A stretch of DNA of 64,000 nt. It comes from a virus. Positions 1 through 64,000 of this stretch are shown piece after piece. Position numbers and translations under genes: made by a program. The notes below the pieces were generated by a model that saw only the letters and a list, made by a program, of their open reading frames with translations, was not told where the DNA came from and did not search any database. Where the stretch lies: IMG/VR virus record IMGVR_UViG_3300042879_004946, positions 32,001 through 96,000 of that record; one strand, 5' to 3'. The first letter of the stretch is position 1, and each line of letters opens with the position of its first letter.

Positions 1-1911
1 AATAAACAAAATGGTACAAGTTTTAGTTTTAATATACCTTCTTTTACAGGAAACACTTCAGCTTCTTGTATAAATGATTTATATGTTAGTAACATTCACG
101 GATGTTCACCAATAACAATTCATGATTCTATTCAAAGTGTTGGTTCTTTCGCAAATGGTTTTCGTAGTTTTGCTTTTGGTGATGATGATAATACAGCTAG
201 TGGTGATTTTTCTTTTGCAATTGGTGAGACTACAATAGCAAGTGGTAATTCTTCACACGCGGAAGGTGTAAGTACAACAGCAATTGGTTATGGTTCTCAT
301 ACAGAAGGCAATAGCACAGAAGCTATTGGTAATTATTCACACGCGGAAGGTGAAGGTACAACATCGAATGGCATATCTTCACACGCGGAAGGTTTTACTA
401 CAACAGCAACTGGTGATTATTCACATGCGGAAGGATCGACAACACTAACCACTGGTGCTTATTCTCACGCAGAGGGTAGGGGTACTAAAACAGAAGGTGA
501 TTATTCACATGCAGAAGGTGAAAATACGATAGCAACCGGTGAAAGATCACACGCGGAAGGTCGTGATACGCGGTCACTTGGTTGGTGGTCACACGCAGAA
601 GGATCTGGGTCTTATACTGGTGTATATGGTTATACAGTCACAAACACAACAAACGGTGTAATCACGTTAGATTCTACCTATGGTAATGTTGTGTCACAGT
701 TTACCGGTATGACTTATGTTATGACTAACGCTTCAGGGATGTATGGTACAATAAGTGGGACACCGACTTTTGATGGTACTAATACAATAGTATATATAAA
801 TGAAACTGATGGTGGAGAAACGATAATAGCACCAATGGAAAATCCACAAGCTGAATCGGCCGACCAAATATTAGGCGGTTATTATTCACATGCGGAAGGT
901 CAAGGCGCAATAGCACGTGGTGACTATTCACATGCGGAAGGAGGGCTTCAATCTTTTTCATCCCCAGGAGGTGGTACAATATTTACAAGAACAGTTGCCA
1001 ATGGATCTTATTCACACGCAGAAGGTATTGCAACTAAAGCTTTAGGTAATAGTTCACATTCACAAGGTATTTTAACAGAGGCTATTGGTACCTATTCATT
1101 TGCGTCAGGAAGTAATTCAAAAGCTTATGGGTTCACTTCCTTCATACACTCAACTGATTCTATCTTAACTAGTGGTGCAACAAATTCGGTTTTATTGGGC
1201 GGTCAAAACATCACGGGTTCATCAAGTAATACTGTTTATGTTCCGAATTTAAATATTAATTACCAACCAAACACACATACAGGTACAACTTCGCAAGTTT
1301 TGGTTAGAGACAGTGTTACAGGTAATGTTGAAGTTAAAAATATTGGAAATGTTTATTATTGTGCTTTATTTATAAATTCTAGTAGTCAACCACCTGCAGG
1401 TATTATACCGTCGGTAACAATAGCTAATGGTGGTATCGCTGATAGAGGTAAAAGAATTACTGGTTTTACACAGATAGTATCAAATGGTGTTGTCTCTAAT
1501 TCAACGGGAGTAGGTAATTATGTGACATCACCACCAAGTTGTAGTTTCGGTACTTTTAATAATAATAGTGGAGTTTTTAGTATAACACAAGCAGGTCTTT
1601 ATCTTATTGAAGGATCGATACATCTTAAATCGGATAATGATTCTTCTGTTTATTGGCAATCAGTTTCGGCAGGTACTTTTGGTTTAGGTATTCACCCGGC
1701 AAATGATACTGATATTTATGCAGGAAATTATATGGCAGTATTACCTAATGTACAATCAGAAATTGATGTAACAGTAAGTACTTTAATATATGCTGACGGT
1801 ATAAATGATTTTGTCTCTCTAAAACATTTAAATTGGACTAATAGAAGTTATAACGGTACAGTTTACACTAGTAGTGATGGCATCAGGTTTTCAATAACAA
1901 AAGTGTATTAA
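1..1911 (+). CDS. Tail fibre/adhesin-like protein, 5'-truncated; YadA/Hep-Hag-like SHAEG repeats and a C-terminal beta-sandwich (C1q/BclA-like)
   Basis: Frame 1 is open from base 1, so the 691 start in the ORF track is internal; many ~14-aa-period (Y/S)SHAEG repeats; rich in Gly, Ser and Thr. Confidence 0.65.
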   Translation, partial: NKQNGTSFSFNIPSFTGNTSASCINDLYVSNIHGCSPITIHDSIQSVGSFANGFRSFAFGDDDNTASGDFSFAIGETTIASGNSSHAEGVSTTAIGYGSHTEGNSTEAIGNYSHAEGEGTTSNGISSHAEGFTTTATGDYSHAEGSTTLTTGAYSHAEGRGTKTEGDYSHAEGENTIATGERSHAEGRDTRSLGWWSHAEGSGSYTGVYGYTVTNTTNGVITLDSTYGNVVSQFTGMTYVMTNASGMYGTISGTPTFDGTNTIVYINETDGGETIIAPMENPQAESADQILGGYYSHAEGQGAIARGDYSHAEGGLQSFSSPGGGTIFTRTVANGSYSHAEGIATKALGNSSHSQGILTEAIGTYSFASGSNSKAYGFTSFIHSTDSILTSGATNSVLLGGQNITGSSSNTVYVPNLNINYQPNTHTGTTSQVLVRDSVTGNVEVKNIGNVYYCALFINSSSQPPAGIIPSVTIANGGIADRGKRITGFTQIVSNGVVSNSTGVGNYVTSPPSCSFGTFNNNSGVFSITQAGLYLIEGSIHLKSDNDSSVYWQSVSAGTFGLGIHPANDTDIYAGNYMAVLPNVQSEIDVTVSTLIYADGINDFVSLKHLNWTNRSYNGTVYTSSDGIRFSITKVY

Positions 1912-3689
1912 TGGACATAAAAAACAACTATTATTTTAAAAATTTTGAAACCATAAATTTGGTTTACAATGAATATTGGGATTTTAATCTTGCGAACGAC
2001 AAAACTGGTGATTTTATTCCTTATGCCATTAATTGTAAAGATAGTTGTGGTCATGTGATTATAACGGATGGTTTGGTTGCATGGTTTGATATTAACAACA
2101 GTGGTACCACAACGTCAAGTTATAGTTTGACTTCTTTAGTAGAATGGTCAGGTTATACCTTGACACCTTCTAGTGGTTTTACCTTAAATGATTGGGGGTT
2201 AACGGGGGTTGATAACGGTAGAACTGATTGTTTATCAGGAAAAACTTTAACTATAACATCAGCAGATACTAGATTAGTTTTATACGCTGTTACTGGTTAT
2301 AGTATTACATATAATTCAGAATCTGGTTGTACAGTTGGCCCTGGAATTTATACCTATCCATATGAAACTCATTATAATGTAGAAGCTTTAGGTGGTTGTC
2401 CCGTTGGTGATACTGTTTGTTTAAACGGTGGTTTTTACCAAGGGTTTTTTAAATTAGATAACGACAAGCCATCACCAATTAACGAATTAAGTGTTGATCC
2501 TTGTTGTCAAAGTGGATATACCTTAACTTCAACTTCTGGATATACAAAATGGCAAGTAATGCCAACAGAATTTCCAAATGGCTGGTCAATGGAGACTTGG
2601 ATTAAATGGGATAACTCTTATTGTTCTTCAGGGAATACATCAGGTCTTACTTTAAATGATAATTTCACAGGAAACACTAATTTCTTTTTTTATATTGGTA
2701 CACGAGCAGAAAATAAATTTTGGAATGATTTTTCAGGTGAAACAGGATATACGACTACCACTGGTATTCCATTACAAAGAACCGCTTCTTTAGAATACGA
2801 GGAAAAAGTAGTAGAACCAAATAGTGGCGTTAGTTGGTTTACCAGAAATACTAGTTGTAGTTGTGGTTGTCAGGTTACTTGTGATGTTTGTGGTACTGTT
2901 ACCACAGGGTATGTTGACCCAAGTTATATTTCAGGTGGTCAAAACTGGTTTTCTCAGGGCAGTAGTCAAATAGCAACTTGTTGTAGCGTTTGTAACACGC
3001 CAGTATTAAATTCGGTAGTTACTGGTTATAGTTATAATTATTGTGACCAGTTATCAGAAAACGCTTTAGGTTTTAGAATTACAAATGATGGTCGAATTGG
3101 TTACCGTAAGATGACAGTTACGGGTGATTGTTATAATAATAAATTTTTAATAACTGGAACCGTTATGGAAGAAGGTTATTCTGACGCAAATATTATGCCA
3201 ACAGGAAACACATGGACGCATGTTGTAGTGACTTATATTGAGGGTGGTTCTAAATATGGTTTGCCGGCAGGTACTTTAACTTTTTGGGTTGATGGTTTGG
3301 CAAAATATAAAGTTTATGATTTTATTGGCTTACAATTACGTGCTTTAAACGAATGGAGTGATAAACAAATAGGTGTACCTTTTAATATGAGTTGGGGTGG
3401 TGGTACACAAGGTCTAACAGAAAGTCAAACATTTGGTGGTCCAGACCCAGCTGATAAAAATTTAGATATTGAAAAATACTTTGCAGGAACTTTTGAAGGT
3501 GAGTTATCACAATTACGTTTTTATGAAAAGGCTTTAAATGTTTTAGAAATTAGAAATAACTTTTTTGTTGATTGTCGAAGATATTGTAAAGACAATACTT
3601 TTGGCGGTGCACAAATTGTACAACCAGGAAACAATAACTGTGGTAGTTGTAAAAGTCCACTACCACCTTATATCATAATACCATGTTGA
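1911..3689 (+). CDS. Cys-rich virion structural protein with a LamG/concanavalin A-like domain
   Basis: WSMETWIK, WTHVVVTY..TFWVDG and FEGELSQLRFYEKAL fit the LamG pattern; coupled to the upstream fibre gene. Confidence 0.55.
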   Translation: MDIKNNYYFKNFETINLVYNEYWDFNLANDKTGDFIPYAINCKDSCGHVIITDGLVAWFDINNSGTTTSSYSLTSLVEWSGYTLTPSSGFTLNDWGLTGVDNGRTDCLSGKTLTITSADTRLVLYAVTGYSITYNSESGCTVGPGIYTYPYETHYNVEALGGCPVGDTVCLNGGFYQGFFKLDNDKPSPINELSVDPCCQSGYTLTSTSGYTKWQVMPTEFPNGWSMETWIKWDNSYCSSGNTSGLTLNDNFTGNTNFFFYIGTRAENKFWNDFSGETGYTTTTGIPLQRTASLEYEEKVVEPNSGVSWFTRNTSCSCGCQVTCDVCGTVTTGYVDPSYISGGQNWFSQGSSQIATCCSVCNTPVLNSVVTGYSYNYCDQLSENALGFRITNDGRIGYRKMTVTGDCYNNKFLITGTVMEEGYSDANIMPTGNTWTHVVVTYIEGGSKYGLPAGTLTFWVDGLAKYKVYDFIGLQLRALNEWSDKQIGVPFNMSWGGGTQGLTESQTFGGPDPADKNLDIEKYFAGTFEGELSQLRFYEKALNVLEIRNNFFVDCRRYCKDNTFGGAQIVQPGNNNCGSCKSPLPPYIIIPC

Positions 3690-3690
3690 T

Positions 3691-3699
3691 GATATTTAT
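3691..3699 (+). promoter_or_regulatory. Putative late promoter GATATTTAT
   Basis: Same motif precedes many structural or leader-bearing genes on both strands. Confidence 0.55.
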
Positions 3700-3707
3700 T
3701 AACTAAG

Positions 3708-4097
3708 ATGGCACAAAATTTTTTCATTCGTAAGAACAGCACACTTCCGGTAGTTAAGTTAAAATTAACTAATGACGGTAGAAGTACCTATCGTCAAATA
3801 TATGACCGTTTAGAAAACGCTGCAATCACCTTCAGTATGATAGATGATAAAGGTAATTATAAAGTTTTTAATAAAGCAGGATTACTTTTACCCGTAGATA
3901 AGGCCCTATGTAAAGAAGATGGTGAATATTATCTAGGTTACCAATTTGACATTAAAGATGTAAACCAGGCAGGTTCTTTTAAAGCGGAATTTAGAGTTGA
4001 TTTTTTAGACAATGGTGAGAGTTTAATTGTTCCAATTAGGGAAGACTTATATATAAATGTATTAGATAGTTTTACAAAAGCTAAAATTGTATGTTAA
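3708..4097 (+). CDS. BppU N-terminal-like baseplate/structural protein
   Basis: Pattern FFIRKNSTLP..TFSM..YQF..AGSFKAEF..LIVP..LYINV; late promoter upstream. Confidence 0.45.
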   Translation: MAQNFFIRKNSTLPVVKLKLTNDGRSTYRQIYDRLENAAITFSMIDDKGNYKVFNKAGLLLPVDKALCKEDGEYYLGYQFDIKDVNQAGSFKAEFRVDFLDNGESLIVPIREDLYINVLDSFTKAKIVC

Positions 4098-4098
4098 A

Positions 4099-4473
4099 AT
4101 GAAAAATCTTATAAGAAAAATATTAAGGGAAGAGTTTGATGATTTTGATTGGGCAGAAGAATTGGTTGGTAACACCAAACAATTTTCACCCGCTGAAGAA
4201 TTTTTGTATGAAATTATGTCCAATTTAAAGGCGGTTCCTTCGGAAAAAAATCCAGGTTGGATGTTATATAAGGATAAAAGCGGGGTTACTTTAATGGCGG
4301 ATAGTGTGGATAGAGATAAAAAAGATCCTTATTTATGGGTTGATTATGATGAAATTTGGTTAAAATTACGTCAAAAATTTGGTCTTAACAATCAGGAAAC
4401 CAAAGACTTATGCGTGCGTATGCTGGAGATGACCCATAAACGAAAGGTATTGACAGCAGCCTTCATCGGCTAA
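4099..4473 (+). CDS. Array-fused small protein, paralog 1 (124 aa; MKNLIRKILREE leader)
   Basis: Highly similar to the ORFs at 40148 and 49537; C-terminal MLEMTHKRKVLTA is encoded by the 36-nt repeat; ATG at 4099 preferred over 4087. Confidence 0.85.
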   Translation: MKNLIRKILREEFDDFDWAEELVGNTKQFSPAEEFLYEIMSNLKAVPSEKNPGWMLYKDKSGVTLMADSVDRDKKDPYLWVDYDEIWLKLRQKFGLNNQETKDLCVRMLEMTHKRKVLTAAFIG

Positions 4474-4520
4474 ACCCTTCGTACAAAGCTGGAGATGACC
4501 CATAAACGAAAGGTATTGAC
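4422..4520 (+). CRISPR. CRISPR-like mini-array 1: repeat (36) - spacer (30) - truncated repeat (33)
   Basis: GCTGGAGATGACCCATAAACGAAAGGTATTGACAGC at 4422-4457; spacer AGCCTTCATCGGCTAAACCCTTCGTACAAA at 4458-4487; identical 33 nt at 4488-4520. Confidence 0.8.
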
Positions 4521-4536
4521 CTGATATTTATAAAAT

Positions 4537-4881
4537 ATGAAAAATCTTATAAAAAAAATATTAAAAGAAGAAATCGCCACCAGCAAGAGTTTTGAAGACT
4601 TTGCTGAAAAAAGATTTAAAGGTGCGGAAAAAATCACCAATAATGCAAAAGAAAAAGGTGGTCCAGCAATGTTAACCTATCACCATTTTAGAGTTAAATT
4701 ACCTTACTATAAAAAAGCAATGGAAGGTAAATTTGATTTGGAAGAATCAAAAAAAGAATTTAAAAAATATCTAGATGAATTATGTGACTTATCTGAAAAC
4801 GTTGAAATGGGACAAGTAGAATTTCAAAAATTAGTTGGTCTTATAGAAGTTTTAGGTGAACTCATAATCAAACAAAAGTAA
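4537..4881 (+). CDS. Hypothetical protein with MKNLIKKILKEE leader
   Basis: 114-aa ORF; GATATTTAT at 4523-4531. Confidence 0.75.
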   Translation: MKNLIKKILKEEIATSKSFEDFAEKRFKGAEKITNNAKEKGGPAMLTYHHFRVKLPYYKKAMEGKFDLEESKKEFKKYLDELCDLSENVEMGQVEFQKLVGLIEVLGELIIKQK

Positions 4882-4912
4882 TTTACTATCTCAAAATATT
4901 TCGTTATCTTTA
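4882..4912 (+). promoter_or_regulatory. Putative early/host-RNAP promoter TTTACT-N17-TATCTTTA
   Basis: Upstream of the DNA polymerase; same architecture at 16240, 31754 and 41103. Confidence 0.45.
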
Positions 4913-4968
4913 TTAAAAATTAATAACGAGTTGGTCTTACTGTACCCGTCCAAAACAGATGAAATATT

Positions 4969-7836
4969 ATGAGCAAAGAAAAAATTTCCCAAGCGACTCC
5001 CGCTGACATTAAAACCTTTTTAGAAGGTCGTGACCCTGAAAAATATATTGTAGGAATAGAATTAGACCAAACAGATGATTGGTCGGTTGATAATTCTAAT
5101 CGTGTTTATCTTATGATTGATGACCCTGAAAAAGGTAAAAAAATTAAAACTCAAAAGTTTATACCTTTTTTATGGACCAAATCTTTAAAAGATACTGGTT
5201 TCTATGGTGATGATGTTGAAAGAATGAAGTATGAGGCAAAAAGACATGGAATTTCTACCGAAAAATTAAGAACCGATGATAATCAACGTTTAGAAGATGG
5301 TTTTAAATATTTGGTTAAAACAACTGGTACTTATCGTGATTTGGTTAACTTTTTTAAAAAAGGTGGTTTAGACCCCTGGAAACGAAAAGACGTTATACAA
5401 ATATTACCACCGATTGAACAATATATGATTCAAACCGGTAAAAGATTGTTTAAAGGTTTTGATGATTATTCTGAAGTTCATAAAGTAGTATTCGATATTG
5501 AGACCACTTCTTTAGAACCAGAAGAAGGTCATATATTTTTGATTGGTATTAAGGATAATCGTGGTTTTAGAAAGATTTTAAGTGCTTACGATGAAAATGG
5601 TGAATGGACGACTGAAGCTGAAAAAGAAATGATTATAAAGTTTTTTGAAACTATTTCTGAACTTAACGCTTCGATTATTACTGGTTATAATTCTGAAAAC
5701 TTTGACTGGCACTATATTTTAGGTAGAATGAAAATATTAGGAATCGTCAATGAATATGTTAGAGTTTCACCCAGAGGTGATAAAACTAAAACTTATACTT
5801 CAGATGGTTTTATTAAAACTAAACATCCTGGAATTCCTTTAACACGTAAAACTGCATCACTTAAATTGGGTGCAGAGTTGGAGCAATATGAACAAACAAA
5901 CATGTGGGGTTATAATATTTTAGACACCTTACATCGTGTTAGACAAGCACAAGCATTAAATTCAAACATTAAAGAAGCGGGTTTGAAATATATTGCAAAA
6001 GAAGCAAAAGTAGAAAGAGGAAATCGTGTTTATGTTGATGGTTTACAATTAGGTAGAATTTGGAATGAAAATAAACAATATTATTATAACCCTACAAGCG
6101 GTCAGTGGCATGGTTTAGAAGAAGATAAACCAGAACCAAAAATGGTGGAAAATAAAAAAGGTGAAATGGTTGTTATTGACGGATATGAAGATAAGTGGGA
6201 TATTGTTGATGGTCGATTTTTAATTACGGAATACTTAACGGATGACTTACTGGAAACCGAACAAGTAGATGATATTTACACCCAAGCAGGGTTTTTAACA
6301 GCATCACTGGTACCAACAACTTTTAGCAGAAGCATTACAATGGGAACCGCGACACTTTGGAAATTATTGATGATGGCGTGGTCGTATGAAAATGGTCTAG
6401 CAATTCCCGATACATTACCAAAAAGAGATTTTACTGGTGGTCTTTCCAGACTTTTACATTTGGGTTATAGTAAAAAAGTTGCAAAATTTGACTACGCATC
6501 ACTTTATCCGTCGATTCAATTAACGCACGAAGTTTTTCCTGATTGTGATATTACGGGTGCTCTAAGAGCTATGTTATTGTACTTATCCGAAACACGTAAT
6601 AAGTATAAAGCTTTGATGAATGAATCAAATGCGGTGGGTGACGTAAAAGCGGCTTCCATGTACGATAAAAAACAATTACCAATTAAGGGTTTAAATAATT
6701 CCGCTTTTGGTTCTATTTCCGCTCCATACATTTTTCCTTGGGGTGATATTGATATCGGTGAGATGATTACTTGTACAGGTAGACAATATCTAAGAACTAT
6801 GATTACTTTTTTCATGGAAAGAGGATACACACCTTTAGTGTTAGATACTGATGGGGTTAATTTTTCTTGTCCTGAAGATGCTGACAACCGAGAATATATT
6901 GGTAATGGTTTACATCGTTTTGTTAAAAAAGGAGTTGTATATAAAGGTATTGATGCCGATGTTGCTGAATATAACGAAAGGTTTATGCACGGTGTTATGG
7001 GTCTTGATATTGATGATATTATGGATGCAACAATTAATTTATCCAGAAAAAATTATGCAATTTTAAAACCTGGTGGAAAAGTTAAATTAACAGGTAATAC
7101 CATTAAGGGAAAAACAATACCTAAATATATTGAAAAGTTTTTAAGTAAAGCAATTAGACTGTTGTTGGATGGTAAAGGTAAGGAGTTTGTTGATTTTTAT
7201 TATGAGTATTTAGAAAAAATTTATAACAAACAAATACCTTTGGTAGATATCGCAAATAAATCAAAAGTTAAAAAAACCATTGAGAGTTATAAAAAAAGAG
7301 GTACCGACAAAAACGGTAGGGAACTATCTAGACAAGCTCACATGGAGTTAATTATTCGTGATGGTATTCACATAAACTTGGGTGATACCATTTATTATAT
7401 TAATAATGGAACTAAAAAATCTCACGCAGATATCACAACCAGTAAAACTAAAAAAGACCCACCAGAAGGTACTCTTAAATTTAATTGTTATTTGATTACC
7501 GAAGACCAGATTAAGAAAAATCCTGATTTAACTGGCGAATATAATGTACCAAAATACATTGATGCTTTTAATAAAAAAGTAGAGCCACTTTTAGTAGTGT
7601 TTCCTTTACATATTCGAGAATCTTTAATTATTGAGAACCCAGAAGACAAACAATATTTCACTTCTAAAGAATTAGAGTTAATTGGTGGTATTGCAACAAA
7701 CCCAGAAGACCAAGATACCTTAGAAGAATTGATGACTATGAGTGAAGGTGAGGTTAATTTTTGGAATAGAAAAGGTGTTTCCGAAACTTATATGATAAAA
7801 GATAGATTTCAAGAAAATAAAGAAATTATTATATAA
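4969..7836 (+). CDS. DNA polymerase family B
   Basis: Exonuclease motifs FDIETT and GYNSENFD; polymerase motifs FDYASLYPS, KGLNNSAFG and LDTDG. Confidence 0.95.
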   Translation: MSKEKISQATPADIKTFLEGRDPEKYIVGIELDQTDDWSVDNSNRVYLMIDDPEKGKKIKTQKFIPFLWTKSLKDTGFYGDDVERMKYEAKRHGISTEKLRTDDNQRLEDGFKYLVKTTGTYRDLVNFFKKGGLDPWKRKDVIQILPPIEQYMIQTGKRLFKGFDDYSEVHKVVFDIETTSLEPEEGHIFLIGIKDNRGFRKILSAYDENGEWTTEAEKEMIIKFFETISELNASIITGYNSENFDWHYILGRMKILGIVNEYVRVSPRGDKTKTYTSDGFIKTKHPGIPLTRKTASLKLGAELEQYEQTNMWGYNILDTLHRVRQAQALNSNIKEAGLKYIAKEAKVERGNRVYVDGLQLGRIWNENKQYYYNPTSGQWHGLEEDKPEPKMVENKKGEMVVIDGYEDKWDIVDGRFLITEYLTDDLLETEQVDDIYTQAGFLTASLVPTTFSRSITMGTATLWKLLMMAWSYENGLAIPDTLPKRDFTGGLSRLLHLGYSKKVAKFDYASLYPSIQLTHEVFPDCDITGALRAMLLYLSETRNKYKALMNESNAVGDVKAASMYDKKQLPIKGLNNSAFGSISAPYIFPWGDIDIGEMITCTGRQYLRTMITFFMERGYTPLVLDTDGVNFSCPEDADNREYIGNGLHRFVKKGVVYKGIDADVAEYNERFMHGVMGLDIDDIMDATINLSRKNYAILKPGGKVKLTGNTIKGKTIPKYIEKFLSKAIRLLLDGKGKEFVDFYYEYLEKIYNKQIPLVDIANKSKVKKTIESYKKRGTDKNGRELSRQAHMELIIRDGIHINLGDTIYYINNGTKKSHADITTSKTKKDPPEGTLKFNCYLITEDQIKKNPDLTGEYNVPKYIDAFNKKVEPLLVVFPLHIRESLIIENPEDKQYFTSKELELIGGIATNPEDQDTLEELMTMSEGEVNFWNRKGVSETYMIKDRFQENKEIII

Positions 7837-7871
7837 TTATATAAATTAATTTTTATGGATATTTATAAATT

Positions 7872-8135
7872 ATGATGTTAGATTTACAAGAATTTGTTAC
7901 TTACGATATAGCTTTAAAATTAAAAAAATTAGGGTATTCAACCCCTTTGACTACTTATTATAACATCTACAACAAACATGTTTTCTTTTCTAATAACGGA
8001 ATTCATAATGAAGCTATTTGGGCACCTAATTACAAACAAACTTTAGATTGGTTAACAATAGTTTTTGGTTTAAAAATTAAGCCAACAAAAGAATATATTA
8101 TTAAAGCGGTCAATGAATTAAGTGAAAAATTATAA
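7872..8135 (+). CDS. Hypothetical protein
   Basis: 87-aa ORF (FVTYDIALKLKKLGY..APNYKQTLDWL); late motif at 7858. Confidence 0.65.
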   Translation: MMLDLQEFVTYDIALKLKKLGYSTPLTTYYNIYNKHVFFSNNGIHNEAIWAPNYKQTLDWLTIVFGLKIKPTKEYIIKAVNELSEKL

Positions 8136-8176
8136 AATAAATCGTTTTTCTATGATATTTATAAAGAAAAGAAAAA

Positions 8177-8779
8177 ATGATAAATTTTGTAAACGAATTC
8201 ATTTATTTTGATGGTAAAAGAATACCCAATAGAGATGATGTGAAATCGGCTTCTAACAGCACCACAGATCCAATATTTAACCCTGAAGATGGTGAACAAT
8301 TAAAAAATGCAACAGCCCAACAACGTCAACAAGGGTATCGAGGGTATTATTCATTGGTACCGATGCCAGCCGTTAAAACACCTTTAGCTGATGATAGTTA
8401 TCCGACAATGGTTTCCTATATGGATGATGAGAAAAATATTAGGAATTTTAATAAAAACAAATTAAAAAACTTTAAAGCCAAAAGAAGAATTAAAGAAGTC
8501 GCAAAAAATAAAATAGACAATATGATTGAAGATATTGTTAATAAAAAAATAGCGAAAGATATTTTAAATGTTAGAAAAAACGGCATTCCAGATATTGATG
8601 TTGTTAGTGAAGAAAACCCGATTTTAGTTAGGAAATTAAAAAATTTAGTTGATATTGTTGATTTGAACCAGGCGACAGGTGAACAAAAAGGCGTTATTTT
8701 AAATTTTTTAATCAATAACATCGGCACTGTTGATATTCCTGTAGAATATAAAGAAGAAATTGTAAAAAAATTAAAATAA
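8177..8779 (+). CDS. Hypothetical protein (late operon)
   Basis: 200-aa ORF; GATATTTAT at 8154-8162. Confidence 0.75.
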   Translation: MINFVNEFIYFDGKRIPNRDDVKSASNSTTDPIFNPEDGEQLKNATAQQRQQGYRGYYSLVPMPAVKTPLADDSYPTMVSYMDDEKNIRNFNKNKLKNFKAKRRIKEVAKNKIDNMIEDIVNKKIAKDILNVRKNGIPDIDVVSEENPILVRKLKNLVDIVDLNQATGEQKGVILNFLINNIGTVDIPVEYKEEIVKKLK

Positions 8780-9316
8780 ATGGCAAATTCACAGTTACAA
8801 GGGCATTATTGGGATTTACCTGAAGAATTACAAAATCATTTAAAAAGAATTATGCGAGCCTATAAAGGCGAGGAAAACGTAGAAGGATATCAAAGGTTAA
8901 AAAATTTAATTTCAAATTCAAAAATCAGTTATGAAGAATTAAAAAGAATTAAAAATTTTTTCGATACACAACCACATAATACTGATTATATGGATGATAA
9001 AAAACAAACAACACCTTTTATTTTAAATGGTGGTTTAAAAATGAAAAGTTGGGTAAATAGCACCTTAAATAACGCTAGAAGTTCTATAAACGCAAACAAA
9101 AAAATAAAAACAAATACTGGTATGGTTGGTAGTCATTATAAAAATGATGACATGTCGTTTAACACAAAGGTAAAAACCGACGATGTTAAAATTAAAACCT
9201 CACACCAAAAAAGTATTTCTGAATCTCAACATATTTATGAGATAGAAAAGATGGAAAACATCATAAATATTTTTAATAAAAACAAAGAATTATGCCACAA
9301 ATCGCACCAATCCTAA
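8780..9316 (+). CDS. Hypothetical protein
   Basis: 178-aa ORF abutting the previous gene. Confidence 0.75.
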   Translation: MANSQLQGHYWDLPEELQNHLKRIMRAYKGEENVEGYQRLKNLISNSKISYEELKRIKNFFDTQPHNTDYMDDKKQTTPFILNGGLKMKSWVNSTLNNARSSINANKKIKTNTGMVGSHYKNDDMSFNTKVKTDDVKIKTSHQKSISESQHIYEIEKMENIINIFNKNKELCHKSHQS

Positions 9317-9633
9317 CAGATGCAGCTAGTGTTCAAAGCTTTGGACCTGGTGGTATTTTAAATCAATTACCTGGTTTAAAACAAACAGCAGACGCTGAAA
9401 GATTAACATTAACCACAATAAATGAATATAAAAATTTAGCGGGTAACCAATATGGGTCGACACACCCAAATGCTTTAAGTGATAACGACGAAAAAGGTCG
9501 TGGTGACGCAAATAACCAAGTAGGTACCATTATTGATATTCAAACGCAACAATTTTTAACATATAGTTCTGGTAACAAATACGAACCAGGAGCGGGTTAC
9601 AACAACTTTAACTATCCACAACAATATTGGTAA
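9292..9633 (+). CDS. Hypothetical (probably virion) protein
   Basis: 113-aa ORF overlapping the previous gene. Confidence 0.7.
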   Translation: MPQIAPILTDAASVQSFGPGGILNQLPGLKQTADAERLTLTTINEYKNLAGNQYGSTHPNALSDNDEKGRGDANNQVGTIIDIQTQQFLTYSSGNKYEPGAGYNNFNYPQQYW

Positions 9634-9635
9634 TA

Positions 9636-10016
9636 ATGAAGCTTTACTCTATTCTAAATGAACTTATTTTAGAAGCAGCTTCAGATACTGAGGTTAGTGA
9701 TGCTATTGTTAAACACAACAGGGTTAAAATAAGATATGAGGAACCAGATGGTCGATATAGTACTCGTTATTTGGAATCTTATGTTTTAGGGCTTTCTAAA
9801 GCCGGTAATCCAATTGTAAGAGCATATCAATACGCTGGTGACACTAACACAGAAATAGGCTGGAAAACATTTAGATTAGATAGAATAATGGATTGGGAGG
9901 AAATGAACGAAAGGCCATTTACAAACCCAATTTCAGATAGAATAAGTGGGATACCAAAATATAATCGTTTTGGTGACCGTAGTATGATAAGTATAAATAA
10001 ACAAGCAAGATTTTAA
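9636..10016 (+). CDS. Stand-alone WYL-domain-like protein
   Basis: VKIRY..R.LE.Y.LG..RAY..WKTFRLDRI matches the WYL fold signature; ATG at 9636. Confidence 0.7.
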   Translation: MKLYSILNELILEAASDTEVSDAIVKHNRVKIRYEEPDGRYSTRYLESYVLGLSKAGNPIVRAYQYAGDTNTEIGWKTFRLDRIMDWEEMNERPFTNPISDRISGIPKYNRFGDRSMISINKQARF

Positions 10017-10017
10017 A

Positions 10018-10656
10018 ATGGATCCTAAATTATTAGCAATTCTCAAGAAGGCAAAAGCAATTGATAAAGCCGCAGAAAAGTTTGATACCGGTGCGGTAAA
10101 AAGATCACAAACACCTGGTTTAACAAATGATAGAAATGTAATGTCTGAAAGTTACTCCGACTATAACACGTCGATAAACGAAAGCGTTGAAGTAGGCAGT
10201 GAAATGTACCGAGAAAAAGTACAAAGTTCCAAATTACCTGCAGCAATTCAAAAAGCGATGTTAGAAAATCCAATACCACAATTAAACCCAATGAGTGATA
10301 TTGACGATGAAGCTATTAGAGAATTACGTGGCGTTGCCCCAGTTAAAGAATCGGTTAGAAAACCTGTTTACAGTGAAGACGACGAAATTGATATGTTTGC
10401 ACAACCAACAAAAAAACCAGAAATTAAAAAAAGAAAAATGGTAACTGAAAATTTTGAAACAAGTTCAGTTAATGTTGATGAAGCACATTTAAGAAAATTA
10501 ATTGCGTCGGAAATTTCAAAAGCTTTACCTAAAATAATTGAGAATTATTTTGAATCTAGGTTGGTTAAAGAAAATGTTCAGTTTAAAGCTGGCAATACAA
10601 TTTTTTCTGGAAATGTTATGCCAATGCCTAATATAAAAAAAAGGAATAACAATTAA
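10018..10656 (+). CDS. Hypothetical protein
   Basis: 212-aa ORF in the same operon. Confidence 0.75.
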   Translation: MDPKLLAILKKAKAIDKAAEKFDTGAVKRSQTPGLTNDRNVMSESYSDYNTSINESVEVGSEMYREKVQSSKLPAAIQKAMLENPIPQLNPMSDIDDEAIRELRGVAPVKESVRKPVYSEDDEIDMFAQPTKKPEIKKRKMVTENFETSSVNVDEAHLRKLIASEISKALPKIIENYFESRLVKENVQFKAGNTIFSGNVMPMPNIKKRNNN

Positions 10657-10672
10657 ATAAAAAAAAGAAACT

Positions 10673-10732
10673 ATGACAACAAAAGGCTGTGGTTGCAAAG
10701 GTAACAAAGGAACCCCAAAAGGTAAAAAATAA
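10673..10732 (+). CDS. Putative 19-aa Cys/Lys microprotein MTTKGCGCKGNKGTPKGKK
   Basis: ATG after an A-rich leader; fills the gap between the 10656 stop and the terminator; not in the ORF track. Confidence 0.5.
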   Translation: MTTKGCGCKGNKGTPKGKK

Positions 10733-10746
10733 CCTTTACAAAAAAG

Positions 10747-10777
10747 AAAAAAACCCCACTATTATGTGGGGTTTTTT
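10747..10777 (+). terminator. Intrinsic terminator
   Basis: A-tract, CCCCAC-TATTAT-GTGGGG hairpin, TTTTTT. Confidence 0.8.
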
Positions 10778-10804
10778 ATTGCATTAAAATTAAATAAAAT
10801 ATAT

Positions 10805-12124
10805 ATGAAAGATAAAATTAAAGTATTAGTTATTTGTTCAGACCGTTCAGGTGTGGCAAAGTTTAGGTCGTTAGATCCACATTTAAGATTACAAGAAATG
10901 TATCCAGATGATTTTTTTGTGGATATTATAACAGCAGGTATTGATAGTATTAACTGGGATGATGATAACTATTTAAAGAGTTTTCATATTGTTCATTTTC
11001 ATAGAACAATAACCGACAATGTTAATGGGCAATTACAACCAGTTTACGGTGAAAATGCAAAAAGAATTTTTAATAAATTTAAAAAATTTGGCATAATTTC
11101 AGTTATGGATATTGATGATTACTGGATGCCATCACCTGATCACCCTGCATACGTAATGTTAAAACAAGCAAAATTAGATGAACTCATTAAAAGTAATTTT
11201 CCGTTAGTTGATTATGTCACAACAACAACTAAAATTTTTGCAGATGAAATTAGAAAATACAATAAAAACGTTATTGTTATTCCAAATGCTATAAACCCAG
11301 AGGAACCACAATTTCAAAAAAAATTGGTCACAAGTGATAAAAAATTTCGTATTGGTTGGTTAGGTGGTAGTTCACATTTAGAAGATTTGCGTTTAATAAA
11401 ACAAGGTTTAAATGTTTGGATGGCGTCTGAAGAAGCTAAAGATACACAATTGGTTTTATGTGGTTTTGATACTCGTGGTAGCATGACCGAAAATAACCCG
11501 CAGACTGGAGAACAAAAAACCAGAAAAATCTTACCACATGAAAGTGTTTGGGCTCGTTATGAAGAACTTTTTACCGATGATTATAAAATATTGAGTCCAG
11601 AGTATAAAAAACATCTTTTAAAATATTCACAAGAAGATGATTTTAAAGACATTAATGAACCTTATCGTCGTGTTTGGACAAAACCAATTACAACATATGC
11701 TTCTAATTACAATTCTTTTGAGATTTCTTTAGCTCCTTTAAAAGAACATATGTTTAATAAAGTAAAATCACAATTAAAAGTTATTGAGGCTGGATTCCAT
11801 AAAAAGGCTTTAATCGCTCAAAATTACGGGCCTTATACTATTGATTTGGTAAATGTTATGGAGTTTGGTGGCAAAATTAACGAAAAAGGTAATGCAATTT
11901 TAATTGATTCTGGAAAAAATCACAGTGATTGGTTAAAAGCAATTAAATTATTACACAGAAACCCACAGCTTATTGAAATAATGGGAGAAAATTTATATCT
12001 TTGTGTCAAGGAAAAATATCATATTGATGTGACCACAAAAACAAGGTCAGATTTTTATTCCGAAATTGTAAAAAGAAATCAAAAAGAAACACAAGAACTA
12101 ATAACCGAAAGCAATGCAATTTAA
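10805..12124 (+). CDS. Glycosyltransferase (GT-B/GT4-like)
   Basis: MDIDDYW, IPNAI, IGWLGGSSH, LAPL..FN..KSQLKVIEAG; the 10766 GTG lies inside the terminator, so ATG 10805 is preferred. Confidence 0.75.
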   Translation: MKDKIKVLVICSDRSGVAKFRSLDPHLRLQEMYPDDFFVDIITAGIDSINWDDDNYLKSFHIVHFHRTITDNVNGQLQPVYGENAKRIFNKFKKFGIISVMDIDDYWMPSPDHPAYVMLKQAKLDELIKSNFPLVDYVTTTTKIFADEIRKYNKNVIVIPNAINPEEPQFQKKLVTSDKKFRIGWLGGSSHLEDLRLIKQGLNVWMASEEAKDTQLVLCGFDTRGSMTENNPQTGEQKTRKILPHESVWARYEELFTDDYKILSPEYKKHLLKYSQEDDFKDINEPYRRVWTKPITTYASNYNSFEISLAPLKEHMFNKVKSQLKVIEAGFHKKALIAQNYGPYTIDLVNVMEFGGKINEKGNAILIDSGKNHSDWLKAIKLLHRNPQLIEIMGENLYLCVKEKYHIDVTTKTRSDFYSEIVKRNQKETQELITESNAI

Positions 12125-12821
12125 CATCGAAAAACTACTATTTTTTGACATCGAAAGTGTAAGTCAATACGAATTTCTTAAAGATTTGCCTGAAGAAGAT
12201 TATAAACAATGGTTATCTTATTATGATAACTTTAGAGAAAGAGTGACCGATGAAAATCGAATCACTAAAAAAATGGCTGAAGAAGAAGTTAAGCAAGAAG
12301 TTTATAGACAAACTGCGGCATTCTTCCCTGAATTTGGTAAGGTCGCCTGTATTTCTATGGCCTTTGTAACTAAAGACGGTAAAGTTAAATTTGAATCTTT
12401 TTGTGGTCAAGATGAAGTTGAAATCTTAATGAACACTCGTAAAATTTTTGACAAGGTAGAAACTTTAGGTTTTGAACTTTGTGGTCAAAATATTAAAAAT
12501 TTTGATATCCCATTTTTAGCGAAAAGATACGTTATTAACGGGTTAAAACCACCAAAGTTGTTTCCAAACCACAACACTAAACCTTGGGAGTTAAAAGTTG
12601 TCGATACCAGAGACGTTTGGAATTTTGGCGGTAAGAGCATTGGTTCTTTGGATTTGATATGTAGTGTTTTAAAAGTTGATTCTCCTAAAAACGGTGAAGT
12701 TAAGGGTGATAGTGTGACTACTAATTTTTGGGAAGGTAAATACGAAGAAATTAAAACTTATTGTCAAAAAGACGTTAAAGCTTTAGTAGATATTATAACA
12801 AAATTTAATAATTTAAAATGA
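12114..12821 (+). CDS. PolB-type 3'-5' exonuclease (DnaQ-like, stand-alone)
   Basis: FFDIES, GQNIKNFDIPFL, YCQKDV. Confidence 0.8.
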   Translation: MQFNIEKLLFFDIESVSQYEFLKDLPEEDYKQWLSYYDNFRERVTDENRITKKMAEEEVKQEVYRQTAAFFPEFGKVACISMAFVTKDGKVKFESFCGQDEVEILMNTRKIFDKVETLGFELCGQNIKNFDIPFLAKRYVINGLKPPKLFPNHNTKPWELKVVDTRDVWNFGGKSIGSLDLICSVLKVDSPKNGEVKGDSVTTNFWEGKYEEIKTYCQKDVKALVDIITKFNNLK

Positions 12822-13414
12822 AAAGTGATTTAGAAAATTATATTAAAGAATTAGTTCACAGAAAAAAATTAGGTTTAATTTCAAATGACGAAATCACGGA
12901 ATTAGACAGGCTCTTAAATGTAACAAAAAATATGGAATCATCTTTTAAATCTGAAAATGTTGATTGGGGTAAATTACAAATAAAATTTGTAAATCTATCT
13001 GACAACCCTGATCCTATTTGGGCTAAAGAAGGTGATTCTGGTTTTGATTTAAGAGCTAACGAAAGTGGCATATTAAAACCGTTGGAAAGAATGTTAATTT
13101 CTACTGGGTTGTTTTTTGAAATACCTAAAGGATATGATATCGAAGTAAAATCTAGAAGTGGTTTAGCTTTTAAACATGGTATAGGTGTTTTAACTGGTAC
13201 TATAGACCAAAATTACAGAGGTGAAGTAAAAGTACTATTATTTAATATTAGTAATGAAAATTTTGAATTTAAAAAAGGTGATAGAATTGCACAAGCTATT
13301 GTTAGAAATAGAATAAGTGACGATTTTGGTGCCTTAATTAAATTACAAGAGCTAAATCAACTTTCAGAAACTGAACGTGGTTCAGGTGGCTTTGGATCAA
13401 CTGGTAAAAATTAA
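12818..13414 (+). CDS. dut: dUTPase (trimeric)
   Basis: GFDLRA, SRSGLA, GTIDQNYRGE, RIAQ, RGSGGFGSTG. Confidence 0.95.
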   Translation: MKSDLENYIKELVHRKKLGLISNDEITELDRLLNVTKNMESSFKSENVDWGKLQIKFVNLSDNPDPIWAKEGDSGFDLRANESGILKPLERMLISTGLFFEIPKGYDIEVKSRSGLAFKHGIGVLTGTIDQNYRGEVKVLLFNISNENFEFKKGDRIAQAIVRNRISDDFGALIKLQELNQLSETERGSGGFGSTGKN

Positions 13415-13418
13415 TATT

Positions 13419-13724
13419 ATGTCACATTATAGGCCACTACCCGATTACTTAACAATTAAAGCATCAACAATAGATGGCCTTGGTTTGTTTACTAATGTAG
13501 ATATCGACGCTAATTTTGTAATCGGTATTACACATGTTTTAGACAGTCGTTTTGAAGACCACTACATTAGAACACCACTAGGTGGTTTTTTTAACCACTC
13601 AGAAACACCAAATTGTGAAGTTATTTATGATAATGATTTTATAAAATTAAAAACAATTAAGAATATTAAAGCCGGTGAAGAACTAACCTCAAAGTATACA
13701 CTGTATAACCCAATAAAAGAATAA
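13419..13724 (+). CDS. Minimal SET-domain protein
   Basis: S.IDGLGLF, FFNHSETPNC, IKAGEELTSKY; ATG at 13419. Confidence 0.8.
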   Translation: MSHYRPLPDYLTIKASTIDGLGLFTNVDIDANFVIGITHVLDSRFEDHYIRTPLGGFFNHSETPNCEVIYDNDFIKLKTIKNIKAGEELTSKYTLYNPIKE

Positions 13725-13728
13725 AAAT

Positions 13729-13965
13729 ATGAAAATAAAATTAATTGTTATTGTTTTTTCACTTTTTTTGTTGTTAACATCTTGTTTTTCTTTAACGGAT
13801 GTGCCAACGAACAATCTTTATCCTTACCATTATTATAGGCCAAATTGGTATTCGCCTTACTGGTACTCACCTTACTGGCCAAATAATAACTATTACTATT
13901 TAGACCAATACGGTTGGCAATATAGAACTTACCCCAGAGCCTGGAGACACCCTAGAAGAAGATAA
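13729..13965 (+). CDS. Putative Tyr/Trp/Pro-rich lipoprotein
   Basis: MKIK, a hydrophobic stretch, then LLTSC lipobox. Confidence 0.6.
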   Translation: MKIKLIVIVFSLFLLLTSCFSLTDVPTNNLYPYHYYRPNWYSPYWYSPYWPNNNYYYLDQYGWQYRTYPRAWRHPRRR

Positions 13966-13969
13966 AATT

Positions 13970-14461
13970 ATGTCAGTAGTAGCAGTAAAAGTTGAAAAAA
14001 ATAAAATTGTAATTGGTGCTGATTCAGTGCTTATAAATGGTTATACACAAGAAAAAGATAAAATGGCAAAACTGTTCCAAAATGAATGGTTAATTTGCGG
14101 TGATGTCGGTGAGGCCCAAGAAGGTGCTCTTTTTCAAATATTTTCAAAAACAAGAAAACCCAGAGAGGCTTCGGTTGAAGCGGTGACAGAATATCTTTTT
14201 GATTTTTTTTCCTGGAAAAGAGAAAAAACTGATGCCGATAAATTAGAAAATAGTTACATTATTATTTTTAATAAAAAGGTTTTTCTAATTGAAGGTTTTT
14301 ACGTTAAGGAAGTTACGGATTATGCGGCTATTGGTGCTGGGATGGATTTTGCTCTTGCAGCTCTATATCTAGGTTCCTCAGTAAAAGACGCGATTAAAGC
14401 TGCTTGCCATTTATCAATTTTATGTGAAGAACCTGTTAATATTATTACTGTTGAAATTTAA
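13970..14461 (+). CDS. HslV/proteasome-beta-like Ntn hydrolase
   Basis: MSVVAV..IGADS and AIGAGMDFALAAL. Confidence 0.7.
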   Translation: MSVVAVKVEKNKIVIGADSVLINGYTQEKDKMAKLFQNEWLICGDVGEAQEGALFQIFSKTRKPREASVEAVTEYLFDFFSWKREKTDADKLENSYIIIFNKKVFLIEGFYVKEVTDYAAIGAGMDFALAALYLGSSVKDAIKAACHLSILCEEPVNIITVEI

Positions 14462-14473
14462 AAAATAAAAAAT

Positions 14474-14647
14474 ATGGAAAATTTATACGATTATTATTTT
14501 CACTACAACACTTACACAAAAGAGTGGAATGCTTTTTTAAGAACCGAAAATTCAAAATATCTGAATGGTGAAGCCAAAATTTATAGTGACGAAGATATTA
14601 ATAATTTGATTAAAAAAATCAAAGAAGTAGAAAAAGTAGAATCTTAA
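14474..14647 (+). CDS. Hypothetical 57-aa protein (not in ORF track)
   Basis: MENLYDYYFHYNTYTKEWNAF...; its TAA overlaps the ATG of the next gene. Confidence 0.65.
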   Translation: MENLYDYYFHYNTYTKEWNAFLRTENSKYLNGEAKIYSDEDINNLIKKIKEVEKVES

Positions 14648-16233
14648 TGGTAAGTGTTGTTTACTCAACTAGGAAACCCAATAAAGAGTTTCAAGAGTAC
14701 ATTAAAAAAACCATTGGTTTAAAAGATTTTGAAATCTATGAAATTGTTAACAATGGTCAAAAATCTTTAACCCAATGTTATAATGAAGGGTTAGATAATA
14801 CCAAAAATAACATTGTTGTTTTTTGTCACGATGATATTCTTTTAAAAGAAGGTTGGGGTAAAAAAATTATAAAACATTTTCAAAATACTGATTATGGTAT
14901 TTTGGGGATGGCAGGAACTACCGACATGGCAGAAACAGGTCGTTGGTGGGAAGATCAATCAAAAATGGTTGGCATTGTTTCTCATTCTCACCAAGGAAAA
15001 ACCTGGGAAAATAGGTATTCTGAAAATTTTGGTGATGATATTATTGAAACAGTGATTCTTGATGGTTTATTTTTTGTTGCCCATAAAGACAGAATTAAAA
15101 AAAGATTTGATGAATCATTTAAAGGTTTTCATCTTTATGATGTTGATTTTACGTTTAATAACCATTTAAATGGTGTTAAAGTTGGGGTTATGTTTGATAT
15201 TAAGATAACCCATAAATCAATTGGGATGACCAACGAAGAGTGGGAAAAAAACCGTGAACAGTTTGTCCAAAAATATAAGGGTAAACTTCCCTATAAAATT
15301 AAACCTGAATTAAGGTATGAAACTAAATTTAAAGCTTTAAAAGAATACCCTAAGTTATCCATTATAATCCCAACCAAAGGTAACATAGATTTAGTTAAAC
15401 AATGTGTTGACTCACTTTATAAACAAGGTGGATATATTGGTATGGCAATGAGAACTATTATTGCTGACACTGGCTCAACACCTGAAGAATTAGCTGAGTT
15501 AAAAGATTATGTAGATGGGTTACAGTTTAAGTCGGATCAACATTACTGGGTTAAAATAGTTGAATACGACTTTTATAATTTTGCAGTTATTAACAATGAT
15601 GTGGTAGAAAACCATATTGAAAAAGATACAGAAGTTTTATTGTTCTGCAATAATGATATCAAAGTCGTTAACAATGCCATCAACTTAATGGTGGGTACTT
15701 ATCTTAAAAACAAAAAAACAGTTGGTACTATTGGTGCTCGTTTACATTTTGGTGACAATACGGTACAACATTCAGGTATTAGAGTTTTTTTAAATCAAGA
15801 ACCAAATGGTATGTATCGAATAATGTTAACACACAAAGGTTTAAAAAGTTATTATTCTTTCTATGGTGACAATAGAAAAATATTTGGTAATACTGGTGCG
15901 TTTTTAATGATTAACAAAGAATTATTTTTAAAAATTGGCGGCTTTAATACGAACTATAGAGAATGTTTTGAAGATGTCGAATTAAATATTCAATGTTTAA
16001 ACCATAATAAAGAAAATATTTTTTGTGGTGATGCAGTTTGTTATCACTATGAAAGTCAAACCAGAAACAAAGATGAAAAAAAGGCCAGAAGAGAATATGA
16101 AGATTATTCAAGACTATTAATCCCTTTTGTTGTTAATAATAAAAAAACTTATCATTATTTTGATAATATTGATGCCAAAAATTTAGATCACATTATTAAA
16201 ATATCAGATGAGTTAAAACAATTTTTAAGATAG
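14647..16233 (+). CDS. Two-domain glycosyltransferase (GT2-like plus GT2)
   Basis: FCHDDI, LDGLF, FHLYDVD; SIIIPT, FCNND, TGAFLMI, FEDVEL. Confidence 0.85.
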   Translation: MVSVVYSTRKPNKEFQEYIKKTIGLKDFEIYEIVNNGQKSLTQCYNEGLDNTKNNIVVFCHDDILLKEGWGKKIIKHFQNTDYGILGMAGTTDMAETGRWWEDQSKMVGIVSHSHQGKTWENRYSENFGDDIIETVILDGLFFVAHKDRIKKRFDESFKGFHLYDVDFTFNNHLNGVKVGVMFDIKITHKSIGMTNEEWEKNREQFVQKYKGKLPYKIKPELRYETKFKALKEYPKLSIIIPTKGNIDLVKQCVDSLYKQGGYIGMAMRTIIADTGSTPEELAELKDYVDGLQFKSDQHYWVKIVEYDFYNFAVINNDVVENHIEKDTEVLLFCNNDIKVVNNAINLMVGTYLKNKKTVGTIGARLHFGDNTVQHSGIRVFLNQEPNGMYRIMLTHKGLKSYYSFYGDNRKIFGNTGAFLMINKELFLKIGGFNTNYRECFEDVELNIQCLNHNKENIFCGDAVCYHYESQTRNKDEKKARREYEDYSRLLIPFVVNNKKTYHYFDNIDAKNLDHIIKISDELKQFLR

Positions 16234-16239
16234 AATAAA

Positions 16240-16269
16240 TTTACATTTTTAAAAAAAAAATTAATTTTA
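16240..16269 (+). promoter_or_regulatory. Putative early promoter TTTACA-N16-TAATTTTA
   Basis: Same architecture as 4882, 31754 and 41103. Confidence 0.4.
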
Positions 16270-16273
16270 AATT

Positions 16274-16675
16274 ATGGGACACCTTATACAAAACTTTAAA
16301 ACAAAAAAAATAGAAGATATTATTGAGAACTGGGAACACACAGGTCTAATATCTAATGAAATGGTAAAAAATAAACAAAATGTTGCACTTTCTTATGAGT
16401 TAACCGCGTTGTATCTTTTATCAAAAAGTGATTTTGATAGTGACAAAAACGACCTATCAACATTAATTTTCCCTGTTATGTGTAGGATTTTTAGTAAATA
16501 CGAGGAAAATTTAACAACTGATACCATTTTTGAAGAGGTTGTTAAAATAATAAAAGAATTCCAAACAAAATTAGAATCTACCGACAAAACTGAATGGTTA
16601 AAACCTTTTGTGGATACTGATTATGAGGCAGAATTTATTGTCGATTTCTGTGCTAATTATAGTATAAAAAAATAA
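16274..16675 (+). CDS. Small protein resembling the N-terminus of the major capsid protein
   Basis: WEHTGL..NVALSYE..TLIFPVMCRIFSK versus capsid WESLGF..NIALLYE..TVVFPIVRRVFSK. Confidence 0.7.
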   Translation: MGHLIQNFKTKKIEDIIENWEHTGLISNEMVKNKQNVALSYELTALYLLSKSDFDSDKNDLSTLIFPVMCRIFSKYEENLTTDTIFEEVVKIIKEFQTKLESTDKTEWLKPFVDTDYEAEFIVDFCANYSIKK

Positions 16676-16680
16676 AATAT

Positions 16681-17454
16681 ATGAAATTAGGGGTATCTTA
16701 CAACTTATGGGATGGTGAAGAGTTATTAGAAGGTTCTATTAAACAAATAAGGCAACATGTGGATTACATAAGTGTTGTTTATCAAACAATATCAAATTTT
16801 GGTAACCCGTGTAACCCTGAATTGGTTCCACTTTTAGAAAGATTAAAATCAGAGGGTTTAGTAGATGAATTATTTGAATATTCACCTAAAATCAATAAAG
16901 GTGGACATTTCAATGAAATTCAAAAAAGAAATATTGGGTTATCCTTATCTCAAGGTGCCGGATGTACACATCATATGTCTATGGATTCTGACGAATATTA
17001 TATCACGTCAGAATTTGAGAATCTTAAAAAAATAGTAGAAGATGGTGATTACGATTCCTCTTATTGTCAAATGCAAACTTACTACAAATCTTGGGAATAC
17101 GCTTTAGACCCTCCAGAAACCTATTACGTCTCATTAATATTTAAAATCAAAAATGAATCTAATTATGTTATCGGAGCTCCGGTACCAGTTTTGGTTGACC
17201 CAACAAGAAGAATGTCACCCAGTGATAAACCATTGGTTTTAAAACGTGAACAAATACAAATGCATCATGGTTCTTATATTAGAAATGATATAAGAATTAA
17301 ACTAACCAATAGTTCAGCTTCTGTTAATTTTAATAAAGATATTAATAGAATTGTTAGTCATTATGCTAATTGGAGATACCCCCAAAAAGTATTATGGGGT
17401 GGATTACCAAGTACATTACATAAAGTTAAAAAAGTTGAGGGTTTATTTGTATGA
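16681..17454 (+). CDS. Glycosyltransferase-like (GT-A)
   Basis: DGEELLEGSI, KRNIGL, SMDSDEYY (DxD). Confidence 0.65.
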   Translation: MKLGVSYNLWDGEELLEGSIKQIRQHVDYISVVYQTISNFGNPCNPELVPLLERLKSEGLVDELFEYSPKINKGGHFNEIQKRNIGLSLSQGAGCTHHMSMDSDEYYITSEFENLKKIVEDGDYDSSYCQMQTYYKSWEYALDPPETYYVSLIFKIKNESNYVIGAPVPVLVDPTRRMSPSDKPLVLKREQIQMHHGSYIRNDIRIKLTNSSASVNFNKDINRIVSHYANWRYPQKVLWGGLPSTLHKVKKVEGLFV

Positions 17455-18089
17455 AATTAAATGATTTTTTTGATGGTATATACTGTATTAACCTTGATGA
17501 ACGAACAGATAGATGGGGGCAAGCCCAAAAAGAATTCAGGAAATTAGGCATTACCGATGTTAATAGATTTTCAGCAATAAAACACGAAAAAGGGGCTATC
17601 GGTTGTAGAGAAAGTCATTTAGGTGTTATTACTGAGGCTAAGAAACTAGGTCTTAAAAATGTCCTTATCTTTGAAGATGACTTATTGGTGATTGGTGAAG
17701 ACGTAAAGAAGTTAGAAGAGACATTAAACGACATCGAAGAACTTGATTGGGATTTATTTTATTTGGGTGCTACTGTGGACCCTAACGTTAGTAGGTTACA
17801 GTATGTGACCCCTAATGTCGTTAAAACAAATTTCGCTTATACTACCCACGCGTACGCTATTAATAGTACAGCTTTCGATACAATTTTAGAACAAGCCCCA
17901 TACCATGGGATAATAGACGTTTTCTATTGTCGACACATAATACCAAGAGGTAAGTCATATATAATAAACCCAATGATGTGTATTCAACAAGAGAGTTGGA
18001 GTGATATAGAAAAACACCACGCTGACTATTGGTGGATGGTCGACTTTTTTAATCAAATTAAATTAAAAAGCGGTATTAATGATAACTAG
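17451..18089 (+). CDS. Glycosyltransferase family 25
   Basis: INLDERTDR, GCRESH, IFEDD, THAYAI. Confidence 0.85.
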   Translation: MKLNDFFDGIYCINLDERTDRWGQAQKEFRKLGITDVNRFSAIKHEKGAIGCRESHLGVITEAKKLGLKNVLIFEDDLLVIGEDVKKLEETLNDIEELDWDLFYLGATVDPNVSRLQYVTPNVVKTNFAYTTHAYAINSTAFDTILEQAPYHGIIDVFYCRHIIPRGKSYIINPMMCIQQESWSDIEKHHADYWWMVDFFNQIKLKSGINDN

Positions 18090-18894
18090 TTATTTACAGG
18101 GTGGATTAGGTAATCAAATGTTTCAAATAGCTGCTGCCTATGCTCACGCTAAAAAAAATTATGATACAGCAGTATTCGATTTAAATAATTCATATACACC
18201 ACACCAAGGTCAAAATATTTCCAAGTATAAAACTAATATATTTAATGGTTTTAATCATATGGATAATGTTTATGATTTATGTAATAACACATTTACACAA
18301 CCAAGTCATTCATATTGTGATATTCCGTATTTTAATAACCAACAATTACAAGGATACTTTCAATCTGAAAAATTTTTTATAAATAATAAAACTGAGTTGA
18401 TAAATTTGTTTATCGAAGGATTAAAATCACATAAATCTTGGTTCGAAGTTGAAAAGGATTTTAAAGACATTAGACTGTTATTACGTGGGGAAATACCCAT
18501 AGTATCGATACATATTAGACGAGGTGATTACCTTAAATTTTTAGGGATACATGACCCCTGTCCTATTGAATACTATCAAGAGTCTATCAAATTAATGAAG
18601 GATAAAATAGGTAATTTCCAACCTTATTTCATATCAGATGATATAGAGTGGTGCAAAACAGCTTTCAATGGTATTGGTATGTATTCTAATAAAAAAGACG
18701 AATTAGAAGACATGATTATAATGTTAAATTGTGATCATAATATAATCGCTAACAGTAGTTTTAGTTGGTGGGGGGCTTATTTAAATAATAATAATAATAA
18801 AATTGTCATTGGACCTGAAAAATGGTTTGGACATTACGGGCCAAAAGACCAAGATGATATAATACCAATTAATTGGATTAAAATATGGAAATAA
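18079..18894 (+). CDS. Alpha-1,2-fucosyltransferase-like (GT11)
   Basis: GGLGNQMFQ, GYFQSE, HIRRGDY, IIANSSFSWWGAYL. Confidence 0.9.
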   Translation: MITSYLQGGLGNQMFQIAAAYAHAKKNYDTAVFDLNNSYTPHQGQNISKYKTNIFNGFNHMDNVYDLCNNTFTQPSHSYCDIPYFNNQQLQGYFQSEKFFINNKTELINLFIEGLKSHKSWFEVEKDFKDIRLLLRGEIPIVSIHIRRGDYLKFLGIHDPCPIEYYQESIKLMKDKIGNFQPYFISDDIEWCKTAFNGIGMYSNKKDELEDMIIMLNCDHNIIANSSFSWWGAYLNNNNNKIVIGPEKWFGHYGPKDQDDIIPINWIKIWK

Positions 18895-19700
18895 AATGTG
18901 ATCTTCACGGAAGTCACTTAATACCAAGAGATGAAAATGATGAAATTTGGGATTGGTATTATAGTAAAAAAGTTAGTGTATCTTTCGATGTTCTTAATTT
19001 TACGCATGACGCTGACGTAAAAGTGTGGATTCAAATTGAATCACCTAGTGTTATTGATAACACAGCCGGTATAATCGGTCAAAAAAATAATTTTGACCTA
19101 ATATTAACATTTAGTGATGAGGTGTTAAATAATTGTAACCAGTCTAAAAAATTCATCTTTGGTGGTTGTATGTTAGACTTAAAAACACTATCATTAAATA
19201 AGAAAGATGAGATATCATATATTATGTCCAGTAAAAATTTCGCACCAGGTCATAGGTTTAGACACGAAATATGGGATAAATATAGTGATTTAAAAGATAT
19301 AAATGGATTAACCACTAGATTTGTAAAAACAGGTCCATTTTGGTTACCGAATAAAAACGAATTATTTGAGAATGCTAAATTTCATATAGTGGTAGAAAAT
19401 TTAATAACTAACAGTTATATTACCGAAAAAATTGTTGATTGTTTTTTAAGTAAGACTGTACCCATATATTGGGGGTGTTCAAATATAGGTGAATTTTTTA
19501 ACACAGATGGGATATTACAGTTTAATAATTTACATGAATTAGATGAACAACTAAATAAAGTTAATAGTGGTTTATATGAACAATTAACTGATGTTATAGA
19601 AGAAAATTATCAGACAGCTCAAAAATATAAAAACCTATATGTTAGAATTGATGATACTATTAAGGATTTCATTTTGACTAAATACGGAAATAATAATTAA
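18885..19700 (+). CDS. GT10 (alpha-1,3-fucosyltransferase-like)
   Basis: FHIVVEN..YITEKIVDCF..TVPIYWG. Confidence 0.8.
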   Translation: MEIKCDLHGSHLIPRDENDEIWDWYYSKKVSVSFDVLNFTHDADVKVWIQIESPSVIDNTAGIIGQKNNFDLILTFSDEVLNNCNQSKKFIFGGCMLDLKTLSLNKKDEISYIMSSKNFAPGHRFRHEIWDKYSDLKDINGLTTRFVKTGPFWLPNKNELFENAKFHIVVENLITNSYITEKIVDCFLSKTVPIYWGCSNIGEFFNTDGILQFNNLHELDEQLNKVNSGLYEQLTDVIEENYQTAQKYKNLYVRIDDTIKDFILTKYGNNN

Positions 19701-19713
19701 AAATAAATAAAAT

Positions 19714-21048
19714 ATGTTAGAAAACACAGAATCAAATAATACACAAGAAAGAGGATTAACTGAGATATTAAGTGAACTTAATGATTATATAAGAGATAAT
19801 AAACCAGATTATCTCTATAATCAAAAATTTGAACCCGGCAAAAGTCAGGTTCTATATTCAGGACCTTATTGGGATGAAGAGGAGATTATGGCCGCCATTA
19901 AAACTTTTGTTAAAGGTAAATGGGTGGTAGCTGGTGAAAATGTTTTCATGTTTGAAAGAAAATTCGCTAAAATCTTTGGGGCTAAATACGCACAAATGGT
20001 GAATTCAGGTAGTTCAGCTAATCTTGTGTTAATTGCTGGATTGAAAAAATATTTTGGATGGGAGGATGATGATGAAGTTATCGTCTCCCCAGTTGGGTTC
20101 CCAACAACAATATCGACTATCGTACAAAATGGGTTAAAACCTGTGTTTATCGATATTGAATATGAAACACTAAATTTTGATATAACTAAAATTGAAGAGA
20201 AAATAACTAATAGAACTAAAGCTATTTTTGTTTCACCAGTATTAGGTAATGTACCAGATATGGATTTTTTAAAAGAGTTATGTGAAAGACGTGGACTTCA
20301 ATTAGTTGGTGATAGTTGTGATAGTCTAGGTTCTAAATGGGATGGTAAACATCTTAGTGAATATTATGTCGCTTGGTCTTCATCATTCTATCCAGCGCAT
20401 CACATCTCAACAGGTGAAGGTGGGATTATTTGTACTAATATAGAAGAATTAAAAAAGAACTTTACAAGTTTTGCTTGGTGGGGTAGAGATTGTTATTGTG
20501 TTGGTTCAGCTAATTTACTTTCATGTGGTACATGTGGTAAAAGATTTGATAATTGGTTGGACTCTTATAATGGTATTATTGACCATAAATACGTTTTCAC
20601 CAACATGGGGTATAACCTTAAACCAATGGATTTACAAGGTTCAATTGGTTTGGTTCAGTTAAAAAGATTCGAAGAGATTGATACTAAACGAAAAATTTCT
20701 AAAAATAGAATGGAAAGTATCCTTTTAAAAAATGTAAAAGGTTTATCTGGTGTTAAAATGTTAGAGAAAGCTGATACGTGTTGGTTTGGTACACCTTTTA
20801 TTTGTGAGAAAAAAGAATTAAAAAATAAATTAGTTTCCTTTTTAGAAGTTAATAAAATACAAACTAGAAATTATTTCGCTGGTAATATATTAATGCATCC
20901 AGGATATAAACACCTAGATGATTTAACTAAATACCCTAATGCTAATGAAGTATTAGATAAGGTATTTTTCTTGGGTGCCGCACCACATTATGATGAACAA
21001 GTTTTTAATTACATAGAGGAAATTTTTGCTGAAAAATGGATAAATTAA
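19714..21048 (+). CDS. rfbH: CDP-4-keto-6-deoxyglucose 3-dehydrase-like (RfbH/DdhC; DegT family)
   Basis: VNSGSSANL, SFYPAHHISTGEGG (His in place of the PLP Lys), GRDCYC..CG Fe-S cysteines, GYNLKP. Confidence 0.85.
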   Translation: MLENTESNNTQERGLTEILSELNDYIRDNKPDYLYNQKFEPGKSQVLYSGPYWDEEEIMAAIKTFVKGKWVVAGENVFMFERKFAKIFGAKYAQMVNSGSSANLVLIAGLKKYFGWEDDDEVIVSPVGFPTTISTIVQNGLKPVFIDIEYETLNFDITKIEEKITNRTKAIFVSPVLGNVPDMDFLKELCERRGLQLVGDSCDSLGSKWDGKHLSEYYVAWSSSFYPAHHISTGEGGIICTNIEELKKNFTSFAWWGRDCYCVGSANLLSCGTCGKRFDNWLDSYNGIIDHKYVFTNMGYNLKPMDLQGSIGLVQLKRFEEIDTKRKISKNRMESILLKNVKGLSGVKMLEKADTCWFGTPFICEKKELKNKLVSFLEVNKIQTRNYFAGNILMHPGYKHLDDLTKYPNANEVLDKVFFLGAAPHYDEQVFNYIEEIFAEKWIN

Positions 21049-21737
21049 AAGTACTTGTATTGGGTGATGGATTACTTGGAAGTGAAATAGTAAAACAAAC
21101 TGGATGGGATTATATCTCAAGAAAAAACAATAATTTTGATATCAATAATTTAAGAATTTCTATACCTAAAGACGAATATCAAAATCCAATTCACAATGTT
21201 ATTATTAATTGCGTTGCAAATACAGATACTTACTCAAATGATAAAGATTCACATTGGAATGTAAATTATAAAATGGTTGATGAATTGATTATTTTCTGTA
21301 ATGATTATAATATAAAATTAGTTCACATATCAACAGATTATTTATATGCTGGGTCAATTAATGAAGCTAGTGAAAATGACGTACCAGTTCATTGTAATAC
21401 TTGGTACGGTTATACTAAATTATTAGCTGATGGTTTGGTACAACTAAAAACAAAGAATTATTTAATTTGTAGGTGTACACATAAACCTAATCCTTTTCCA
21501 TACGATAATGGTTGGATTGACCAAATAGGAAACTTTGATTATGTGGATAATATAACATCATTGATAATACTAATGATAAATAAAGATTTATCCGGTGTTT
21601 ATAATGTTGGAAATGGAGTTAAGACAATGTATGAACTAGCATCTGAAACAAATGACAATGTTAGAGTTTCTTTTGCACCACCACATGTACCTAAAAATTT
21701 ATCAATGAATACTAAAAAACTATGGAGTCAAATTTAA
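21036..21737 (+). CDS. RmlD-like NDP-sugar reductase
   Basis: VLGDGLLG, VHISTDY, YGYTK. Confidence 0.75.
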   Translation: MDKLKVLVLGDGLLGSEIVKQTGWDYISRKNNNFDINNLRISIPKDEYQNPIHNVIINCVANTDTYSNDKDSHWNVNYKMVDELIIFCNDYNIKLVHISTDYLYAGSINEASENDVPVHCNTWYGYTKLLADGLVQLKTKNYLICRCTHKPNPFPYDNGWIDQIGNFDYVDNITSLIILMINKDLSGVYNVGNGVKTMYELASETNDNVRVSFAPPHVPKNLSMNTKKLWSQI

Positions 21738-22423
21738 ACCAACCATTTTTTTCTATAGCCATCCCAACTTATGGGTATAATGGGAAAGGTGTTGAATTTT
21801 TAGAACATAATTTAAATATTTTGTTTAAACAAAAATTTACTGATTTTGAAATTGTAATATCAGACCATAGTGTTGACGATACCATTTTTGAAGTAACTAA
21901 AAAGCATCCAACTATAAAATACGTTAAATGTGAACATGGTCGTGGTATTATTTCACCCAATTTAAATAATGCAATGAAACACTGCCAAGGTAAGTGGATT
22001 AAAGTTTTGTTTCAAGATGATTTTTTATATGATGAAAATTCTCTTCAAAAACAATATGAAATACTTAATGAAAACCCAGATATAAAATGGTTGGTAACAT
22101 CGTTTCAACACAGTAATGATGGTAGTACTTTTTATAGATTATATAACCCAACTTATAGTGATAATATATGGACTGGAAATAATACACTTGGTAATCCGAG
22201 TAACCTAACATTAAAAAATGAAGATTTACTTTTTTTTGATGAAGAGTTAAATTGGTTAGTAGATTGTGAATACTATTACAGAATGTATTTAAAACACGGA
22301 AAACCAACAATAATTAATGAGGTGACAGTTGTTAATAGAACTCATGGTGGTGGCTTAACCGATACGACCCCAAGTAGTATTAAAAATCACGAATTAAAAA
22401 AAATAATTGAAAAATATGTTTAA
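21722..22423 (+). CDS. Glycosyltransferase family 2
   Basis: SIAIPTY, EIVISDHS, LFQDD. Confidence 0.8.
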   Translation: MESNLNQPFFSIAIPTYGYNGKGVEFLEHNLNILFKQKFTDFEIVISDHSVDDTIFEVTKKHPTIKYVKCEHGRGIISPNLNNAMKHCQGKWIKVLFQDDFLYDENSLQKQYEILNENPDIKWLVTSFQHSNDGSTFYRLYNPTYSDNIWTGNNTLGNPSNLTLKNEDLLFFDEELNWLVDCEYYYRMYLKHGKPTIINEVTVVNRTHGGGLTDTTPSSIKNHELKKIIEKYV

Positions 22424-23075
22424 ATTACATAACGTAACACTTATTGCACTTACTTCAGTAAAAATAGATAAAACAATTAAAGCTTTATCACACAGTTGTA
22501 AGGATATAGAATTTGGTGCTGTTAAATTAGTGTCAGATATTAAACCAGATAATATAACCTATCCAATTTATCATGAATATTGTCCTAAGATGAGTAATAT
22601 TGATGAATGGAATTACGCCGCTATTTATGAACTACCAAAACATGTCGAAACAGAATTTTGTATCTTGATACATGATGATGGTTTTATCGTTAATGCTGAT
22701 TCATGGAGAACTGAATTTTTAGAATACGATTATATTGGGGCTCCTTGGCCTTTACCTAATGACGATTTTTCTTATAGAGATATAAACGGTGAACTTATTA
22801 GGGTTGGAAATAGTGTATCACTTAGAAGTAAGAAATTACTTGATTTAGCAATTGATTTACCATTAGAATGGAAACCATTTCACGGATATTATAATGAAGA
22901 TGGGTTTATTTGTGTTAATAATAGACATATTTATAAACAACACGGGTGTAAGTTTGCAGATATAGATGTTGCTAAATATTTTTCACACGAAACAATGATA
23001 CCAGAAATTGAAGATATCAAACCTTTTGCTTTTCATAGATATGCTGGGACTAATAATAAGTACATAAAATTTTAA
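22416..23075 (+). CDS. DUF5672-like protein (glycosyltransferase-associated)
   Basis: LIHDDGFI, YDYIGAPW, VGN.VSLRSK, NEDGF, FAFH. Confidence 0.7.
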   Translation: MFKLHNVTLIALTSVKIDKTIKALSHSCKDIEFGAVKLVSDIKPDNITYPIYHEYCPKMSNIDEWNYAAIYELPKHVETEFCILIHDDGFIVNADSWRTEFLEYDYIGAPWPLPNDDFSYRDINGELIRVGNSVSLRSKKLLDLAIDLPLEWKPFHGYYNEDGFICVNNRHIYKQHGCKFADIDVAKYFSHETMIPEIEDIKPFAFHRYAGTNNKYIKF

Positions 23076-23094
23076 ATTACCTTTAAATATAGAT

Positions 23095-23754
23095 ATGAAA
23101 AAAAAGATGATAATAAGTAGGTATAATGAAGATATTTCTTGGGTTAAAGAATATGAGAAAGATTTTGATTATATCATATATAATAAAGGTAAAAAGTTAG
23201 AAACAGGATATAAATCATTGGACGTAGATAATATAGGTAATAATCAAAGAGATATTTTCCATTTTATATATGAGAACTATAGTGACCTACCAGATATAAT
23301 GATATTTGTACAAGGTCACCCATTTGACCACTGTAAAAAAGATTCGTTTGATAAATTGGTCTATAATGAAACGTTGACATCTTTAGAGGATTTAAGACAC
23401 CTTCAAAATATGATGGATGAAAATGGTGGATACCAAGAAGGTAATGATTCTTGGTATGTAAATGCTCATAACAATACATGGAATCAAACTTGTAAGTGGA
23501 ATACTCTTGATGAGTTTATGGATAAAACATTTACTAATTATAAAAAATTGGATAAGATTAGATTTACGCCAGGCTCACAGTATATAATAACCAAAGACAT
23601 AGCTAAACACTACTCTAAAAACTTTTGGTTATACATGATGGATATTTTACATAAAAATAATATGACAGAAGGTCACATTATAGAACGATCTCTATTGGAG
23701 ATATTAAAATGTTATTTAGAACCGATAAATGAATTAAAAGATGATAACACTTAG
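23095..23754 (+). CDS. DUF3431-like protein
   Basis: ISRYNEDISW, IYNKG, NIGN, FVQGHPFDH, GHIIER. Confidence 0.65.
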   Translation: MKKKMIISRYNEDISWVKEYEKDFDYIIYNKGKKLETGYKSLDVDNIGNNQRDIFHFIYENYSDLPDIMIFVQGHPFDHCKKDSFDKLVYNETLTSLEDLRHLQNMMDENGGYQEGNDSWYVNAHNNTWNQTCKWNTLDEFMDKTFTNYKKLDKIRFTPGSQYIITKDIAKHYSKNFWLYMMDILHKNNMTEGHIIERSLLEILKCYLEPINELKDDNT

Positions 23755-24502
23755 TTCTATTATTTACGAAGGAAATTTTGATACATTTTTATCAGATGAT
23801 TGTTGGTTTATGAAATTCAAATCACCATTAATTACTAATAAAATTATTGTGGTTAATAACCTAACGTCTAAAGAGCTTTTTTTAGCTAAGGTAAACGATT
23901 TACTAACCAGACATGATTTCGAAGTAATTTATGTTAATGAAATTAAAGATATTGTAATTAACAAATACAAACTTGGGATTAACGAATCAACACATGGGTA
24001 TTATTATACAATACCTTATTTTTGTTTATTTGAAAAAGTAAAAACAAAATATGTTTTTAATGTTGCTAGTGACTGTATGTCTGATATTAAAATTAGTGAA
24101 ACATTTCTAAATTTATCTGTTAATGAACTAGAAACAAATAACCGTTGTTCAACAACTATGGTGGCTTGGGTAAAAAATAACCGTATCATGTCAAATAATC
24201 TTACTGTTGGGCAATCCGAAAATATAGAAACATTTAAACAACTATGTCTTAACTATATTGAGTCTGAAAACTTCAACTATACCTTTGGCTTTACTGACCA
24301 ATTTTTTATTGGGGATGTTGAAAGATTAAGGAATACGGATTTTAACATCCCAACACATATCTCTGAACAGATATATCATGGACCTGATTATGGGGGTAAT
24401 TGTTTTGAAAAAAGAATGGTAGGGCAACAAATACAAAATAATATTTTTAATTGTATATATAAAGGTAGTGATTATTATATACATTCAGGAAATCTACATT
24501 AA
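23741..24502 (+). CDS. Hypothetical protein in glycan island
   Basis: 253-aa ORF overlapping the upstream gene. Confidence 0.7.
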   Translation: MITLSSIIYEGNFDTFLSDDCWFMKFKSPLITNKIIVVNNLTSKELFLAKVNDLLTRHDFEVIYVNEIKDIVINKYKLGINESTHGYYYTIPYFCLFEKVKTKYVFNVASDCMSDIKISETFLNLSVNELETNNRCSTTMVAWVKNNRIMSNNLTVGQSENIETFKQLCLNYIESENFNYTFGFTDQFFIGDVERLRNTDFNIPTHISEQIYHGPDYGGNCFEKRMVGQQIQNNIFNCIYKGSDYYIHSGNLH

Positions 24503-24519
24503 ATTTAAATAATTAAACT

Positions 24520-25620
24520 ATGGGATTAGAAGAGTCAAAAAGAATTAACGAAGAAGGTATAGTTGAAGGTAAAACCTACACCAGTAATGTTAGTAAACTA
24601 CTAAAACACTTACCTAAAATAAAGAGATTACAAGATGGTATGAGACCATCACCAGTGATGTTTCATATGTCACCAGCTAATCCATGTAATATGACATGTA
24701 GTTTTTGTTGTTTTGCTAATAGAACACTTAAAGAAATGTTAACATATGAACAGATGACAAAAGCTATCGATTCATTCGTTGAATTAGGGGCTACAGGTAT
24801 GGAGTTAACTGGTGGTGGAGAACCAACATTACATCCCGATTTTGGTAAAGTAGTTAATTACGCTTATGAAAAGGGTTTAAAAATTGGTGTTGTAACAAAT
24901 GGGACTATGATAACTAAGTGGCATAAAGTTGGTGGTGTATGGGATAAACTTGAATGGATACGATTGGGTATGTATGGGTTCTATGAAGGGTATACTTACG
25001 ATATTGAAGCTTTAAGAACCTACCCTAATTTAACAATTGGTGCCGCCTATATTTGGGATGAAAATTTTGAACATTCTGATAACCCAAATGTTACTGGTAA
25101 ATGGGAAACAAAAGAAGGTGATAAAAAAGGTAAAAAATTAGCTAAAAATAGACAAACACCAGAACATTTCGAAAGAATGTTAGAGTGGGTTGAGAAGGAA
25201 AAAATACCAACAAGAATCGCTTTCAATTCAATCAAAGTATCTGATATAATTAAAGAGGATATAAGTTTAATCAAAGATAGAATCAAAGATAGAAACTTAA
25301 AGTATGCTTTCTTATCTGATTTCAATTGGAAAGGTGAGAGAAGAGATAGTAAATGTTATATGCACAACTTCAAACCGTTTGTTTTTACCGATGGTAATGT
25401 TTATGTATGTCCATGTGCTGAAATGTCGGTAGAAAATGCATATAGAGTTAATTCGGAGTTTAAAATTTGTGATATTGATGGTATATTAGACTTTTATAAC
25501 AGTGTACAAGCTAATAATGGTGTTGAAAGGACACATGCTTGTACCTATTGTAAATATGCAGCACAAAATGAATTAATTGGTGATGCTATGACAGAAACAC
25601 AACATAATGATTTCGCTTAA
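24520..25620 (+). CDS. Radical SAM protein with SPASM/Twitch-like C-terminus
   Basis: CNMTCSFC, TGGGEPTLH, VTNG, DGNVYVC..CTYC. Confidence 0.9.
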   Translation: MGLEESKRINEEGIVEGKTYTSNVSKLLKHLPKIKRLQDGMRPSPVMFHMSPANPCNMTCSFCCFANRTLKEMLTYEQMTKAIDSFVELGATGMELTGGGEPTLHPDFGKVVNYAYEKGLKIGVVTNGTMITKWHKVGGVWDKLEWIRLGMYGFYEGYTYDIEALRTYPNLTIGAAYIWDENFEHSDNPNVTGKWETKEGDKKGKKLAKNRQTPEHFERMLEWVEKEKIPTRIAFNSIKVSDIIKEDISLIKDRIKDRNLKYAFLSDFNWKGERRDSKCYMHNFKPFVFTDGNVYVCPCAEMSVENAYRVNSEFKICDIDGILDFYNSVQANNGVERTHACTYCKYAAQNELIGDAMTETQHNDFA

Positions 25621-25631
25621 AAACACAAGAA

Positions 25632-26330
25632 ATGAAAAAAATTAATATTGAAGAATTAAAAAATAAGAATGTTTACAATAATGAACACTTAGACACACCT
25701 TTTGAAGGAACATTCTATGATGCTGACTATTTTGAAAATGGTCAAGAATCCGGTAAAGGATGGTTGGAAAATTATAGATGGATGCCTAGAAGAACTTTTA
25801 GAGAAGCCTTAGGTATTATAGATTATCTAGAATTAGATGACAATAGTTATGTATTAGATGTTGGTTGTGCGAAGGGATTTATTGTTAGAGCTTTAAGAGA
25901 GTTAGAGATAAAAGCTGACGGTTGTGATATTAGTGATTACGCTTTATCTTTTGCACCTGAAGGTTCATGGAATTGTACATCATGGGAAAGTCATTATAAT
26001 TTTGGTTATACCCATATTATGGTAAAAGATATGTTGGAACATTTAACTATGAACCAACTAAATGAAATGTTACAAACGATAAAGAAAGTTGGTAATACAC
26101 TATTGGTTGTTGTCCCTATTGGTGATAAGGGTGTATATAGAATACCTGAATATCACATGGAGATATCACACTTAATCGCTGAAGATGAAGATTGGTGGAT
26201 GAATAAATTTATTGAAAATGGTTGGGAAATATATAAACATTGCCCATCAATCCCAGGAATGAAAGATAATTGGGATTCTCATGCTAATGGTTTAGGTAAT
26301 CACGTATTTGTACTAAAAATTAAATCATGA
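25632..26330 (+). CDS. Class I SAM-dependent methyltransferase
   Basis: VLDVGCAKG, GCDISDYA, MLEH. Confidence 0.85.
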   Translation: MKKINIEELKNKNVYNNEHLDTPFEGTFYDADYFENGQESGKGWLENYRWMPRRTFREALGIIDYLELDDNSYVLDVGCAKGFIVRALRELEIKADGCDISDYALSFAPEGSWNCTSWESHYNFGYTHIMVKDMLEHLTMNQLNEMLQTIKKVGNTLLVVVPIGDKGVYRIPEYHMEISHLIAEDEDWWMNKFIENGWEIYKHCPSIPGMKDNWDSHANGLGNHVFVLKIKS

Positions 26331-27250
26331 TAACAGCAAATTTAACTGGAAATTTAGGAAATCACATGTGGCAATATGCTGTATGTAGAACCGTAGCAGA
26401 AAAATTAGGGTATGAGTGGGGTATTAATTCATCACCATCACACGATTACCATCAAGGTCAAAATCAAATGTATTTTATGGATGTTGACTTTGGTAAGCCA
26501 GTTGAAGGTATTTTACATGAATATCGTGAACCGTGGAAAGAAATATCACATGTCGATAGGGTTAATATCACTATGTTGAATCCATCCTTATATGAGATAC
26601 AAGATAACACTCTACTTGTTGGTGATAGAAATATTAATCCAGGTGCAGTTGGTGGTTTATTTCAATCAGAAGATTATTTAATTGATAGGAAAGAAGATGT
26701 GCAAAAATGGTTTAAGATTAGACCAGAGAATAAAGAAATATATGACAAAAAATTATCTGATTTAGGTATTGTGTTAGATGATAATTTATGTGTGATTAAT
26801 TTTAGGGGTGGTGAATATCGTGGCCTTCATAACGTTATTTTAAGAAAAGAATATTGGCGAGATTCCATTAATCACATGTTATCTATTAATAATAATATGA
26901 AATTTTTGGTCATTACAGACGATATTGAATGGTCTAAAAATTTTATGCCATTTGAAATTGATACGGTACATGTTGATATTGGATTTGATTTCTACGTTGT
27001 CAATCAAGCTAAATGGGTCATCCTTTCAAATTCATCATTTGGGTGGTGGGCAGCGTGGTTGAATATTAACTCTAATAAAATAATCGCACCAAAGTATTGG
27101 GCTAGACATAATGTTAGTGATGGGTATTGGGCTACTGGTGATGTATACACTAGGACATTCACATATATGGATAGAGAAGGTAATCTATCTGATTATGAAA
27201 CTTGTAGACGTGAGGCTGAAGATTATTATAGAGTAAAAAACATTATTTAA
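26327..27250 (+). CDS. Second GT11-like glycosyltransferase
   Basis: GNLGNHMWQY, NFRGGEY, ILSNSSFGWWAAWL. Confidence 0.8.
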   Translation: MITANLTGNLGNHMWQYAVCRTVAEKLGYEWGINSSPSHDYHQGQNQMYFMDVDFGKPVEGILHEYREPWKEISHVDRVNITMLNPSLYEIQDNTLLVGDRNINPGAVGGLFQSEDYLIDRKEDVQKWFKIRPENKEIYDKKLSDLGIVLDDNLCVINFRGGEYRGLHNVILRKEYWRDSINHMLSINNNMKFLVITDDIEWSKNFMPFEIDTVHVDIGFDFYVVNQAKWVILSNSSFGWWAAWLNINSNKIIAPKYWARHNVSDGYWATGDVYTRTFTYMDREGNLSDYETCRREAEDYYRVKNII

Positions 27251-28119
27251 TGAGAAAGATTTATGATTGTTTTTTATTTTTTAATGAATTAGATTTATTA
27301 GAACTTAGACTTAATATATTAGATGATTATGTCGATTATTTCGTATTAGCTGAGGCATCTGTAACACATAGTGGTTTAGATAAACCATATTATTTTGAAG
27401 ACAACAAAAAGAGGTACTCTAAATTTTTACATAAAATTATTCATGTAAAATCAAATGATATACCTAATGATTTTAATAACTTACCTAGTATTGGTAGTAC
27501 TAATGCATTCGATGATAAAGCTGTTAAACAAATCCATGATTTTATAAATACACAAACACATAGATTCAATAGAACAACCGAACCACATTTTGGTCGGGAT
27601 TTTTTTCAAAAAGAGTCGATTAGAAGAGGTCTCATGAATTGTAATGATGAAGATATAATTCTATCGTCAGATTTAGATGAAATACCAAACCCAGAAATTT
27701 TAAAACAAGTGGATGAAATATTAAGTAGTGGTAAATTTTTTACATTTAATCAAACCACGTATTATTACTATTTAAATTTATTAAAAGAGTATGATTGGCA
27801 AGGTACTAGAATGGGTAAATATGGTGATTTAAAAAATTATTCATACAATGAATTAAGAGCTCAACAAAACATACGACTATCTAATGGTGGATGGCATTTT
27901 AGTTTCCAAGGTGGGTTAGAAAAAGTTAAAACCAAAATTAAATCATATTCACATCAAGAAATGAATACACCAGATATTTTTGAAAAATTACATAATAATA
28001 TAGAAAATAATATCGACCCATTTAATCGCGGGTTATTAAATCTTGTTGAGATAGATAATACATATCCAAAATATCTGTTGGAGAATAAAGAAAAGTATAA
28101 ACATATGATAAAATCATGA
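27250..28119 (+). CDS. GT17 (beta-1,4-GlcNAc-transferase-like)
   Basis: YDCFLFFNELDLLELRL, SDLDEIP, GWHFSF. Confidence 0.85.
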   Translation: MRKIYDCFLFFNELDLLELRLNILDDYVDYFVLAEASVTHSGLDKPYYFEDNKKRYSKFLHKIIHVKSNDIPNDFNNLPSIGSTNAFDDKAVKQIHDFINTQTHRFNRTTEPHFGRDFFQKESIRRGLMNCNDEDIILSSDLDEIPNPEILKQVDEILSSGKFFTFNQTTYYYYLNLLKEYDWQGTRMGKYGDLKNYSYNELRAQQNIRLSNGGWHFSFQGGLEKVKTKIKSYSHQEMNTPDIFEKLHNNIENNIDPFNRGLLNLVEIDNTYPKYLLENKEKYKHMIKS

Positions 28120-28658
28120 AATATAATTCACAAATGGGCCAAGACAAGTTTGTTGTTGAACAGTTAAAAAATAAAAAAAATGGGATATTTGTTGATATTG
28201 GGGGGGCACATCCTATTTCCATAAATAATACATACACTTTAGAAAAGGATTTAGATTGGACAGGCATATCTTTCGATATAGGTCCACCACATACTCACGG
28301 ATGTGAAACAATGTCTATTGATGAATATAAAATCTATTGGAACTCTAATCGGATAACCCCGATAATTTGTGGGGATGCTTTAAAACAAAATTATAGTCAG
28401 AAGTTTAAAGAATATGACCTACCTAAACGTATGGATTATTTATCAATAGATTTAGAACCACCTAAAGTAACTTTTGATTGTTTAATGTTAATACCATTTA
28501 ATGAATATATCTTTAATGTGATAACGTTTGAAACAGATTATTATAGAGATCCAACAACTAGAGAACCATCACGTCAATTATTATATTCACATGGATATAA
28601 ATTAGTGACGTTTGATAATCAAGAGGATTGGTATGTACATAACACATTAAATTTATAG
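28116..28658 (+). CDS. FkbM-like methyltransferase
   Basis: SQMGQD, FVDIGG..NNTY.LE..WTG, DYLSIDLE. Confidence 0.75.
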   Translation: MKYNSQMGQDKFVVEQLKNKKNGIFVDIGGAHPISINNTYTLEKDLDWTGISFDIGPPHTHGCETMSIDEYKIYWNSNRITPIICGDALKQNYSQKFKEYDLPKRMDYLSIDLEPPKVTFDCLMLIPFNEYIFNVITFETDYYRDPTTREPSRQLLYSHGYKLVTFDNQEDWYVHNTLNL

Positions 28659-28666
28659 TTTTTTTA

Positions 28667-29671
28667 ATGAAGAAAATAGTAGTCCTAGGTGGTGGTGGTT
28701 TTATTGGTTCACATTTAGCGAAAAGATTAAAAAAAGATGGTCATCATATCACAGTTTGTGATATTAAAAATCATGAATATCTTAACCATGATGAGTTTTG
28801 TGATGAATTTATTGTTGGGGATCTTAGAGACCCTGTGACAGTAAGCATGGTAATTAAACAGAGTACGGACGAAGTATATCAATTGGCAGCGGATATGGGT
28901 GGTGCGGGTTATATTTTTACAGGTGAAAATGATGCAAATGTGATGCATAATTCAGCTTTAATAAATTTAAATGTCGCACATGAATGTGTGAAAAAGAAAA
29001 TAAATAAAGTTTTTTATTCTTCATCTGCTTGTATGTATCCAGAACATAATCAATTAGACCCTAATAACCCTAACTGTGAAGAATCTTCAGCTTATCCTGC
29101 AAATCCAGATTCTGAATATGGTTGGGAAAAATTATTCAGTGAGAGACTTTATTTAGCTTTTCAAAGAAATTATGGTTTAAATGTTAGAATCGCTAGGTTT
29201 CATAACATTTTTGGACCTTATGGTACTTGGAAAGGAGGTAAAGAAAAAGCACCGGCAGCTATGTTAAGAAAAGTTTCTGAAATCAATGAAAAGGGTGAAA
29301 TAGAAGTTTGGGGTGATGGAACTCAAACTAGGTCTTTTTTATATGTTGACGAATGTGTTGAAGCGGTTTTAAAATTAATGGAATCAGATTTTATTGGTCC
29401 TGTTAATATTGGATCAGAAGAAATGGTTACCATTAATCAACTAGCACAAATAGCAATAGATATATCAGGAAAAAAGGTAAAAATTAAAAATATTTATGGG
29501 GACGAATTTTTTCAAAAATACGGACATAAATGTCCTATAGGTGTTAAAGGTAGAAATTCTGATAATAAATTATACAAAGAAAAAATTGGTTGGGTAGTTT
29601 CAGAACCACTTAAAAATGGTATGGAAAAAACTTACAAATGGATTAATAGTATGGTAAAAAAATATAATTAA
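28667..29671 (+). CDS. NAD-dependent epimerase, GDP-mannose 3,5-epimerase-like
   Basis: GGGGFIG, QLAADMGGAGYI, SSSACMYPE, YGWEK, RFHNIFGP..GGKEKAPAA. Confidence 0.9.
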   Translation: MKKIVVLGGGGFIGSHLAKRLKKDGHHITVCDIKNHEYLNHDEFCDEFIVGDLRDPVTVSMVIKQSTDEVYQLAADMGGAGYIFTGENDANVMHNSALINLNVAHECVKKKINKVFYSSSACMYPEHNQLDPNNPNCEESSAYPANPDSEYGWEKLFSERLYLAFQRNYGLNVRIARFHNIFGPYGTWKGGKEKAPAAMLRKVSEINEKGEIEVWGDGTQTRSFLYVDECVEAVLKLMESDFIGPVNIGSEEMVTINQLAQIAIDISGKKVKIKNIYGDEFFQKYGHKCPIGVKGRNSDNKLYKEKIGWVVSEPLKNGMEKTYKWINSMVKKYN

Positions 29672-30463
29672 ATGACAAATAGACGAAGAAATAAAAAATT
29701 AACCGAAGAAGAAATACAAGAAATTGAATCTTTCATTGGTAAACACCCAGAAGAAGGTAAAATAATAAATCAATTAAAAATTGAAATTAAACCAAAAACT
29801 GAGAATCAAAAAAAATTAATCCAAGCGATCAAAGAAAATGAAATTATTATTGCTTCAGGTTTTCCTGGTAGTGGTAAAACTTTTCTTAGTTGTGCGGAAG
29901 CCCTCAAATTAATTAAAAATCCACAAACACCATATAAAAAAATTATTCTTGTTAAATCGGTAACTACGTTAAAAGATGAAGAAATTGGTTTTTTAAAAGG
30001 AACAATGGAAGAAAAAATGGAACCCTTTATGGATTCTTTTTTGGATAATTTTAATAAAATTATTGGTGAGTATTTAACAGGTAAATTAAGAGAACAAAAA
30101 TTAATTGAAATTAAGCCAATAGCTTACGTCAGAGGGCGAAGTATTGATAATTCAGTTATCATTATTGATGAAGCACAAAATATTTCTTTGGATAATATGC
30201 GTACCTTAATGACCAGAATCGGTGATAATTCAAAATTAATTATTTTAGGTGATATTAAACAAAAAGACATTCGTAATAAACGTGAAAGCTCTTTGGAGAT
30301 TGTTTTAAACAGGTTTAAAGATAAAAACAGTTTTGGTATTGTCGAACTTAGAAACGAAGAAGACATTGTTAGAAATCCAATTATTAAAGTTATCGAAGAA
30401 ATTTTTGACCAAATAGATGACGAAAAAAGTAATAATGGTAAAAAACAAATATTAAAAGATTAG
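29672..30463 (+). CDS. phoH: PhoH-family ATPase
   Basis: GFPGSGKT, IGFLKG, YVRGRS, DEAQN, TRIG, GDIKQ, IVRNP. Confidence 0.9.
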   Translation: MTNRRRNKKLTEEEIQEIESFIGKHPEEGKIINQLKIEIKPKTENQKKLIQAIKENEIIIASGFPGSGKTFLSCAEALKLIKNPQTPYKKIILVKSVTTLKDEEIGFLKGTMEEKMEPFMDSFLDNFNKIIGEYLTGKLREQKLIEIKPIAYVRGRSIDNSVIIIDEAQNISLDNMRTLMTRIGDNSKLIILGDIKQKDIRNKRESSLEIVLNRFKDKNSFGIVELRNEEDIVRNPIIKVIEEIFDQIDDEKSNNGKKQILKD

Positions 30464-31059
30464 TGAGAAAATATAAAAATATTAGATTGAGAAAATCACC
30501 AATAGTAGAAGAAAGGGTGAAATTAATCAATAGAATTATTAAAGAAACTATTAATGAAAGTTTTGAATCTGTGATTAATACCGATTATGAGTTAATAGAA
30601 GAAAATTCAAATATTTTAATATATAGATTTAAAACAAATAGTGGTTATAGTTACGATTTAGAATTTATTACAGATTTTATTGAGAATGATAAAAAATTTT
30701 ATAATGGAAAAATTTTAAAAGACTATATCGATTCCGATTATATTGAACCTACCATAGACATCGCTTTTGTGCCTTCTGAGGTTAACATGGAAGATAGAGA
30801 TTCACCTGAATTATATACAAAAGAAACGAATAGGTATGAAACTATTGAATTAATGGGTAGAATATCTTTTTTAATAGAAGAGTTTATAAAAAACAATCCA
30901 AGAATAAAAGTTTATATTATTGGTAAAAATACCAAAGAAATTAAATTAAGTATTTATTTAAAAATATTTGATAATATATTTTCTGATAACTTTTATAAAA
31001 CAGAAGGTCGTAGTTTAGGTTATCCCAGCGGTGCTTTTTATTTTATAAAAAAACAATAA
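30463..31059 (+). CDS. Hypothetical protein
   Basis: 198-aa ORF with an RIIKETINES leader-like segment. Confidence 0.65.
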   Translation: MRKYKNIRLRKSPIVEERVKLINRIIKETINESFESVINTDYELIEENSNILIYRFKTNSGYSYDLEFITDFIENDKKFYNGKILKDYIDSDYIEPTIDIAFVPSEVNMEDRDSPELYTKETNRYETIELMGRISFLIEEFIKNNPRIKVYIIGKNTKEIKLSIYLKIFDNIFSDNFYKTEGRSLGYPSGAFYFIKKQ

Positions 31060-31085
31060 CAATAAAAACAAATATTAAAAACTTA

Positions 31086-31751
31086 ATGACAATAGGTGTT
31101 TCAGTTAACGGCGTACTCCGTGATTACTTTGGCAAAATAGAAAAAACACACACGAAATATTTCAATCCTGAAGATGGGCAAGAAATAAAAATTAAAGATT
31201 ATGATTTGGAAAAATGGATAAAATTTCCTGAAGAAGAAATTGTAAGACAAGAAATTGAATTTAATCCTGATTTTAATTTAAAAGATTTTGTGCAAACAGA
31301 TTCTAGTTTTAAAATCGAAGAAGTTAAAGATGATCCAATAACGGTTGATGATTTTATCTACGATAAATGTTGTTTGGAAATTTTTGGTTATGCAGAAGAA
31401 GAAATGGATGGTATTGTACAAGCTCTAAATGATTTTGATCTTCATTTAAAAATGTTAAAGAAAGATTATGAAGTAGTAATCACCAGTAGAGAGGCAGGTC
31501 GAAGTGTACCCGCAACTCTTTTCTTTTTATCAAAAACAGGTTGTATGATACAAAACGTTAAATTCACAATGGGAACCACTGATTGTTGGGATTTTGTTGA
31601 TATTATGATTACAGATCATCCTGAAATTTTATCAACTAAACCAGAAAATAAAATTACAATTAAAGTCGAAAAACCGTTTAACTCCCATATAGATTCTGAT
31701 TACACTGTTAGAAGTATTAAAGAACTTACTGGTTTGGGGGTTTTTAATTAA
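31086..31751 (+). CDS. HAD/5'-nucleotidase-like protein, degenerate motif I
   Basis: IGVSVNGVLRD (compare DxDGVL), ITSR, MITDHP, KPFN. Confidence 0.55.
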   Translation: MTIGVSVNGVLRDYFGKIEKTHTKYFNPEDGQEIKIKDYDLEKWIKFPEEEIVRQEIEFNPDFNLKDFVQTDSSFKIEEVKDDPITVDDFIYDKCCLEIFGYAEEEMDGIVQALNDFDLHLKMLKKDYEVVITSREAGRSVPATLFFLSKTGCMIQNVKFTMGTTDCWDFVDIMITDHPEILSTKPENKITIKVEKPFNSHIDSDYTVRSIKELTGLGVFN

Positions 31752-31787
31752 CGTTTACTTATAAAAAAACTTATATAATTTTAAAAT

Positions 31788-32168
31788 ATGAATAAATTTA
31801 AAAAAAATGATAATCCAGAAATGTTTGCCATCGCTGGTAGTCAATACTATTTCGACTTGGACGAATTAAGTCGTTATATCAGGGTTGAAAAAACTGAAAG
31901 TGTTGAAGATATTCTTAATGAAGCGAAAAAAGAAATGACTGGAGACCCTGAAAACGCCGAAGAAGATGCTGAGATCTTAGGTCAAATAGTAGATGTCACC
32001 AAATGGGAAACCATTAAAGTTATGTTTGAATGTGTTTTAAGCGACCAAGGGCCAATAGATGAGGCTATGGGTATAGCGAGCCTTTCAAATCAATTATCAA
32101 TACCTTTTAAATTATCATTTAATACATTACTAAAAAATAATATAATAAAACAACAATATGGAAAATAA
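31788..32168 (+). CDS. Hypothetical protein
   Basis: 126-aa ORF; early-type promoter at 31754-31783. Confidence 0.7.
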   Translation: MNKFKKNDNPEMFAIAGSQYYFDLDELSRYIRVEKTESVEDILNEAKKEMTGDPENAEEDAEILGQIVDVTKWETIKVMFECVLSDQGPIDEAMGIASLSNQLSIPFKLSFNTLLKNNIIKQQYGK

Positions 32169-33237
32169 CACAAAAGAACTAATCAAAAACGCGATTCAAA
32201 ATCTAGAAAAAAAAGATTTTAGAATTTTTTTCTTTGTTATGGATACAAAGGGAAATGCTGTTGCCAGTTTGGCAAATATCTATGAACATGCCAGAATTTT
32301 ACGTCAATTAGGTTATGATGCACAAATTCTACATGAAAAAAATGATTATCCAGCCATTGGGCCAATTTTAGGTGAAATTTACGCTGAAATACCACATGTA
32401 TCTGCTGAGGGGCAACAATTAAAAGTAAATACACAAGATTTTATTGTGATACCAGAGATTTTTGCAAACGTTATGGAACAAACAGCAAAATTACCGAGCA
32501 AAAGAATCGTTTTTGTTAACTCATATGATTATATTTTTGAAATGTTAATGCCTGGTAAGAATTGGGTAGAATACGGTATCACCGATGTCATCACTACAAA
32601 TGAAAAACAAAAAGAATATATTACCGATTTATTTTCTAACAGAATTAACGTTGAAGTAGTACCTGTTAGTATACCTGAATATTTTAAACCTTCTGAAAAA
32701 CCTAAAAAACCGATTATTGCGATTGCGACTCGTGATCAAAGAGATTTGGTGAAAATATATAAAAGATTTTATCTTAAATATCCACATTTAAAATGGGTTT
32801 CATTCCGTGATATGCGTGGATTACCAAGAGAGGTTTTTGCGAATTCATTAGCTGAATGTTGTTTGGCAATATGGGTTGACGATATCGCTGGGTTTGGTAC
32901 TTTTCCGGTGGAAGCAATGAAATGTGACGTTCCAGTTTTAGGTCTTGTACCTAACATGTTACCAGAATGGATTTCAGATAAAAATGGCCTTTGGACACAT
33001 GAGACCAACAAAATTAGTGATTTAGCTGCCAATTATTTTCAAGCCTGGTTGGAGGACGCTGAACCTGAAGAAATTTACACTGAAATGGCTAAGATGAAAG
33101 ATTCTTACACTTTGGAACAACAAACACTTAAAGTACAGGAAGTTTATAACAAAATTTTTGAAAAAAGAATTGAAGAATTAAAATCAGTGATCCCTGTTGA
33201 AATAGAAGTTGAAAATAATGTAGAAATTGAAAAATAA
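32158..33237 (+). CDS. Glycosyltransferase (GT-B/GT4-like)
   Basis: VIPEIF, GFGTFPVEAMKCDVPV. Confidence 0.75.
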   Translation: MENNTKELIKNAIQNLEKKDFRIFFFVMDTKGNAVASLANIYEHARILRQLGYDAQILHEKNDYPAIGPILGEIYAEIPHVSAEGQQLKVNTQDFIVIPEIFANVMEQTAKLPSKRIVFVNSYDYIFEMLMPGKNWVEYGITDVITTNEKQKEYITDLFSNRINVEVVPVSIPEYFKPSEKPKKPIIAIATRDQRDLVKIYKRFYLKYPHLKWVSFRDMRGLPREVFANSLAECCLAIWVDDIAGFGTFPVEAMKCDVPVLGLVPNMLPEWISDKNGLWTHETNKISDLAANYFQAWLEDAEPEEIYTEMAKMKDSYTLEQQTLKVQEVYNKIFEKRIEELKSVIPVEIEVENNVEIEK

Positions 33238-33243
33238 AAAAAT

Positions 33244-34044
33244 ATGAATACCACAAAAACCACTGTTATTATACCAATCCATAAAATGGATGATAGTTTA
33301 CAAAATTACTTTGAAAACGCAATTAAAAGTATTGAATCACAAAAAGTAAGGCCTGAAGAGGTTTTAATTGTAACCACAAAAGATGTGGAAATAAATAAAA
33401 GTGTTTTAGAAAACATTAAACACAGAATTGTCATTAACGAAGGTAAAACCGATTTTTGTTCCCAAGTTAATTTAGGGGTTGAAAATGTTAAAACTGAATA
33501 TTTTAGTATTTTAGAAGTCGATGACGAATATTCTAAAATTTGGTTTAGTAATGTCATTAAATACCTTGAACATTATCAGGAAGTTGATACCTTTTTACCA
33601 ATTGTTTTGGATGTCAACACTGAAGGTCGTTTTTTACACTTTACAAATGAACCAGTTTGGGCAAAAGAATTTTCTGATAAATTAGGTTTTCTAGATAATG
33701 ATTCTTTATTAAATTTTCCTAACTTCCAATTAAGTGGTGCGGTAATTAAAAAAGAGGCTTTTGAAGCAGTTGGTGGTTTAAAGCCTAGTATTAGACTACA
33801 TTTTGTGTATGAGTTTTTCCTTAGAATGACTTATTATGATAAAAAAATCATGACAATACCAAAATTAGGTTACAAAAAAACTAACATGCGACCTGATTCA
33901 CTTTTCTTTAACTACTACAATGAAGGTTCAGAAAAAATTGATGTTATTGAAGCCAGATTTTGGTATAATACCGCTAGAAAAGAGTGTTATTTCCGTGCTG
34001 ACAGAGGTATAAAATTCGATAGAGCGACTGCCACGATAGTTTAA
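33244..34044 (+). CDS. Glycosyltransferase family 2-like
   Basis: TVIIPIH, SIESQ, NLGVE, ILEVDD. Confidence 0.75.
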   Translation: MNTTKTTVIIPIHKMDDSLQNYFENAIKSIESQKVRPEEVLIVTTKDVEINKSVLENIKHRIVINEGKTDFCSQVNLGVENVKTEYFSILEVDDEYSKIWFSNVIKYLEHYQEVDTFLPIVLDVNTEGRFLHFTNEPVWAKEFSDKLGFLDNDSLLNFPNFQLSGAVIKKEAFEAVGGLKPSIRLHFVYEFFLRMTYYDKKIMTIPKLGYKKTNMRPDSLFFNYYNEGSEKIDVIEARFWYNTARKECYFRADRGIKFDRATATIV

Positions 34045-34208
34045 ACAAGGTTTTTTAAAGCATTTCTAATAAATCTTAAAAATAGTAGCCAACATGATAT
34101 TTGTAATAAAAATAATATCATGGATAAAATCAATAAATAACTGATAAAAAAAATATCAAAAGCATTGGTTCTATACCATAACAAGAAAAAAAATGATGAT
34201 ACGATTTA

Positions 34209-34988
34209 ATGGATGATAATCAACTAAAAAGGAGAGGTCGAAAGCCTAGTAAAGATCCTTATTTTGGTGTTGTAGAAGAATCGGCAGTTAAAGAATTTTT
34301 AACATTAGGATCCTTGATTCAGGATGAAAACTCCTCTGAAGGTTATATATGGACTGGCACGACAGCTGAAATATATCAAAGAGATAAAATTTACAGAGAT
34401 CATTTAAAGGCACCTTTAGATAAAATGATTGAGAGTATTATTAGAAGATATAAATTATACTCTAAAACAATGTCATTTGATGATCTACATTCAGACACTT
34501 TATCTTTTTTAATGGTAAAATTCCATAAATTTAAACCATCAAAAGGTAAAAAATCCTATTCTTACTATGGTACCATTTGTAAACATTATTTATTAGGAAA
34601 ACTAATGAAAGATGATAAAAAAATGAAAACTTTAATATCGTATGAAGATGTTTCTTCTGAAATTGAAGAAAATAAAGAGTTTTCATATGAAATGGAAGAC
34701 GGTGAAATTAGTATTTGGATTTTAATAAATAAAATAACCGAATCCATTAAAGAAGATATAAAATCCAATATTTTAACAGAAAATGAAGTTAAAATAGGAA
34801 ACGCTTTAGTTTCAATATTAGATAATTGGGAAAATATCTTTGAATCCCAAACTTCTACCAACAAATACAACAAAAATTTGATTTTATATTACATACGTGA
34901 AATGACTTCTTTAGAAACTAAAGAAATTAGAAACGCAATGAAAAGATTTAAATCAATATATAAATTAGTTAGAAGTGGTGATTTATAA
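34209..34988 (+). CDS. Late-transcription sigma factor (T4 gp55-like)
   Basis: Region-2-like SIIRRY..DDLHSD..KFKPSKGKKSYSYYGTICKHYL; precedes the structural genes. Confidence 0.65.
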   Translation: MDDNQLKRRGRKPSKDPYFGVVEESAVKEFLTLGSLIQDENSSEGYIWTGTTAEIYQRDKIYRDHLKAPLDKMIESIIRRYKLYSKTMSFDDLHSDTLSFLMVKFHKFKPSKGKKSYSYYGTICKHYLLGKLMKDDKKMKTLISYEDVSSEIEENKEFSYEMEDGEISIWILINKITESIKEDIKSNILTENEVKIGNALVSILDNWENIFESQTSTNKYNKNLILYYIREMTSLETKEIRNAMKRFKSIYKLVRSGDL

Positions 34989-35029
34989 AAATCACTGCTT
35001 TTGATATTTATATTATAAAAACAACGATT

Positions 35030-35431
35030 ATGGCAAGACCTAAAAAAAAAGAAATTCAATTAACAACTGATAGCTTTTTATCTTTAGCACAAGAAGCTTA
35101 CAATGAATTGGTGGAACAAAGAAGTACTTGTATTAGAACAATCAATGAAAATAAAAATAAAGTTGTTATTGAAGATGTTCACGATCTCGCGAACTTAAAC
35201 AAAGCAAACTCTGATTTATTAAAAATAGTGGATTCTACTATTGATAAAAAAATAACAATGGTAAAATTATTTAGTCAATTACTATATAAATCAGAATTAT
35301 CAAAAGAAAACACATCTAATAACGCTATAACGCCAGAAGATATGGCTTTATTACGTGATATCTTTAAAGAAGACGTTAAAACAGATGGTGGTTCAAATGG
35401 CGATGATAAAAAAGAGTATAATTTAAAATAA
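35030..35431 (+). CDS. Hypothetical protein
   Basis: 133-aa ORF; late motif at 35003-35011. Confidence 0.75.
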   Translation: MARPKKKEIQLTTDSFLSLAQEAYNELVEQRSTCIRTINENKNKVVIEDVHDLANLNKANSDLLKIVDSTIDKKITMVKLFSQLLYKSELSKENTSNNAITPEDMALLRDIFKEDVKTDGGSNGDDKKEYNLK

Positions 35432-36837
35432 TGGCTTTTATTGATGATAAACAAAATATTGTTACTGGTTTAAATATTTTAGAGATTTTAAACGAATTAC
35501 CTAAAAAAAAAGCAATTTCTTCTTTAGAATCTGTAAACTCTAAAGATAAAAATTTAATACAATTTATCATTGATTTATTATCACTTACTTGTCGTGACAG
35601 CAGTACCAACCCAAAAGATAGAGGTCGTTGTGAAGCTTCTAGAATTTTAACCGAAATATTAACACAATTTTTTCCTGCTTTAATTAGAATATTAAAAGAA
35701 GGTATTATAAAAGCTATTAAAGCCGGTTTAATGTGTGGATCAGATTTTACAGTACCAAACATTGAACTAAAAATAAAAATGTCTGAATTGGATTATAACG
35801 GTCTTTTAAAGTTAAACCCAAATAGTCCTAATGGTTCACTTTTTTATGGTAGAAACTCATCAACAGATATTAATTGGTTTTTATATAATTTAATACAAAA
35901 TGGTGGTAGTTCTAATTGGGGAAATATATTTGATTTTACTTTTGACCAATCAAATGAAGAATTAAACATCAAAACCACAAGCAATGTCCAAAATCAAAAA
36001 TTTGAAGAATTCTTAACCAAATATCTGGATTCTATTGAGTTATTTTCTTCTTCCAATTTTTTAACACGTTTAACTGATAATTTAACAGGTTCATTAACAT
36101 CTAATCTTTTTCCAAGTTTAGAAAACATAATTAACCAAGAAAAAACAAATAAAGTTATTGAGAAGATAAACAACACGGATACATGTGAAGCCGAATACGA
36201 AGTTAGTGATAATTATTTTATTTTTAGTAATGATGAATTATTTGAAATAGAAAACACATCGACACAAAAATTTGCTGGTGCAACAAACTTAGATTTGGGT
36301 TGTGGGACTTTTTCTTCAACAATATCAGCAGATACCTTTAAAGTTATTTTTGATAATATTAAAAACGCAAACCCAAATCAAATATCACAAGTAATAGAAG
36401 AATCGATAACAACAATAAATTTAAATTTAACAAGTAATGTAGGTGATGCCGATAAAAACGTCGCCTCTAATTCGTTAAATTTAAAAATGATTAAGTCGAT
36501 ACCTTTAGTTTTAAGTAATGTTATTTTTGAACCTAAAATAGTTTTACTTTACTTGATGTCACTAAAAATGGTTAAAGGGCCTTTAAATAATGACACCCCA
36601 AATCTTAGTGTTAAAAATAGTTTTGATTTTAGTAGTGCGTCAAAAGTTTTTTTTGAATTTGTGGTTAGAGAATCTTTAGCCGCCTTATTAGAAATACTAT
36701 ATAATCAATTAAAAAAAGAAATTTTAAATTTATTGATATTAACAACAACCTCAATTGTTAAAGAACAATTAAAATTAAAATATAAAATATTATCAGGTTC
36801 ACTTTCAACCACAAATTCGCCGATACCCCAACCCTAA
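35431..36837 (+). CDS. Hypothetical (probably structural) protein
   Basis: 468-aa ORF in the late operon. Confidence 0.75.
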   Translation: MAFIDDKQNIVTGLNILEILNELPKKKAISSLESVNSKDKNLIQFIIDLLSLTCRDSSTNPKDRGRCEASRILTEILTQFFPALIRILKEGIIKAIKAGLMCGSDFTVPNIELKIKMSELDYNGLLKLNPNSPNGSLFYGRNSSTDINWFLYNLIQNGGSSNWGNIFDFTFDQSNEELNIKTTSNVQNQKFEEFLTKYLDSIELFSSSNFLTRLTDNLTGSLTSNLFPSLENIINQEKTNKVIEKINNTDTCEAEYEVSDNYFIFSNDELFEIENTSTQKFAGATNLDLGCGTFSSTISADTFKVIFDNIKNANPNQISQVIEESITTINLNLTSNVGDADKNVASNSLNLKMIKSIPLVLSNVIFEPKIVLLYLMSLKMVKGPLNNDTPNLSVKNSFDFSSASKVFFEFVVRESLAALLEILYNQLKKEILNLLILTTTSIVKEQLKLKYKILSGSLSTTNSPIPQP

Positions 36838-36848
36838 CAACATAAATT

Positions 36849-37316
36849 ATGGCCAAATGTAAAGATACTAGCGTAGGTTCTAACAATAATTGTGTTCCTA
36901 ACTTTAAAAACCCAAATTCAATATTAAACAGTATTTTATGTTTATTTAATTCAACACCAAAAGTGGGATTAACAGCAATGCCTTCTGTTTTGAATTTAAA
37001 TTCTAGGTTAACAAGATGTGCTGGTGGTGGTTTAAATGCTTCAAAAGTCGCGTCAAGAATTATTCAAAGACAATCAGAGGCGGGAATACCCATTGGGCCT
37101 TTAGCCGATGGGTCGCCAAGCCCTGACGAAATAATGGAAAAAATTAGAATTGAGGAGATTATTAACGCGATAACAACCGAAATGGTTTTAGACGTTGCAA
37201 TACAACCAGGTTCTAATGTTGTTTCTACAGTTACATCTCCTGTTGGTCCTTTACCAGCAAACGGTGTTGTAACCACAATAGCTAAAGGCCAAGCAATAGT
37301 AAATCCTTGTGTTTAA
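36849..37316 (+). CDS. Hypothetical baseplate-region protein
   Basis: 155-aa ORF upstream of the gp5-like gene. Confidence 0.65.
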   Translation: MAKCKDTSVGSNNNCVPNFKNPNSILNSILCLFNSTPKVGLTAMPSVLNLNSRLTRCAGGGLNASKVASRIIQRQSEAGIPIGPLADGSPSPDEIMEKIRIEEIINAITTEMVLDVAIQPGSNVVSTVTSPVGPLPANGVVTTIAKGQAIVNPCV

Positions 37317-37317
37317 T

Positions 37318-37500
37318 ATGGAAAATATAAAAAATAAATCAAATACAGAATTGGCTAAAATACAAAAAGATTTGGCCGATGAATACGAAAAAGTTAGACA
37401 AGATTTGTTAAAAACCTATAACTATTGGTTATCTATTGAGAAAAAATACAATGAAATTATTGTTGAATTAAATAACAGATTTGGTGTTAATAATAAATAA
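37318..37500 (+). CDS. Small coiled-coil hypothetical protein
   Basis: MENIKNKSNTEL...; ATG at 37318. Confidence 0.65.
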   Translation: MENIKNKSNTELAKIQKDLADEYEKVRQDLLKTYNYWLSIEKKYNEIIVELNNRFGVNNK

Positions 37501-37502
37501 AA

Positions 37503-38582
37503 ATGGAAAATGTTAAACTTTTTAATAACAACAATGCGTTTGGTGATATAACTAATATTATTTGGGCTTACGCAAAAGTTGTCGATATTAACGACCCTTA
37601 TGACGCGGGTAGGATTAAAGTTCGTATGCCAATAGAAGATAGGGATACTAGCATAGGGCTGGAAGATTTATCACTAGATGACGGTGGTTTGCCCTGGTGT
37701 GAACCTTTGTTACCAAAATACTTAAATATAGTGCCAGAAGTTGGTCAATTAGTTAAAGTAACGACTTTTAATATAAAAAATAAAAAAATAAGAAGACAAT
37801 ATATAGGCCCCGGTATTTCTCAAATAGCCGCATCAGATTTATTGAATCCTGAATATGATACTCAAAAAACCAAAATAGAATTTAGTAGTTACACGGGTAA
37901 GTGGTCAGCAAAAGGTGATGCGATTGACGGTGATTGGAAGATATATCCAGATAAAAGTGATGTTGCTTTTTTAGGAAAAAGAAATACAGATATTATTTTA
38001 CGTAATAAAAATTTTTTCGATGAAATACAATTACGTGTTGGTAAAATTGACTCGGTTACATTAAATTCAGCGTCAAACAGTTCTTTTAGGGATTCCCCTC
38101 TTATTTTAAATAAAAAAAATCCTGGTTATATTACAATAAATTTTACAGAAGCTTCTGGATTACAACAAAAAGGTATTAGTAATAACTATAAAAATTTAAA
38201 TCTTCAAAAAGACAGATCACATGTTAATATTGTTGCCGACCATATTAATTTTATAAGCCATTTAACAGGTGATCAACCAAAAATTTTACAAGGTCAAAAT
38301 ATTGTACAACAAATAGACGTAGAAAATTCAAAATTACACCCAGTAATTTATGGGGATGTTTTGTGGGAGTTTATGCAATTATTAAGATCTTACATTGAGG
38401 GCCATGTGCACAAAGGTGCTGGAAAAACAATACCAGACGAAAATTCAGTTAAACAAAATTTAATTAAATGGTTTAACGATAATATGGGTACCCCTTCTAA
38501 AAAAACAACCTCAAACGGCAAGGATACTTATATTGAAATTGATAATTGTACATTTTTAAGTAAAGGCGTAAAAACTAATTAA
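37503..38582 (+). CDS. Baseplate hub/central spike protein (gp5 N-terminal OB-fold-like)
   Basis: VVDINDPYDAGRIKVR..LPWCEPL..PEVGQLV; HVH metal-binding motif near the C-terminus. Confidence 0.75.
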   Translation: MENVKLFNNNNAFGDITNIIWAYAKVVDINDPYDAGRIKVRMPIEDRDTSIGLEDLSLDDGGLPWCEPLLPKYLNIVPEVGQLVKVTTFNIKNKKIRRQYIGPGISQIAASDLLNPEYDTQKTKIEFSSYTGKWSAKGDAIDGDWKIYPDKSDVAFLGKRNTDIILRNKNFFDEIQLRVGKIDSVTLNSASNSSFRDSPLILNKKNPGYITINFTEASGLQQKGISNNYKNLNLQKDRSHVNIVADHINFISHLTGDQPKILQGQNIVQQIDVENSKLHPVIYGDVLWEFMQLLRSYIEGHVHKGAGKTIPDENSVKQNLIKWFNDNMGTPSKKTTSNGKDTYIEIDNCTFLSKGVKTN

Positions 38583-38612
38583 ATCTTGGCATATTTATAG
38601 TAAAAAGATTTA

Positions 38613-40151
38613 ATGGGTATTTTACATACATATTTTACGAAAAATAATACAATAGTTAGGAATTCTTACGTTAACACGGGTAAAAATCCTGTTGTCGAGT
38701 TATTCCATGGTGGTTCATTAAATGCCGACCAAGTAACTTATTCTAGATATATATTTAGTTTTGATTTTACGGAAATACTCCAAAGGTTGAATGCTAAACA
38801 AACAACTTTGGATAAAATGTCACACACTTTAAAAATCACAAACACTTCAACATTTGATGAAGAACAATTTTGTAAAAGTGTTAATTCTTGTATTGGGGAT
38901 GTTAAAAGATCAACTTGTTTTGATTTAATTCTTTTTGAAATTCCTGAAGCTTGGGCAGAAGGTGATGGTTACGATTATACCGATGTTAAAATAAGTTGTT
39001 CTGATAGTGATAGAACTTATTGTGAGGGACCATCAAACTGGTTTCAAAGAAATAATCTAATAAATTGTTGGTCAATCCCTGGTATTTATAGTGACCCAAC
39101 AAATTGGTGTTCTGGGAGCACTTCTGGAGCAACTTCAGGTGGTACTACATGTTCAGGTGGTACTAATTTAATTATTGCAACACAACATTTCGATTATGGT
39201 GACGAAAATGTTAATATCGATATCACTTCTTATATTAACAATTTAATTTTAAGTGGTTATACCGGTTTAACTTATGGTTTAGGATTGGCATACGCAAATG
39301 CTTTAGAAATTGCACCATTGGAAAACGCAGAATATGTTGGTTTTTTTAGTCGTCACACAAATACTGTTTATGAACCTTTTTTAGAAACTAAATGGGATGA
39401 CACCATAAAAGACGATAGAGACAACTTTTATTTAAATAAAGATAACAACATATGTCTTTATGTTAATGCGGGTGGACAAGCAACTAATGCAACTTTTTCA
39501 GGGGTAACCATTTACGATCAATTAGGTAATGTTTTTAAAGAAATACCACCTTCTGGAATTACACAAGTAACCACGGGCGTTTATTGTGTTAATTTTGCGG
39601 TCGACGATAATCCGGCATCAGGTTATTGTGGCAATATCCAATTCACTGATGTGTGGCAAGACGTTACTATTGGTAACAAAAATTTAGGTGATGTTGAACT
39701 TAGTTTTATTGTTTTAGAGGCTGATGACTACTATCGTATAGGTTCTAGTAATAGTGCTGGTGCAAACGGTTTAGGTGTCGGTAAGGCTACCAATTTGTCT
39801 ATTTATGAATATGATGTTAATATTCGTGGTATTAAATATAAAGAAAAAATTAAAAGAGGTGATACCAGAAGAATTAATGTTGATGTCAGAATTCCATACA
39901 CATACGATTCTACTGTTACACTAGATAAGGTTTATTATCGTATGTATACTTTAGATAATGGAACTACACAAATAGAATATATTGATTGGCAAGAAATAAG
40001 TAGAACACCAGATGGTAACTTTTTTATTGTTGACACTTCTTGGTTTATACCTAATGATTATTTTATTGAGATTAAAATAGAATCAGGTAACGAGGTTAGG
40101 ACTTTTCCACAAACAATCTCGTTTACAATTGTATCAGAAAAAAACGTATGA
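38613..40151 (+). CDS. Virion structural protein (hypothetical)
   Basis: 512 aa, beta-rich with many Cys, Thr and Gly; late motif at 38591. Confidence 0.6.
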   Translation: MGILHTYFTKNNTIVRNSYVNTGKNPVVELFHGGSLNADQVTYSRYIFSFDFTEILQRLNAKQTTLDKMSHTLKITNTSTFDEEQFCKSVNSCIGDVKRSTCFDLILFEIPEAWAEGDGYDYTDVKISCSDSDRTYCEGPSNWFQRNNLINCWSIPGIYSDPTNWCSGSTSGATSGGTTCSGGTNLIIATQHFDYGDENVNIDITSYINNLILSGYTGLTYGLGLAYANALEIAPLENAEYVGFFSRHTNTVYEPFLETKWDDTIKDDRDNFYLNKDNNICLYVNAGGQATNATFSGVTIYDQLGNVFKEIPPSGITQVTTGVYCVNFAVDDNPASGYCGNIQFTDVWQDVTIGNKNLGDVELSFIVLEADDYYRIGSSNSAGANGLGVGKATNLSIYEYDVNIRGIKYKEKIKRGDTRRINVDVRIPYTYDSTVTLDKVYYRMYTLDNGTTQIEYIDWQEISRTPDGNFFIVDTSWFIPNDYFIEIKIESGNEVRTFPQTISFTIVSEKNV

Positions 40152-40525
40152 AAAACCTTATAAGAAAAATATTAAAAGAAGAATTTGATGATTTTGGTTG
40201 GGCTGAAGAATTGATTGGTAATACTAAACAATTTTCCCCCGCTGAAGAGTTCTTATATGAAATCATGTCCAATTTAAAGGCAGTTACTTCGGAAAAAAAT
40301 CCAGGTTGGATGGAGTATAAGGATGAAAGTGGGGTTATTTTAATGGCGGATAATGTGGATAGAAATGAAAAAACCCCCCATTTATGGGTTGATTATGATA
40401 AAATTTGGAGAAAATTAAATCAAAAATTTGGTCTTAACAATCAGGAAGCCAAAGACTTATGCGTGCGTATGCTGGAGATGGTTCATAAACGAAAGGTGTT
40501 GACAGCTGATGTCGGGCAGTGGTGA
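40148..40525 (+). CDS. Array-fused small protein, paralog 2 (125 aa)
   Basis: Very similar to the 4099 ORF; ends MLEMVHKRKVLTA-DVGQW with the stop inside the spacer. Confidence 0.85.
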   Translation: MKNLIRKILKEEFDDFGWAEELIGNTKQFSPAEEFLYEIMSNLKAVTSEKNPGWMEYKDESGVILMADNVDRNEKTPHLWVDYDKIWRKLNQKFGLNNQEAKDLCVRMLEMVHKRKVLTADVGQW

Positions 40526-40572
40526 CGCTTTTTTAGGCTGGAGATGGTTCATAAACGAAAGGTGTTGACAGA
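40471..40572 (+). CRISPR. CRISPR-like mini-array 2: repeat (36) - spacer (30) - repeat (35/36)
   Basis: GCTGGAGATGGTTCATAAACGAAAGGTGTTGACAGC at 40471-40506; spacer TGATGTCGGGCAGTGGTGACGCTTTTTTAG at 40507-40536; repeat at 40537-40572. Confidence 0.8.
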
Positions 40573-40594
40573 TCCAATTATTTAGAGTATAAAT

Positions 40595-40623
40595 AAAAAA
40601 ACCCAGATTAATCTGGGTTTTTT
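40595..40623. terminator. Bidirectional intrinsic terminator
   Basis: A-tract, ACCCAGAT-TA-ATCTGGGT, T-tract, between convergent genes and just after array 2. Confidence 0.8.
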
Positions 40624-40642
40624 CTTTTAATATTAAAAATTT

Positions 40643-41062
40643 TTAAGCGTAATATTTTCCTTTTGACATCGCATCTTCACGCTTTTTCATGTAATCCATT
40701 TTCTTTTTCTTCATGTAATCCATTTGTTGCATTTTGTTTCTTTGTTGAACAAACTTAGCAATTTTTTCTTTGGAATCCAACAACTTATTTTGAAGTGCTA
40801 AAAACTGCCTTCTCATACCATCAATATCTTTGGCAAAACCATCATTACCTGTAACTTGTTGACATAAATCACCGAATTTCTGACCAGCCCCACTAACCAT
40901 TTGAATGATATCTTCTACGGAAGATAATTCACCATTATTTGTTTGTAACAACTCAATACTTTTTTCTTCTTTTGGTTTTGGCATCGATTGTTCTTCCTCA
41001 CGAATAATTTTTTTAACCAACTTTTCAATATCGTTTTCATTTAATTTAATTATATTTTTCAT
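40643..41062 (-). CDS. Hypothetical protein with MKNIIKLNENDIEKLVKKIIREE leader
   Basis: ATG at 41062 follows the late motif at 41078-41086; the longer track start overlaps the divergent gene. Confidence 0.75.
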   Translation of the reverse strand: MKNIIKLNENDIEKLVKKIIREEEQSMPKPKEEKSIELLQTNNGELSSVEDIIQMVSGAGQKFGDLCQQVTGNDGFAKDIDGMRRQFLALQNKLLDSKEKIAKFVQQRNKMQQMDYMKKKKMDYMKKREDAMSKGKYYA

Positions 41063-41102
41063 ATTAATGTTTTTTATATAAATATCAACAAAAGAAATAA
41101 AA

Positions 41103-41133
41103 TTGACAATTTCAGATAAAATTTGTAATTTTG
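41103..41133 (+). promoter_or_regulatory. Putative early promoter TTGACA-N17-TAATTTTG
   Basis: Canonical -35 plus a Bacteroidota-type TAnnTTTG box. Confidence 0.5.
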
Positions 41134-41150
41134 TTTTATAAGTAAAAAAA

Positions 41151-41891
41151 ATGGCAAAAAAGAAAGATATCAAAATTCAAAACCCCAAATTTACAATTGA
41201 TTTAATTGAAATTTTGGCCGAAAATGACCCAACAGATAGCAACAAATACTTACCTTTTATGGTTAAACAGGCAGAAAGTTGGGTTGATTGGTTGATAAAT
41301 GAACTTAAAAATAACACTTTTAAAGACATGTTTGAAACTATAAGAGATTTTGAAGATATGTCTGCCAAAAATTTAATCAGCAACAAAGACATCTATTCTT
41401 ATAACAACAACCAAGAAATTGTTGATTCTATAAAAATGGCAAAAGAAAAAATCACCAAAAGTCAAGTAAAAAAGAATGAAACCATAATACTACATGAAGA
41501 TGACCGTTATTTGGTTTTACAACCATTAACCAGCAGAAGCTCTAACTTATATGGAAAAGCAACTAAATGGTGTGTTTCATCAGAACAAAATGATTTTAAA
41601 AAATATTTTAACCAATATATAGATTCAGGTTCTCTTGTTTTTTTTATCGATAAATCAGTTAAAGAAGAAGAGACAAGAAATGAAACACTTTCAAAAATTG
41701 CATTCCACAGAGATAACGTAAAAGGTTTAACCGTTTGGGACACCAAAGATGTTCAATTAAATGCTGAAACCATACTTGGCTTATCGGAAATAATTCCAAC
41801 AGACATATTAAGTATTATTATGAAAGCAACTAAAGATAAAACTAATAGAGAGTTGGCCGAAGAAAAAGGCATCAAAAAAGAAACTTTTTAA
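41151..41891 (+). CDS. Hypothetical protein, paralogous to the N-terminal part of 61063-63852 (PcfJ-like?)
   Basis: Shared DP..NKYL.F.VK and S..YG..TKWC motifs. Confidence 0.7.
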   Translation: MAKKKDIKIQNPKFTIDLIEILAENDPTDSNKYLPFMVKQAESWVDWLINELKNNTFKDMFETIRDFEDMSAKNLISNKDIYSYNNNQEIVDSIKMAKEKITKSQVKKNETIILHEDDRYLVLQPLTSRSSNLYGKATKWCVSSEQNDFKKYFNQYIDSGSLVFFIDKSVKEEETRNETLSKIAFHRDNVKGLTVWDTKDVQLNAETILGLSEIIPTDILSIIMKATKDKTNRELAEEKGIKKETF

Positions 41892-41902
41892 CAAAAATTA
41901 AA

Positions 41903-42166
41903 ATGGAGTTTAAAACACTAAAAGAACAATATATTGATTTGGTAACTGAAAAAGTATCCATTAATAAAGAAGATCTTACAGAAACCGAATCCGCCATAAT
42001 CGATATTGGTTACAATTTGTTGGTTGAAAAATTGGAAGATATAAAAATTCTAAAAGATGAACTTCGTAGAATTTCCATTGATTTGGCTAACATGAAAGTT
42101 TTTAATGCAGATGTTAAAAATAAATATTGTGATGATTCCGATATCTTAGATGAAGATTGTTTTTAA
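41903..42166 (+). CDS. Hypothetical protein
   Basis: 87-aa ORF. Confidence 0.7.
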   Translation: MEFKTLKEQYIDLVTEKVSINKEDLTETESAIIDIGYNLLVEKLEDIKILKDELRRISIDLANMKVFNADVKNKYCDDSDILDEDCF

Positions 42167-42843
42167 ACAATTTGACTTAAAAACTTCCTAATGGAACGAC
42201 GAATGACACCTTTCTCAATATTAGGAAAATTCTCTTGTAATTCAATAAATAATTTATTTGTTAAATAACTTTTATTACCTTCGATGAAATAAGGTTTTTC
42301 ATCTACAACAATATAGGGTTTATTATCATAGATATCTGGGATTGTTAATCTATTGATTTCATAATTATCCTCCAAATAAGAAATAATTGGATCTTCGACC
42401 CTAAAAGGATCTCTTCTGGTAAGTTCAAAAGCCCAATCATATTCTTCAGATTCTTTTAAAAATGTTGTTTTAAAAAAAGGTTCTAAAACTTTTATAAGAT
42501 GTAAATATTCGTCAGAAATTTGCATATTTGTTGCTGTTCTCGCAACGTGCTCAAGTTCACTTTTAATATTTTTAATATTGAAATCTCTTGCAAACCAAGT
42601 TTCATATGTTCCAAGATTATCACGAATATGATACATATCTTGTTCAGGGAAGTCTTCATCTCTATCAACATCAACAATAAATTTGGATCCTATAAGTGGT
42701 TTTTTATCTTTTAAAAATTTATTTAACTCTGAATAAAGTAATTCTGCCTCACTTTTTGGGTTATCTTGGTAATATTTTATTATATGATAAACCCAATCAT
42801 ATTCTTCAGATTCTTTTAATATTTTACGGATTAAATTTTTCAT
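42163..42843 (-). CDS. Hypothetical two-module protein with MKNLIRKILKE leader
   Basis: LKESEEYDW occurs twice; late motif at 42849-42857. Confidence 0.75.
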   Translation of the reverse strand: MKNLIRKILKESEEYDWVYHIIKYYQDNPKSEAELLYSELNKFLKDKKPLIGSKFIVDVDRDEDFPEQDMYHIRDNLGTYETWFARDFNIKNIKSELEHVARTATNMQISDEYLHLIKVLEPFFKTTFLKESEEYDWAFELTRRDPFRVEDPIISYLEDNYEINRLTIPDIYDNKPYIVVDEKPYFIEGNKSYLTNKLFIELQENFPNIEKGVIRRSIRKFLSQIV

Positions 42844-42858
42844 ATAATATAAATATCC

Positions 42859-44574
42859 TTAAAAATTGATTTCGTATTTAAATAAACCACAATCCCATAT
42901 CCTGTCATAACCCAAAAGTTTAACCATTTCCCACTCAGTTAATGAATTATCGAATCCATATTTTTGTATTATTTTTTTCTTACTCAATCTGAATTTATGG
43001 AATCTATCATTAGTATTAGTTCTTTTAAAATAAAAATAACTTTGCTTACTATTACCAATATAACTAAAACCTATTTTAGTATATAAATTATCTTGATGTG
43101 ATAAAGTCCATCTTCTATCGGCGAAACTTATTATTTTTTTAGGGTTATAATCATTTATAAATTTTTTCATCATTTTACTACCTAAACCACTTATTTTATA
43201 TTGTTTACTAGTAGCAAACCTGTTTAATACAAAAACATCACTGCTATTTTTGGCATTATTCATTCCTCTGTTATTTGAAAATGACATAACACCTACTAAA
43301 ACGTCACCATAAAAAGCTCCATAATTGATGGGTGATAAATCCTCTCCTTGTATATGATTTTCATTTAAAAAATCACATTTTAAATGGAAATCAATTTTCA
43401 TAACATTGCATTTTCTGGCACCTATTTTAATACCGTCAGACTTTTTAAGTAGATTTTTTAATTTTTCTTTTACTATTTCTTTTTTTAATATCCATTCATC
43501 GGAAAAAATATGTATTAAACCATATCCAGCAAAATTCATTAATAAAGTTTTATTTAAATGATAATTTAAATCTTTATGACCAAAATCTTCAGAGTGCCAT
43601 AAAACACCATTATATTCTATACCTATTTTTAATTCAGGTATTAAAATATCAATTTCCACACCTTTTAAAACAGTTCTATCATTAGTTATAATTTGTAAAT
43701 CTAAGCTTTTTATGAAATCAATAATTTCTTTTTCTTCCTTTGATGATTTATTAAAAGTTTTAGTTTGATTAATTATTTTACAATTTTCACTTAAAAAATT
43801 TGATATTGTTTTTGAAACTATTTTTGGTGTACCATATAATTCATTATATTTTTTCATTGTAATACCATGTTTATTTTTAAGATGAGTATTAGTTATTACA
43901 CCAAACTTTTCACCACAAATCTCACATATTACATGATTCGATTTATCATTTAAAAAATTTAATCTTTTAACTTTTTTTTCGTGTGTTGGGTGGTATACAA
44001 TGTCTTCAGGGTATTCATTTAGATATTCTTCTAAGGTTTTACTGTGTTCTTTTTTTAAATGATTTTCATAATAACCACTTTTATTGTTAATATCTATTGT
44101 TTCCCATGTACAGTATCTACATTTTCTTGTTGCCACATGTTCTAATGGTATTTCTTTTAAATCAAAAAATATTTCATGCCAATACTTACCTGTGGTTTTA
44201 AATAACATACTTCTTTTATATTGCGAAGGTATTTCTATATCACCTATTATTTGTTTAATATGTGTAAATAATACGCCCGATTTATTTGAATAATCATTAA
44301 ATACCTTACCAGTAGATTTACATATTGCTATTATTTTTTTACCATTTTCTAATAAATTTTTATTAACAACATTTTGTGTTATAATGATATCACCGTATTT
44401 TTTTTGACCACCTTTTTTATTTATTTCAATACCGTTTGACTTTAGTACGTCACTTATTTTTTTATGACCTACTGAAAATATTTTAGCTAACTTATGTGTA
44501 CTAGAAACATTACCGCTTGTATATAAATTTATTATTTTATTGATCTCTGATTGTGTTAATTTTTTTATTTTCAT
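42859..44574 (-). CDS. Hef-like putative homing endonuclease: Zn fingers, PD-(D/E)XK nuclease, GNAT/Mom-like C-terminus
   Basis: CRYC..HLKKEH, CEICG..HLKNKH, EIDILIPELKIGIEYNGVLWH, LNRFA..GLGSK..SFADRRW..LYTKIGF; free-standing, next to the capsid gene. Confidence 0.65.
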   Translation of the reverse strand: MKIKKLTQSEINKIINLYTSGNVSSTHKLAKIFSVGHKKISDVLKSNGIEINKKGGQKKYGDIIITQNVVNKNLLENGKKIIAICKSTGKVFNDYSNKSGVLFTHIKQIIGDIEIPSQYKRSMLFKTTGKYWHEIFFDLKEIPLEHVATRKCRYCTWETIDINNKSGYYENHLKKEHSKTLEEYLNEYPEDIVYHPTHEKKVKRLNFLNDKSNHVICEICGEKFGVITNTHLKNKHGITMKKYNELYGTPKIVSKTISNFLSENCKIINQTKTFNKSSKEEKEIIDFIKSLDLQIITNDRTVLKGVEIDILIPELKIGIEYNGVLWHSEDFGHKDLNYHLNKTLLMNFAGYGLIHIFSDEWILKKEIVKEKLKNLLKKSDGIKIGARKCNVMKIDFHLKCDFLNENHIQGEDLSPINYGAFYGDVLVGVMSFSNNRGMNNAKNSSDVFVLNRFATSKQYKISGLGSKMMKKFINDYNPKKIISFADRRWTLSHQDNLYTKIGFSYIGNSKQSYFYFKRTNTNDRFHKFRLSKKKIIQKYGFDNSLTEWEMVKLLGYDRIWDCGLFKYEINF

Positions 44575-44577
44575 GAT

Positions 44578-44684
44578 GGATTAAAGTTAAATGGTTTATT
44601 AATATAAATATAATAATAACGGATTAAAGTTAAATGGTTTATTAATATAAATATAATAATAACGGATTAAATTTAAATGGTTTA
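44578..44684. repeat. 43-bp tandem duplication (two full copies plus a partial)
   Basis: GGATTAAAGTTAAATGGTTTATTAATATAAATATAATAATAAC at 44578 and 44621; partial copy at 44664. Confidence 0.9.
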
Positions 44685-44714
44685 ACAAAAAATAAAAAAA
44701 ATATTTAAGACAAT

Positions 44715-44743
44715 AAAAAAAGGGGGTAAAAACCCCCTTTTTT
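44715..44743 (-). terminator. Intrinsic terminator after the major capsid gene
   Basis: A-tract, GGGGGT-AAAA-ACCCCC, T-tract. Confidence 0.8.
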
Positions 44744-44768
44744 ATATAAAATATAACTATTTTAATTA

Positions 44769-46541
44769 TTAACGTAATTCTCTAACGTCAAATGTACGTA
44801 AACCGTCAACACGAATATGCCCATAAAAGCGGTTATTCACGAACTTTTTCGCATATCTCGTCATTATCCCCTTTACGGGTACGAAGTTAAACGGGTTATA
44901 CATTGTTGGTGTCAACTGCATCGGTACGTATGGAGCGTAGATGTAACCAGTGTCTAACAATGACTTACCTTTATGACCAATAATGATAGAGTAAGCTGGA
45001 GCGTAAGGGTCACGGTAAACTTGGTAACGTCCACCTAATGCACCGATTCTCTCGATACCCATGTTATACTGATCTTGCTCAGGAGAAGCGTTAGATACGT
45101 GGAAATATTCTAAGTCATCGAATACTGCTGATACCTCAGAAGATACAACGATGAAATTAGCACCACCACGAAGGGTTGACTTATGGATTTGAGCTGAGAT
45201 TTGGTTGATAGCGGTAATCAACGTTTGGTTCCAATCTTTTTGAGTGTAACCATTGTTGTTAGGTAGACGCTTCCATCCGTTGTAATCCCAACGTAATTGC
45301 CATGCTGCACCTTTTCTTAAGTCGATAAGGATTTCACGGTCAATTTCAGCTGCAACTTGTTCTGACAACAATGCTGTCAATTCAGCTTCAGCATCGATGT
45401 TGTGGAATGCACTAACGTCTTGTGCTAATTCAGGTGTCCAAGTAGCTCTCAACTTTCTTTCAGTCACAGAAACTGTTACAGAATCAAGTTCAAAACTTAC
45501 TTCAGCAAGTGCTGATTCAGCTTCAAGGTCAGCGTACTGTCTCCAGAACACTAATGTGTTAGCTCCACCAATTGTAGTACCAGTGTAGTTAGCACCGATG
45601 TAACCATCAAAAGTGTTTTCAGAACATGTAATACAAGTTGGAGTTGTTAGATCTAATTCGATGTAAAGGTTTCCACTAGGAGAACAAATATCACCGTAGT
45701 TAACGATACCTGTACCGTATTTTTGCGTTACCACGCGGAAAGGAATTGAATCGCCAACGTTAAAGATTACCCTTCCTGCTGAAGTAGAAATTGTAGCGGT
45801 AGCAACAACAGTTAAAGATGCCAAGAAAGCTTCAGTATCCATTTCATTACCATCTGGGCCAGAAAGACGACCAGGTGTTGTAGTGTTAAATCCTGTTACT
45901 TGAAGAACTTGGTAACGTAATGAACCATCAGAAGATGCTGGAGTTTTACCTGCCGCCCATTCAGAACCTGAAGTACAAGCGGTCAACACATATCCAGTAC
46001 CTGTAACTGCTTTCAAAGTGATTTGACCTTTTGATTGATCAAACAAACCATCGTTGTAGAATCTATCGTAAAGATTTTTAGCACAAGATGAGAAAGTAGC
46101 TGCAGATGCACAGTTAACACAAGTTGCGATTGGCATTTGAGGGTTACTAGAAGTACCACCGTTAGTGTTACTTGCAAAACCACCCGCATCAATTCTGTCA
46201 GAAGTTTTAGGTACGAAGTAGAACAATTTACCGATTGGTAGGTTCAAAGCTTGTACAGATACGATGTCATTCGCTAACAATTTAGAGAATACACGTCTTA
46301 CGATTGGGAAAACTACAGTTTCGAAAGAACCAGTAGATTGGCCACCAGTAGCTTCAGTAGTTTCGTTAATAAGAGCGCTAGCACTGTTTTCGTATAGAAG
46401 AGCAATGTTCTCTTTAATGTGGCCTTCAAGGCCTTCCAAGAATCCTAAAGATTCCCATTTGTTGATAGTTGCTTCACGGACTGCTTTTTGATGTTTAAGC
46501 CCGATATTACCAACTTCACCTGATTTTAATAAATATCCCAT
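44769..46541 (-). CDS. gp23: Major capsid protein (T4 gp23-like)
   Basis: VFPIVRR, RKLRATWTPELAQD..H.IDAEAEL..L, GAN, YAPYVP, GIMTRY. Confidence 0.95.
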   Translation of the reverse strand: MGYLLKSGEVGNIGLKHQKAVREATINKWESLGFLEGLEGHIKENIALLYENSASALINETTEATGGQSTGSFETVVFPIVRRVFSKLLANDIVSVQALNLPIGKLFYFVPKTSDRIDAGGFASNTNGGTSSNPQMPIATCVNCASAATFSSCAKNLYDRFYNDGLFDQSKGQITLKAVTGTGYVLTACTSGSEWAAGKTPASSDGSLRYQVLQVTGFNTTTPGRLSGPDGNEMDTEAFLASLTVVATATISTSAGRVIFNVGDSIPFRVVTQKYGTGIVNYGDICSPSGNLYIELDLTTPTCITCSENTFDGYIGANYTGTTIGGANTLVFWRQYADLEAESALAEVSFELDSVTVSVTERKLRATWTPELAQDVSAFHNIDAEAELTALLSEQVAAEIDREILIDLRKGAAWQLRWDYNGWKRLPNNNGYTQKDWNQTLITAINQISAQIHKSTLRGGANFIVVSSEVSAVFDDLEYFHVSNASPEQDQYNMGIERIGALGGRYQVYRDPYAPAYSIIIGHKGKSLLDTGYIYAPYVPMQLTPTMYNPFNFVPVKGIMTRYAKKFVNNRFYGHIRVDGLRTFDVRELR

Positions 46542-46575
46542 TTTAGTTGTTTTTTGGATTTGTTATTTGTTATTA

Positions 46576-48129
46576 TTATTTTTTGTAACCGTATTCCCAA
46601 AGTTTTTTCATGTTTTGTAACTCTGGATGTACAAAAACTGTTTGTTCACTAATTTGAACTGATCCACTAGAAGCAGTTTTATTAAGTTTTTCCTCAACAG
46701 ATTCTTTAATTGTAGGTTTTGAATTAGTAAATTCTTTAACAAGTTGTTTATAGATTGATTGAGATTCTTTTAAAGATTTTGCCTCATCTAATCTTTTTAA
46801 AATTTCTTGTTTTTCCTCTTTTGTTGTACTTTGTTCAGTAAATAATCTAACTGCGTAAGTAAGATTGCTGTTGAAAACTGCTACTTCTTGAAGTTTATTT
46901 CTGAATTGTTTTAATGCGTCAACCATTTTTTCTTGGTTAGCTTTTAATTCTTCATTTTCACTTCTAAGAGTTGAAACAGATTCACTTAGATTTGTGTTTT
47001 CGTTGATGAGTTTGGAGATTTGTGGATTTTTAGATTCACCCATATAAGTTGAATTACCCATTCTTGCTATTGCGTTAGGGTTGGTTCTATTACCTACACG
47101 ATATCTACCTTTTGTAGATTTTGTTCTACTTGCGTAATCTTCATCACTATGCCTCATGTAAGAAGACATTTCATCTTCGTTACCTTTTTTACGAGCCGCT
47201 ATAACATCACCCATAGTAACTTTATTTTTGTCCCCATACATAGAGGCAAGTTCTTGGTTTGTATTATATTTTTTACGTTTCATATACATTGGCATTGACA
47301 TTTTACGTTCATTAGAATTCATATCCATATAGTCTTCATCCATATAGTCTTCATCCATATAGTCTTCATCCATATAGTCTTCATCCATATAGTCTTCATC
47401 CATATAGTCTTCATCCATATAGTCTTCATCCATATAGTCTTCATCCATATAGTCTTCATCAACTACAATTTCATATATAACTTGATTGGATTCACTTAAA
47501 CCTTCTTCCATAGATGACATTTCAACATCACCTACTTCACCGGTTCTAGTATTAAGTTCAATTCTATACTCAGATCCTGACTTATTATCTTTCAAGGTAA
47601 CCATACCATTATCGTTAACAACTTCGATTTCATCTTCTGGTCCCATTTTTTTGAAAACAGAGATTACATCAGCGTCGGAACTATCTGTAAGGTCGACAGT
47701 ATCCATTGGTTCCATCATTCCTACATCTTCGGTTTCGTCACCTAAATCAAGGTCCATATCCATATCTTCCATATCTTCATCTTCTTCAGATTCCATGTCT
47801 TCCATATCAAGATCCATGTCCATGTCCTCGTCATCACCTTCTTCTGCGCCCATGTCTAAATCCAAATCCATTTCTTCTTCACCTTCTTCGGTATCCAAAT
47901 CCATTTCTTCTTCATTGTCATCGTCAGAATCAAGTTCTAAGTCAATTTCCTCCTCTTCATCTTCCTTCAAACCCTTTTTTGAACCTGTAAGAGATTCCTT
48001 TACCATTTCTTCAATTTCTGAACTCATAGTGTGAGCCAGTATTTCTTTTGCGTTTGATTTGAAAGCGGCGTCGATTTTTTCTGCCTCTAGAAGAGCTTCT
48101 TCAATAATTGATTTTTTTTCGTTTGCCAT
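46576..48129 (-). CDS. Prohead core/scaffold protein (gp22 position), very acidic
   Basis: Directly upstream of the capsid gene; Asp/Glu/Met-rich with a coiled coil; many L/I-x-E sites. Confidence 0.75.
   Translation of the reverse strand: MANEKKSIIEEALLEAEKIDAAFKSNAKEILAHTMSSEIEEMVKESLTGSKKGLKEDEEEEIDLELDSDDDNEEEMDLDTEEGEEEMDLDLDMGAEEGDDEDMDMDLDMEDMESEEDEDMEDMDMDLDLGDETEDVGMMEPMDTVDLTDSSDADVISVFKKMGPEDEIEVVNDNGMVTLKDNKSGSEYRIELNTRTGEVGDVEMSSMEEGLSESNQVIYEIVVDEDYMDEDYMDEDYMDEDYMDEDYMDEDYMDEDYMDEDYMDEDYMDMNSNERKMSMPMYMKRKKYNTNQELASMYGDKNKVTMGDVIAARKKGNEDEMSSYMRHSDEDYASRTKSTKGRYRVGNRTNPNAIARMGNSTYMGESKNPQISKLINENTNLSESVSTLRSENEELKANQEKMVDALKQFRNKLQEVAVFNSNLTYAVRLFTEQSTTKEEKQEILKRLDEAKSLKESQSIYKQLVKEFTNSKPTIKESVEEKLNKTASSGSVQISEQTVFVHPELQNMKKLWEYGYKK
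47323..47460. repeat. Perfect 15-bp tandem repeat x9, encoding (EDYMD)9
   Basis: ATCCATATAGTCTTC repeated nine times without mismatch. Confidence 0.95.
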
Positions 48130-48161
48130 TTCAATTTTTTTTATTATTGTAATTAATTATT

Positions 48162-48182
48162 TCTGGCACAAAAAGTGCCAGA
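48162..48182 (-). promoter_or_regulatory. Stem-loop in the 5' UTR of the scaffold/capsid transcript
   Basis: TCTGGCAC-AAAAA-GTGCCAGA between the late motif (48190-48197) and the ATG at 48129. Confidence 0.45.
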
Positions 48183-48274
48183 TTTACAAATAAATAGTCT
48201 CAAAAAATGAAAAAAATTAATAAGTCAATATTTTTTTAATTTTTTTTTAAAAAAATATTGTATATTTATTAATA

Positions 48275-48751
48275 ATGAAAGCAATAATTAAAAAAATACT
48301 TAGAGAATACGTTGAAAATAATCTTAGAAATGATGATTTTATGCGAAAAATTGATTATGCACAAAAAAAAGCAATAATCGATTCCGAATATCCAACAGAG
48401 ACAAAAGAAATTAAAAAAATAGAAAAAGATATAAAAAATAAAGTAGAAAGGGCCTACAAAGATGTAACGGGTGAAGAACCTGAGAGTGTGGATAACATTG
48501 TTGTTAAAGTTGATGATACAATGCCACCAGAAAAAATTGGTTCATTTAAACATCCTAAAAACAAAAAAGACATCGGATTGATGAAAATTCATCCCGATGC
48601 CTTAAATGACAAAAACTATGTTAAAGATATTTTAAAACATGAGTTGATACATGCGGCTCATGGTTTGGAAGATACCACGGCAAGAAACCATGGGGGTGTT
48701 TTTCAAAAAGTTGCAGATAAAGTTGGATTGCCCAAAAAATATCGTCACTAG
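48275..48751 (+). CDS. SprT-like zinc metalloprotease with KILRE leader
   Basis: HELIH..HGGVF; late motif at 48262. Confidence 0.75.
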   Translation: MKAIIKKILREYVENNLRNDDFMRKIDYAQKKAIIDSEYPTETKEIKKIEKDIKNKVERAYKDVTGEEPESVDNIVVKVDDTMPPEKIGSFKHPKNKKDIGLMKIHPDALNDKNYVKDILKHELIHAAHGLEDTTARNHGGVFQKVADKVGLPKKYRH

Positions 48752-48754
48752 ATT

Positions 48755-48988
48755 TTATTTCACATCAGTTACTTCAATAACATCTTCAATTGGACTTTTA
48801 CTGGTACTAACAATTTCATAATCCATAACTGAATCTTTCAAGTAAGTTCTTGCACGTGCTTCAGCCTCAGTACAAGACATTGCATCTACCAAATATTGGG
48901 TTTTAATTTTTTTAGGTTTACCATTATTTTCATTAATGGTTTCGAATTCTACTTTTACTAAGTAGTACTTTGTTGTCATTTCATTCAT
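48755..48988 (-). CDS. DUF4494-like protein
   Basis: GK.KK....YLVDA.S.TEAEAR signature. Confidence 0.7.
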   Translation of the reverse strand: MNEMTTKYYLVKVEFETINENNGKPKKIKTQYLVDAMSCTEAEARARTYLKDSVMDYEIVSTSKSPIEDVIEVTDVK

Positions 48989-49060
48989 AACTATATTTTT
49001 TTTATAAAATAATAATAAAAAAAATAAGTAAATATGTCAACCAATTTGATTTTTTTTTAT

Positions 49061-49226
49061 GTTGTCAACACCTTTCGTTTATGGGTCATCTCCAGCGCAC
49101 AAGGCCAGGGGGCTCATCGCCCCTTGCTGTAAACACCTTTCGTTTATGGGTCATTTCCAGCGGTAAATTATGCCAGACTTATTGGTGTAAGCTGACAATA
49201 CCTTTCGTTTATGGGTCATTTCCAGC
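49061..49226 (-). CRISPR. CRISPR-like mini-array 3: three 36-nt repeats, two 29-nt spacers
   Basis: Repeats at 49191-49226, 49126-49161 and 49061-49096; spacers (minus strand) TTACACCAATAAGTCTGGCATAATTTACC and AAGGGGCGATGAGCCCCCTGGCCTTGTGC. Confidence 0.85.
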
Positions 49227-49537
49227 ATACGCATACATAAGTCTTTGATTTCTTGTTCATTAAGACCAAATTCTTGACGTAATTTTAACCAAATTTGACG
49301 ATAATCAACTAATAAATAAGGTTTTTTTTTATCTCTATCCACACTATCCGCCATTAAAGTAACCCCACTTTTATCCTTATATAACATCAAACCTGGATAA
49401 TTTTTTGAAGGAACCACCTTTAAGTTTGACATGATTTCATACAAAAATTCTTCAGCGGGGGAAAATTCTTTAATTTCCCCCACCCAATCAAAATCATCAA
49501 ATTCTTCTCTCAATATTTTTCTTATAAGATTTTTCAT
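49151..49537 (-). CDS. Array-fused small protein, paralog 3 (128 aa)
   Basis: Paralog of 4099 and 40148; reads through repeat 1 and spacer 1 and stops in repeat 2. Confidence 0.85.
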   Translation of the reverse strand: MKNLIRKILREEFDDFDWVGEIKEFSPAEEFLYEIMSNLKVVPSKNYPGLMLYKDKSGVTLMADSVDRDKKKPYLLVDYRQIWLKLRQEFGLNEQEIKDLCMRMLEMTHKRKVLSAYTNKSGIIYRWK

Positions 49538-49540
49538 ATT

Positions 49541-50080
49541 TTACATATAAGATTTTATTTTATCAGAACCATAAATTTTTATTAATTTTTTAATAACTGA
49601 CGCAGGATTTTTTCTCATATATTCAAGAGCTTGTGGTGGAATGTCTTCACCATATGGGCCAAAAATTGTTTTTAATTCCGATTCCCTTTGATAAGGTTCA
49701 AAACTAGATTTACGATATTTAGTTTCTTTTCTTTCTAGTTCTTTTTTTGGTGTTGCCTCATTTAATATTTTAACTACCAAGTTTTCAATATCGTTTTCGT
49801 TAAGTCTAATTATTTTACTCATTTTATTTTCTTTTAGGTTTTCCATTTTATCTTTTAAAAGTTTGATACGATTTTGTAATAACATTCTTGTACCATAAGT
49901 TGATTTACCACCTGGTGTGGCGTTACCAATCACTTTAATTTGATTTTCTATTTTAGAAATAGCTTTTTGTAAATCTTCTTTAGTTTTTAAACTTTCAACA
50001 TAACCATGACTAAAGTCACTTGGTTGTATCCTACTTTTATCACCTATACGTGATGCTCTAGCCTCGTTAAGTTTTTTCAT
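49541..50080 (-). CDS. Hypothetical protein with an internal leader-like motif
   Basis: Internal IRLNENDIENLVVKILNE matches the N-terminus of the 41062 ORF. Confidence 0.7.
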   Translation of the reverse strand: MKKLNEARASRIGDKSRIQPSDFSHGYVESLKTKEDLQKAISKIENQIKVIGNATPGGKSTYGTRMLLQNRIKLLKDKMENLKENKMSKIIRLNENDIENLVVKILNEATPKKELERKETKYRKSSFEPYQRESELKTIFGPYGEDIPPQALEYMRKNPASVIKKLIKIYGSDKIKSYM

Positions 50081-50868
50081 TTTAAAAATTTATTTAAACT
50101 GTCAATTATTTTTTGACTTCTATTATTTGTAATGTCTGTAAAAGATACTGTCGTAGGTTTAATATCTTCCATTAAATTCCATTGGCAAGTATAACCGTTA
50201 CAACCTTTTAATTGTGATTCAGTAAAAGTTTTTAAATCACCAGAATCGGTTGAAATCCAAGACCCTGGGGTTGATGGTGAGGTTACAATATCCCAACAGA
50301 TTAATTCAAAATCATCTTGAACAACGTTTTTACCATCTTCTTGTTTTAAAGAACCAACACCGCGAGAAGAGATACCAACAGTCCAACCTTTTCTAACCAT
50401 ATTTACTACTTTATCACCAACAGAACTAATAATACCAAGTTTATGATAACCTGGAGTGGTGTCAATTTCCATCTCACCCATCAAAGTCCTACCATCCCAC
50501 CAAGTTTTTGTGATTCTATGTGAAACACGGTCAGCATCGATAACGGAGGCTTCCGGGTGATTTAATTCACCTAAAGAAGTTCCCATTTTAATATATTCTT
50601 GATATCTAATATTTTCTCTTTCTAAAATTTCTTTGGGGTAAATTCTACCGTTTTTGTTTTCCACGCCCCATTTTTGAAGTACGGCATACATGGTGATCAC
50701 CTCTGGTAATGAACCGTCTTTACCGATATTAGTACCCGATTTAAATTCTCTAATTAAATTTTTATTACTAATTCCTTTATACGATAAATCAAGTGAAGCA
50801 TAACCTGCATCATATTCTACAAGTATACCTCTCCCTAATTCTCCTGGTTTTATTATTTTCATAAGCAT
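50077..50868 (-). CDS. gp21: Prohead core protease (T4 gp21-like)
   Basis: NKNGRIYP, GELNHP, GISSRGVGS, WDIVTSPS. Confidence 0.92.
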   Translation of the reverse strand: MLMKIIKPGELGRGILVEYDAGYASLDLSYKGISNKNLIREFKSGTNIGKDGSLPEVITMYAVLQKWGVENKNGRIYPKEILERENIRYQEYIKMGTSLGELNHPEASVIDADRVSHRITKTWWDGRTLMGEMEIDTTPGYHKLGIISSVGDKVVNMVRKGWTVGISSRGVGSLKQEDGKNVVQDDFELICWDIVTSPSTPGSWISTDSGDLKTFTESQLKGCNGYTCQWNLMEDIKPTTVSFTDITNNRSQKIIDSLNKFLK

Positions 50869-50900
50869 ATTTTTTTAATAAATATACCATAATAATAAAA

Positions 50901-50934
50901 AATAAAACCCCTGAGATATTTCAGGGGTTTTATT
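50901..50934 (-). terminator. Intrinsic terminator
   Basis: AATAAAACCCCTGA-GATATT-TCAGGGGTTTTATT inverted repeat. Confidence 0.75.
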
Positions 50935-51365
50935 TAACTTTTTCTTTTATAAAATTTAAAATCCTCGTCTTTTTCAAAGACATTATTTATAATTTCCTCT
51001 GATATCTTGTTTAATTTTGGTAATAATTTATCAGAATTTATTGGAAGTGGTTCTTTTTGAAATAATGTCATTTCAACCGACATGTAACTTCTTTTTTTGT
51101 GACTAATACCGGAAGATGCCATATTAAAATCAATAATTATTTTAGGATAAAAATGATTACTATCCAAAGTCTCGTATAAAAATTTTTTAACTTTTTTAGA
51201 TTTTTGTTTTATTATAACTTCAAAATTATCTTCATTTTTATTTTTTAATTGACCCCAAGCAGATATTTGAATATAAATTGATTCTGGGTTCTTATTGTCG
51301 ACGGTTCCTGATATAACATTGTATTCATACGGTAAGTTAAGTTTAATTTCTTTGCCTTTTTTCAT
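50934..51365 (-). CDS. Hypothetical protein
   Basis: 143-aa ORF. Confidence 0.75.
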   Translation of the reverse strand: MKKGKEIKLNLPYEYNVISGTVDNKNPESIYIQISAWGQLKNKNEDNFEVIIKQKSKKVKKFLYETLDSNHFYPKIIIDFNMASSGISHKKRSYMSVEMTLFQKEPLPINSDKLLPKLNKISEEIINNVFEKDEDFKFYKRKS

Positions 51366-51376
51366 TCATTAAATTA

Positions 51377-52516
51377 TTATTCTATAGTTATGCTAACTTT
51401 ATCAAAAACAGTTTCTATCATTAAGTTAGAAACTTTATAAGGATCACAATTAGCGGCTGGTCTTCTATCTTCAAAATAACCTTTTTCGTTTGTGTATGTG
51501 TGAACTGGAATACGAATGCTTGAACTTCTGTCGGAATTTCCAAAACTAAAAGAGTCCATACTAGAGGTTTCGTGTTTGCCAGTTAAACGTTTATCATTAA
51601 ATTCGCCATAACCTTCAATATGCTCTAAATGTCTTTCTTTTAACTTTTTACAGGCTTCTAAAATCTTTTTAAGACCACCTTTTTCTCGCATTTCTTTGGT
51701 GGAAAAATTAACATGACAACCGCTGCCATTCCAATCACCGTTAACTGGTTTTGGGTGATAAGAAATTCCATAACCCCTTTTTTCTGCAACTCTTTCTAAA
51801 ATATAACGAGAAACCCAGAGTTGATCAGAACCATTAAGTGCAGTCACTGGGCCTATTTGATATTCCCATTGGCCAATGAGAACTTCAGCATTAATACCAC
51901 CAATACTTAAACCGATTTCTGCACATTTTTGAAGGTGTTCCTCAACTATCTCGCGACCAACAACATTAAGGCCACCAACACCACAATAATAATCACCTTG
52001 TGGTCTTGGGTTGCCGTCTTGTGTTGTTTGAAAACCAAGCGGGATACCACCGCCGTATTTAAATTTATTTAAAGGATTTACTGCATGTGTGATAACATAC
52101 TCTTGTTCCCATCCAAACCAAGGAACTTCAGAATGGTTTGCATCAAATTCTTTAAATTTAAGATCTGACAATAATTCACGTAATTTAAACCTGGTATTTG
52201 TTTTGTGCGGTGTAACACCATCTGGGTTAAATACCTCACAAAAAACTAATTTGTGTTTTTTACCCCTAAAAGGGTCTTCAACAACATAAACAGGTTTTAA
52301 AACGCAGTCAGTACCTTGGAATTCATATTCTTTGGTAGCTGCCTGTTTAGTAGAACTGCCGTCAAAACTCCAAAGTGGGTACGACTCTGGATAACCTTGT
52401 TTTGGATTACCTTTTGACTCCAACGTCTCAATGTCTTCGACAACTTTTGTTTTACTTCTTAAATTTTGTGGGTTATTCCCATCCAACCAAATGTACTCTA
52501 AAAAAACTTTACTCAT
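51377..52516 (-). CDS. glnII: Glutamine synthetase type II
   Basis: EYIWLDG, FDGSST, GQWEYQIGP, DWNGSGCHVNFST, YFEDRRPAANCDPY. Confidence 0.92.
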   Translation of the reverse strand: MSKVFLEYIWLDGNNPQNLRSKTKVVEDIETLESKGNPKQGYPESYPLWSFDGSSTKQAATKEYEFQGTDCVLKPVYVVEDPFRGKKHKLVFCEVFNPDGVTPHKTNTRFKLRELLSDLKFKEFDANHSEVPWFGWEQEYVITHAVNPLNKFKYGGGIPLGFQTTQDGNPRPQGDYYCGVGGLNVVGREIVEEHLQKCAEIGLSIGGINAEVLIGQWEYQIGPVTALNGSDQLWVSRYILERVAEKRGYGISYHPKPVNGDWNGSGCHVNFSTKEMREKGGLKKILEACKKLKERHLEHIEGYGEFNDKRLTGKHETSSMDSFSFGNSDRSSSIRIPVHTYTNEKGYFEDRRPAANCDPYKVSNLMIETVFDKVSITIE

Positions 52517-52595
52517 ATATTTTTTTTAATATTTAAATTTTTGTTATATAAAACAATGGTAATGAAAAATTTTATATTTGAAAACCGCTATAAAC

Positions 52596-52626
52596 AAAAA
52601 AACCCCACAAATAGGGGTTCTTTTTT
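52596..52626 (-). terminator. Intrinsic terminator
   Basis: A-tract, AACCCC-ACAAATA-GGGGTT. Confidence 0.6.
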
Positions 52627-53386
52627 AAAGACTATTTTTCAAGTCATAAATTTTTAAAATATCTTCTTTAAAAGTTTCTAAATTGAATTTTGTGTTATAT
52701 AAAACATCTTTAACTTCCAGTAATCTAACTTTTACCTCAAGATTATTGTTGTGTTCTTTTATAGATTTACTTAACAAATCAATAGTTTCTTGTTTTATTT
52801 CTTCTAGTGTAATTTCTTTTTCTTTACTTTTTTCGGATAGAATTGCCTTTACAATTTTCTTTTCTTCTTCAGAAATATTTGAATATTTATCATTGTATTT
52901 TTTAGTTACAATTTCTAAAAACCTATCAACATCAACATTATTTTTTTCTTTTTTAACCTCTTCAATTTTTTTAGGTGTTACTAGCCAATTTTTAACAATC
53001 TCAAAAGATTCTGTTAAAGTTTTAATTGTATTAACGTTTTTCTCTAAAGTAATTAAATTGTTTAAAGCTACATGTAAATTTTTAGTTTCCACCAACTTTC
53101 TTTTACCCAATGTTTTTTGTAAATTATTATTTTCTTTAATAATAATTTCTTTTTTAAATTTATCAAAAAGGGAAATGTTTTCTTTAAGGTATTCAACTGC
53201 ACTAACTTCAGAAGAGAAGTAACCGTTTTCAATATTTTTATAAACAACAAATTGTGTTTTTAAAATTTCACTCTCTGAAAGTAATTTAATAAACTTTTTA
53301 TAAGTTAATTTTTCTTTTTTAGATTCATTGATATAGGAATCAATCAAAATTTTTGCGTATGTATCTTTTATTGTACCAAAATTCAT
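52625..53386 (-). CDS. Hypothetical head-module protein
   Basis: 253 aa, between portal and protease; late motif at 53404. Confidence 0.7.
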   Translation of the reverse strand: MNFGTIKDTYAKILIDSYINESKKEKLTYKKFIKLLSESEILKTQFVVYKNIENGYFSSEVSAVEYLKENISLFDKFKKEIIIKENNNLQKTLGKRKLVETKNLHVALNNLITLEKNVNTIKTLTESFEIVKNWLVTPKKIEEVKKEKNNVDVDRFLEIVTKKYNDKYSNISEEEKKIVKAILSEKSKEKEITLEEIKQETIDLLSKSIKEHNNNLEVKVRLLEVKDVLYNTKFNLETFKEDILKIYDLKNSL

Positions 53387-53410
53387 AATTATATTTTTAA
53401 TATATAAATA

Positions 53411-56400
53411 TTAGGAATTTAATAATAATTCATCATCACCGTTTAAATCTTCATCTTGTTCATCAATTAAACCTTTAATACCTTCAATCATCATCATAAT
53501 GTCTTCATTTTTACTGATACCTTCCATTAGTAATTTATCAATAATGCTTTTATTTTGGTTACGAAATCCCTCACCAAAACCTGTTTCAGTTCCTTGTGTT
53601 TCCCCACCACCTAATTCAGTTTCCCCACCTAATTCAGTTTCCCCACCTAATTCAGCCCCACCGCCGAAACCTCCGCCACCTAATTCAGCCCCACCGCCGA
53701 AACCTCCGCCACCTAATTCAGTTCCGCCACCAAAGCCACCAGCTTCAGCCCCAGTTTCAGTTCCACCGGCCCCAACATCTCCCGCGGCAGCTTCACCGCC
53801 TGTTGGTTTAATTTCACCATATATTTTATCAACACGAGTGAATAATCCACTATTTTTAATAACTTCAGCCGTACCTTCAAGTTCTTTAGTTGCGGCACGT
53901 TCCAATCTTTGACGTTCATCATCAACTTTAATTTCTTCGTCCGTCCAGTGGAAAATGTTTTTCTTTGCCCACATATGTGATGTTGGAGCAAAACCAGAAT
54001 CAATTTGTGAAACTAAGTCCTTGTATAGGGTAACTTTTTCCTTCCATTGTTCAATCTTTAACATTTCACCCTGTGTTGATGGGTTTGTAAGGTTTAAAGA
54101 AAAATTATTTAAATCATCTGTTAACCCTAAAATATACAAATGTATGATTGCAATTTTATTCAATTCCTGAATCATTGATTGTTGGATTTTATTAATAGTT
54201 CTGGCAAAACGAATGTCTAGCAAAGAAAGCGTCTTACCTTCGCCAACGGCTTCTTCAAAACCTAAAAAGGCTTTTGGTACCCTAAGAGCTGTTAATAATT
54301 TTTTCTGAATATACTCAATATCAGCAATATCACCCAAATTAGAGGCACCTGCCAAAGTATCTATTGGGTTTGGTGCGTTAGGGTCACGAACCGGAACAAA
54401 ATAATCTTGGTCAACCGCTAAAGTATTGTAGCGTAAATCTACTTGCCCTGTTTTTTGGTCAACCAATTGTTGTCTTTTAAATTTATTTGCAACTTTTTGT
54501 ACATATGCATCAACATCTTTATCATCTATATTACCAACATAAATTTTAAAAACACGTCTTTCTGGTGCTCTAACAACGCGATAAACTAACATCGCATCTT
54601 CGGATAACAAAAGTTGTTTCCAAATACGTCTTGCTTTTTCTAACATTGATGTTCCATAAGGTAAACGTCTATCATCACCCAATAAACGGAAATGAGCAAC
54701 CTCCCACGGGTTAAAATCCATTGCCTTTTCACGCCAACGAAATGTAACCTGTTTTGATTTATTCGGCTCTTGGTTTAAATTACCTTCGGGTTTTGTCGGG
54801 AACAAACCTTCTTCTTTTCTCTCAATTTCAATATTGGTTAATTGTGATGAACCAATAATTCCTTTTTTGTTATCTATTTTTAAAAAAACGAAATTATCAC
54901 CATATTTACAGTTGGACAAAAACACCCCAGAATCCCTTGAAAACAAACCATTTACATCCTTACCTAACACTGGAAAGTTATGTCTATCATGTTCTCCATT
55001 AGGCCCAACAGCTTCTAAACAATAGACATCCGATGTTTCATTTAATTTAACAACAGAAACAACTTTATGGTTTAATAAAGCTTTTTCTGTTGTTTTACCT
55101 AAATAAATTGATTTAGCTTTTATGTAATTTTTATCTAAAATGAGACTTGATTTAATTGACAACACAAAATCAAAATAATTCTGATTTGTTTTTCTATAAA
55201 TAACCTTATTTAATGTTGTCGGGTTTATCGACTTAGTAATGTCTTTTTTTAATGTGTAATTTTGATTAAATAACTCAATGAATTCAGGATCGTATTTAAG
55301 TAATTCAGATAATTTATTAATACCGACATAATTTTCAGAATTTTTTATAATATTTGAAATATATGTTAAGCATTCATCAGTTATAGTTATAGTCATACCT
55401 TTTTTGGTTTTCTCTATGAACTTATCTGAAGACCAATTGGCTAACATTTTTTTAACACGAATTTGATTGTGTTCTGAGTGTAAATCACTATGGTTATATT
55501 GTTCAAAATATTTAGGATAAATACCAGACATTTCTTTAGATAAACGTTCTTTTCGTTTATCTGACCTTAAATATTTATCAATACCTTCCATTCTTTTTTT
55601 AACAACTTCAGGAGACCCTAGTGTTTTATCAAAATGTTCTACATGTAGTTTAAAATGGTCTGAATGTGTTAGTCTAATTAAATTATTAGGATTGTTATTT
55701 AATTTATTGAAATCATTGTGATGTGTGTCAAACTGACCTCCAATAGATTTTTCATATTCTAAATCCCTAACACACTCATGAGCAACTAAAGAATGTGTAA
55801 ATTTATATTTACTAGAATTAGGGTTATACACTTTTTCATATCCCACAATGCGGTCTTTTTTCTTCTCACTTTTTCTAGTATAAAAAGGCATTAAGGATTG
55901 GCCAGATGTTAATTCATCGGCTCTTTTATAAGAACCGTCTCTAAGCATGTATTCATGGTCTGGTGTCGTATCAATATGTGTTCCATCGTCTAAGGTAACT
56001 CTTACTAATTCACTATTTTTTCTAGTTAGGTCACACCATATTATTTTACTAGGGACAATAGCCTTTGTACCGTCTTGAATAGCGTACGACCATATTTCTT
56101 CACCAGATTTAACTCTATTTGAGAGTTCTTTAATAGTAATTTCGGTACCATCTAACAATGGTATCATACTATTATCCCTAATAGGTGTGTTTCTAGTCCA
56201 CATAGGTAAATTTGTTTGAATATCTAAAATATTGTAAAACAAATCTTGTAACACACTTTTAACTCTTTTAGAGTCAGAATGTATGGTTAAAATATAACCT
56301 TGTTCACTTGGGGTTGTTGCCTCTTCGGAGTAAATATCTAATGCAGCGGAGATTTCCGGAGTATTATGTGAAAATATTGTATCTGTTGCAAAGTTTTTAT

Positions 56401-57814
56401 ACCCTGGAACTGTTAAATCATAAACTGGCATAACACCATAAGGCTCAATAGATTTTATTTTATGATTTATAATAACAGATTCTTCAACAGGTTTTTTTCT
56501 ACCCGCTTGTCCTTTTGTGATACCATAGGCTTCAGTGAATACTGTCCAATTTTTAAAACCACCTCTTTCAATCGATCTCATTAGTTTACCTGTGGTCACA
56601 TTTAAAGTTTTAGCTGTTTTTTGTATTGTGTTACATTTTTCAGCAGTTTCAACTATTAAATCCCACGGTATTAAATTAAAGTTTAAGTTTTTACGATTTT
56701 CAGCACTAGACGGGTTGTATTTTTCAATATTATAAACATCTAAAAAATCCATCCAATTTTTAAATCCATTAAATTTTAGTTCATTTTGAATTTTGTGTAT
56801 AGAAACTTTAAGGTTTTTAGCGGTCAACTCAATTGTTTTATATTTTCTAGCCGTTTCAACTATTAAATCAAAAGATAATTCTAAGTAAGAAGGATTATTC
56901 CTACCAACTCTTTTACCATCCCAGTGAAATTTACCAACATTATTACGACTAACTTCTATCATTTTTGCCCTATATTCAGGATTTGCCCACAATTTCTCAT
57001 TGTTTAATCTAGCATGGTAAGCTCTATGTTCACTTCTGTCCATTATAACCAAATTTTCTGGGTTATTATTTTTTCCATTAAAATCTTTATGATGGACCTC
57101 TTCATTTTCATTTTTAGGTCTGTAAAACCATTCGGCAATTATATCATGTTCAGGAACCCAACCATTTTTACCTGATCCTAATTTTGAATTACAGGTATAA
57201 ATCCAGTTATAATTTTGGTTATTATAAAAAGATTTACGATAGAAAGGCATCATTGAGTCCCCTTCTTTTAGTTCTTCAACTTTAGCAAAAATACCATCAC
57301 GTTTTAAAAATCTATGACCATATGTTGCAACAATAAATGAATCATCATCAAAAGTTATTTTATATGTCATTTCATCTCTTGTATAATGAGCGTTTCTGGC
57401 TTTGGCAGGAACCACTTGTTTTAAATTGTGGTCGTAAGCGTAAGTTATAAATTCATAATCTCTACCCTTATCGGCCAACTCTTTAATAGTGATAAAACCA
57501 TCTGGAGTTGCTATTTTAGTATCACCAATTATTGAAAATTCCATGCCCTCATAATCCATATAAGACGCAATTCTAGACGTTTCGTAGTAAACTGCCTTTT
57601 GATAAAGTTCACTATCAACTCTTGCCCATTGAGCCTCAAGATAACTTTGTTGTTGTAATTCTAATTTTTGTTTACTATAATCTTCTTTAGATTGAAACGT
57701 TAAAAGTTCTTTATCATTAAAATTATATTTTGGTGGAGTTCGTAAACTGCCTTTATTTGGACCAAAAAGATAAAATAACTTTTGGTATATTGTTAAATCT
57801 TTATTATCTGCCAT
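53411..57814 (-). CDS. gp20: Portal protein (T4 gp20-like) with two inteins; ~651 aa after splicing
   Basis: PEISAALD, CKYGDNF, LLSEDAMLVYRVVRAPERRVF.I.VGN, DYFVP, ALRVPK. Confidence 0.92.
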   Translation of the reverse strand: MADNKDLTIYQKLFYLFGPNKGSLRTPPKYNFNDKELLTFQSKEDYSKQKLELQQQSYLEAQWARVDSELYQKAVYYETSRIASYMDYEGMEFSIIGDTKIATPDGFITIKELADKGRDYEFITYAYDHNLKQVVPAKARNAHYTRDEMTYKITFDDDSFIVATYGHRFLKRDGIFAKVEELKEGDSMMPFYRKSFYNNQNYNWIYTCNSKLGSGKNGWVPEHDIIAEWFYRPKNENEEVHHKDFNGKNNNPENLVIMDRSEHRAYHARLNNEKLWANPEYRAKMIEVSRNNVGKFHWDGKRVGRNNPSYLELSFDLIVETARKYKTIELTAKNLKVSIHKIQNELKFNGFKNWMDFLDVYNIEKYNPSSAENRKNLNFNLIPWDLIVETAEKCNTIQKTAKTLNVTTGKLMRSIERGGFKNWTVFTEAYGITKGQAGRKKPVEESVIINHKIKSIEPYGVMPVYDLTVPGYKNFATDTIFSHNTPEISAALDIYSEEATTPSEQGYILTIHSDSKRVKSVLQDLFYNILDIQTNLPMWTRNTPIRDNSMIPLLDGTEITIKELSNRVKSGEEIWSYAIQDGTKAIVPSKIIWCDLTRKNSELVRVTLDDGTHIDTTPDHEYMLRDGSYKRADELTSGQSLMPFYTRKSEKKKDRIVGYEKVYNPNSSKYKFTHSLVAHECVRDLEYEKSIGGQFDTHHNDFNKLNNNPNNLIRLTHSDHFKLHVEHFDKTLGSPEVVKKRMEGIDKYLRSDKRKERLSKEMSGIYPKYFEQYNHSDLHSEHNQIRVKKMLANWSSDKFIEKTKKGMTITITDECLTYISNIIKNSENYVGINKLSELLKYDPEFIELFNQNYTLKKDITKSINPTTLNKVIYRKTNQNYFDFVLSIKSSLILDKNYIKAKSIYLGKTTEKALLNHKVVSVVKLNETSDVYCLEAVGPNGEHDRHNFPVLGKDVNGLFSRDSGVFLSNCKYGDNFVFLKIDNKKGIIGSSQLTNIEIERKEEGLFPTKPEGNLNQEPNKSKQVTFRWREKAMDFNPWEVAHFRLLGDDRRLPYGTSMLEKARRIWKQLLLSEDAMLVYRVVRAPERRVFKIYVGNIDDKDVDAYVQKVANKFKRQQLVDQKTGQVDLRYNTLAVDQDYFVPVRDPNAPNPIDTLAGASNLGDIADIEYIQKKLLTALRVPKAFLGFEEAVGEGKTLSLLDIRFARTINKIQQSMIQELNKIAIIHLYILGLTDDLNNFSLNLTNPSTQGEMLKIEQWKEKVTLYKDLVSQIDSGFAPTSHMWAKKNIFHWTDEEIKVDDERQRLERAATKELEGTAEVIKNSGLFTRVDKIYGEIKPTGGEAAAGDVGAGGTETGAEAGGFGGGTELGGGGFGGGAELGGGGFGGGAELGGETELGGETELGGGETQGTETGFGEGFRNQNKSIIDKLLMEGISKNEDIMMMIEGIKGLIDEQDEDLNGDDELLLNS
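53600..53740 (-). repeat. 18-bp and 33-bp tandem repeats encoding the Gly-rich portal tail
   Basis: GGGGFGGGAEL x2 and GGETEL x2, with identical DNA units. Confidence 0.8.
54911..56185 (-). mobile_element. Intein 2 in portal (425 aa; Pro1, block F Cys, class 3-like; HNH endonuclease)
   Basis: WTRNT|PIRDNSMI...TTPDH...VYCLE...FLSN|CKYGD; THHNDFNKLNNNPNNL. Confidence 0.82.
56363..57535 (-). mobile_element. Intein 1 in portal (391 aa; Ser1, HNH endonuclease)
   Basis: MEF|SIIGDTKI...ATYGH...VYDLTV...FSHN|TPE; VHHKDFNGKNNNPENL HNH motif. Confidence 0.88.
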
Positions 57815-57877
57815 TATTATTTTTTTTTATATAAATATCAAAATTAAAAATAAATAAATACTTGTAAATGTGAACTT

Positions 57878-60800
57878 TCAGCCACCTAATATTGATTTAT
57901 TTTTATCTTTATCTTTAAAACCAGGCATCCCAAAGAAAACCCAGTTATGTTCGGTTCTGGGTGCTTGAATATGCCTAGAAGTATCTTTATATGCTGGACT
58001 ATTACTAACCATTTCTGGTATTGATTGTACTTCATTACTAGAAACAACCCAAGAATCTAACATTGCTTTTGCTTGGCCTTTACTTTTTTCAAAATCTTTA
58101 AAAGAAGTTTGACTAACATAACAACACATTGCTATTGCCATTAAGCAATCGTCATGATAACCTTTCATGTGATCAGGTCTGCCATTTTTAAAAATAAAAG
58201 TATCCATTTCAGTAACAGACCTAATAGACCTCACTTTAAAAGAGTTCATCCTAATGGATTCTTCTAACTTGGTAATGATGGTATTTCTGTTTTTTTGGAA
58301 ATTAAGGCCAGGTAATTTACCATCATTCATAAATTTTTCTAATTTTTTATTGTTATTGACAGCATCAATACCAATAACGGTATCATAATACATCTTTTTA
58401 GATGAATACCCAAGTTCAATCATTTTTAGAACCGTTGATACGCCATAACCACCAGTAATATCAACAACAGTAAAGGCTTCATATCGATTACCGTATTCAA
58501 CAGCAATCTCACCTAACGTATCTGGAGCGACTTTACCGTGGTATTCTGCAACTTGATTACCTGTTGTAAAATCATATATACAAATACAAGCGGAATCTTC
58601 GGCGGAACCTGAAGCTGCGTCTGCGGATAAAATGTATTCATGTCCTAGTTGAGGATCTTCCCAAATCCACATATTACCATCCAACCATTCGGTTCTAATA
58701 GGGTCTATAACATTATTTTTTCTGTGATATTCTATGTACTTACTATCGATAACATTATCACCGGAACCGTTAAAAGCACATAACAACTCTTGAGAGATCG
58801 TTCTAGGATTGTTATTTAACTGACCACACATCATTTCAAACCAAGGGGCTGTTGGGACCCAACCTTCTGTTTCTAATTGGTCGAAATGTTCATATTCCAT
58901 ATCAATTTTTTCCTCAATAACATCACCAGCCTCATTCTTTTTTTGCCATTTCATGCCTACATTATAACGTGGATCTTGAAACCATCGCATCTCTACAATG
59001 TTAAAAGGATTGTTAGTTTTTTCTTTGGTTTTTGCTGAAACGTATGTTTTATAATAAAGGGCGTCCATTCCGTTTGGTGTTTGGTGACCTAACATGCCAT
59101 TATATAAAACACTATGACACCATATATCTTCTTCATTATTTGGTAATGAAAAATCATAAGTATAATTTTTACTATCGACAATATCTTTTATCGGTACCCA
59201 AACAATATTTTCATCTACGTTATTATATTTTTCATTTATAATATCTAAATAACTCAACAATAAACCACGACTAACATGATTAACTTTACTATTTTTTCTA
59301 GTTATATGTGATATCTTACAATTTTTGTCCGAAAAATATTTTAAACCTAAATCACTGTTACCATAAGTGGTACGAATTATATCACCACCCATAGGTACAA
59401 CATCATATGGTTCATTAACTTTATGTTTAACTAAATTATATTTTTTAATATTTTTACGTTCCAAACCAAACCCAATTAAATCATAATATAGTTTAGAGTT
59501 TTTACTGTTCATATGTAATCTATAGTTCATAGATTCCACTTTAACCAATTTAGTTACAGGTGTCAATTTTTCTTGATACTCACATAGTATACCGATGTTC
59601 ATAAATAACACCCTAAATTGTTCGATAAGTCTTTTAGATGAAGAACATAAACCAACATTACCGTTATCACTTCTACTGTAACCATTACCATCCATAAAAC
59701 CACGTATAAAGTGTATAACATTATCTTTAGATAATGAGAATATACGTTTAGGTATTACTTTATTTTTAGCCTTTAAAGATAGATCAAAACCAATGTATTC
59801 TAAAAACTCACCCAATTCTTTTGATGACGTTGTATAATGAAATTTACCGTCATAACCATATTTTAAGTTTAAATCCCTAAAAATTTGTGAGATATCGTCA
59901 CCACAACTAATAGTTATGGATGTACCGACATGTTTACCCTTTTTGATAGATTTGTAGACACTACCTTTGGATAAAAATAAACCCATAAAATAACTAATAT
60001 CTTTTGTTATTTTATTTGGGTTAAACTTATTTTTGTTTCTACTATTTTTTTTTGGTATAAAATCAGTACAATCATCGTCATTACCCCACATATTTTGATT
60101 ATACAATACAGATACATAATCCCCTACCGATAAGTCATTTAATTTATACCAACCAAAACTATTATCTTTTTGTGAGTAGGCATATAATTTATGGTTTAAA
60201 CTACCCTCTAAATTAGTAATCTTTGTTTTTATAATTTTAGTGTCAACGTAACCGTTGTTAAACATGATATTAGAGTGTCTAACACCACCATAACCCATAA
60301 CACCATAGTTATTTATAACATAACCACCATCTTTAGTGTCATCAATAAATTCTGAAACCTCTTTTATACCTTTATCAGTAAAAACAAATGTATCTTTTGT
60401 TACACATGAAATTAATATCGCCCTACCACCAGTAGAAAGTGCGGGTTGTGCTGCCGCATAAACTTCTTCACCACCTTCAATATATGCCGCCTCATCCATG
60501 ACTAACAATGTTGGTGTATAACCACGTAATGCATCTAAAGAAGTTGCAACCGCTTTAACTTCAGAACCATTAGTTAATCTATAGTGTTTTGCTGAATTTT
60601 TTTCTGGGTCAAACCAGGAATCACCACCACTCCAAACGTTCATCCAATTTGGTAGTTGTGCAGTAAAATCTTTTACTTTTTTTAAAAATTCAATTGCTGT
60701 TTCTTGTTTATTTGCCAAAATCAAAACCCTTTGTGGGTTATTTGGATCAGCAAATGCGGTTATAACCGCTATGTAAGCGGCCGTAGTTGTTGAAACCCCC

Positions 60801-61009
60801 GCCTGACGAGGTTTCATTACAATGTTAAAACGTTCTTTTTTATAAGAAGTAATTAGTTCCCTTTGTTTTGGAAATAATTTAAACCTAACAAAACCTTTTT
60901 GTGTTTGGTCGAAAGTTTCCAAAAAATTTTCAATTGCATAAACTGGGTCTTTAATACATTTACCGATTTCTAATAATTTTTGGCTTTTACTTTGTGGTGT
61001 ATCCGACAT
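57878..61009 (-). CDS. gp17: Terminase large subunit (gp17-like) with one intein; ~601 aa after splicing
   Basis: KPRQAGVST, LVMDEAAYI, IS|..|TPNG, SADAASG, HDDCLMA. Confidence 0.92.
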   Translation of the reverse strand: MSDTPQSKSQKLLEIGKCIKDPVYAIENFLETFDQTQKGFVRFKLFPKQRELITSYKKERFNIVMKPRQAGVSTTTAAYIAVITAFADPNNPQRVLILANKQETAIEFLKKVKDFTAQLPNWMNVWSGGDSWFDPEKNSAKHYRLTNGSEVKAVATSLDALRGYTPTLLVMDEAAYIEGGEEVYAAAQPALSTGGRAILISCVTKDTFVFTDKGIKEVSEFIDDTKDGGYVINNYGVMGYGGVRHSNIMFNNGYVDTKIIKTKITNLEGSLNHKLYAYSQKDNSFGWYKLNDLSVGDYVSVLYNQNMWGNDDDCTDFIPKKNSRNKNKFNPNKITKDISYFMGLFLSKGSVYKSIKKGKHVGTSITISCGDDISQIFRDLNLKYGYDGKFHYTTSSKELGEFLEYIGFDLSLKAKNKVIPKRIFSLSKDNVIHFIRGFMDGNGYSRSDNGNVGLCSSSKRLIEQFRVLFMNIGILCEYQEKLTPVTKLVKVESMNYRLHMNSKNSKLYYDLIGFGLERKNIKKYNLVKHKVNEPYDVVPMGGDIIRTTYGNSDLGLKYFSDKNCKISHITRKNSKVNHVSRGLLLSYLDIINEKYNNVDENIVWVPIKDIVDSKNYTYDFSLPNNEEDIWCHSVLYNGMLGHQTPNGMDALYYKTYVSAKTKEKTNNPFNIVEMRWFQDPRYNVGMKWQKKNEAGDVIEEKIDMEYEHFDQLETEGWVPTAPWFEMMCGQLNNNPRTISQELLCAFNGSGDNVIDSKYIEYHRKNNVIDPIRTEWLDGNMWIWEDPQLGHEYILSADAASGSAEDSACICIYDFTTGNQVAEYHGKVAPDTLGEIAVEYGNRYEAFTVVDITGGYGVSTVLKMIELGYSSKKMYYDTVIGIDAVNNNKKLEKFMNDGKLPGLNFQKNRNTIITKLEESIRMNSFKVRSIRSVTEMDTFIFKNGRPDHMKGYHDDCLMAIAMCCYVSQTSFKDFEKSKGQAKAMLDSWVVSSNEVQSIPEMVSNSPAYKDTSRHIQAPRTEHNWVFFGMPGFKDKDKNKSILGG
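59081..60406 (-). mobile_element. Intein in terminase (442 aa; Cys1, C-terminal His-Gln, degenerate LAGLIDADG)
   Basis: LIS|CVTKDTFV...TYDFSL...GHQ|TPNG; YFMGLFLSKG and FIRGFMDGNG. Confidence 0.88.
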
Positions 61010-61062
61010 AAATATCTCAATATTTTATTAAATAAATATCCAGATATTCCGTAAACCTAATT

Positions 61063-63852
61063 TTACTCTATTTCTTCTATTTTTTCTTCTAAAATAAGAA
61101 CAAAATTTCTAATAACATGATCCTCATCAGGATAATAACTATCTAATAGATATTCAAAATCAGTATCAATATACCCGTTTTTAAATCTACCAACTTCGTC
61201 TTGCATTAGGGATTCAATTAACCATTTAACGTTATCTGGCAGTTTTTCATCTTCAAAGTCTGGTGTATGGTTTACATAAGCAATAATATCATCCAAAAGA
61301 AAATCATACCTAAATTGTAATCCTGATTTTTCTTTTTTATCAAAAATAATCGTCTTTTGTCTTGAGTAGTCATCACCAAAAACATTTTCAATTTCAGAAA
61401 TGGTTACATCTTTTGCATACTCAATTACAGTTGTTTCAAAAGCATTATTATAAGCTTTTTTAAATAATTTATTTAAATTATTAAAAATCGGTGCATTTTT
61501 AATTAAAATCTCTAAAAGGTAAGGTTCTAAACTAAGAATTATTTCATCATAAAGAATAAAAGAAAACGTGCCATCGTCATCATTAATATTTTCTGCCCAA
61601 TAATCAAAATCATCAACAAACTCTAAGTCCATGATGATTTTTTTATTTCTATATAACATTAGATATTCATTTACCATATATCTAACATCTTTATTTTCTA
61701 ATAAATTAGAATACTCACCCTCAACATATGTGTTATTGTTTTTTTTATCAGTTTCTAAAACATAATAAGCATCACTAGAATTTTTAAAAAAATCACCTAA
61801 ATAACTAATAAGGCCAGTAAAAACATAAAAAGTATCACCTTCTCTTTGGAGATAAAGCCTGTTTGGTGTGCCTTTTAAGGTTTGTTCTGCGATATTTAAA
61901 ATCTTTTCTTTTAAACCACTTTTTTCATCTACTGGAGCATCGTCATAAGCCTTAATTAAAAATATATCATTTAATTCATTTTCTTTATTTAATTTTAAAA
62001 AATCAGAATACATTGCGTAATGATCAAAACCATAAAAAACTTTTAAAATTCTTTTTTTATTAATATCGGTATCAACATTAATATTAAAATCTGTTTTATT
62101 TTCAATAAAATTTTTAAAATTTTCATAATTTTTAAAAACTTTTTTTAACGTTCCCTCTTTTTCATCTTCTAAAATTTGATTTAAAAAATATTTGGCATCA
62201 TCAGAATCAGAAACTTTTTCATTAAAATAATTTAAAAAAGCCTCTTCAGGGGACTTACCCAAAGTTATGTAATCTTCAATTTTTAACTTATTTATTAAAT
62301 TATTACTTATTAAATAGTTTAATAATTTTTCTTTATTTTCAGATTTGTTTACATAATTTAAAACTTCTTCATTTGAAAATCCTAGACTTATTAATTGATC
62401 TTTAACACTGTCTAAATTTTTAAAAACATATTCTAAAGCCTCTTCCTGTTTAAATTTTCTTTTTAATAAGCCATTAATAGTTTTAGTATCTAAATCGGTG
62501 AAAATATTAATTCCGAAATTTTTTGCATAACCCCAAACTAAATCTATATTATCACCAAAAATTCTCATTAATTTTTGATAAACACTCGATCCTGTCCAAC
62601 CACCACTACCGTATAAACCGGTTAAAATGGTGAATAAATTTTGATTTTCCCCAAATAAACTTAAAAATCTACTATCATTTATTAAATTTAAAAAATCATC
62701 TAAAGAAATTTTACCCGCTTCTATAGCATCAATAACGTACTCAGCCTTTCTACGAAGATTAAACATGGTTGTAAGTGGATTAATACCGGCATCTTTATAA
62801 CCTTGCCATATTTTAGTTGTTAAAGTTTCATAATCAACCACCTTCTCAGTACTACCGAACAAAATAAGTAAATCGTCATAATCAAAATAAGAAAAAGGAT
62901 TAATATTGCGTTCTTTTAAATAATCACTTAAAATGTTTACCCCAATTTTTTCAACTAAAGCTCTTGGGCTTAAAACTTTTAATGGATCAATACCTTTTGA
63001 TTTATACCATGTTAAAAGTTCAATACCGGTATATAAATTAGGAACTCCCTTGGAGTTTATTTGATATAAATAATCAACAATTACATCTCTAATAGTTGCC
63101 CATTTATCACCTAATTTTTCGGATGCAACATTTATTCGTGTTGGATTATCTGGTGCGTCAAAAGCTTCTACAGTTCCGTCGATTTCATTAACAAGAATTG
63201 CGGTTCTATACCAAGGATTACTTTGAGGTTCTTTTTTTTGTATGACATAAAATAAAGTACCCTTTCTAGTATAGCTTCTAAAATGAGAATCACTTTCTTT
63301 GTTTGTGGTACACCATTTAGTACCTGCACCGTAATAACAAGATGCTCGATGGGATTCTGGTATTACAATTAACAAATCAGGACTGTCGTATAAGATATTA
63401 GCTTCTAATTTTTTAACTTCCGATTTGGTTAATTTTTGTTTTGTATATTTTACTAAGATCTCCATAAGGGTGATACCACCAGTACCAAAGTACGACATAA
63501 TGTCTTTAGGTGCTTTATAAACTTTTTTTATCGTCTTACCCACCGGAGAACTTTCAAGAGGATCTAAATATGGGATAAAATTTTCTCTTTTGGCAATATC
63601 TTCTAATAACTCAGCATCTATTTTTGGTAAATTTTTATGAAAATCTTGTACAGTTTGAATTAAATTATCATTAAACAAAGTACTTGTTTTTGAATAGTTT
63701 TTTACTAAAAATTCTAAATATTTGTTATTACCAGAAGGATCGTCTTCTGACAGACTATCTATTATTTCAGCTGGTACTGTTTTATATTTATTTTTAATAT
63801 CGTCTAATCGACCCTCAAAAAGTATATCTTCTAATAAAAAATAATTTTTCAT
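61063..63852 (-). CDS. Large hypothetical late protein; N-terminal domain paralogous to the 41151 ORF
   Basis: ATG at 63852 follows the late motif at 63858-63866; ILFE leader; SCYYGAGTKWC. Confidence 0.75.
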   Translation of the reverse strand: MKNYFLLEDILFEGRLDDIKNKYKTVPAEIIDSLSEDDPSGNNKYLEFLVKNYSKTSTLFNDNLIQTVQDFHKNLPKIDAELLEDIAKRENFIPYLDPLESSPVGKTIKKVYKAPKDIMSYFGTGGITLMEILVKYTKQKLTKSEVKKLEANILYDSPDLLIVIPESHRASCYYGAGTKWCTTNKESDSHFRSYTRKGTLFYVIQKKEPQSNPWYRTAILVNEIDGTVEAFDAPDNPTRINVASEKLGDKWATIRDVIVDYLYQINSKGVPNLYTGIELLTWYKSKGIDPLKVLSPRALVEKIGVNILSDYLKERNINPFSYFDYDDLLILFGSTEKVVDYETLTTKIWQGYKDAGINPLTTMFNLRRKAEYVIDAIEAGKISLDDFLNLINDSRFLSLFGENQNLFTILTGLYGSGGWTGSSVYQKLMRIFGDNIDLVWGYAKNFGINIFTDLDTKTINGLLKRKFKQEEALEYVFKNLDSVKDQLISLGFSNEEVLNYVNKSENKEKLLNYLISNNLINKLKIEDYITLGKSPEEAFLNYFNEKVSDSDDAKYFLNQILEDEKEGTLKKVFKNYENFKNFIENKTDFNINVDTDINKKRILKVFYGFDHYAMYSDFLKLNKENELNDIFLIKAYDDAPVDEKSGLKEKILNIAEQTLKGTPNRLYLQREGDTFYVFTGLISYLGDFFKNSSDAYYVLETDKKNNNTYVEGEYSNLLENKDVRYMVNEYLMLYRNKKIIMDLEFVDDFDYWAENINDDDGTFSFILYDEIILSLEPYLLEILIKNAPIFNNLNKLFKKAYNNAFETTVIEYAKDVTISEIENVFGDDYSRQKTIIFDKKEKSGLQFRYDFLLDDIIAYVNHTPDFEDEKLPDNVKWLIESLMQDEVGRFKNGYIDTDFEYLLDSYYPDEDHVIRNFVLILEEKIEEIE

Positions 63853-63892
63853 ATACAATAAATATCATAACAGAATTAAATGTGAACAGTTA

Positions 63893-63923
63893 AAAAAAAA
63901 CCCACCTGGAGCGAACAGATGGG
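63893..63923 (-). terminator. Intrinsic terminator
   Basis: Minus strand CCCATCTG-TTCGCTC-CAGGTGGG-TTTTTTTT. Confidence 0.7.
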
Positions 63924-63970
63924 CTTGTGTGAGGAATGACCCCATAACTTAACGGTCCTAAGCGTTAAGA
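63893..63970 (-). ncRNA. Candidate structured small RNA (possible anti-repeat/tracr-like)
   Basis: GC-richer intergenic stretch with two hairpins; partly complementary to the mini-array repeat. Confidence 0.3.
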
Positions 63971-64000
63971 TTTTTTTAACCAAATTTTTTATCTAAAATA

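Follow-up and report, generated by a model that had tools for sequence, protein, structure and literature searches.

Short CRISPR-type arrays at the 3′ ends of a multi-copy phage gene family: a possible landing site for host adaptation enzymes and a possible RNA decoy

The gene-array loci and their repeats

The stretch of viral DNA analysed here (the window, 64,000 nucleotides) comprises bases 32001-96000 of a 108,457-bp IMG/VR record. There are five loci in this record at which the gene for a small protein runs into a short CRISPR-type array: three lie inside the window and two lie upstream of it (Table 1). They have a common plan: the 3′ end of a gene for a protein of about 125 amino acids is itself a 36-nt repeat, and this is followed by one to four units, each of which consists of a unique spacer (28-32 nt) and a further repeat. 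A first-pass annotation of the window had described three paralogous genes ending in a 36-nt repeat, and unique spacers of 29-30 nt. Both descriptions are confirmed: a degenerate 36-nt pattern has seven matches in the window, all at the 3′ ends of three ORFs, and none in shuffled sequences; the four spacers measure 30, 30, 29 and 29 nt.

In paralog 1, the first repeat holds the last 12 codons, and the tail and the stop codon fall within the spacer. At every locus, the terminal repeat is degenerate at its 3′ end. In the gene frame, the terminal repeat of locus 1 leads directly to a stop codon, and at locus 2 the frame meets a stop codon (TAG, 40583-40585) four codons past the repeat. Read in this way, the terminal repeat looks like the former end of the gene, including its stop codon. 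The hairpin and T-run directly 3′ of array 2 look like a terminator, which would put this array inside the transcript of the gene. The distal spacer of locus 3 has a GC content of 69%.

The cassettes had been said to abut late genes. This is correct in part: locus 3 is two genes away from the gene for a head maturation protease, and locus 1 has genes of no assigned function on one side and a DNA polymerase gene on the other. The N-terminal leader that had been noted in the protein, and taken as a putative head-packaging signal, is real and is common to four unrelated ORFs. The protein itself has no match among Pfam or PHROG families, no PDB match by Foldseek and nothing in the protein atlas; the best VIA-align Z score is 4.8, to mixed small domains that are mostly winged-helix-like, and is too weak for a fold to be named. 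The possibility that the phage gene is a captured 3′ end of cas13b was rejected (hhalign probability 0.5%). The earlier suggestion of a new RNA-guided effector finds no support: the protein belongs to no family, its fold matches are unclear (Z below 5), and it is not homologous to the C-terminus of Cas13b.

Table 1. Features of the gene-array loci; positions are those of the window unless marked as positions of the record.
Feature	Position	Strand	Basis or remark
Upstream locus	record 2329-1905	-	1 spacer
Upstream locus	record 1891-1335	-	3 spacers
Starts of repeat pattern matches	4422, 4488, 40471, 40537	+	
Starts of repeat pattern matches	49226, 49161, 49096	-	
Paralog 1, 124 aa	4099..4473	+	ORF list, sequence, family alignment
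Locus 1 repeat 1, 36 nt, in frame in the gene	4422..4457	+	pattern match with 0 mismatches; rare codons fixed
Locus 1 spacer, 30 nt, 47% GC	4458..4487	+	
Locus 1 terminal repeat, last 3 bases degenerate	4488..4524	+	in the gene frame ...KVLT, then TGA (4522-4524)
Unrelated 114-aa gene directly after array 1, with the same 12-aa N-terminal leader	4537..4881	+	
Paralog 2, 125 aa	40148..40525	+	
Locus 2 array: repeat, 30-nt spacer (40507-40536), terminal repeat	40471..40572	+	
Hairpin and T-run directly 3′ of array 2	40600..40625	+	by eye from the sequence
Paralog 3, 128 aa	49151..49537	-	
Locus 3 array	49061..49226	-	repeats 49226-49191, 49161-49126, 49096-49061
Locus 3 spacers, both 29 nt	49190-49162 (gene-proximal), 49125-49097 (distal)	-	
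Head maturation protease, two genes upstream of paralog 3, same strand	50077..50868	-	phrog_207, E 2.4e-40

Most non-terminal repeats (21 of 33) have the complementary ends GCUG...CAGC, and one has GUUG...CAAC. Terminal repeats are different: 16 of 17 deviate from the usual CAGC end, seven of these having CCTG. Three codons that are rare in the phage, i.e., CTG (0.8% of Leu codons), CGA (4.5% of Arg codons) and AAG (9.6% of Lys codons), are fixed in 32-33 of the 33 non-terminal repeats, which implies a constraint acting on the nucleic acid rather than on the protein. The terminal stem is present in the predicted minimum free energy fold of the repeat (z -3.0), and the repeat matches the plan of the Cas13bt3 repeat: 36 nt, a 4-bp terminal stem from G1-C36 to G4-C33, and a G10-U27 wobble (PMC7613696). 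Unlike the poly-U loop described for VI-B repeats (10.1101/092577), the loop here is rich in A when read on the gene strand. At four of the five phage loci, structure prediction has the first repeat folding independently of its leader. A hairpin joining leader and repeat within 43 nt upstream was found neither in the phage nor in the host, so that this test did not separate them; base-pair covariation within the repeat was not in excess of that in shuffles, and Rfam gave no match at gathering scores for the whole window, nor at E values up to 10 for locus 3.

Spacers and the CRISPR systems of the probable host lineage

The same gene-array design is present in at least seven related IMG/VR contigs. 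Across eight records there are 23 loci with 36-nt repeats and 31 unique spacers of 28-32 nt, 24 of which are exactly 30 nt long. The arrays had been described as tied to one specific gene family, and in these eight records 24 of 25 full-length copies of the gene do end in the repeat. Alleles with a single repeat exist (at L009/L012 and L018), and here the repeat is located inside the ORF. New spacers are gained at the gene end of the array: the G001 ortholog carries two additional ones between the gene and a shared old spacer, and L011 and L018 have one extra spacer ahead of the spacer that is common to L009, L012 and L020. Furthermore, spacer turnover in these arrays is fast. The flanks of the loci in G002 are 98.7-99.8% identical to those in G000, and all of the spacers differ (2 and 3 spacers, versus 1 and 1 in G000); a third relative has no spacer at locus 2. 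Relatives without repeats, and spacers that do not vary, had been named as signs of ordinary duplication of the 3′ end; the relatives have the repeats and the spacers differ even among near-identical strains. CRISPR-type units of repeat and spacer, rather than plain 3′ duplications, are supported.

The spacers have a mean GC content of 43%, compared with 30% for the phage, and none of the 31 matches the related phages (five records, about 340 kb). For three of the four spacers in the window, a source was traced among ordinary chromosomal genes of a single Bacteroidota family, by one exact and two near matches. The spacer of locus 2 is found 30/30 in 17 metagenome contigs, in the sense orientation, inside a gene for a 571-aa SBBP beta-propeller protein with a T9SS sorting tail. 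The gene-proximal spacer of locus 3 agrees at 26/29 bases with mazG in two genomes from the putative host family (antisense). In G931, which is likewise a genome of this family, a crtI-type gene for phytoene desaturase agrees with the locus 1 spacer at 25/30 bases, 21 of them in one run (sense). Each of these near matches has a per-search chance of about 0.05. The two sense spacers and the one antisense spacer are in line with unselected capture.

Other searches with the spacers were negative. The locus 1 spacer had no exact match among metagenome or viral contigs, and the cores of this spacer and of both locus 3 spacers had no match in IMG/VR viral contigs. In 81 relatives of G105, the locus 2 spacer had no match at up to 3 mismatches, and five spacers of G001 had chance-level matches only, outside spacers; in 301 family genomes of G105 (a sample that overlaps in some genomes with the 81 relatives), the three spacers from the upstream array had no match. 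When all spacers were compared by BLAST with 164 kb of loci from outside the phages, mostly host-like metagenome contigs, the only matches were short and due to chance.

No gene for cas1, cas2, cas9 or cas13b was found in five phage records (about 341 kb), all of which are fragments with a completeness of 9-51% by CheckV. To this extent, the earlier statement that there is no cas gene is correct. The putative host lineage does have CRISPR systems. G468 is related to the genome with the best match to the protospacer contig, and it has an array of eight 36-nt repeats with GCUG...CAGC ends, a U-rich loop and 23-24/36 ungapped identity to the phage repeat (64-67%), which makes this the closest host repeat identified. 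This array begins within the 3′ end of an ORF that has an RNxxxH motif and a sole library homolog (P0121), which matches Cas13bt3 (E 2e-10) and the NF038190 family of Cas13b (E 6e-11). The ORF probably encodes a compact protein of the Cas13b(t) type, judging from this one transitive homolog and from weak direct matches to Cas13bt3; the fragment was not recognised directly by NCBIfam, PADLOC or the protein atlas, and a word-based search found no longer relatives of it. G468 also encodes cas9, a type II cas1, and cas2. With a covariance model made from the G468 repeats, phage repeats take the top three places and two more are among the twelve matches listed, the scores being weak (15-9 bits, E 0.3-8).

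A search for the core of the phage repeat in 185,579 species genomes gave six single matches and no array, which is about the level estimated to occur by chance for an 18-base pattern. Similarly, BLAST of the phage arrays gave no array match in either of the two samples around G105, i.e., the 81 relatives or the 301 genomes of its family. The host species itself is apparently absent from the genome collection searched.

The first-pass annotation had assigned the repeat to the Bacteroidota type VI-B kind, and this is supported; more exactly, it appears to be of the compact Cas13bt kind, with GCUG...CAGC ends. As a whole, that interpretation is supported in part: for the CRISPR-type array, the VI-B kind, the tie to one gene and the leader, and not for the effector role of the protein.

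Possible roles of the gene-embedded repeat

Of the options that had been put forward, the one in which the 3′ end of the gene is an integration site for Cas1-Cas2 is the best fit to the anatomy of the loci. The explanation that we favour, and to which we would give slightly less than an even chance of being correct, is that the adaptation machinery of the host writes into a Cas13b-type repeat that is kept by the phage, and that this repeat probably is an RNA decoy. In each paralog, the last 36 bases would be a genuine CRISPR repeat, of the kind that belongs to compact Cas13b (type VI-B/Bt), which the phage keeps at the nucleotide level, and the host would be a member of the Bacteroidota that has a type II-C cas9-cas1-cas2 module together with a Cas13b(t) effector. 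During infection, the Cas1-Cas2 of the host would take the 3′ end of the gene as a leader-repeat junction, and would insert about 30 bp of whatever DNA fragments are available, mostly from the host chromosome, with duplication of the repeat. The outcome would be short arrays behind the gene, in which the spacers are replaced quickly. Transcripts of the many copies of the gene would carry a free hairpin of the Cas13b type, which is the likely reason for retention of the repeat: the hairpin may load the Cas13b of the host with harmless guides, thereby diluting the guides that the host directs against the phage. Such a decoy would be an RNA anti-CRISPR of the “extraneous crRNA” type, and the spacers would largely be a by-product. 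The anatomy and polarity of the arrays, their turnover, the foreign source of the spacers, the constraint on the nucleotide sequence, the likeness to a host array beside cas13b and the lack of cas genes in the available phage DNA are observations; the identity of the integrating enzyme, binding of the RNA by Cas13b and the decoy role are inferred.

There are precedents for both parts of this mechanism. In Flavobacterium columnare, the Cas1-Cas2 of a II-C system fills VI-B arrays in trans, and self spacers are about as frequent as phage spacers (PMC8092290). In VI-B systems, over-expressed RNA of the first repeat ties up Cas13b, and plaque counts rise about 1000-fold (PMC13187072). Since Cas13bt3 leaves its own pre-crRNA unprocessed in vitro (PMC7613696), another nuclease would be required for release of a decoy. 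The place of the repeat inside this particular protein gene is left unexplained by the decoy idea.

A broader version of the favoured explanation, which seems possible but on balance doubtful, joins the protein to the RNA in a combined counter-defence module. In this version the multi-copy gene end would be a landing pad for host adaptation enzymes, the gene product would probably be carried in the capsid, the genome would record host DNA, and the mRNAs would double as guide or decoy RNAs of the Cas13b type; the captured guides might even reprogram the Cas13b of the host.

Perhaps the arrays are working guide cassettes, in which the Cas13b(t) of the host is directed by phage crRNAs against host transcripts, rival phages or other mobile elements. 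The arrays are retained in nearly all copies of the gene and are renewed fast, the antisense mazG spacer could direct Cas13b to that mRNA, and 0 of 31 spacers match the phage itself, as would be expected if active self-targeting guides were selected against; viral mini-arrays that act via Cas proteins of the host are a precedent (PMC11656645). However, two of the three spacers with a traced source have the sense orientation of the host gene; transcribed together with the phage gene, they cannot pair with the host mRNA. The three window spacers that were scanned have no match in IMG/VR and 0 of 31 match related phages, which argues against rival viruses as the evident target, and a secreted beta-propeller protein, crtI and mazG have no common theme. 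Moreover, once activated, Cas13b cleaves RNA collaterally and brings about dormancy (10.1101/092577), which would be to the disadvantage of a lytic phage. We therefore regard working guides as unlikely. Still less probable is a system that belongs to the phage, in which a compact effector, and perhaps adaptation genes, would be encoded in the unsampled part of a genome of 240-330 kb and be served by the five arrays. The low completeness of the phage records (just 9-51%) leaves room for it, and compact CRISPR-Cas systems, in which cas1 and cas2 are often missing, are known from huge phages (PMC7162821, PMC11656645), but no gene like cas1, cas2, cas9 or cas13b is present in the about 341 kb of the five clade records, and the arrays are scattered beside structural and replication genes, with no large ORF common to all loci.

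Two further explanations do without a role for the RNA or without CRISPR adaptation. The captured spacers could supply new C-terminal tails to the protein: a repeat plus a 30-nt spacer is 66 nt, i.e., 22 codons, so that the reading frame is kept, and the tails of family members range from 2 to about 60 residues, some of them reading through two or three repeats. We consider this very unlikely, since the rare codons fixed in the repeat imply a nucleic-acid constraint, 7 of the 31 spacers have a length other than 30 nt and so disrupt the frame, and the spacers show no selection for or against open tails. Among the 24 unique 30-nt spacers, 14 have an in-frame stop, close to the 11.0 +/- 2.4 in shuffles (P 0.14), and in the other two forward frames 5 and 11 of the 24 have a stop. 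An enrichment of stop codons hinted at by the five loci of this record disappeared in the larger set. Alternatively, the units could have arisen by slippage or by unequal recombination among the 3′ ends of the paralogs. Many paralogs with a common 3′ end are substrates for recombination, and arrays probably do collapse in this way. As the origin of the units it is highly improbable: recombination cannot make unique inserts of 30 +/- 2 nt with a foreign composition, one of which is identical to a bacterial chromosomal gene, and it leaves the strict duplication of 36 nt with gain on one side unexplained. An origin by recombination only is contradicted by the exact 30/30 host match together with the regular spacer length.

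Comparison with known systems

The phage arrays resemble the VI-B and VI-Bt arrays (Cas13b, Cas13bt/Cas13X) of Bacteroidota in the 36-nt repeat, the spacers of about 30 nt and the complementary 4-nt ends that form a terminal stem, as well as in gain on the leader side, a degenerate last repeat and tolerance of chromosomal self spacers (10.1101/092577; PMC8092290; PMC7613696). With the array of G468 they share the GCUG...CAGC ends and a reading frame that enters repeat 1, which in G468 is that of the cas13b-like gene. In contrast to VI-B and VI-Bt arrays, they are phage-borne and dispersed over at least five loci, none of which has an adjoining cas13b; they are very short (0-4 spacers), the loop is A-rich and not poly-U, the coding 3′ end of a small phage gene family takes the place of a “leader”, and translation extends into the repeat.

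They also resemble the mini-CRISPR arrays carried by viruses, which have one or few spacers in a viral genome without cas genes and are thought to use Cas proteins of the host (PMC11656645). The known viral mini-arrays are intergenic, their repeats are identical to those of the host and their spacers are mostly against related viruses, and the review that describes them reports no type VI case (PMC11656645). For the present phage, the searches yielded no host repeat identical to its own, the spacers with a traced source derive from the host chromosome, and a conserved, multi-copy coding gene contains repeat 1. The compact CRISPR arrays of huge phages (PMC7162821) are similar in that a large phage genome has short arrays and lacks adaptation genes, but those arrays are in cas loci with an effector encoded by the phage, none of which was found here, and fusion of an array to a gene is absent from that description.

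In the literature searched, we found no description of gene-fused, Cas13b-type arrays in a phage with spacers from the host. If the favoured explanation is true, CRISPR adaptation writes into a virus genome in nature, at a high rate and with host DNA as the main source, and each phage would be a dated record of its recent hosts, i.e., a direct tool for linking uncultured phages to hosts. The repeat, being translated and strongly conserved, would be under a joint constraint as protein, as RNA and as integration site, and so would be a compact natural model of what Cas1-Cas2 and Cas13b(t) need in a repeat.

Finally, there is a likeness to RNA anti-CRISPRs (Racrs; PMC10651486) and to the extraneous crRNA that sequesters Cas13b (PMC13187072): an RNA that resembles a repeat could occupy a Cas effector with a useless guide, and the presence of multiple copies would increase the dose. 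A Racr is a solitary repeat that does not code for protein, and the survey that described Racrs masked ORFs beforehand and has no type VI example (PMC10651486). Because ORFs were masked before searching, published surveys would have missed repeats that are embedded in genes. Unlike a Racr, the phage repeat is inside an ORF and would also be an active site of integration. If confirmed, it would add type VI to the systems that are mimicked by phage repeat RNAs, and would be the first type VI repeat borne by a virus.

Gene-linked arrays and their protein

The 36-nt repeat pattern of the first-pass annotation has seven matches in the window and none in 100 shuffles. The matches form three groups (loci 1 to 3), each of which starts within the 3′ end of a paralogous ORF of 124–128 aa. 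The three dispersed gene-plus-array loci described in that annotation are confirmed for the window, but the total for the whole virus record (108,457 bp, of which the window spans bases 32001-96000; 33% complete by CheckV) is five, with two extra loci, of one and three spacers, upstream of the window. All five gene copies in the record have an array, and the eight spacers are 29–30 nt long.

Repeat 1 is in frame and codes for the last 12 conserved residues of the protein (...HKRKVLT plus the next codon), and the spacer that follows it is the source of a short random protein tail and usually of the stop codon too. At every locus the last (terminal) repeat has degenerate final bases, and reading in the gene frame reaches a stop immediately (ACC TGA in locus 1) or within a few codons; in eight records, the usual CAGC end is missing from 16 of 17 terminal repeats. 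The simplest history is an ancestral gene with one terminal repeat, upstream of which repeat-plus-spacer units were later inserted. Duplication of 36 bp on either side of a 30-bp insert is a hallmark of Cas1-Cas2 activity, and we know of no transposon or slippage process that yields it.

A protein search with the ~125-aa protein gave 139 homologs (98–218 aa), all metagenomic and none with a Pfam domain. Nearly all of them have an unrelated tail behind the conserved C-terminal motif, and in about one-fifth the frame runs on into the same motif again, as a second or third copy. At the DNA level, scanning IMG/VR located the repeat in 12 stretches on seven contigs, of which four were analysed whole. 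The eight records contain 23 loci with 1–5 repeats and 31 unique spacers of 28–32 nt (24 of them 30 nt). The proposed tie between array and gene family held, as 24 of 25 full-length copies (tblastn) end in the repeat. The lone exception, a diverged paralog (56% identity) in the related phage record G001, has no recognisable 3′ repeat and sits immediately after the array of another paralog.

Family searches found no family for the ~125-aa protein. Its AlphaFold model (pLDDT 71) has three helices, a four-stranded sheet and two helices; there was no Foldseek match, and the matches of VIA-align (best Z 4.8) were small, mostly winged-helix-like domains. Kinship with the C-terminus of Cas13b was rejected on direct comparison. 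The first 12 residues recur (at least 7/12 identical) on nine ORFs of the record, four being unrelated proteins, one of these an SprT-like metalloprotease; this common N-terminus looks like a targeting or pro-peptide module. A head maturation protease is encoded two genes from paralog 3. Internal proteins of T4 reach the capsid by means of short N-terminal targeting peptides, with cleavage after L-x-E, and anti-defence factors are among these proteins. By analogy, the putative “head-packaging leader” of the first-pass annotation is plausible. A very acidic 517-aa ORF, probably a scaffold-like head protein, contains a perfect 15-nt tandem repeat.

Coordinates of features (window positions unless a record or stretch is named)
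Feature	Position	Strand	Basis or remark
Pattern matches, group 1	4422, 4488	+	36-nt pattern scan
Pattern matches, group 2	40471, 40537	+	36-nt pattern scan
Pattern matches, group 3	49226, 49161, 49096	-	36-nt pattern scan
Leader-bearing ORFs	4099, 4537, 40148, 42843(-), 48275, 49537(-); record 311(-), 1891(-), 2329(-)		N-terminal 12-residue likeness
ACC TGA, locus 1 terminal repeat	4519-4524		gene frame
First 10 bases, locus 1 spacer	4458-4467		
Start of second spacer, G002 array	L034:11989-11998		orthologous to locus 1
Old spacer common with G001	record 1941-1970		
SprT-like metalloprotease	48275-48751		
Acidic 517-aa ORF	46576-48129	-	
15-nt tandem repeat	47323-47460		9.2 copies
43-nt tandem repeat	44578-44684		2.5 copies, 98% matches
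Nested 18/33-nt tandem repeats	53598-53731		
HNH ORF	G001:59925-60248		173 aa
Diverged paralog	G001:82936-83274 (L031:2936-3274)		
Compact cas13b frame	L064:3-514 (G468:C7)		
Variant repeats of G468	L064:677-777		
47-nt units of G468	L067:5694-6223 (G468:C82)		

Turnover and origin of the spacers

The arrays are active. An old spacer is common to this record and G001, and G001 has two more units on the gene side; similarly, the related stretches L011 and L018 have one new unit ahead of a spacer common to L009, L012 and L020. The near-identical strain G002, with 1.5-kb flanks 98.7–99.8% identical to those of this record, has orthologs of loci 1 and 2 with two and three spacers, none of them in common, and a more distant ortholog of locus 2 has one repeat and zero spacers. 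Thus, spacers turn over much faster than point mutations accumulate. The first-pass annotation had named spacers invariant across relatives as one part of what would refute its reading; the opposite was seen, near-identical strains having different spacers. Eight of the first 10 bases of the locus 1 spacer agree with the start of the second spacer in the orthologous G002 array, the remainder being unrelated, and this may be chance.

The mean GC content of the spacers is 43% (range 30–69%), that of the phage 30%, and no spacer matched within ~340 kb of these phages. The locus 2 spacer has a 30/30 match in 17 metagenome contigs, inside and sense to a gene for a 571-aa SBBP beta-propeller protein with a T9SS sorting tail; as this gene is among ordinary chromosomal genes, the spacer source is a Bacteroidota chromosome. 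An adjoining Band 7 protein on one of these contigs is 90% identical to its counterpart in the bacterial genome G105, which suggests the lineage of the host. When the window arrays were compared by BLAST with 301 genomes from the family of G105, the gene-proximal spacer of locus 3 matched mazG of two genomes (26/29, antisense, the same site of orthologous genes), and the locus 1 spacer matched a crtI-type phytoene desaturase gene (25/30, 21 contiguous, sense), with the same residue in 8/10 codons in the alignment read by eye; the expected chance count is ~0.05 for each, per search. For the GC-rich second spacer of locus 3 and all three from the upstream array, the searches made found no match. 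Of the four spacers in the window, three thus lead to ordinary genes on the chromosomes of a single bacterial family, two by near match; the genes have no common theme and orientation is mixed.

Type of repeat and constraint on its sequence

The defining features of type VI-B arrays are repeats of 36 nt with complementary GUUG/CAAC ends and a poly-U loop, and spacers of 30 nt; the crRNA comprises the spacer and the 3′ repeat (10.1101/092577). Among 81 relatives of G105, G468 alone has an array of at least three 36-nt repeats with GYTG...CARC bounds, and in a 401-genome sample of the order the GCTG...CAGC form occurs in G468 only. Its array has eight repeats with GCUG...CAGC ends and spacers of 29–30 nt; two of the eight have a different inner stem-loop (four middle positions changed), so there are two repeat variants within one array. 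Ungapped, 23–24 of 36 bases are identical to the phage repeat, including the first 6–8 and last 5–7, depending on the phage variant.

An ORF that is truncated by the contig edge and bears an RNxxxH motif contains, in its 3′ end, the start of the G468 array. Among 1.8 billion representatives this ORF has a single homolog, a protein of 830 aa (E 3e-4), which in turn matches Cas13bt3 in PDB (E 2e-10) and, in NCBIfam, the model for Cas13b (E 6e-11); the ORF also gives a weak direct match, in register, to the C-terminus of Cas13bt3. The frame of this compact cas13b ends inside repeat 1 of its own array, and it reads that repeat in the frame used by the phage gene, so the array “leader” is coding in the host lineage too. 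In G468, cas9 and type II cas1 and cas2 are on another contig; downstream of cas2 a palindrome-ended unit of 47 nt occurs at least five times, in pairs 51 nt apart, a spacing that normal arrays do not have.

The published structure of the Cas13bt3 repeat comprises a 4-bp stem (G1-C36 to G4-C33), internal loops and a G10-U27 wobble (PMC7613696). All of these are matched in the phage repeat, although its inner stem is weaker and its loop A-rich. A covariance model from the G468 repeats ranks the phage repeats 1, 2 and 3 in 134 kb, at weak E values of 0.3–0.9. The phage repeat is therefore filed as Cas13b(t)-like, lacking the VI-B poly-U loop and with the closest host repeat 23–24/36 identical.

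The GC content is 47% in the repeat versus 33% in the gene body. The repeat uses codons which are rare in this phage's ORFs (CTG, 0.8% of Leu; CGA, 4.5% of Arg; AAG, 9.6% of Lys; ACC, GAG and TTG, 13–17% each), and these are fixed in 32–33 of 33 non-terminal repeats; the four codons immediately upstream (TGC, GTG, CGT, GAC) are rare as well. The pattern suggests that selection acts on the repeat and the adjoining “leader” as nucleotide sequence. In the predicted fold of the main repeat variant (-8.6 kcal/mol, z -3.0) there is a terminal stem of 4 bp and, inside it, a short second stem; base-pair covariation across 25 repeat variants was not above shuffles.

A possible decoy RNA and its alternatives

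A VI-B array of F. columnare that lacks cas1/cas2 of its own obtains its spacers through a II-C module acting in trans; self and phage spacers are acquired about equally, and the newest adjoins the leader (PMC8092290). A VI-B leader plus first repeat can yield an “extraneous” crRNA, which the host suppresses by a leader-repeat hairpin; over-expressed, this RNA sequesters Cas13b, and plaque counts rise ~1000-fold (PMC13187072). In the phage, five to ten transcripts per genome carry a first repeat of this kind at their ends, and in four of five loci its predicted fold does not involve the 43 nt upstream. From this, the reading that we favour is that the phage retains the repeat because its RNA would act as a decoy for Cas13b(t) of the host. 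The repeat would then unavoidably be an integration site for host Cas1-Cas2, which would fill it with fragments of the degrading host chromosome, and recombination between repeats would keep the arrays short.

Such by-product capture fits the traced spacers better than purposeful targeting, because of their mixed orientation and random choice of genes; guide hijack against the host or rival phages is rather unlikely. The missing self-derived spacers may reflect activity of the guides from these arrays, or phage DNA may serve poorly as a substrate. An effector encoded by the phage in an unsampled part of its genome is less likely still: in line with the first-pass annotation, a search of five phage records, all of them fragments, gave no cas1, cas2, cas9 or cas13b-like gene. 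The single match in this search, a small HNH ORF in G001, is under the Cas9 cut-off; it matches the HNH part alone of the Cas9 model (29 bits) and is most likely a homing-type HNH endonuclease rather than Cas9. We consider diversification of the protein tail improbable, with in-frame stops in 14 of 24 spacers versus 11.0 ± 2.4 in shuffles (P 0.14). Recombination unrelated to CRISPR is the most improbable of the alternatives.

A 2024 review describes solitary repeat units as RNA anti-CRISPRs, and viral mini-arrays whose repeats equal those of the host and whose spacers are directed at related viruses; the review mentions type VI solely for its absence from plasmids (PMC11656645). The Racr survey, in which ORFs were masked before the search, reports repeat units for every type but type VI (PMC10651486). 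In the literature searched, no description was found of a repeat that lies within a conserved protein gene of a phage, of a type VI-like viral array, or of phage arrays filled from the host chromosome. Whereas the known viral mini-arrays mostly target related viruses, the traced spacers of this phage correspond to bacterial chromosomal genes.

Follow-up and report, generated by a model that had tools for sequence, protein, structure and literature searches.

We identified, in a huge, uncultured, T4-like phage, a gene whose product is a small, folded, acidic helical protein and an old, cut-down paralogue of the phage's own major capsid protein (MCP); we call this product the mimic. The mimic is unable to assemble into a capsid, since neither the protease cleavage site nor any of the shell-forming domains is left in it, and it very probably belongs to a real capsid-derived family, which is large and undescribed and is without a Pfam, PHROG, or PDB relative. 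The DNA we analyzed (the window) is a stretch of 64,000 nucleotides, corresponding to bases 32001-96000 of a 108-kb IMG/VR viral contig that was judged 33% complete, and has a G+C content of 30%. The features discussed below are listed in Table 1.

Table 1. Positions, in window coordinates, of the mimic gene, the capsid gene, and related features.
Feature	Position	Strand	Description
Mimic gene	16274..16675	+	ATG to TAA, 133 aa; clean frame of 133 codons
Mimic residues 14-78	16313..16507	+	three helices (KW..G(F/L)L helix, N.A..E helix, FP..R.F helix) homologous to capsid residues 23-90 (BLASTP, hhalign, T4 gp23 alignment)
Mimic residues 111-129	16604..16660	+	conserved C-terminal D.EAEF..F helix; matches start of the putative capsid spine helix
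Gap upstream of mimic gene	16234..16273	+	40 bp, A/T-rich; contains TTTACA-N16-TAATTT (16241-16268)
Major capsid protein gene	44769..46541	-	gp23 type, 590 aa, template of the mimic; Pfam PF07068 E 2e-68, phrog_138
Capsid residues 23-90	46272..46475	-	propeptide helices, LINE cleavage site (57-60), first N-arm helix; the copied part
Capsid residues 378-396	45354..45410	-	start of long helix 384-409 (putative spine helix); matched by the last helix of the mimic
Candidate scaffold protein gene	46576..48129	-	517 aa; directly upstream of capsid gene, T4-like gene order
Head maturation protease gene	50077..50868	-	T4 gp21 type; phrog_207 E 2.4e-40

Homology of the mimic to the capsid protein

BLASTP of the mimic against the MCP of the same phage gave an E-value of 5e-8 (27% identity, collinear, residues 1-79 against 1-91); the alignment begins at residue 1 in both proteins, and both open with MG-aromatic/His-L. 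The Smith-Waterman score of the pair is 87, compared with a mean of 32 (sd 4.8) for shuffled sequences (z = 11.4), and none of 2000 shuffles reached it, so the alignment to the capsid N-terminus claimed by the original prediction is upheld. A profile comparison, one of the checks that the prediction had named, agrees: the hhalign match between the family profile (see below) and the profile of the capsid N-terminus has a probability of 98.9% (E 1.5e-17) and covers MCP residues 25-89. In addition, the family profile found the MCP N-termini in 16 of 16 related viral records (E 1e-13 to 1e-16), and it also picked the MCPs of Microcystis phage Mel-JY01, Flavobacterium phage immuto, and the 484-kb phage LR756508.

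The mimic has a mass of 15.6 kDa and a pI of 4.8 (family median 4.9), and its AF2 model is an all-helical, predicted 7-helix bundle (pLDDT 91.4, pTM 0.85). According to the alignment with T4 gp23, helices 2 and 3 of the mimic are the two propeptide helices, a linker stands in place of the cleavage site (LTE65 of T4 is aligned to LINE60 of the MCP), and helix 4 is the counterpart of T4 gp23 residues 94-104, the first N-arm helix; no capsid counterpart was detected for helix 5. Residues 94 and 97, both sites of T4 head-length mutations, fall within the equivalent of helix 4. Of the Gol equivalent (29 residues), the mimic retains just the first ∼11, and the strongly conserved capsid motif that comes after helix 4, D.VSVQ..N.P.G, is absent from the mimic. 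The mimic thus has N-terminal propeptide and N-arm homology to the gp23-type MCPs (PF07068) and falls outside that class, having neither a Pfam Gp23 match nor the P and A domains of the HK97 fold in its all-helical model. Its lack of the LINE cleavage site, pointed out in the original prediction, holds across the whole family: capsid Glu60, which is aligned to T4 Glu65, is invariant in MCPs, whereas only 10 of 63 family members have a glutamate at the aligned position, and no L/I-x-E protease site is conserved anywhere in the family alignment.

Compared pairwise with the remaining capsid protein, the C-terminal half of the mimic gave no significant match. When a profile of mimic residues 80-133 was compared with the MCP profile minus its first 120 residues, it matched MCP residues 378-396 (hhalign score 26.3, P 2e-4), a score well above the maximum of 16.4 seen among 150 column-permuted controls. 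The matched segment lies at the opening of a long helix (residues 384-409) in a low-confidence model of the MCP (pLDDT 43.5), which was used for secondary structure alone because of that confidence; by its position after the E-loop strands, this helix is probably the spine helix of the HK97 fold, and the last helix of the mimic would then be the start of it. The mimic had been said to lack the rest of the capsid fold, and this is correct for the shell-forming parts (it has none of the E-loop, P, A, or insertion domains), but not for this last helix.

The head genes of the phage are arranged in the T4-like order protease-scaffold-capsid, on the strand opposite to the mimic gene. The mimic gene lies ∼28 kb from the near end of the capsid gene and ∼30 kb from its start, the latter in line with the distance predicted. 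The candidate scaffold protein has no family match, with just a weak match of coiled-coil type; it is a possible partner of the copied capsid module. The N-terminus of the MCP, including residues 23-90, is almost invariant among hundreds of relatives.

We also made several observations on the capsid gene itself. Directly downstream of it is a homing-endonuclease-like HNH gene (571 aa, 42859-44574, reverse strand). Among the capsid relatives there are hundreds of short ORFs (110-320 aa; P0080-P0199) that consist of the capsid N-terminus alone; some of them are on contigs of 100-216 kb, and therefore the capsid gene may be split in some relatives by an intron or mobile element, rather than cut by the end of a contig. 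The insertion region of the capsid protein (residues ∼112-330) is hypervariable among relatives and rich in Ser, Thr, Gly, and Asn, and retains five invariant cysteines (C141, C144, C286, C303, and C306); it could form a domain at the surface, with disulfides or a metal site, and the glycan enzymes of the phage might act on it.

Family, distribution, and divergence

We scanned 1.84 billion cluster representatives with HMMER (cut-off E <= 1e-3) and found 78 representatives of the mimic family, nearly all of them 115-145 aa long and matched end to end. The family alignment has a clear consensus, with an invariant W and a nearly invariant Pro, and its conserved positions (W, G-F/L-L, N.A..E, and FP..R.F) are the ones that are invariant in the capsid proteins. 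One match (P0071), a transposase-like repeat protein, was set aside as spurious. One member (P0025, 368 aa, on a 52-kb Logan contig) contains two tandem copies of the mimic domain, and its first 20 residues are closer to the extreme N-terminus of the capsid protein than those of the mimic in the window.

Neither the ORF nor any of the 63 aligned members had a match in Pfam or PHROG. The PDB contained nothing significant when searched by sequence with the family profile (best E 0.033), and no structural match by Foldseek at E <= 0.001. Against BFVD, Foldseek returned a sole match, an uncharacterized 166-aa protein of Myoviridae sp. ctPuP5 that is likely a family member. The best hit of a wide fold search with VIA (Z 6.2) is in the noise range for helical bundles, and scores in the ESM Atlas (about 0.82) are at chance level. 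The tblastn searches of the ORF and two other members against deposited phage genomes gave no hits; locus searches for family members gave none in viral contigs, in one metagenome scan, or in genome contigs; and the literature that we searched contains no description of such a gene or such a decoy. Since the family is absent from Pfam, PHROGs, and deposited phage genomes (the last searched with three single members), the finding would name 78 clusters of hypothetical proteins.

Genome contexts are available for four lineages: the window phage, a complete 345-kb genome with terminal repeats (G002), LR756508, and three JGI contigs (L114-L116). All have stand-alone copies of the mimic, the first lineage in both the window phage and a near-identical contig, and in none of them is the gene located in the head module; for example, it is 80 kb from the MCP gene in G002 and 100 kb in LR756508. 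The neighbors differ in each case: the glycan island in the window phage; RNA ligases, PNKP, and TnpB in LR756508; in G002, a baseplate gene plus 2OG oxygenase and radical SAM genes; and three Mom-like genes, TnpB, and DnaJ in L114 and L115. Circumstantially, then, the mimic has genes of accessory or counter-defence type as its neighbors in the four lineages. TnpB/IS605 OrfB-type genes were seen a few kb from the mimic in two unrelated contexts (L014:13364-14656, in LR756508, and L114:2749-4017). The family profile found no copy in another complete genome (G003, 294 kb) of the same MCP clade as G002, so the mimic gene is dispensable within one capsid clade.

Of the head-related genes that we compared, the mimic diverges fastest: between the window phage and G002, the identity is 63% for the MCP, 50% for the protease, 36-44% for the scaffold candidate, and 23% for the mimic. 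In a tree built on 65 columns (one mis-extracted MCP row is to be disregarded), the MCP N-termini of both clades group together, apart from the small proteins, with weak support. This separation, together with the C-terminal half shared by the family, speaks for a single ancient origin and against recent duplications that happened repeatedly. Raw scores slightly favor the capsid protein of the same clade in three pairs; because all capsid N-termini group apart in the tree, we do not claim that the mimic tracks its own capsid protein.

The locus and the surrounding glycan island

The mimic gene is part of a long cluster of co-oriented genes for glycosyltransferases and sugar-nucleotide enzymes (the glycan island), which includes GT2, GT25, GT11, and GT10 genes, a DegT aminotransferase gene, and an RmlD-like gene. 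A two-domain GT2 glycosyltransferase gene ends 40 bp upstream of it and the next gene starts 5 bp past its stop codon, with no terminator between the mimic and the flanking genes; given these gaps and this absence, co-transcription with the flanking glycosyltransferase genes looks like the simplest reading. No Shine-Dalgarno sequence was found in the 40-bp gap. The original prediction had placed an early-type promoter there; the two hexamers are indeed present, but we rejected the promoter, because sigma-70-like sites are at chance level in this A/T-rich stretch (26 sites between 14 and 19 kb in a consensus scan, compared with 29.9 expected from shuffles) and because this pair fell below the threshold of the scan, so it was unlisted; the hexamers are thus not evidence of a promoter.

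A separate motif, ATATTTATA, is enriched in the window (12 sites, e.g., at 4524, 8155, 35004, 38591, 42848, 44603, 53403, and 57830, compared with 5.7 expected; 0 of 100 shuffles reach 12). Most of its copies precede an ORF start of the same strand by 10-30 nt, and for this reason it is likely a phage promoter element. It is absent from the 40-bp gap upstream of the mimic.

The glycan island is a mosaic when positions 15300-18500 of the window are compared with positions 5000-8300 of the near-identical contig (L003). The genes upstream are 100% identical, and a 704-bp block (15988-16691) that spans the mimic has zero differences, while the GT2 gene carries an internal patch that is ∼40% divergent, and from ∼17.4 kb on the genes are swapped for different ones.

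Possible functions and comparison with known systems

What the copied region does in T4 frames the question of function. The 65-residue propeptide of gp23 is removed by gp21 (PMC9958956). In the unexpanded T4 head the gp23 chain before Leu106 (to about residue 105) points inward and probably contacted the scaffold core, and the head-length mutations A66D, A94V, and G97S are within this inward stretch (PMC9546572). EF-Tu is bound by the Gol stretch, and more stably by ∼100 residues of the first quarter of gp23; this binding licenses cleavage by Lit, and the region was noted as the most conserved of gp23 (PMC3014915). Capsid proteins are also direct triggers of other defences, e.g., CapRel-SJ46 (PMC9712102).

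Our preferred reading, to which we assign a probability of about 0.4, is that the mimic competes for a partner of the capsid N-terminal module. As a soluble protein, it would display the surface that faces inward when capsid protein is unassembled or in the prohead state, and would compete for whatever recognizes that surface. The preferred partner would be a non-essential factor of conflict type, i.e., a host sensor of capsid proteins or an interaction of EF-Tu type (as with the T4 Gol region); the main alternative would be the scaffold core or the prohead protease. Within this mechanism we rate a host factor somewhat above the scaffold or the protease as partner, in view of the dispensability of the gene, its fast divergence, and its position among accessory genes. 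The original prediction had suggested that the mimic may be a decoy for capsid sensing, may inhibit head assembly of rival phages, or may regulate assembly. Patchy presence, fastest divergence, and accessory neighbors all lean, circumstantially, towards a conflict or accessory role; the T4 literature, by analogy, would favor a role in scaffold or protease contact for the copied region about equally well.

In a counter-defence version of the competitor mechanism, the mimic would occupy the sensor ahead of the genuine capsid protein, and late gene expression could then proceed without setting off abortive infection. That this is a kind of phage counter-defence not yet described, in which a non-activating soluble copy occupies a host capsid sensor or the EF-Tu surface used by Lit-type systems, we regard as unlikely. 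Some points weigh against the competitor mechanism as a whole: a look-alike that keeps the recognized surface could trigger the sensor instead of blocking it, the divergence of the mimic's surface could come from relaxed constraint, not from an arms race, and the mimic is missing most of the Gol equivalent and the conserved motif that comes after it.

The next reading, which we consider somewhat unlikely, is that of an auxiliary prohead protein: a free propeptide-like module that would bind the scaffold core or the propeptides of neighboring capsid proteins, and would become part of the prohead or influence how, or to what size, it assembles, comparable to the scaffold action of the fused delta domains of HK97 and T5; in a variant, it would hold the prohead protease in check as a pseudo-substrate that cannot be cleaved. 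In T4, the scaffold contact and the control of head length are both ascribed to the region that was copied, and scaffold function can be either fused or free, with some phages using the capsid N-terminus itself as scaffold (PMC9546572); the mimic is acidic and helical, as scaffold proteins are; the phage has a T4-like protease-scaffold-capsid module; and the scaffold candidate is itself fast-diverging, so a fast-evolving binder would be compatible with this role. It fits less well that a complete genome of the same capsid clade (G003) is missing the mimic, that the gene is outside the head module in four lineages, that there is no conserved protease site, unlike in T4 core proteins, and that the mimic makes up the whole protein, which therefore has no cargo to deliver.

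A partnership with the glycan island, where the mimic would, for example, serve in trans as a leader-like or docking module for the enzymes modifying the Ser/Thr/Gly-rich hypervariable insertion of the capsid protein, is highly improbable. The gene is embedded in the co-oriented glycosyltransferase cluster with gaps of 5-40 bp, and is 100% identical in the near relative in which the downstream glycan genes are swapped; the same swap, however, shows that no one set of enzymes goes with the mimic, the family members in three other lineages adjoin unrelated genes, and glycosylation of this phage's capsid is without evidence. It is barely credible that the mimic is a decaying, functionless remnant of a partial duplication of the capsid gene: the very first residues are common to both proteins and the homing-endonuclease-like gene next to the capsid gene makes local rearrangements plausible, but 78 divergent representatives, mostly full-length, keep the length and the motifs, the fold is predicted with confidence, the C-terminal half found across the family is absent from the capsid N-terminus, and the tree, even with its weak support, sets the capsid N-termini apart from the small proteins, arguing for one old origin.

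Several known systems come close to the mimic. As for Gol/Lit of T4 and CapRel-SJ46, the copied region overlaps the EF-Tu-binding, Lit-sensed first quarter of gp23; the mimic differs in keeping just the first ∼11 Gol-equivalent residues. The T4 internal proteins IPI-III and Alt carry a capsid-targeting sequence of ∼10 residues that takes them into the prohead core (PMC9958956), and the mimic, likewise a small phage protein, could reach the core by way of an N-terminal signal akin to head proteins; unlike them, it copies ∼80 capsid residues instead of a 10-residue tag, has no conserved L/I-x-E site, is acidic rather than basic, and is without a cargo domain. With the N-terminal region of T4 gp23 (the 65-residue propeptide, the start of the N-arm, and the first part of Gol) the mimic shares three collinear helices from residue 1; it differs in being encoded by a separate gene for 133 aa, in its extra helix and putative spine-helix fragment, in its much faster divergence, and in that the cleavage glutamate is not conserved.

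Like the delta domains of HK97 gp5 and T5 pb8 and the free scaffolds T4 gp22 and P22 gp8, the mimic is an acidic helical module, and the capsid N-terminus that it copies faces the prohead interior, as they do. No homology to gp22-type scaffolds was detected; in contrast to the delta domains and scaffolds, the mimic occurs in a phage whose capsid protein has a propeptide of its own and which also has a separate scaffold candidate, and it is encoded outside the head module and is dispensable among relatives. In T4-type capsid proteins, the N-terminal part serves as the probable scaffold contact and also as the Gol/EF-Tu contact; the mimic family, a widespread set of free-standing copies of this part, could point to a new means by which phages conceal a conserved molecular pattern, and could be an entry point to the interface between capsid and scaffold in large T4-like heads.
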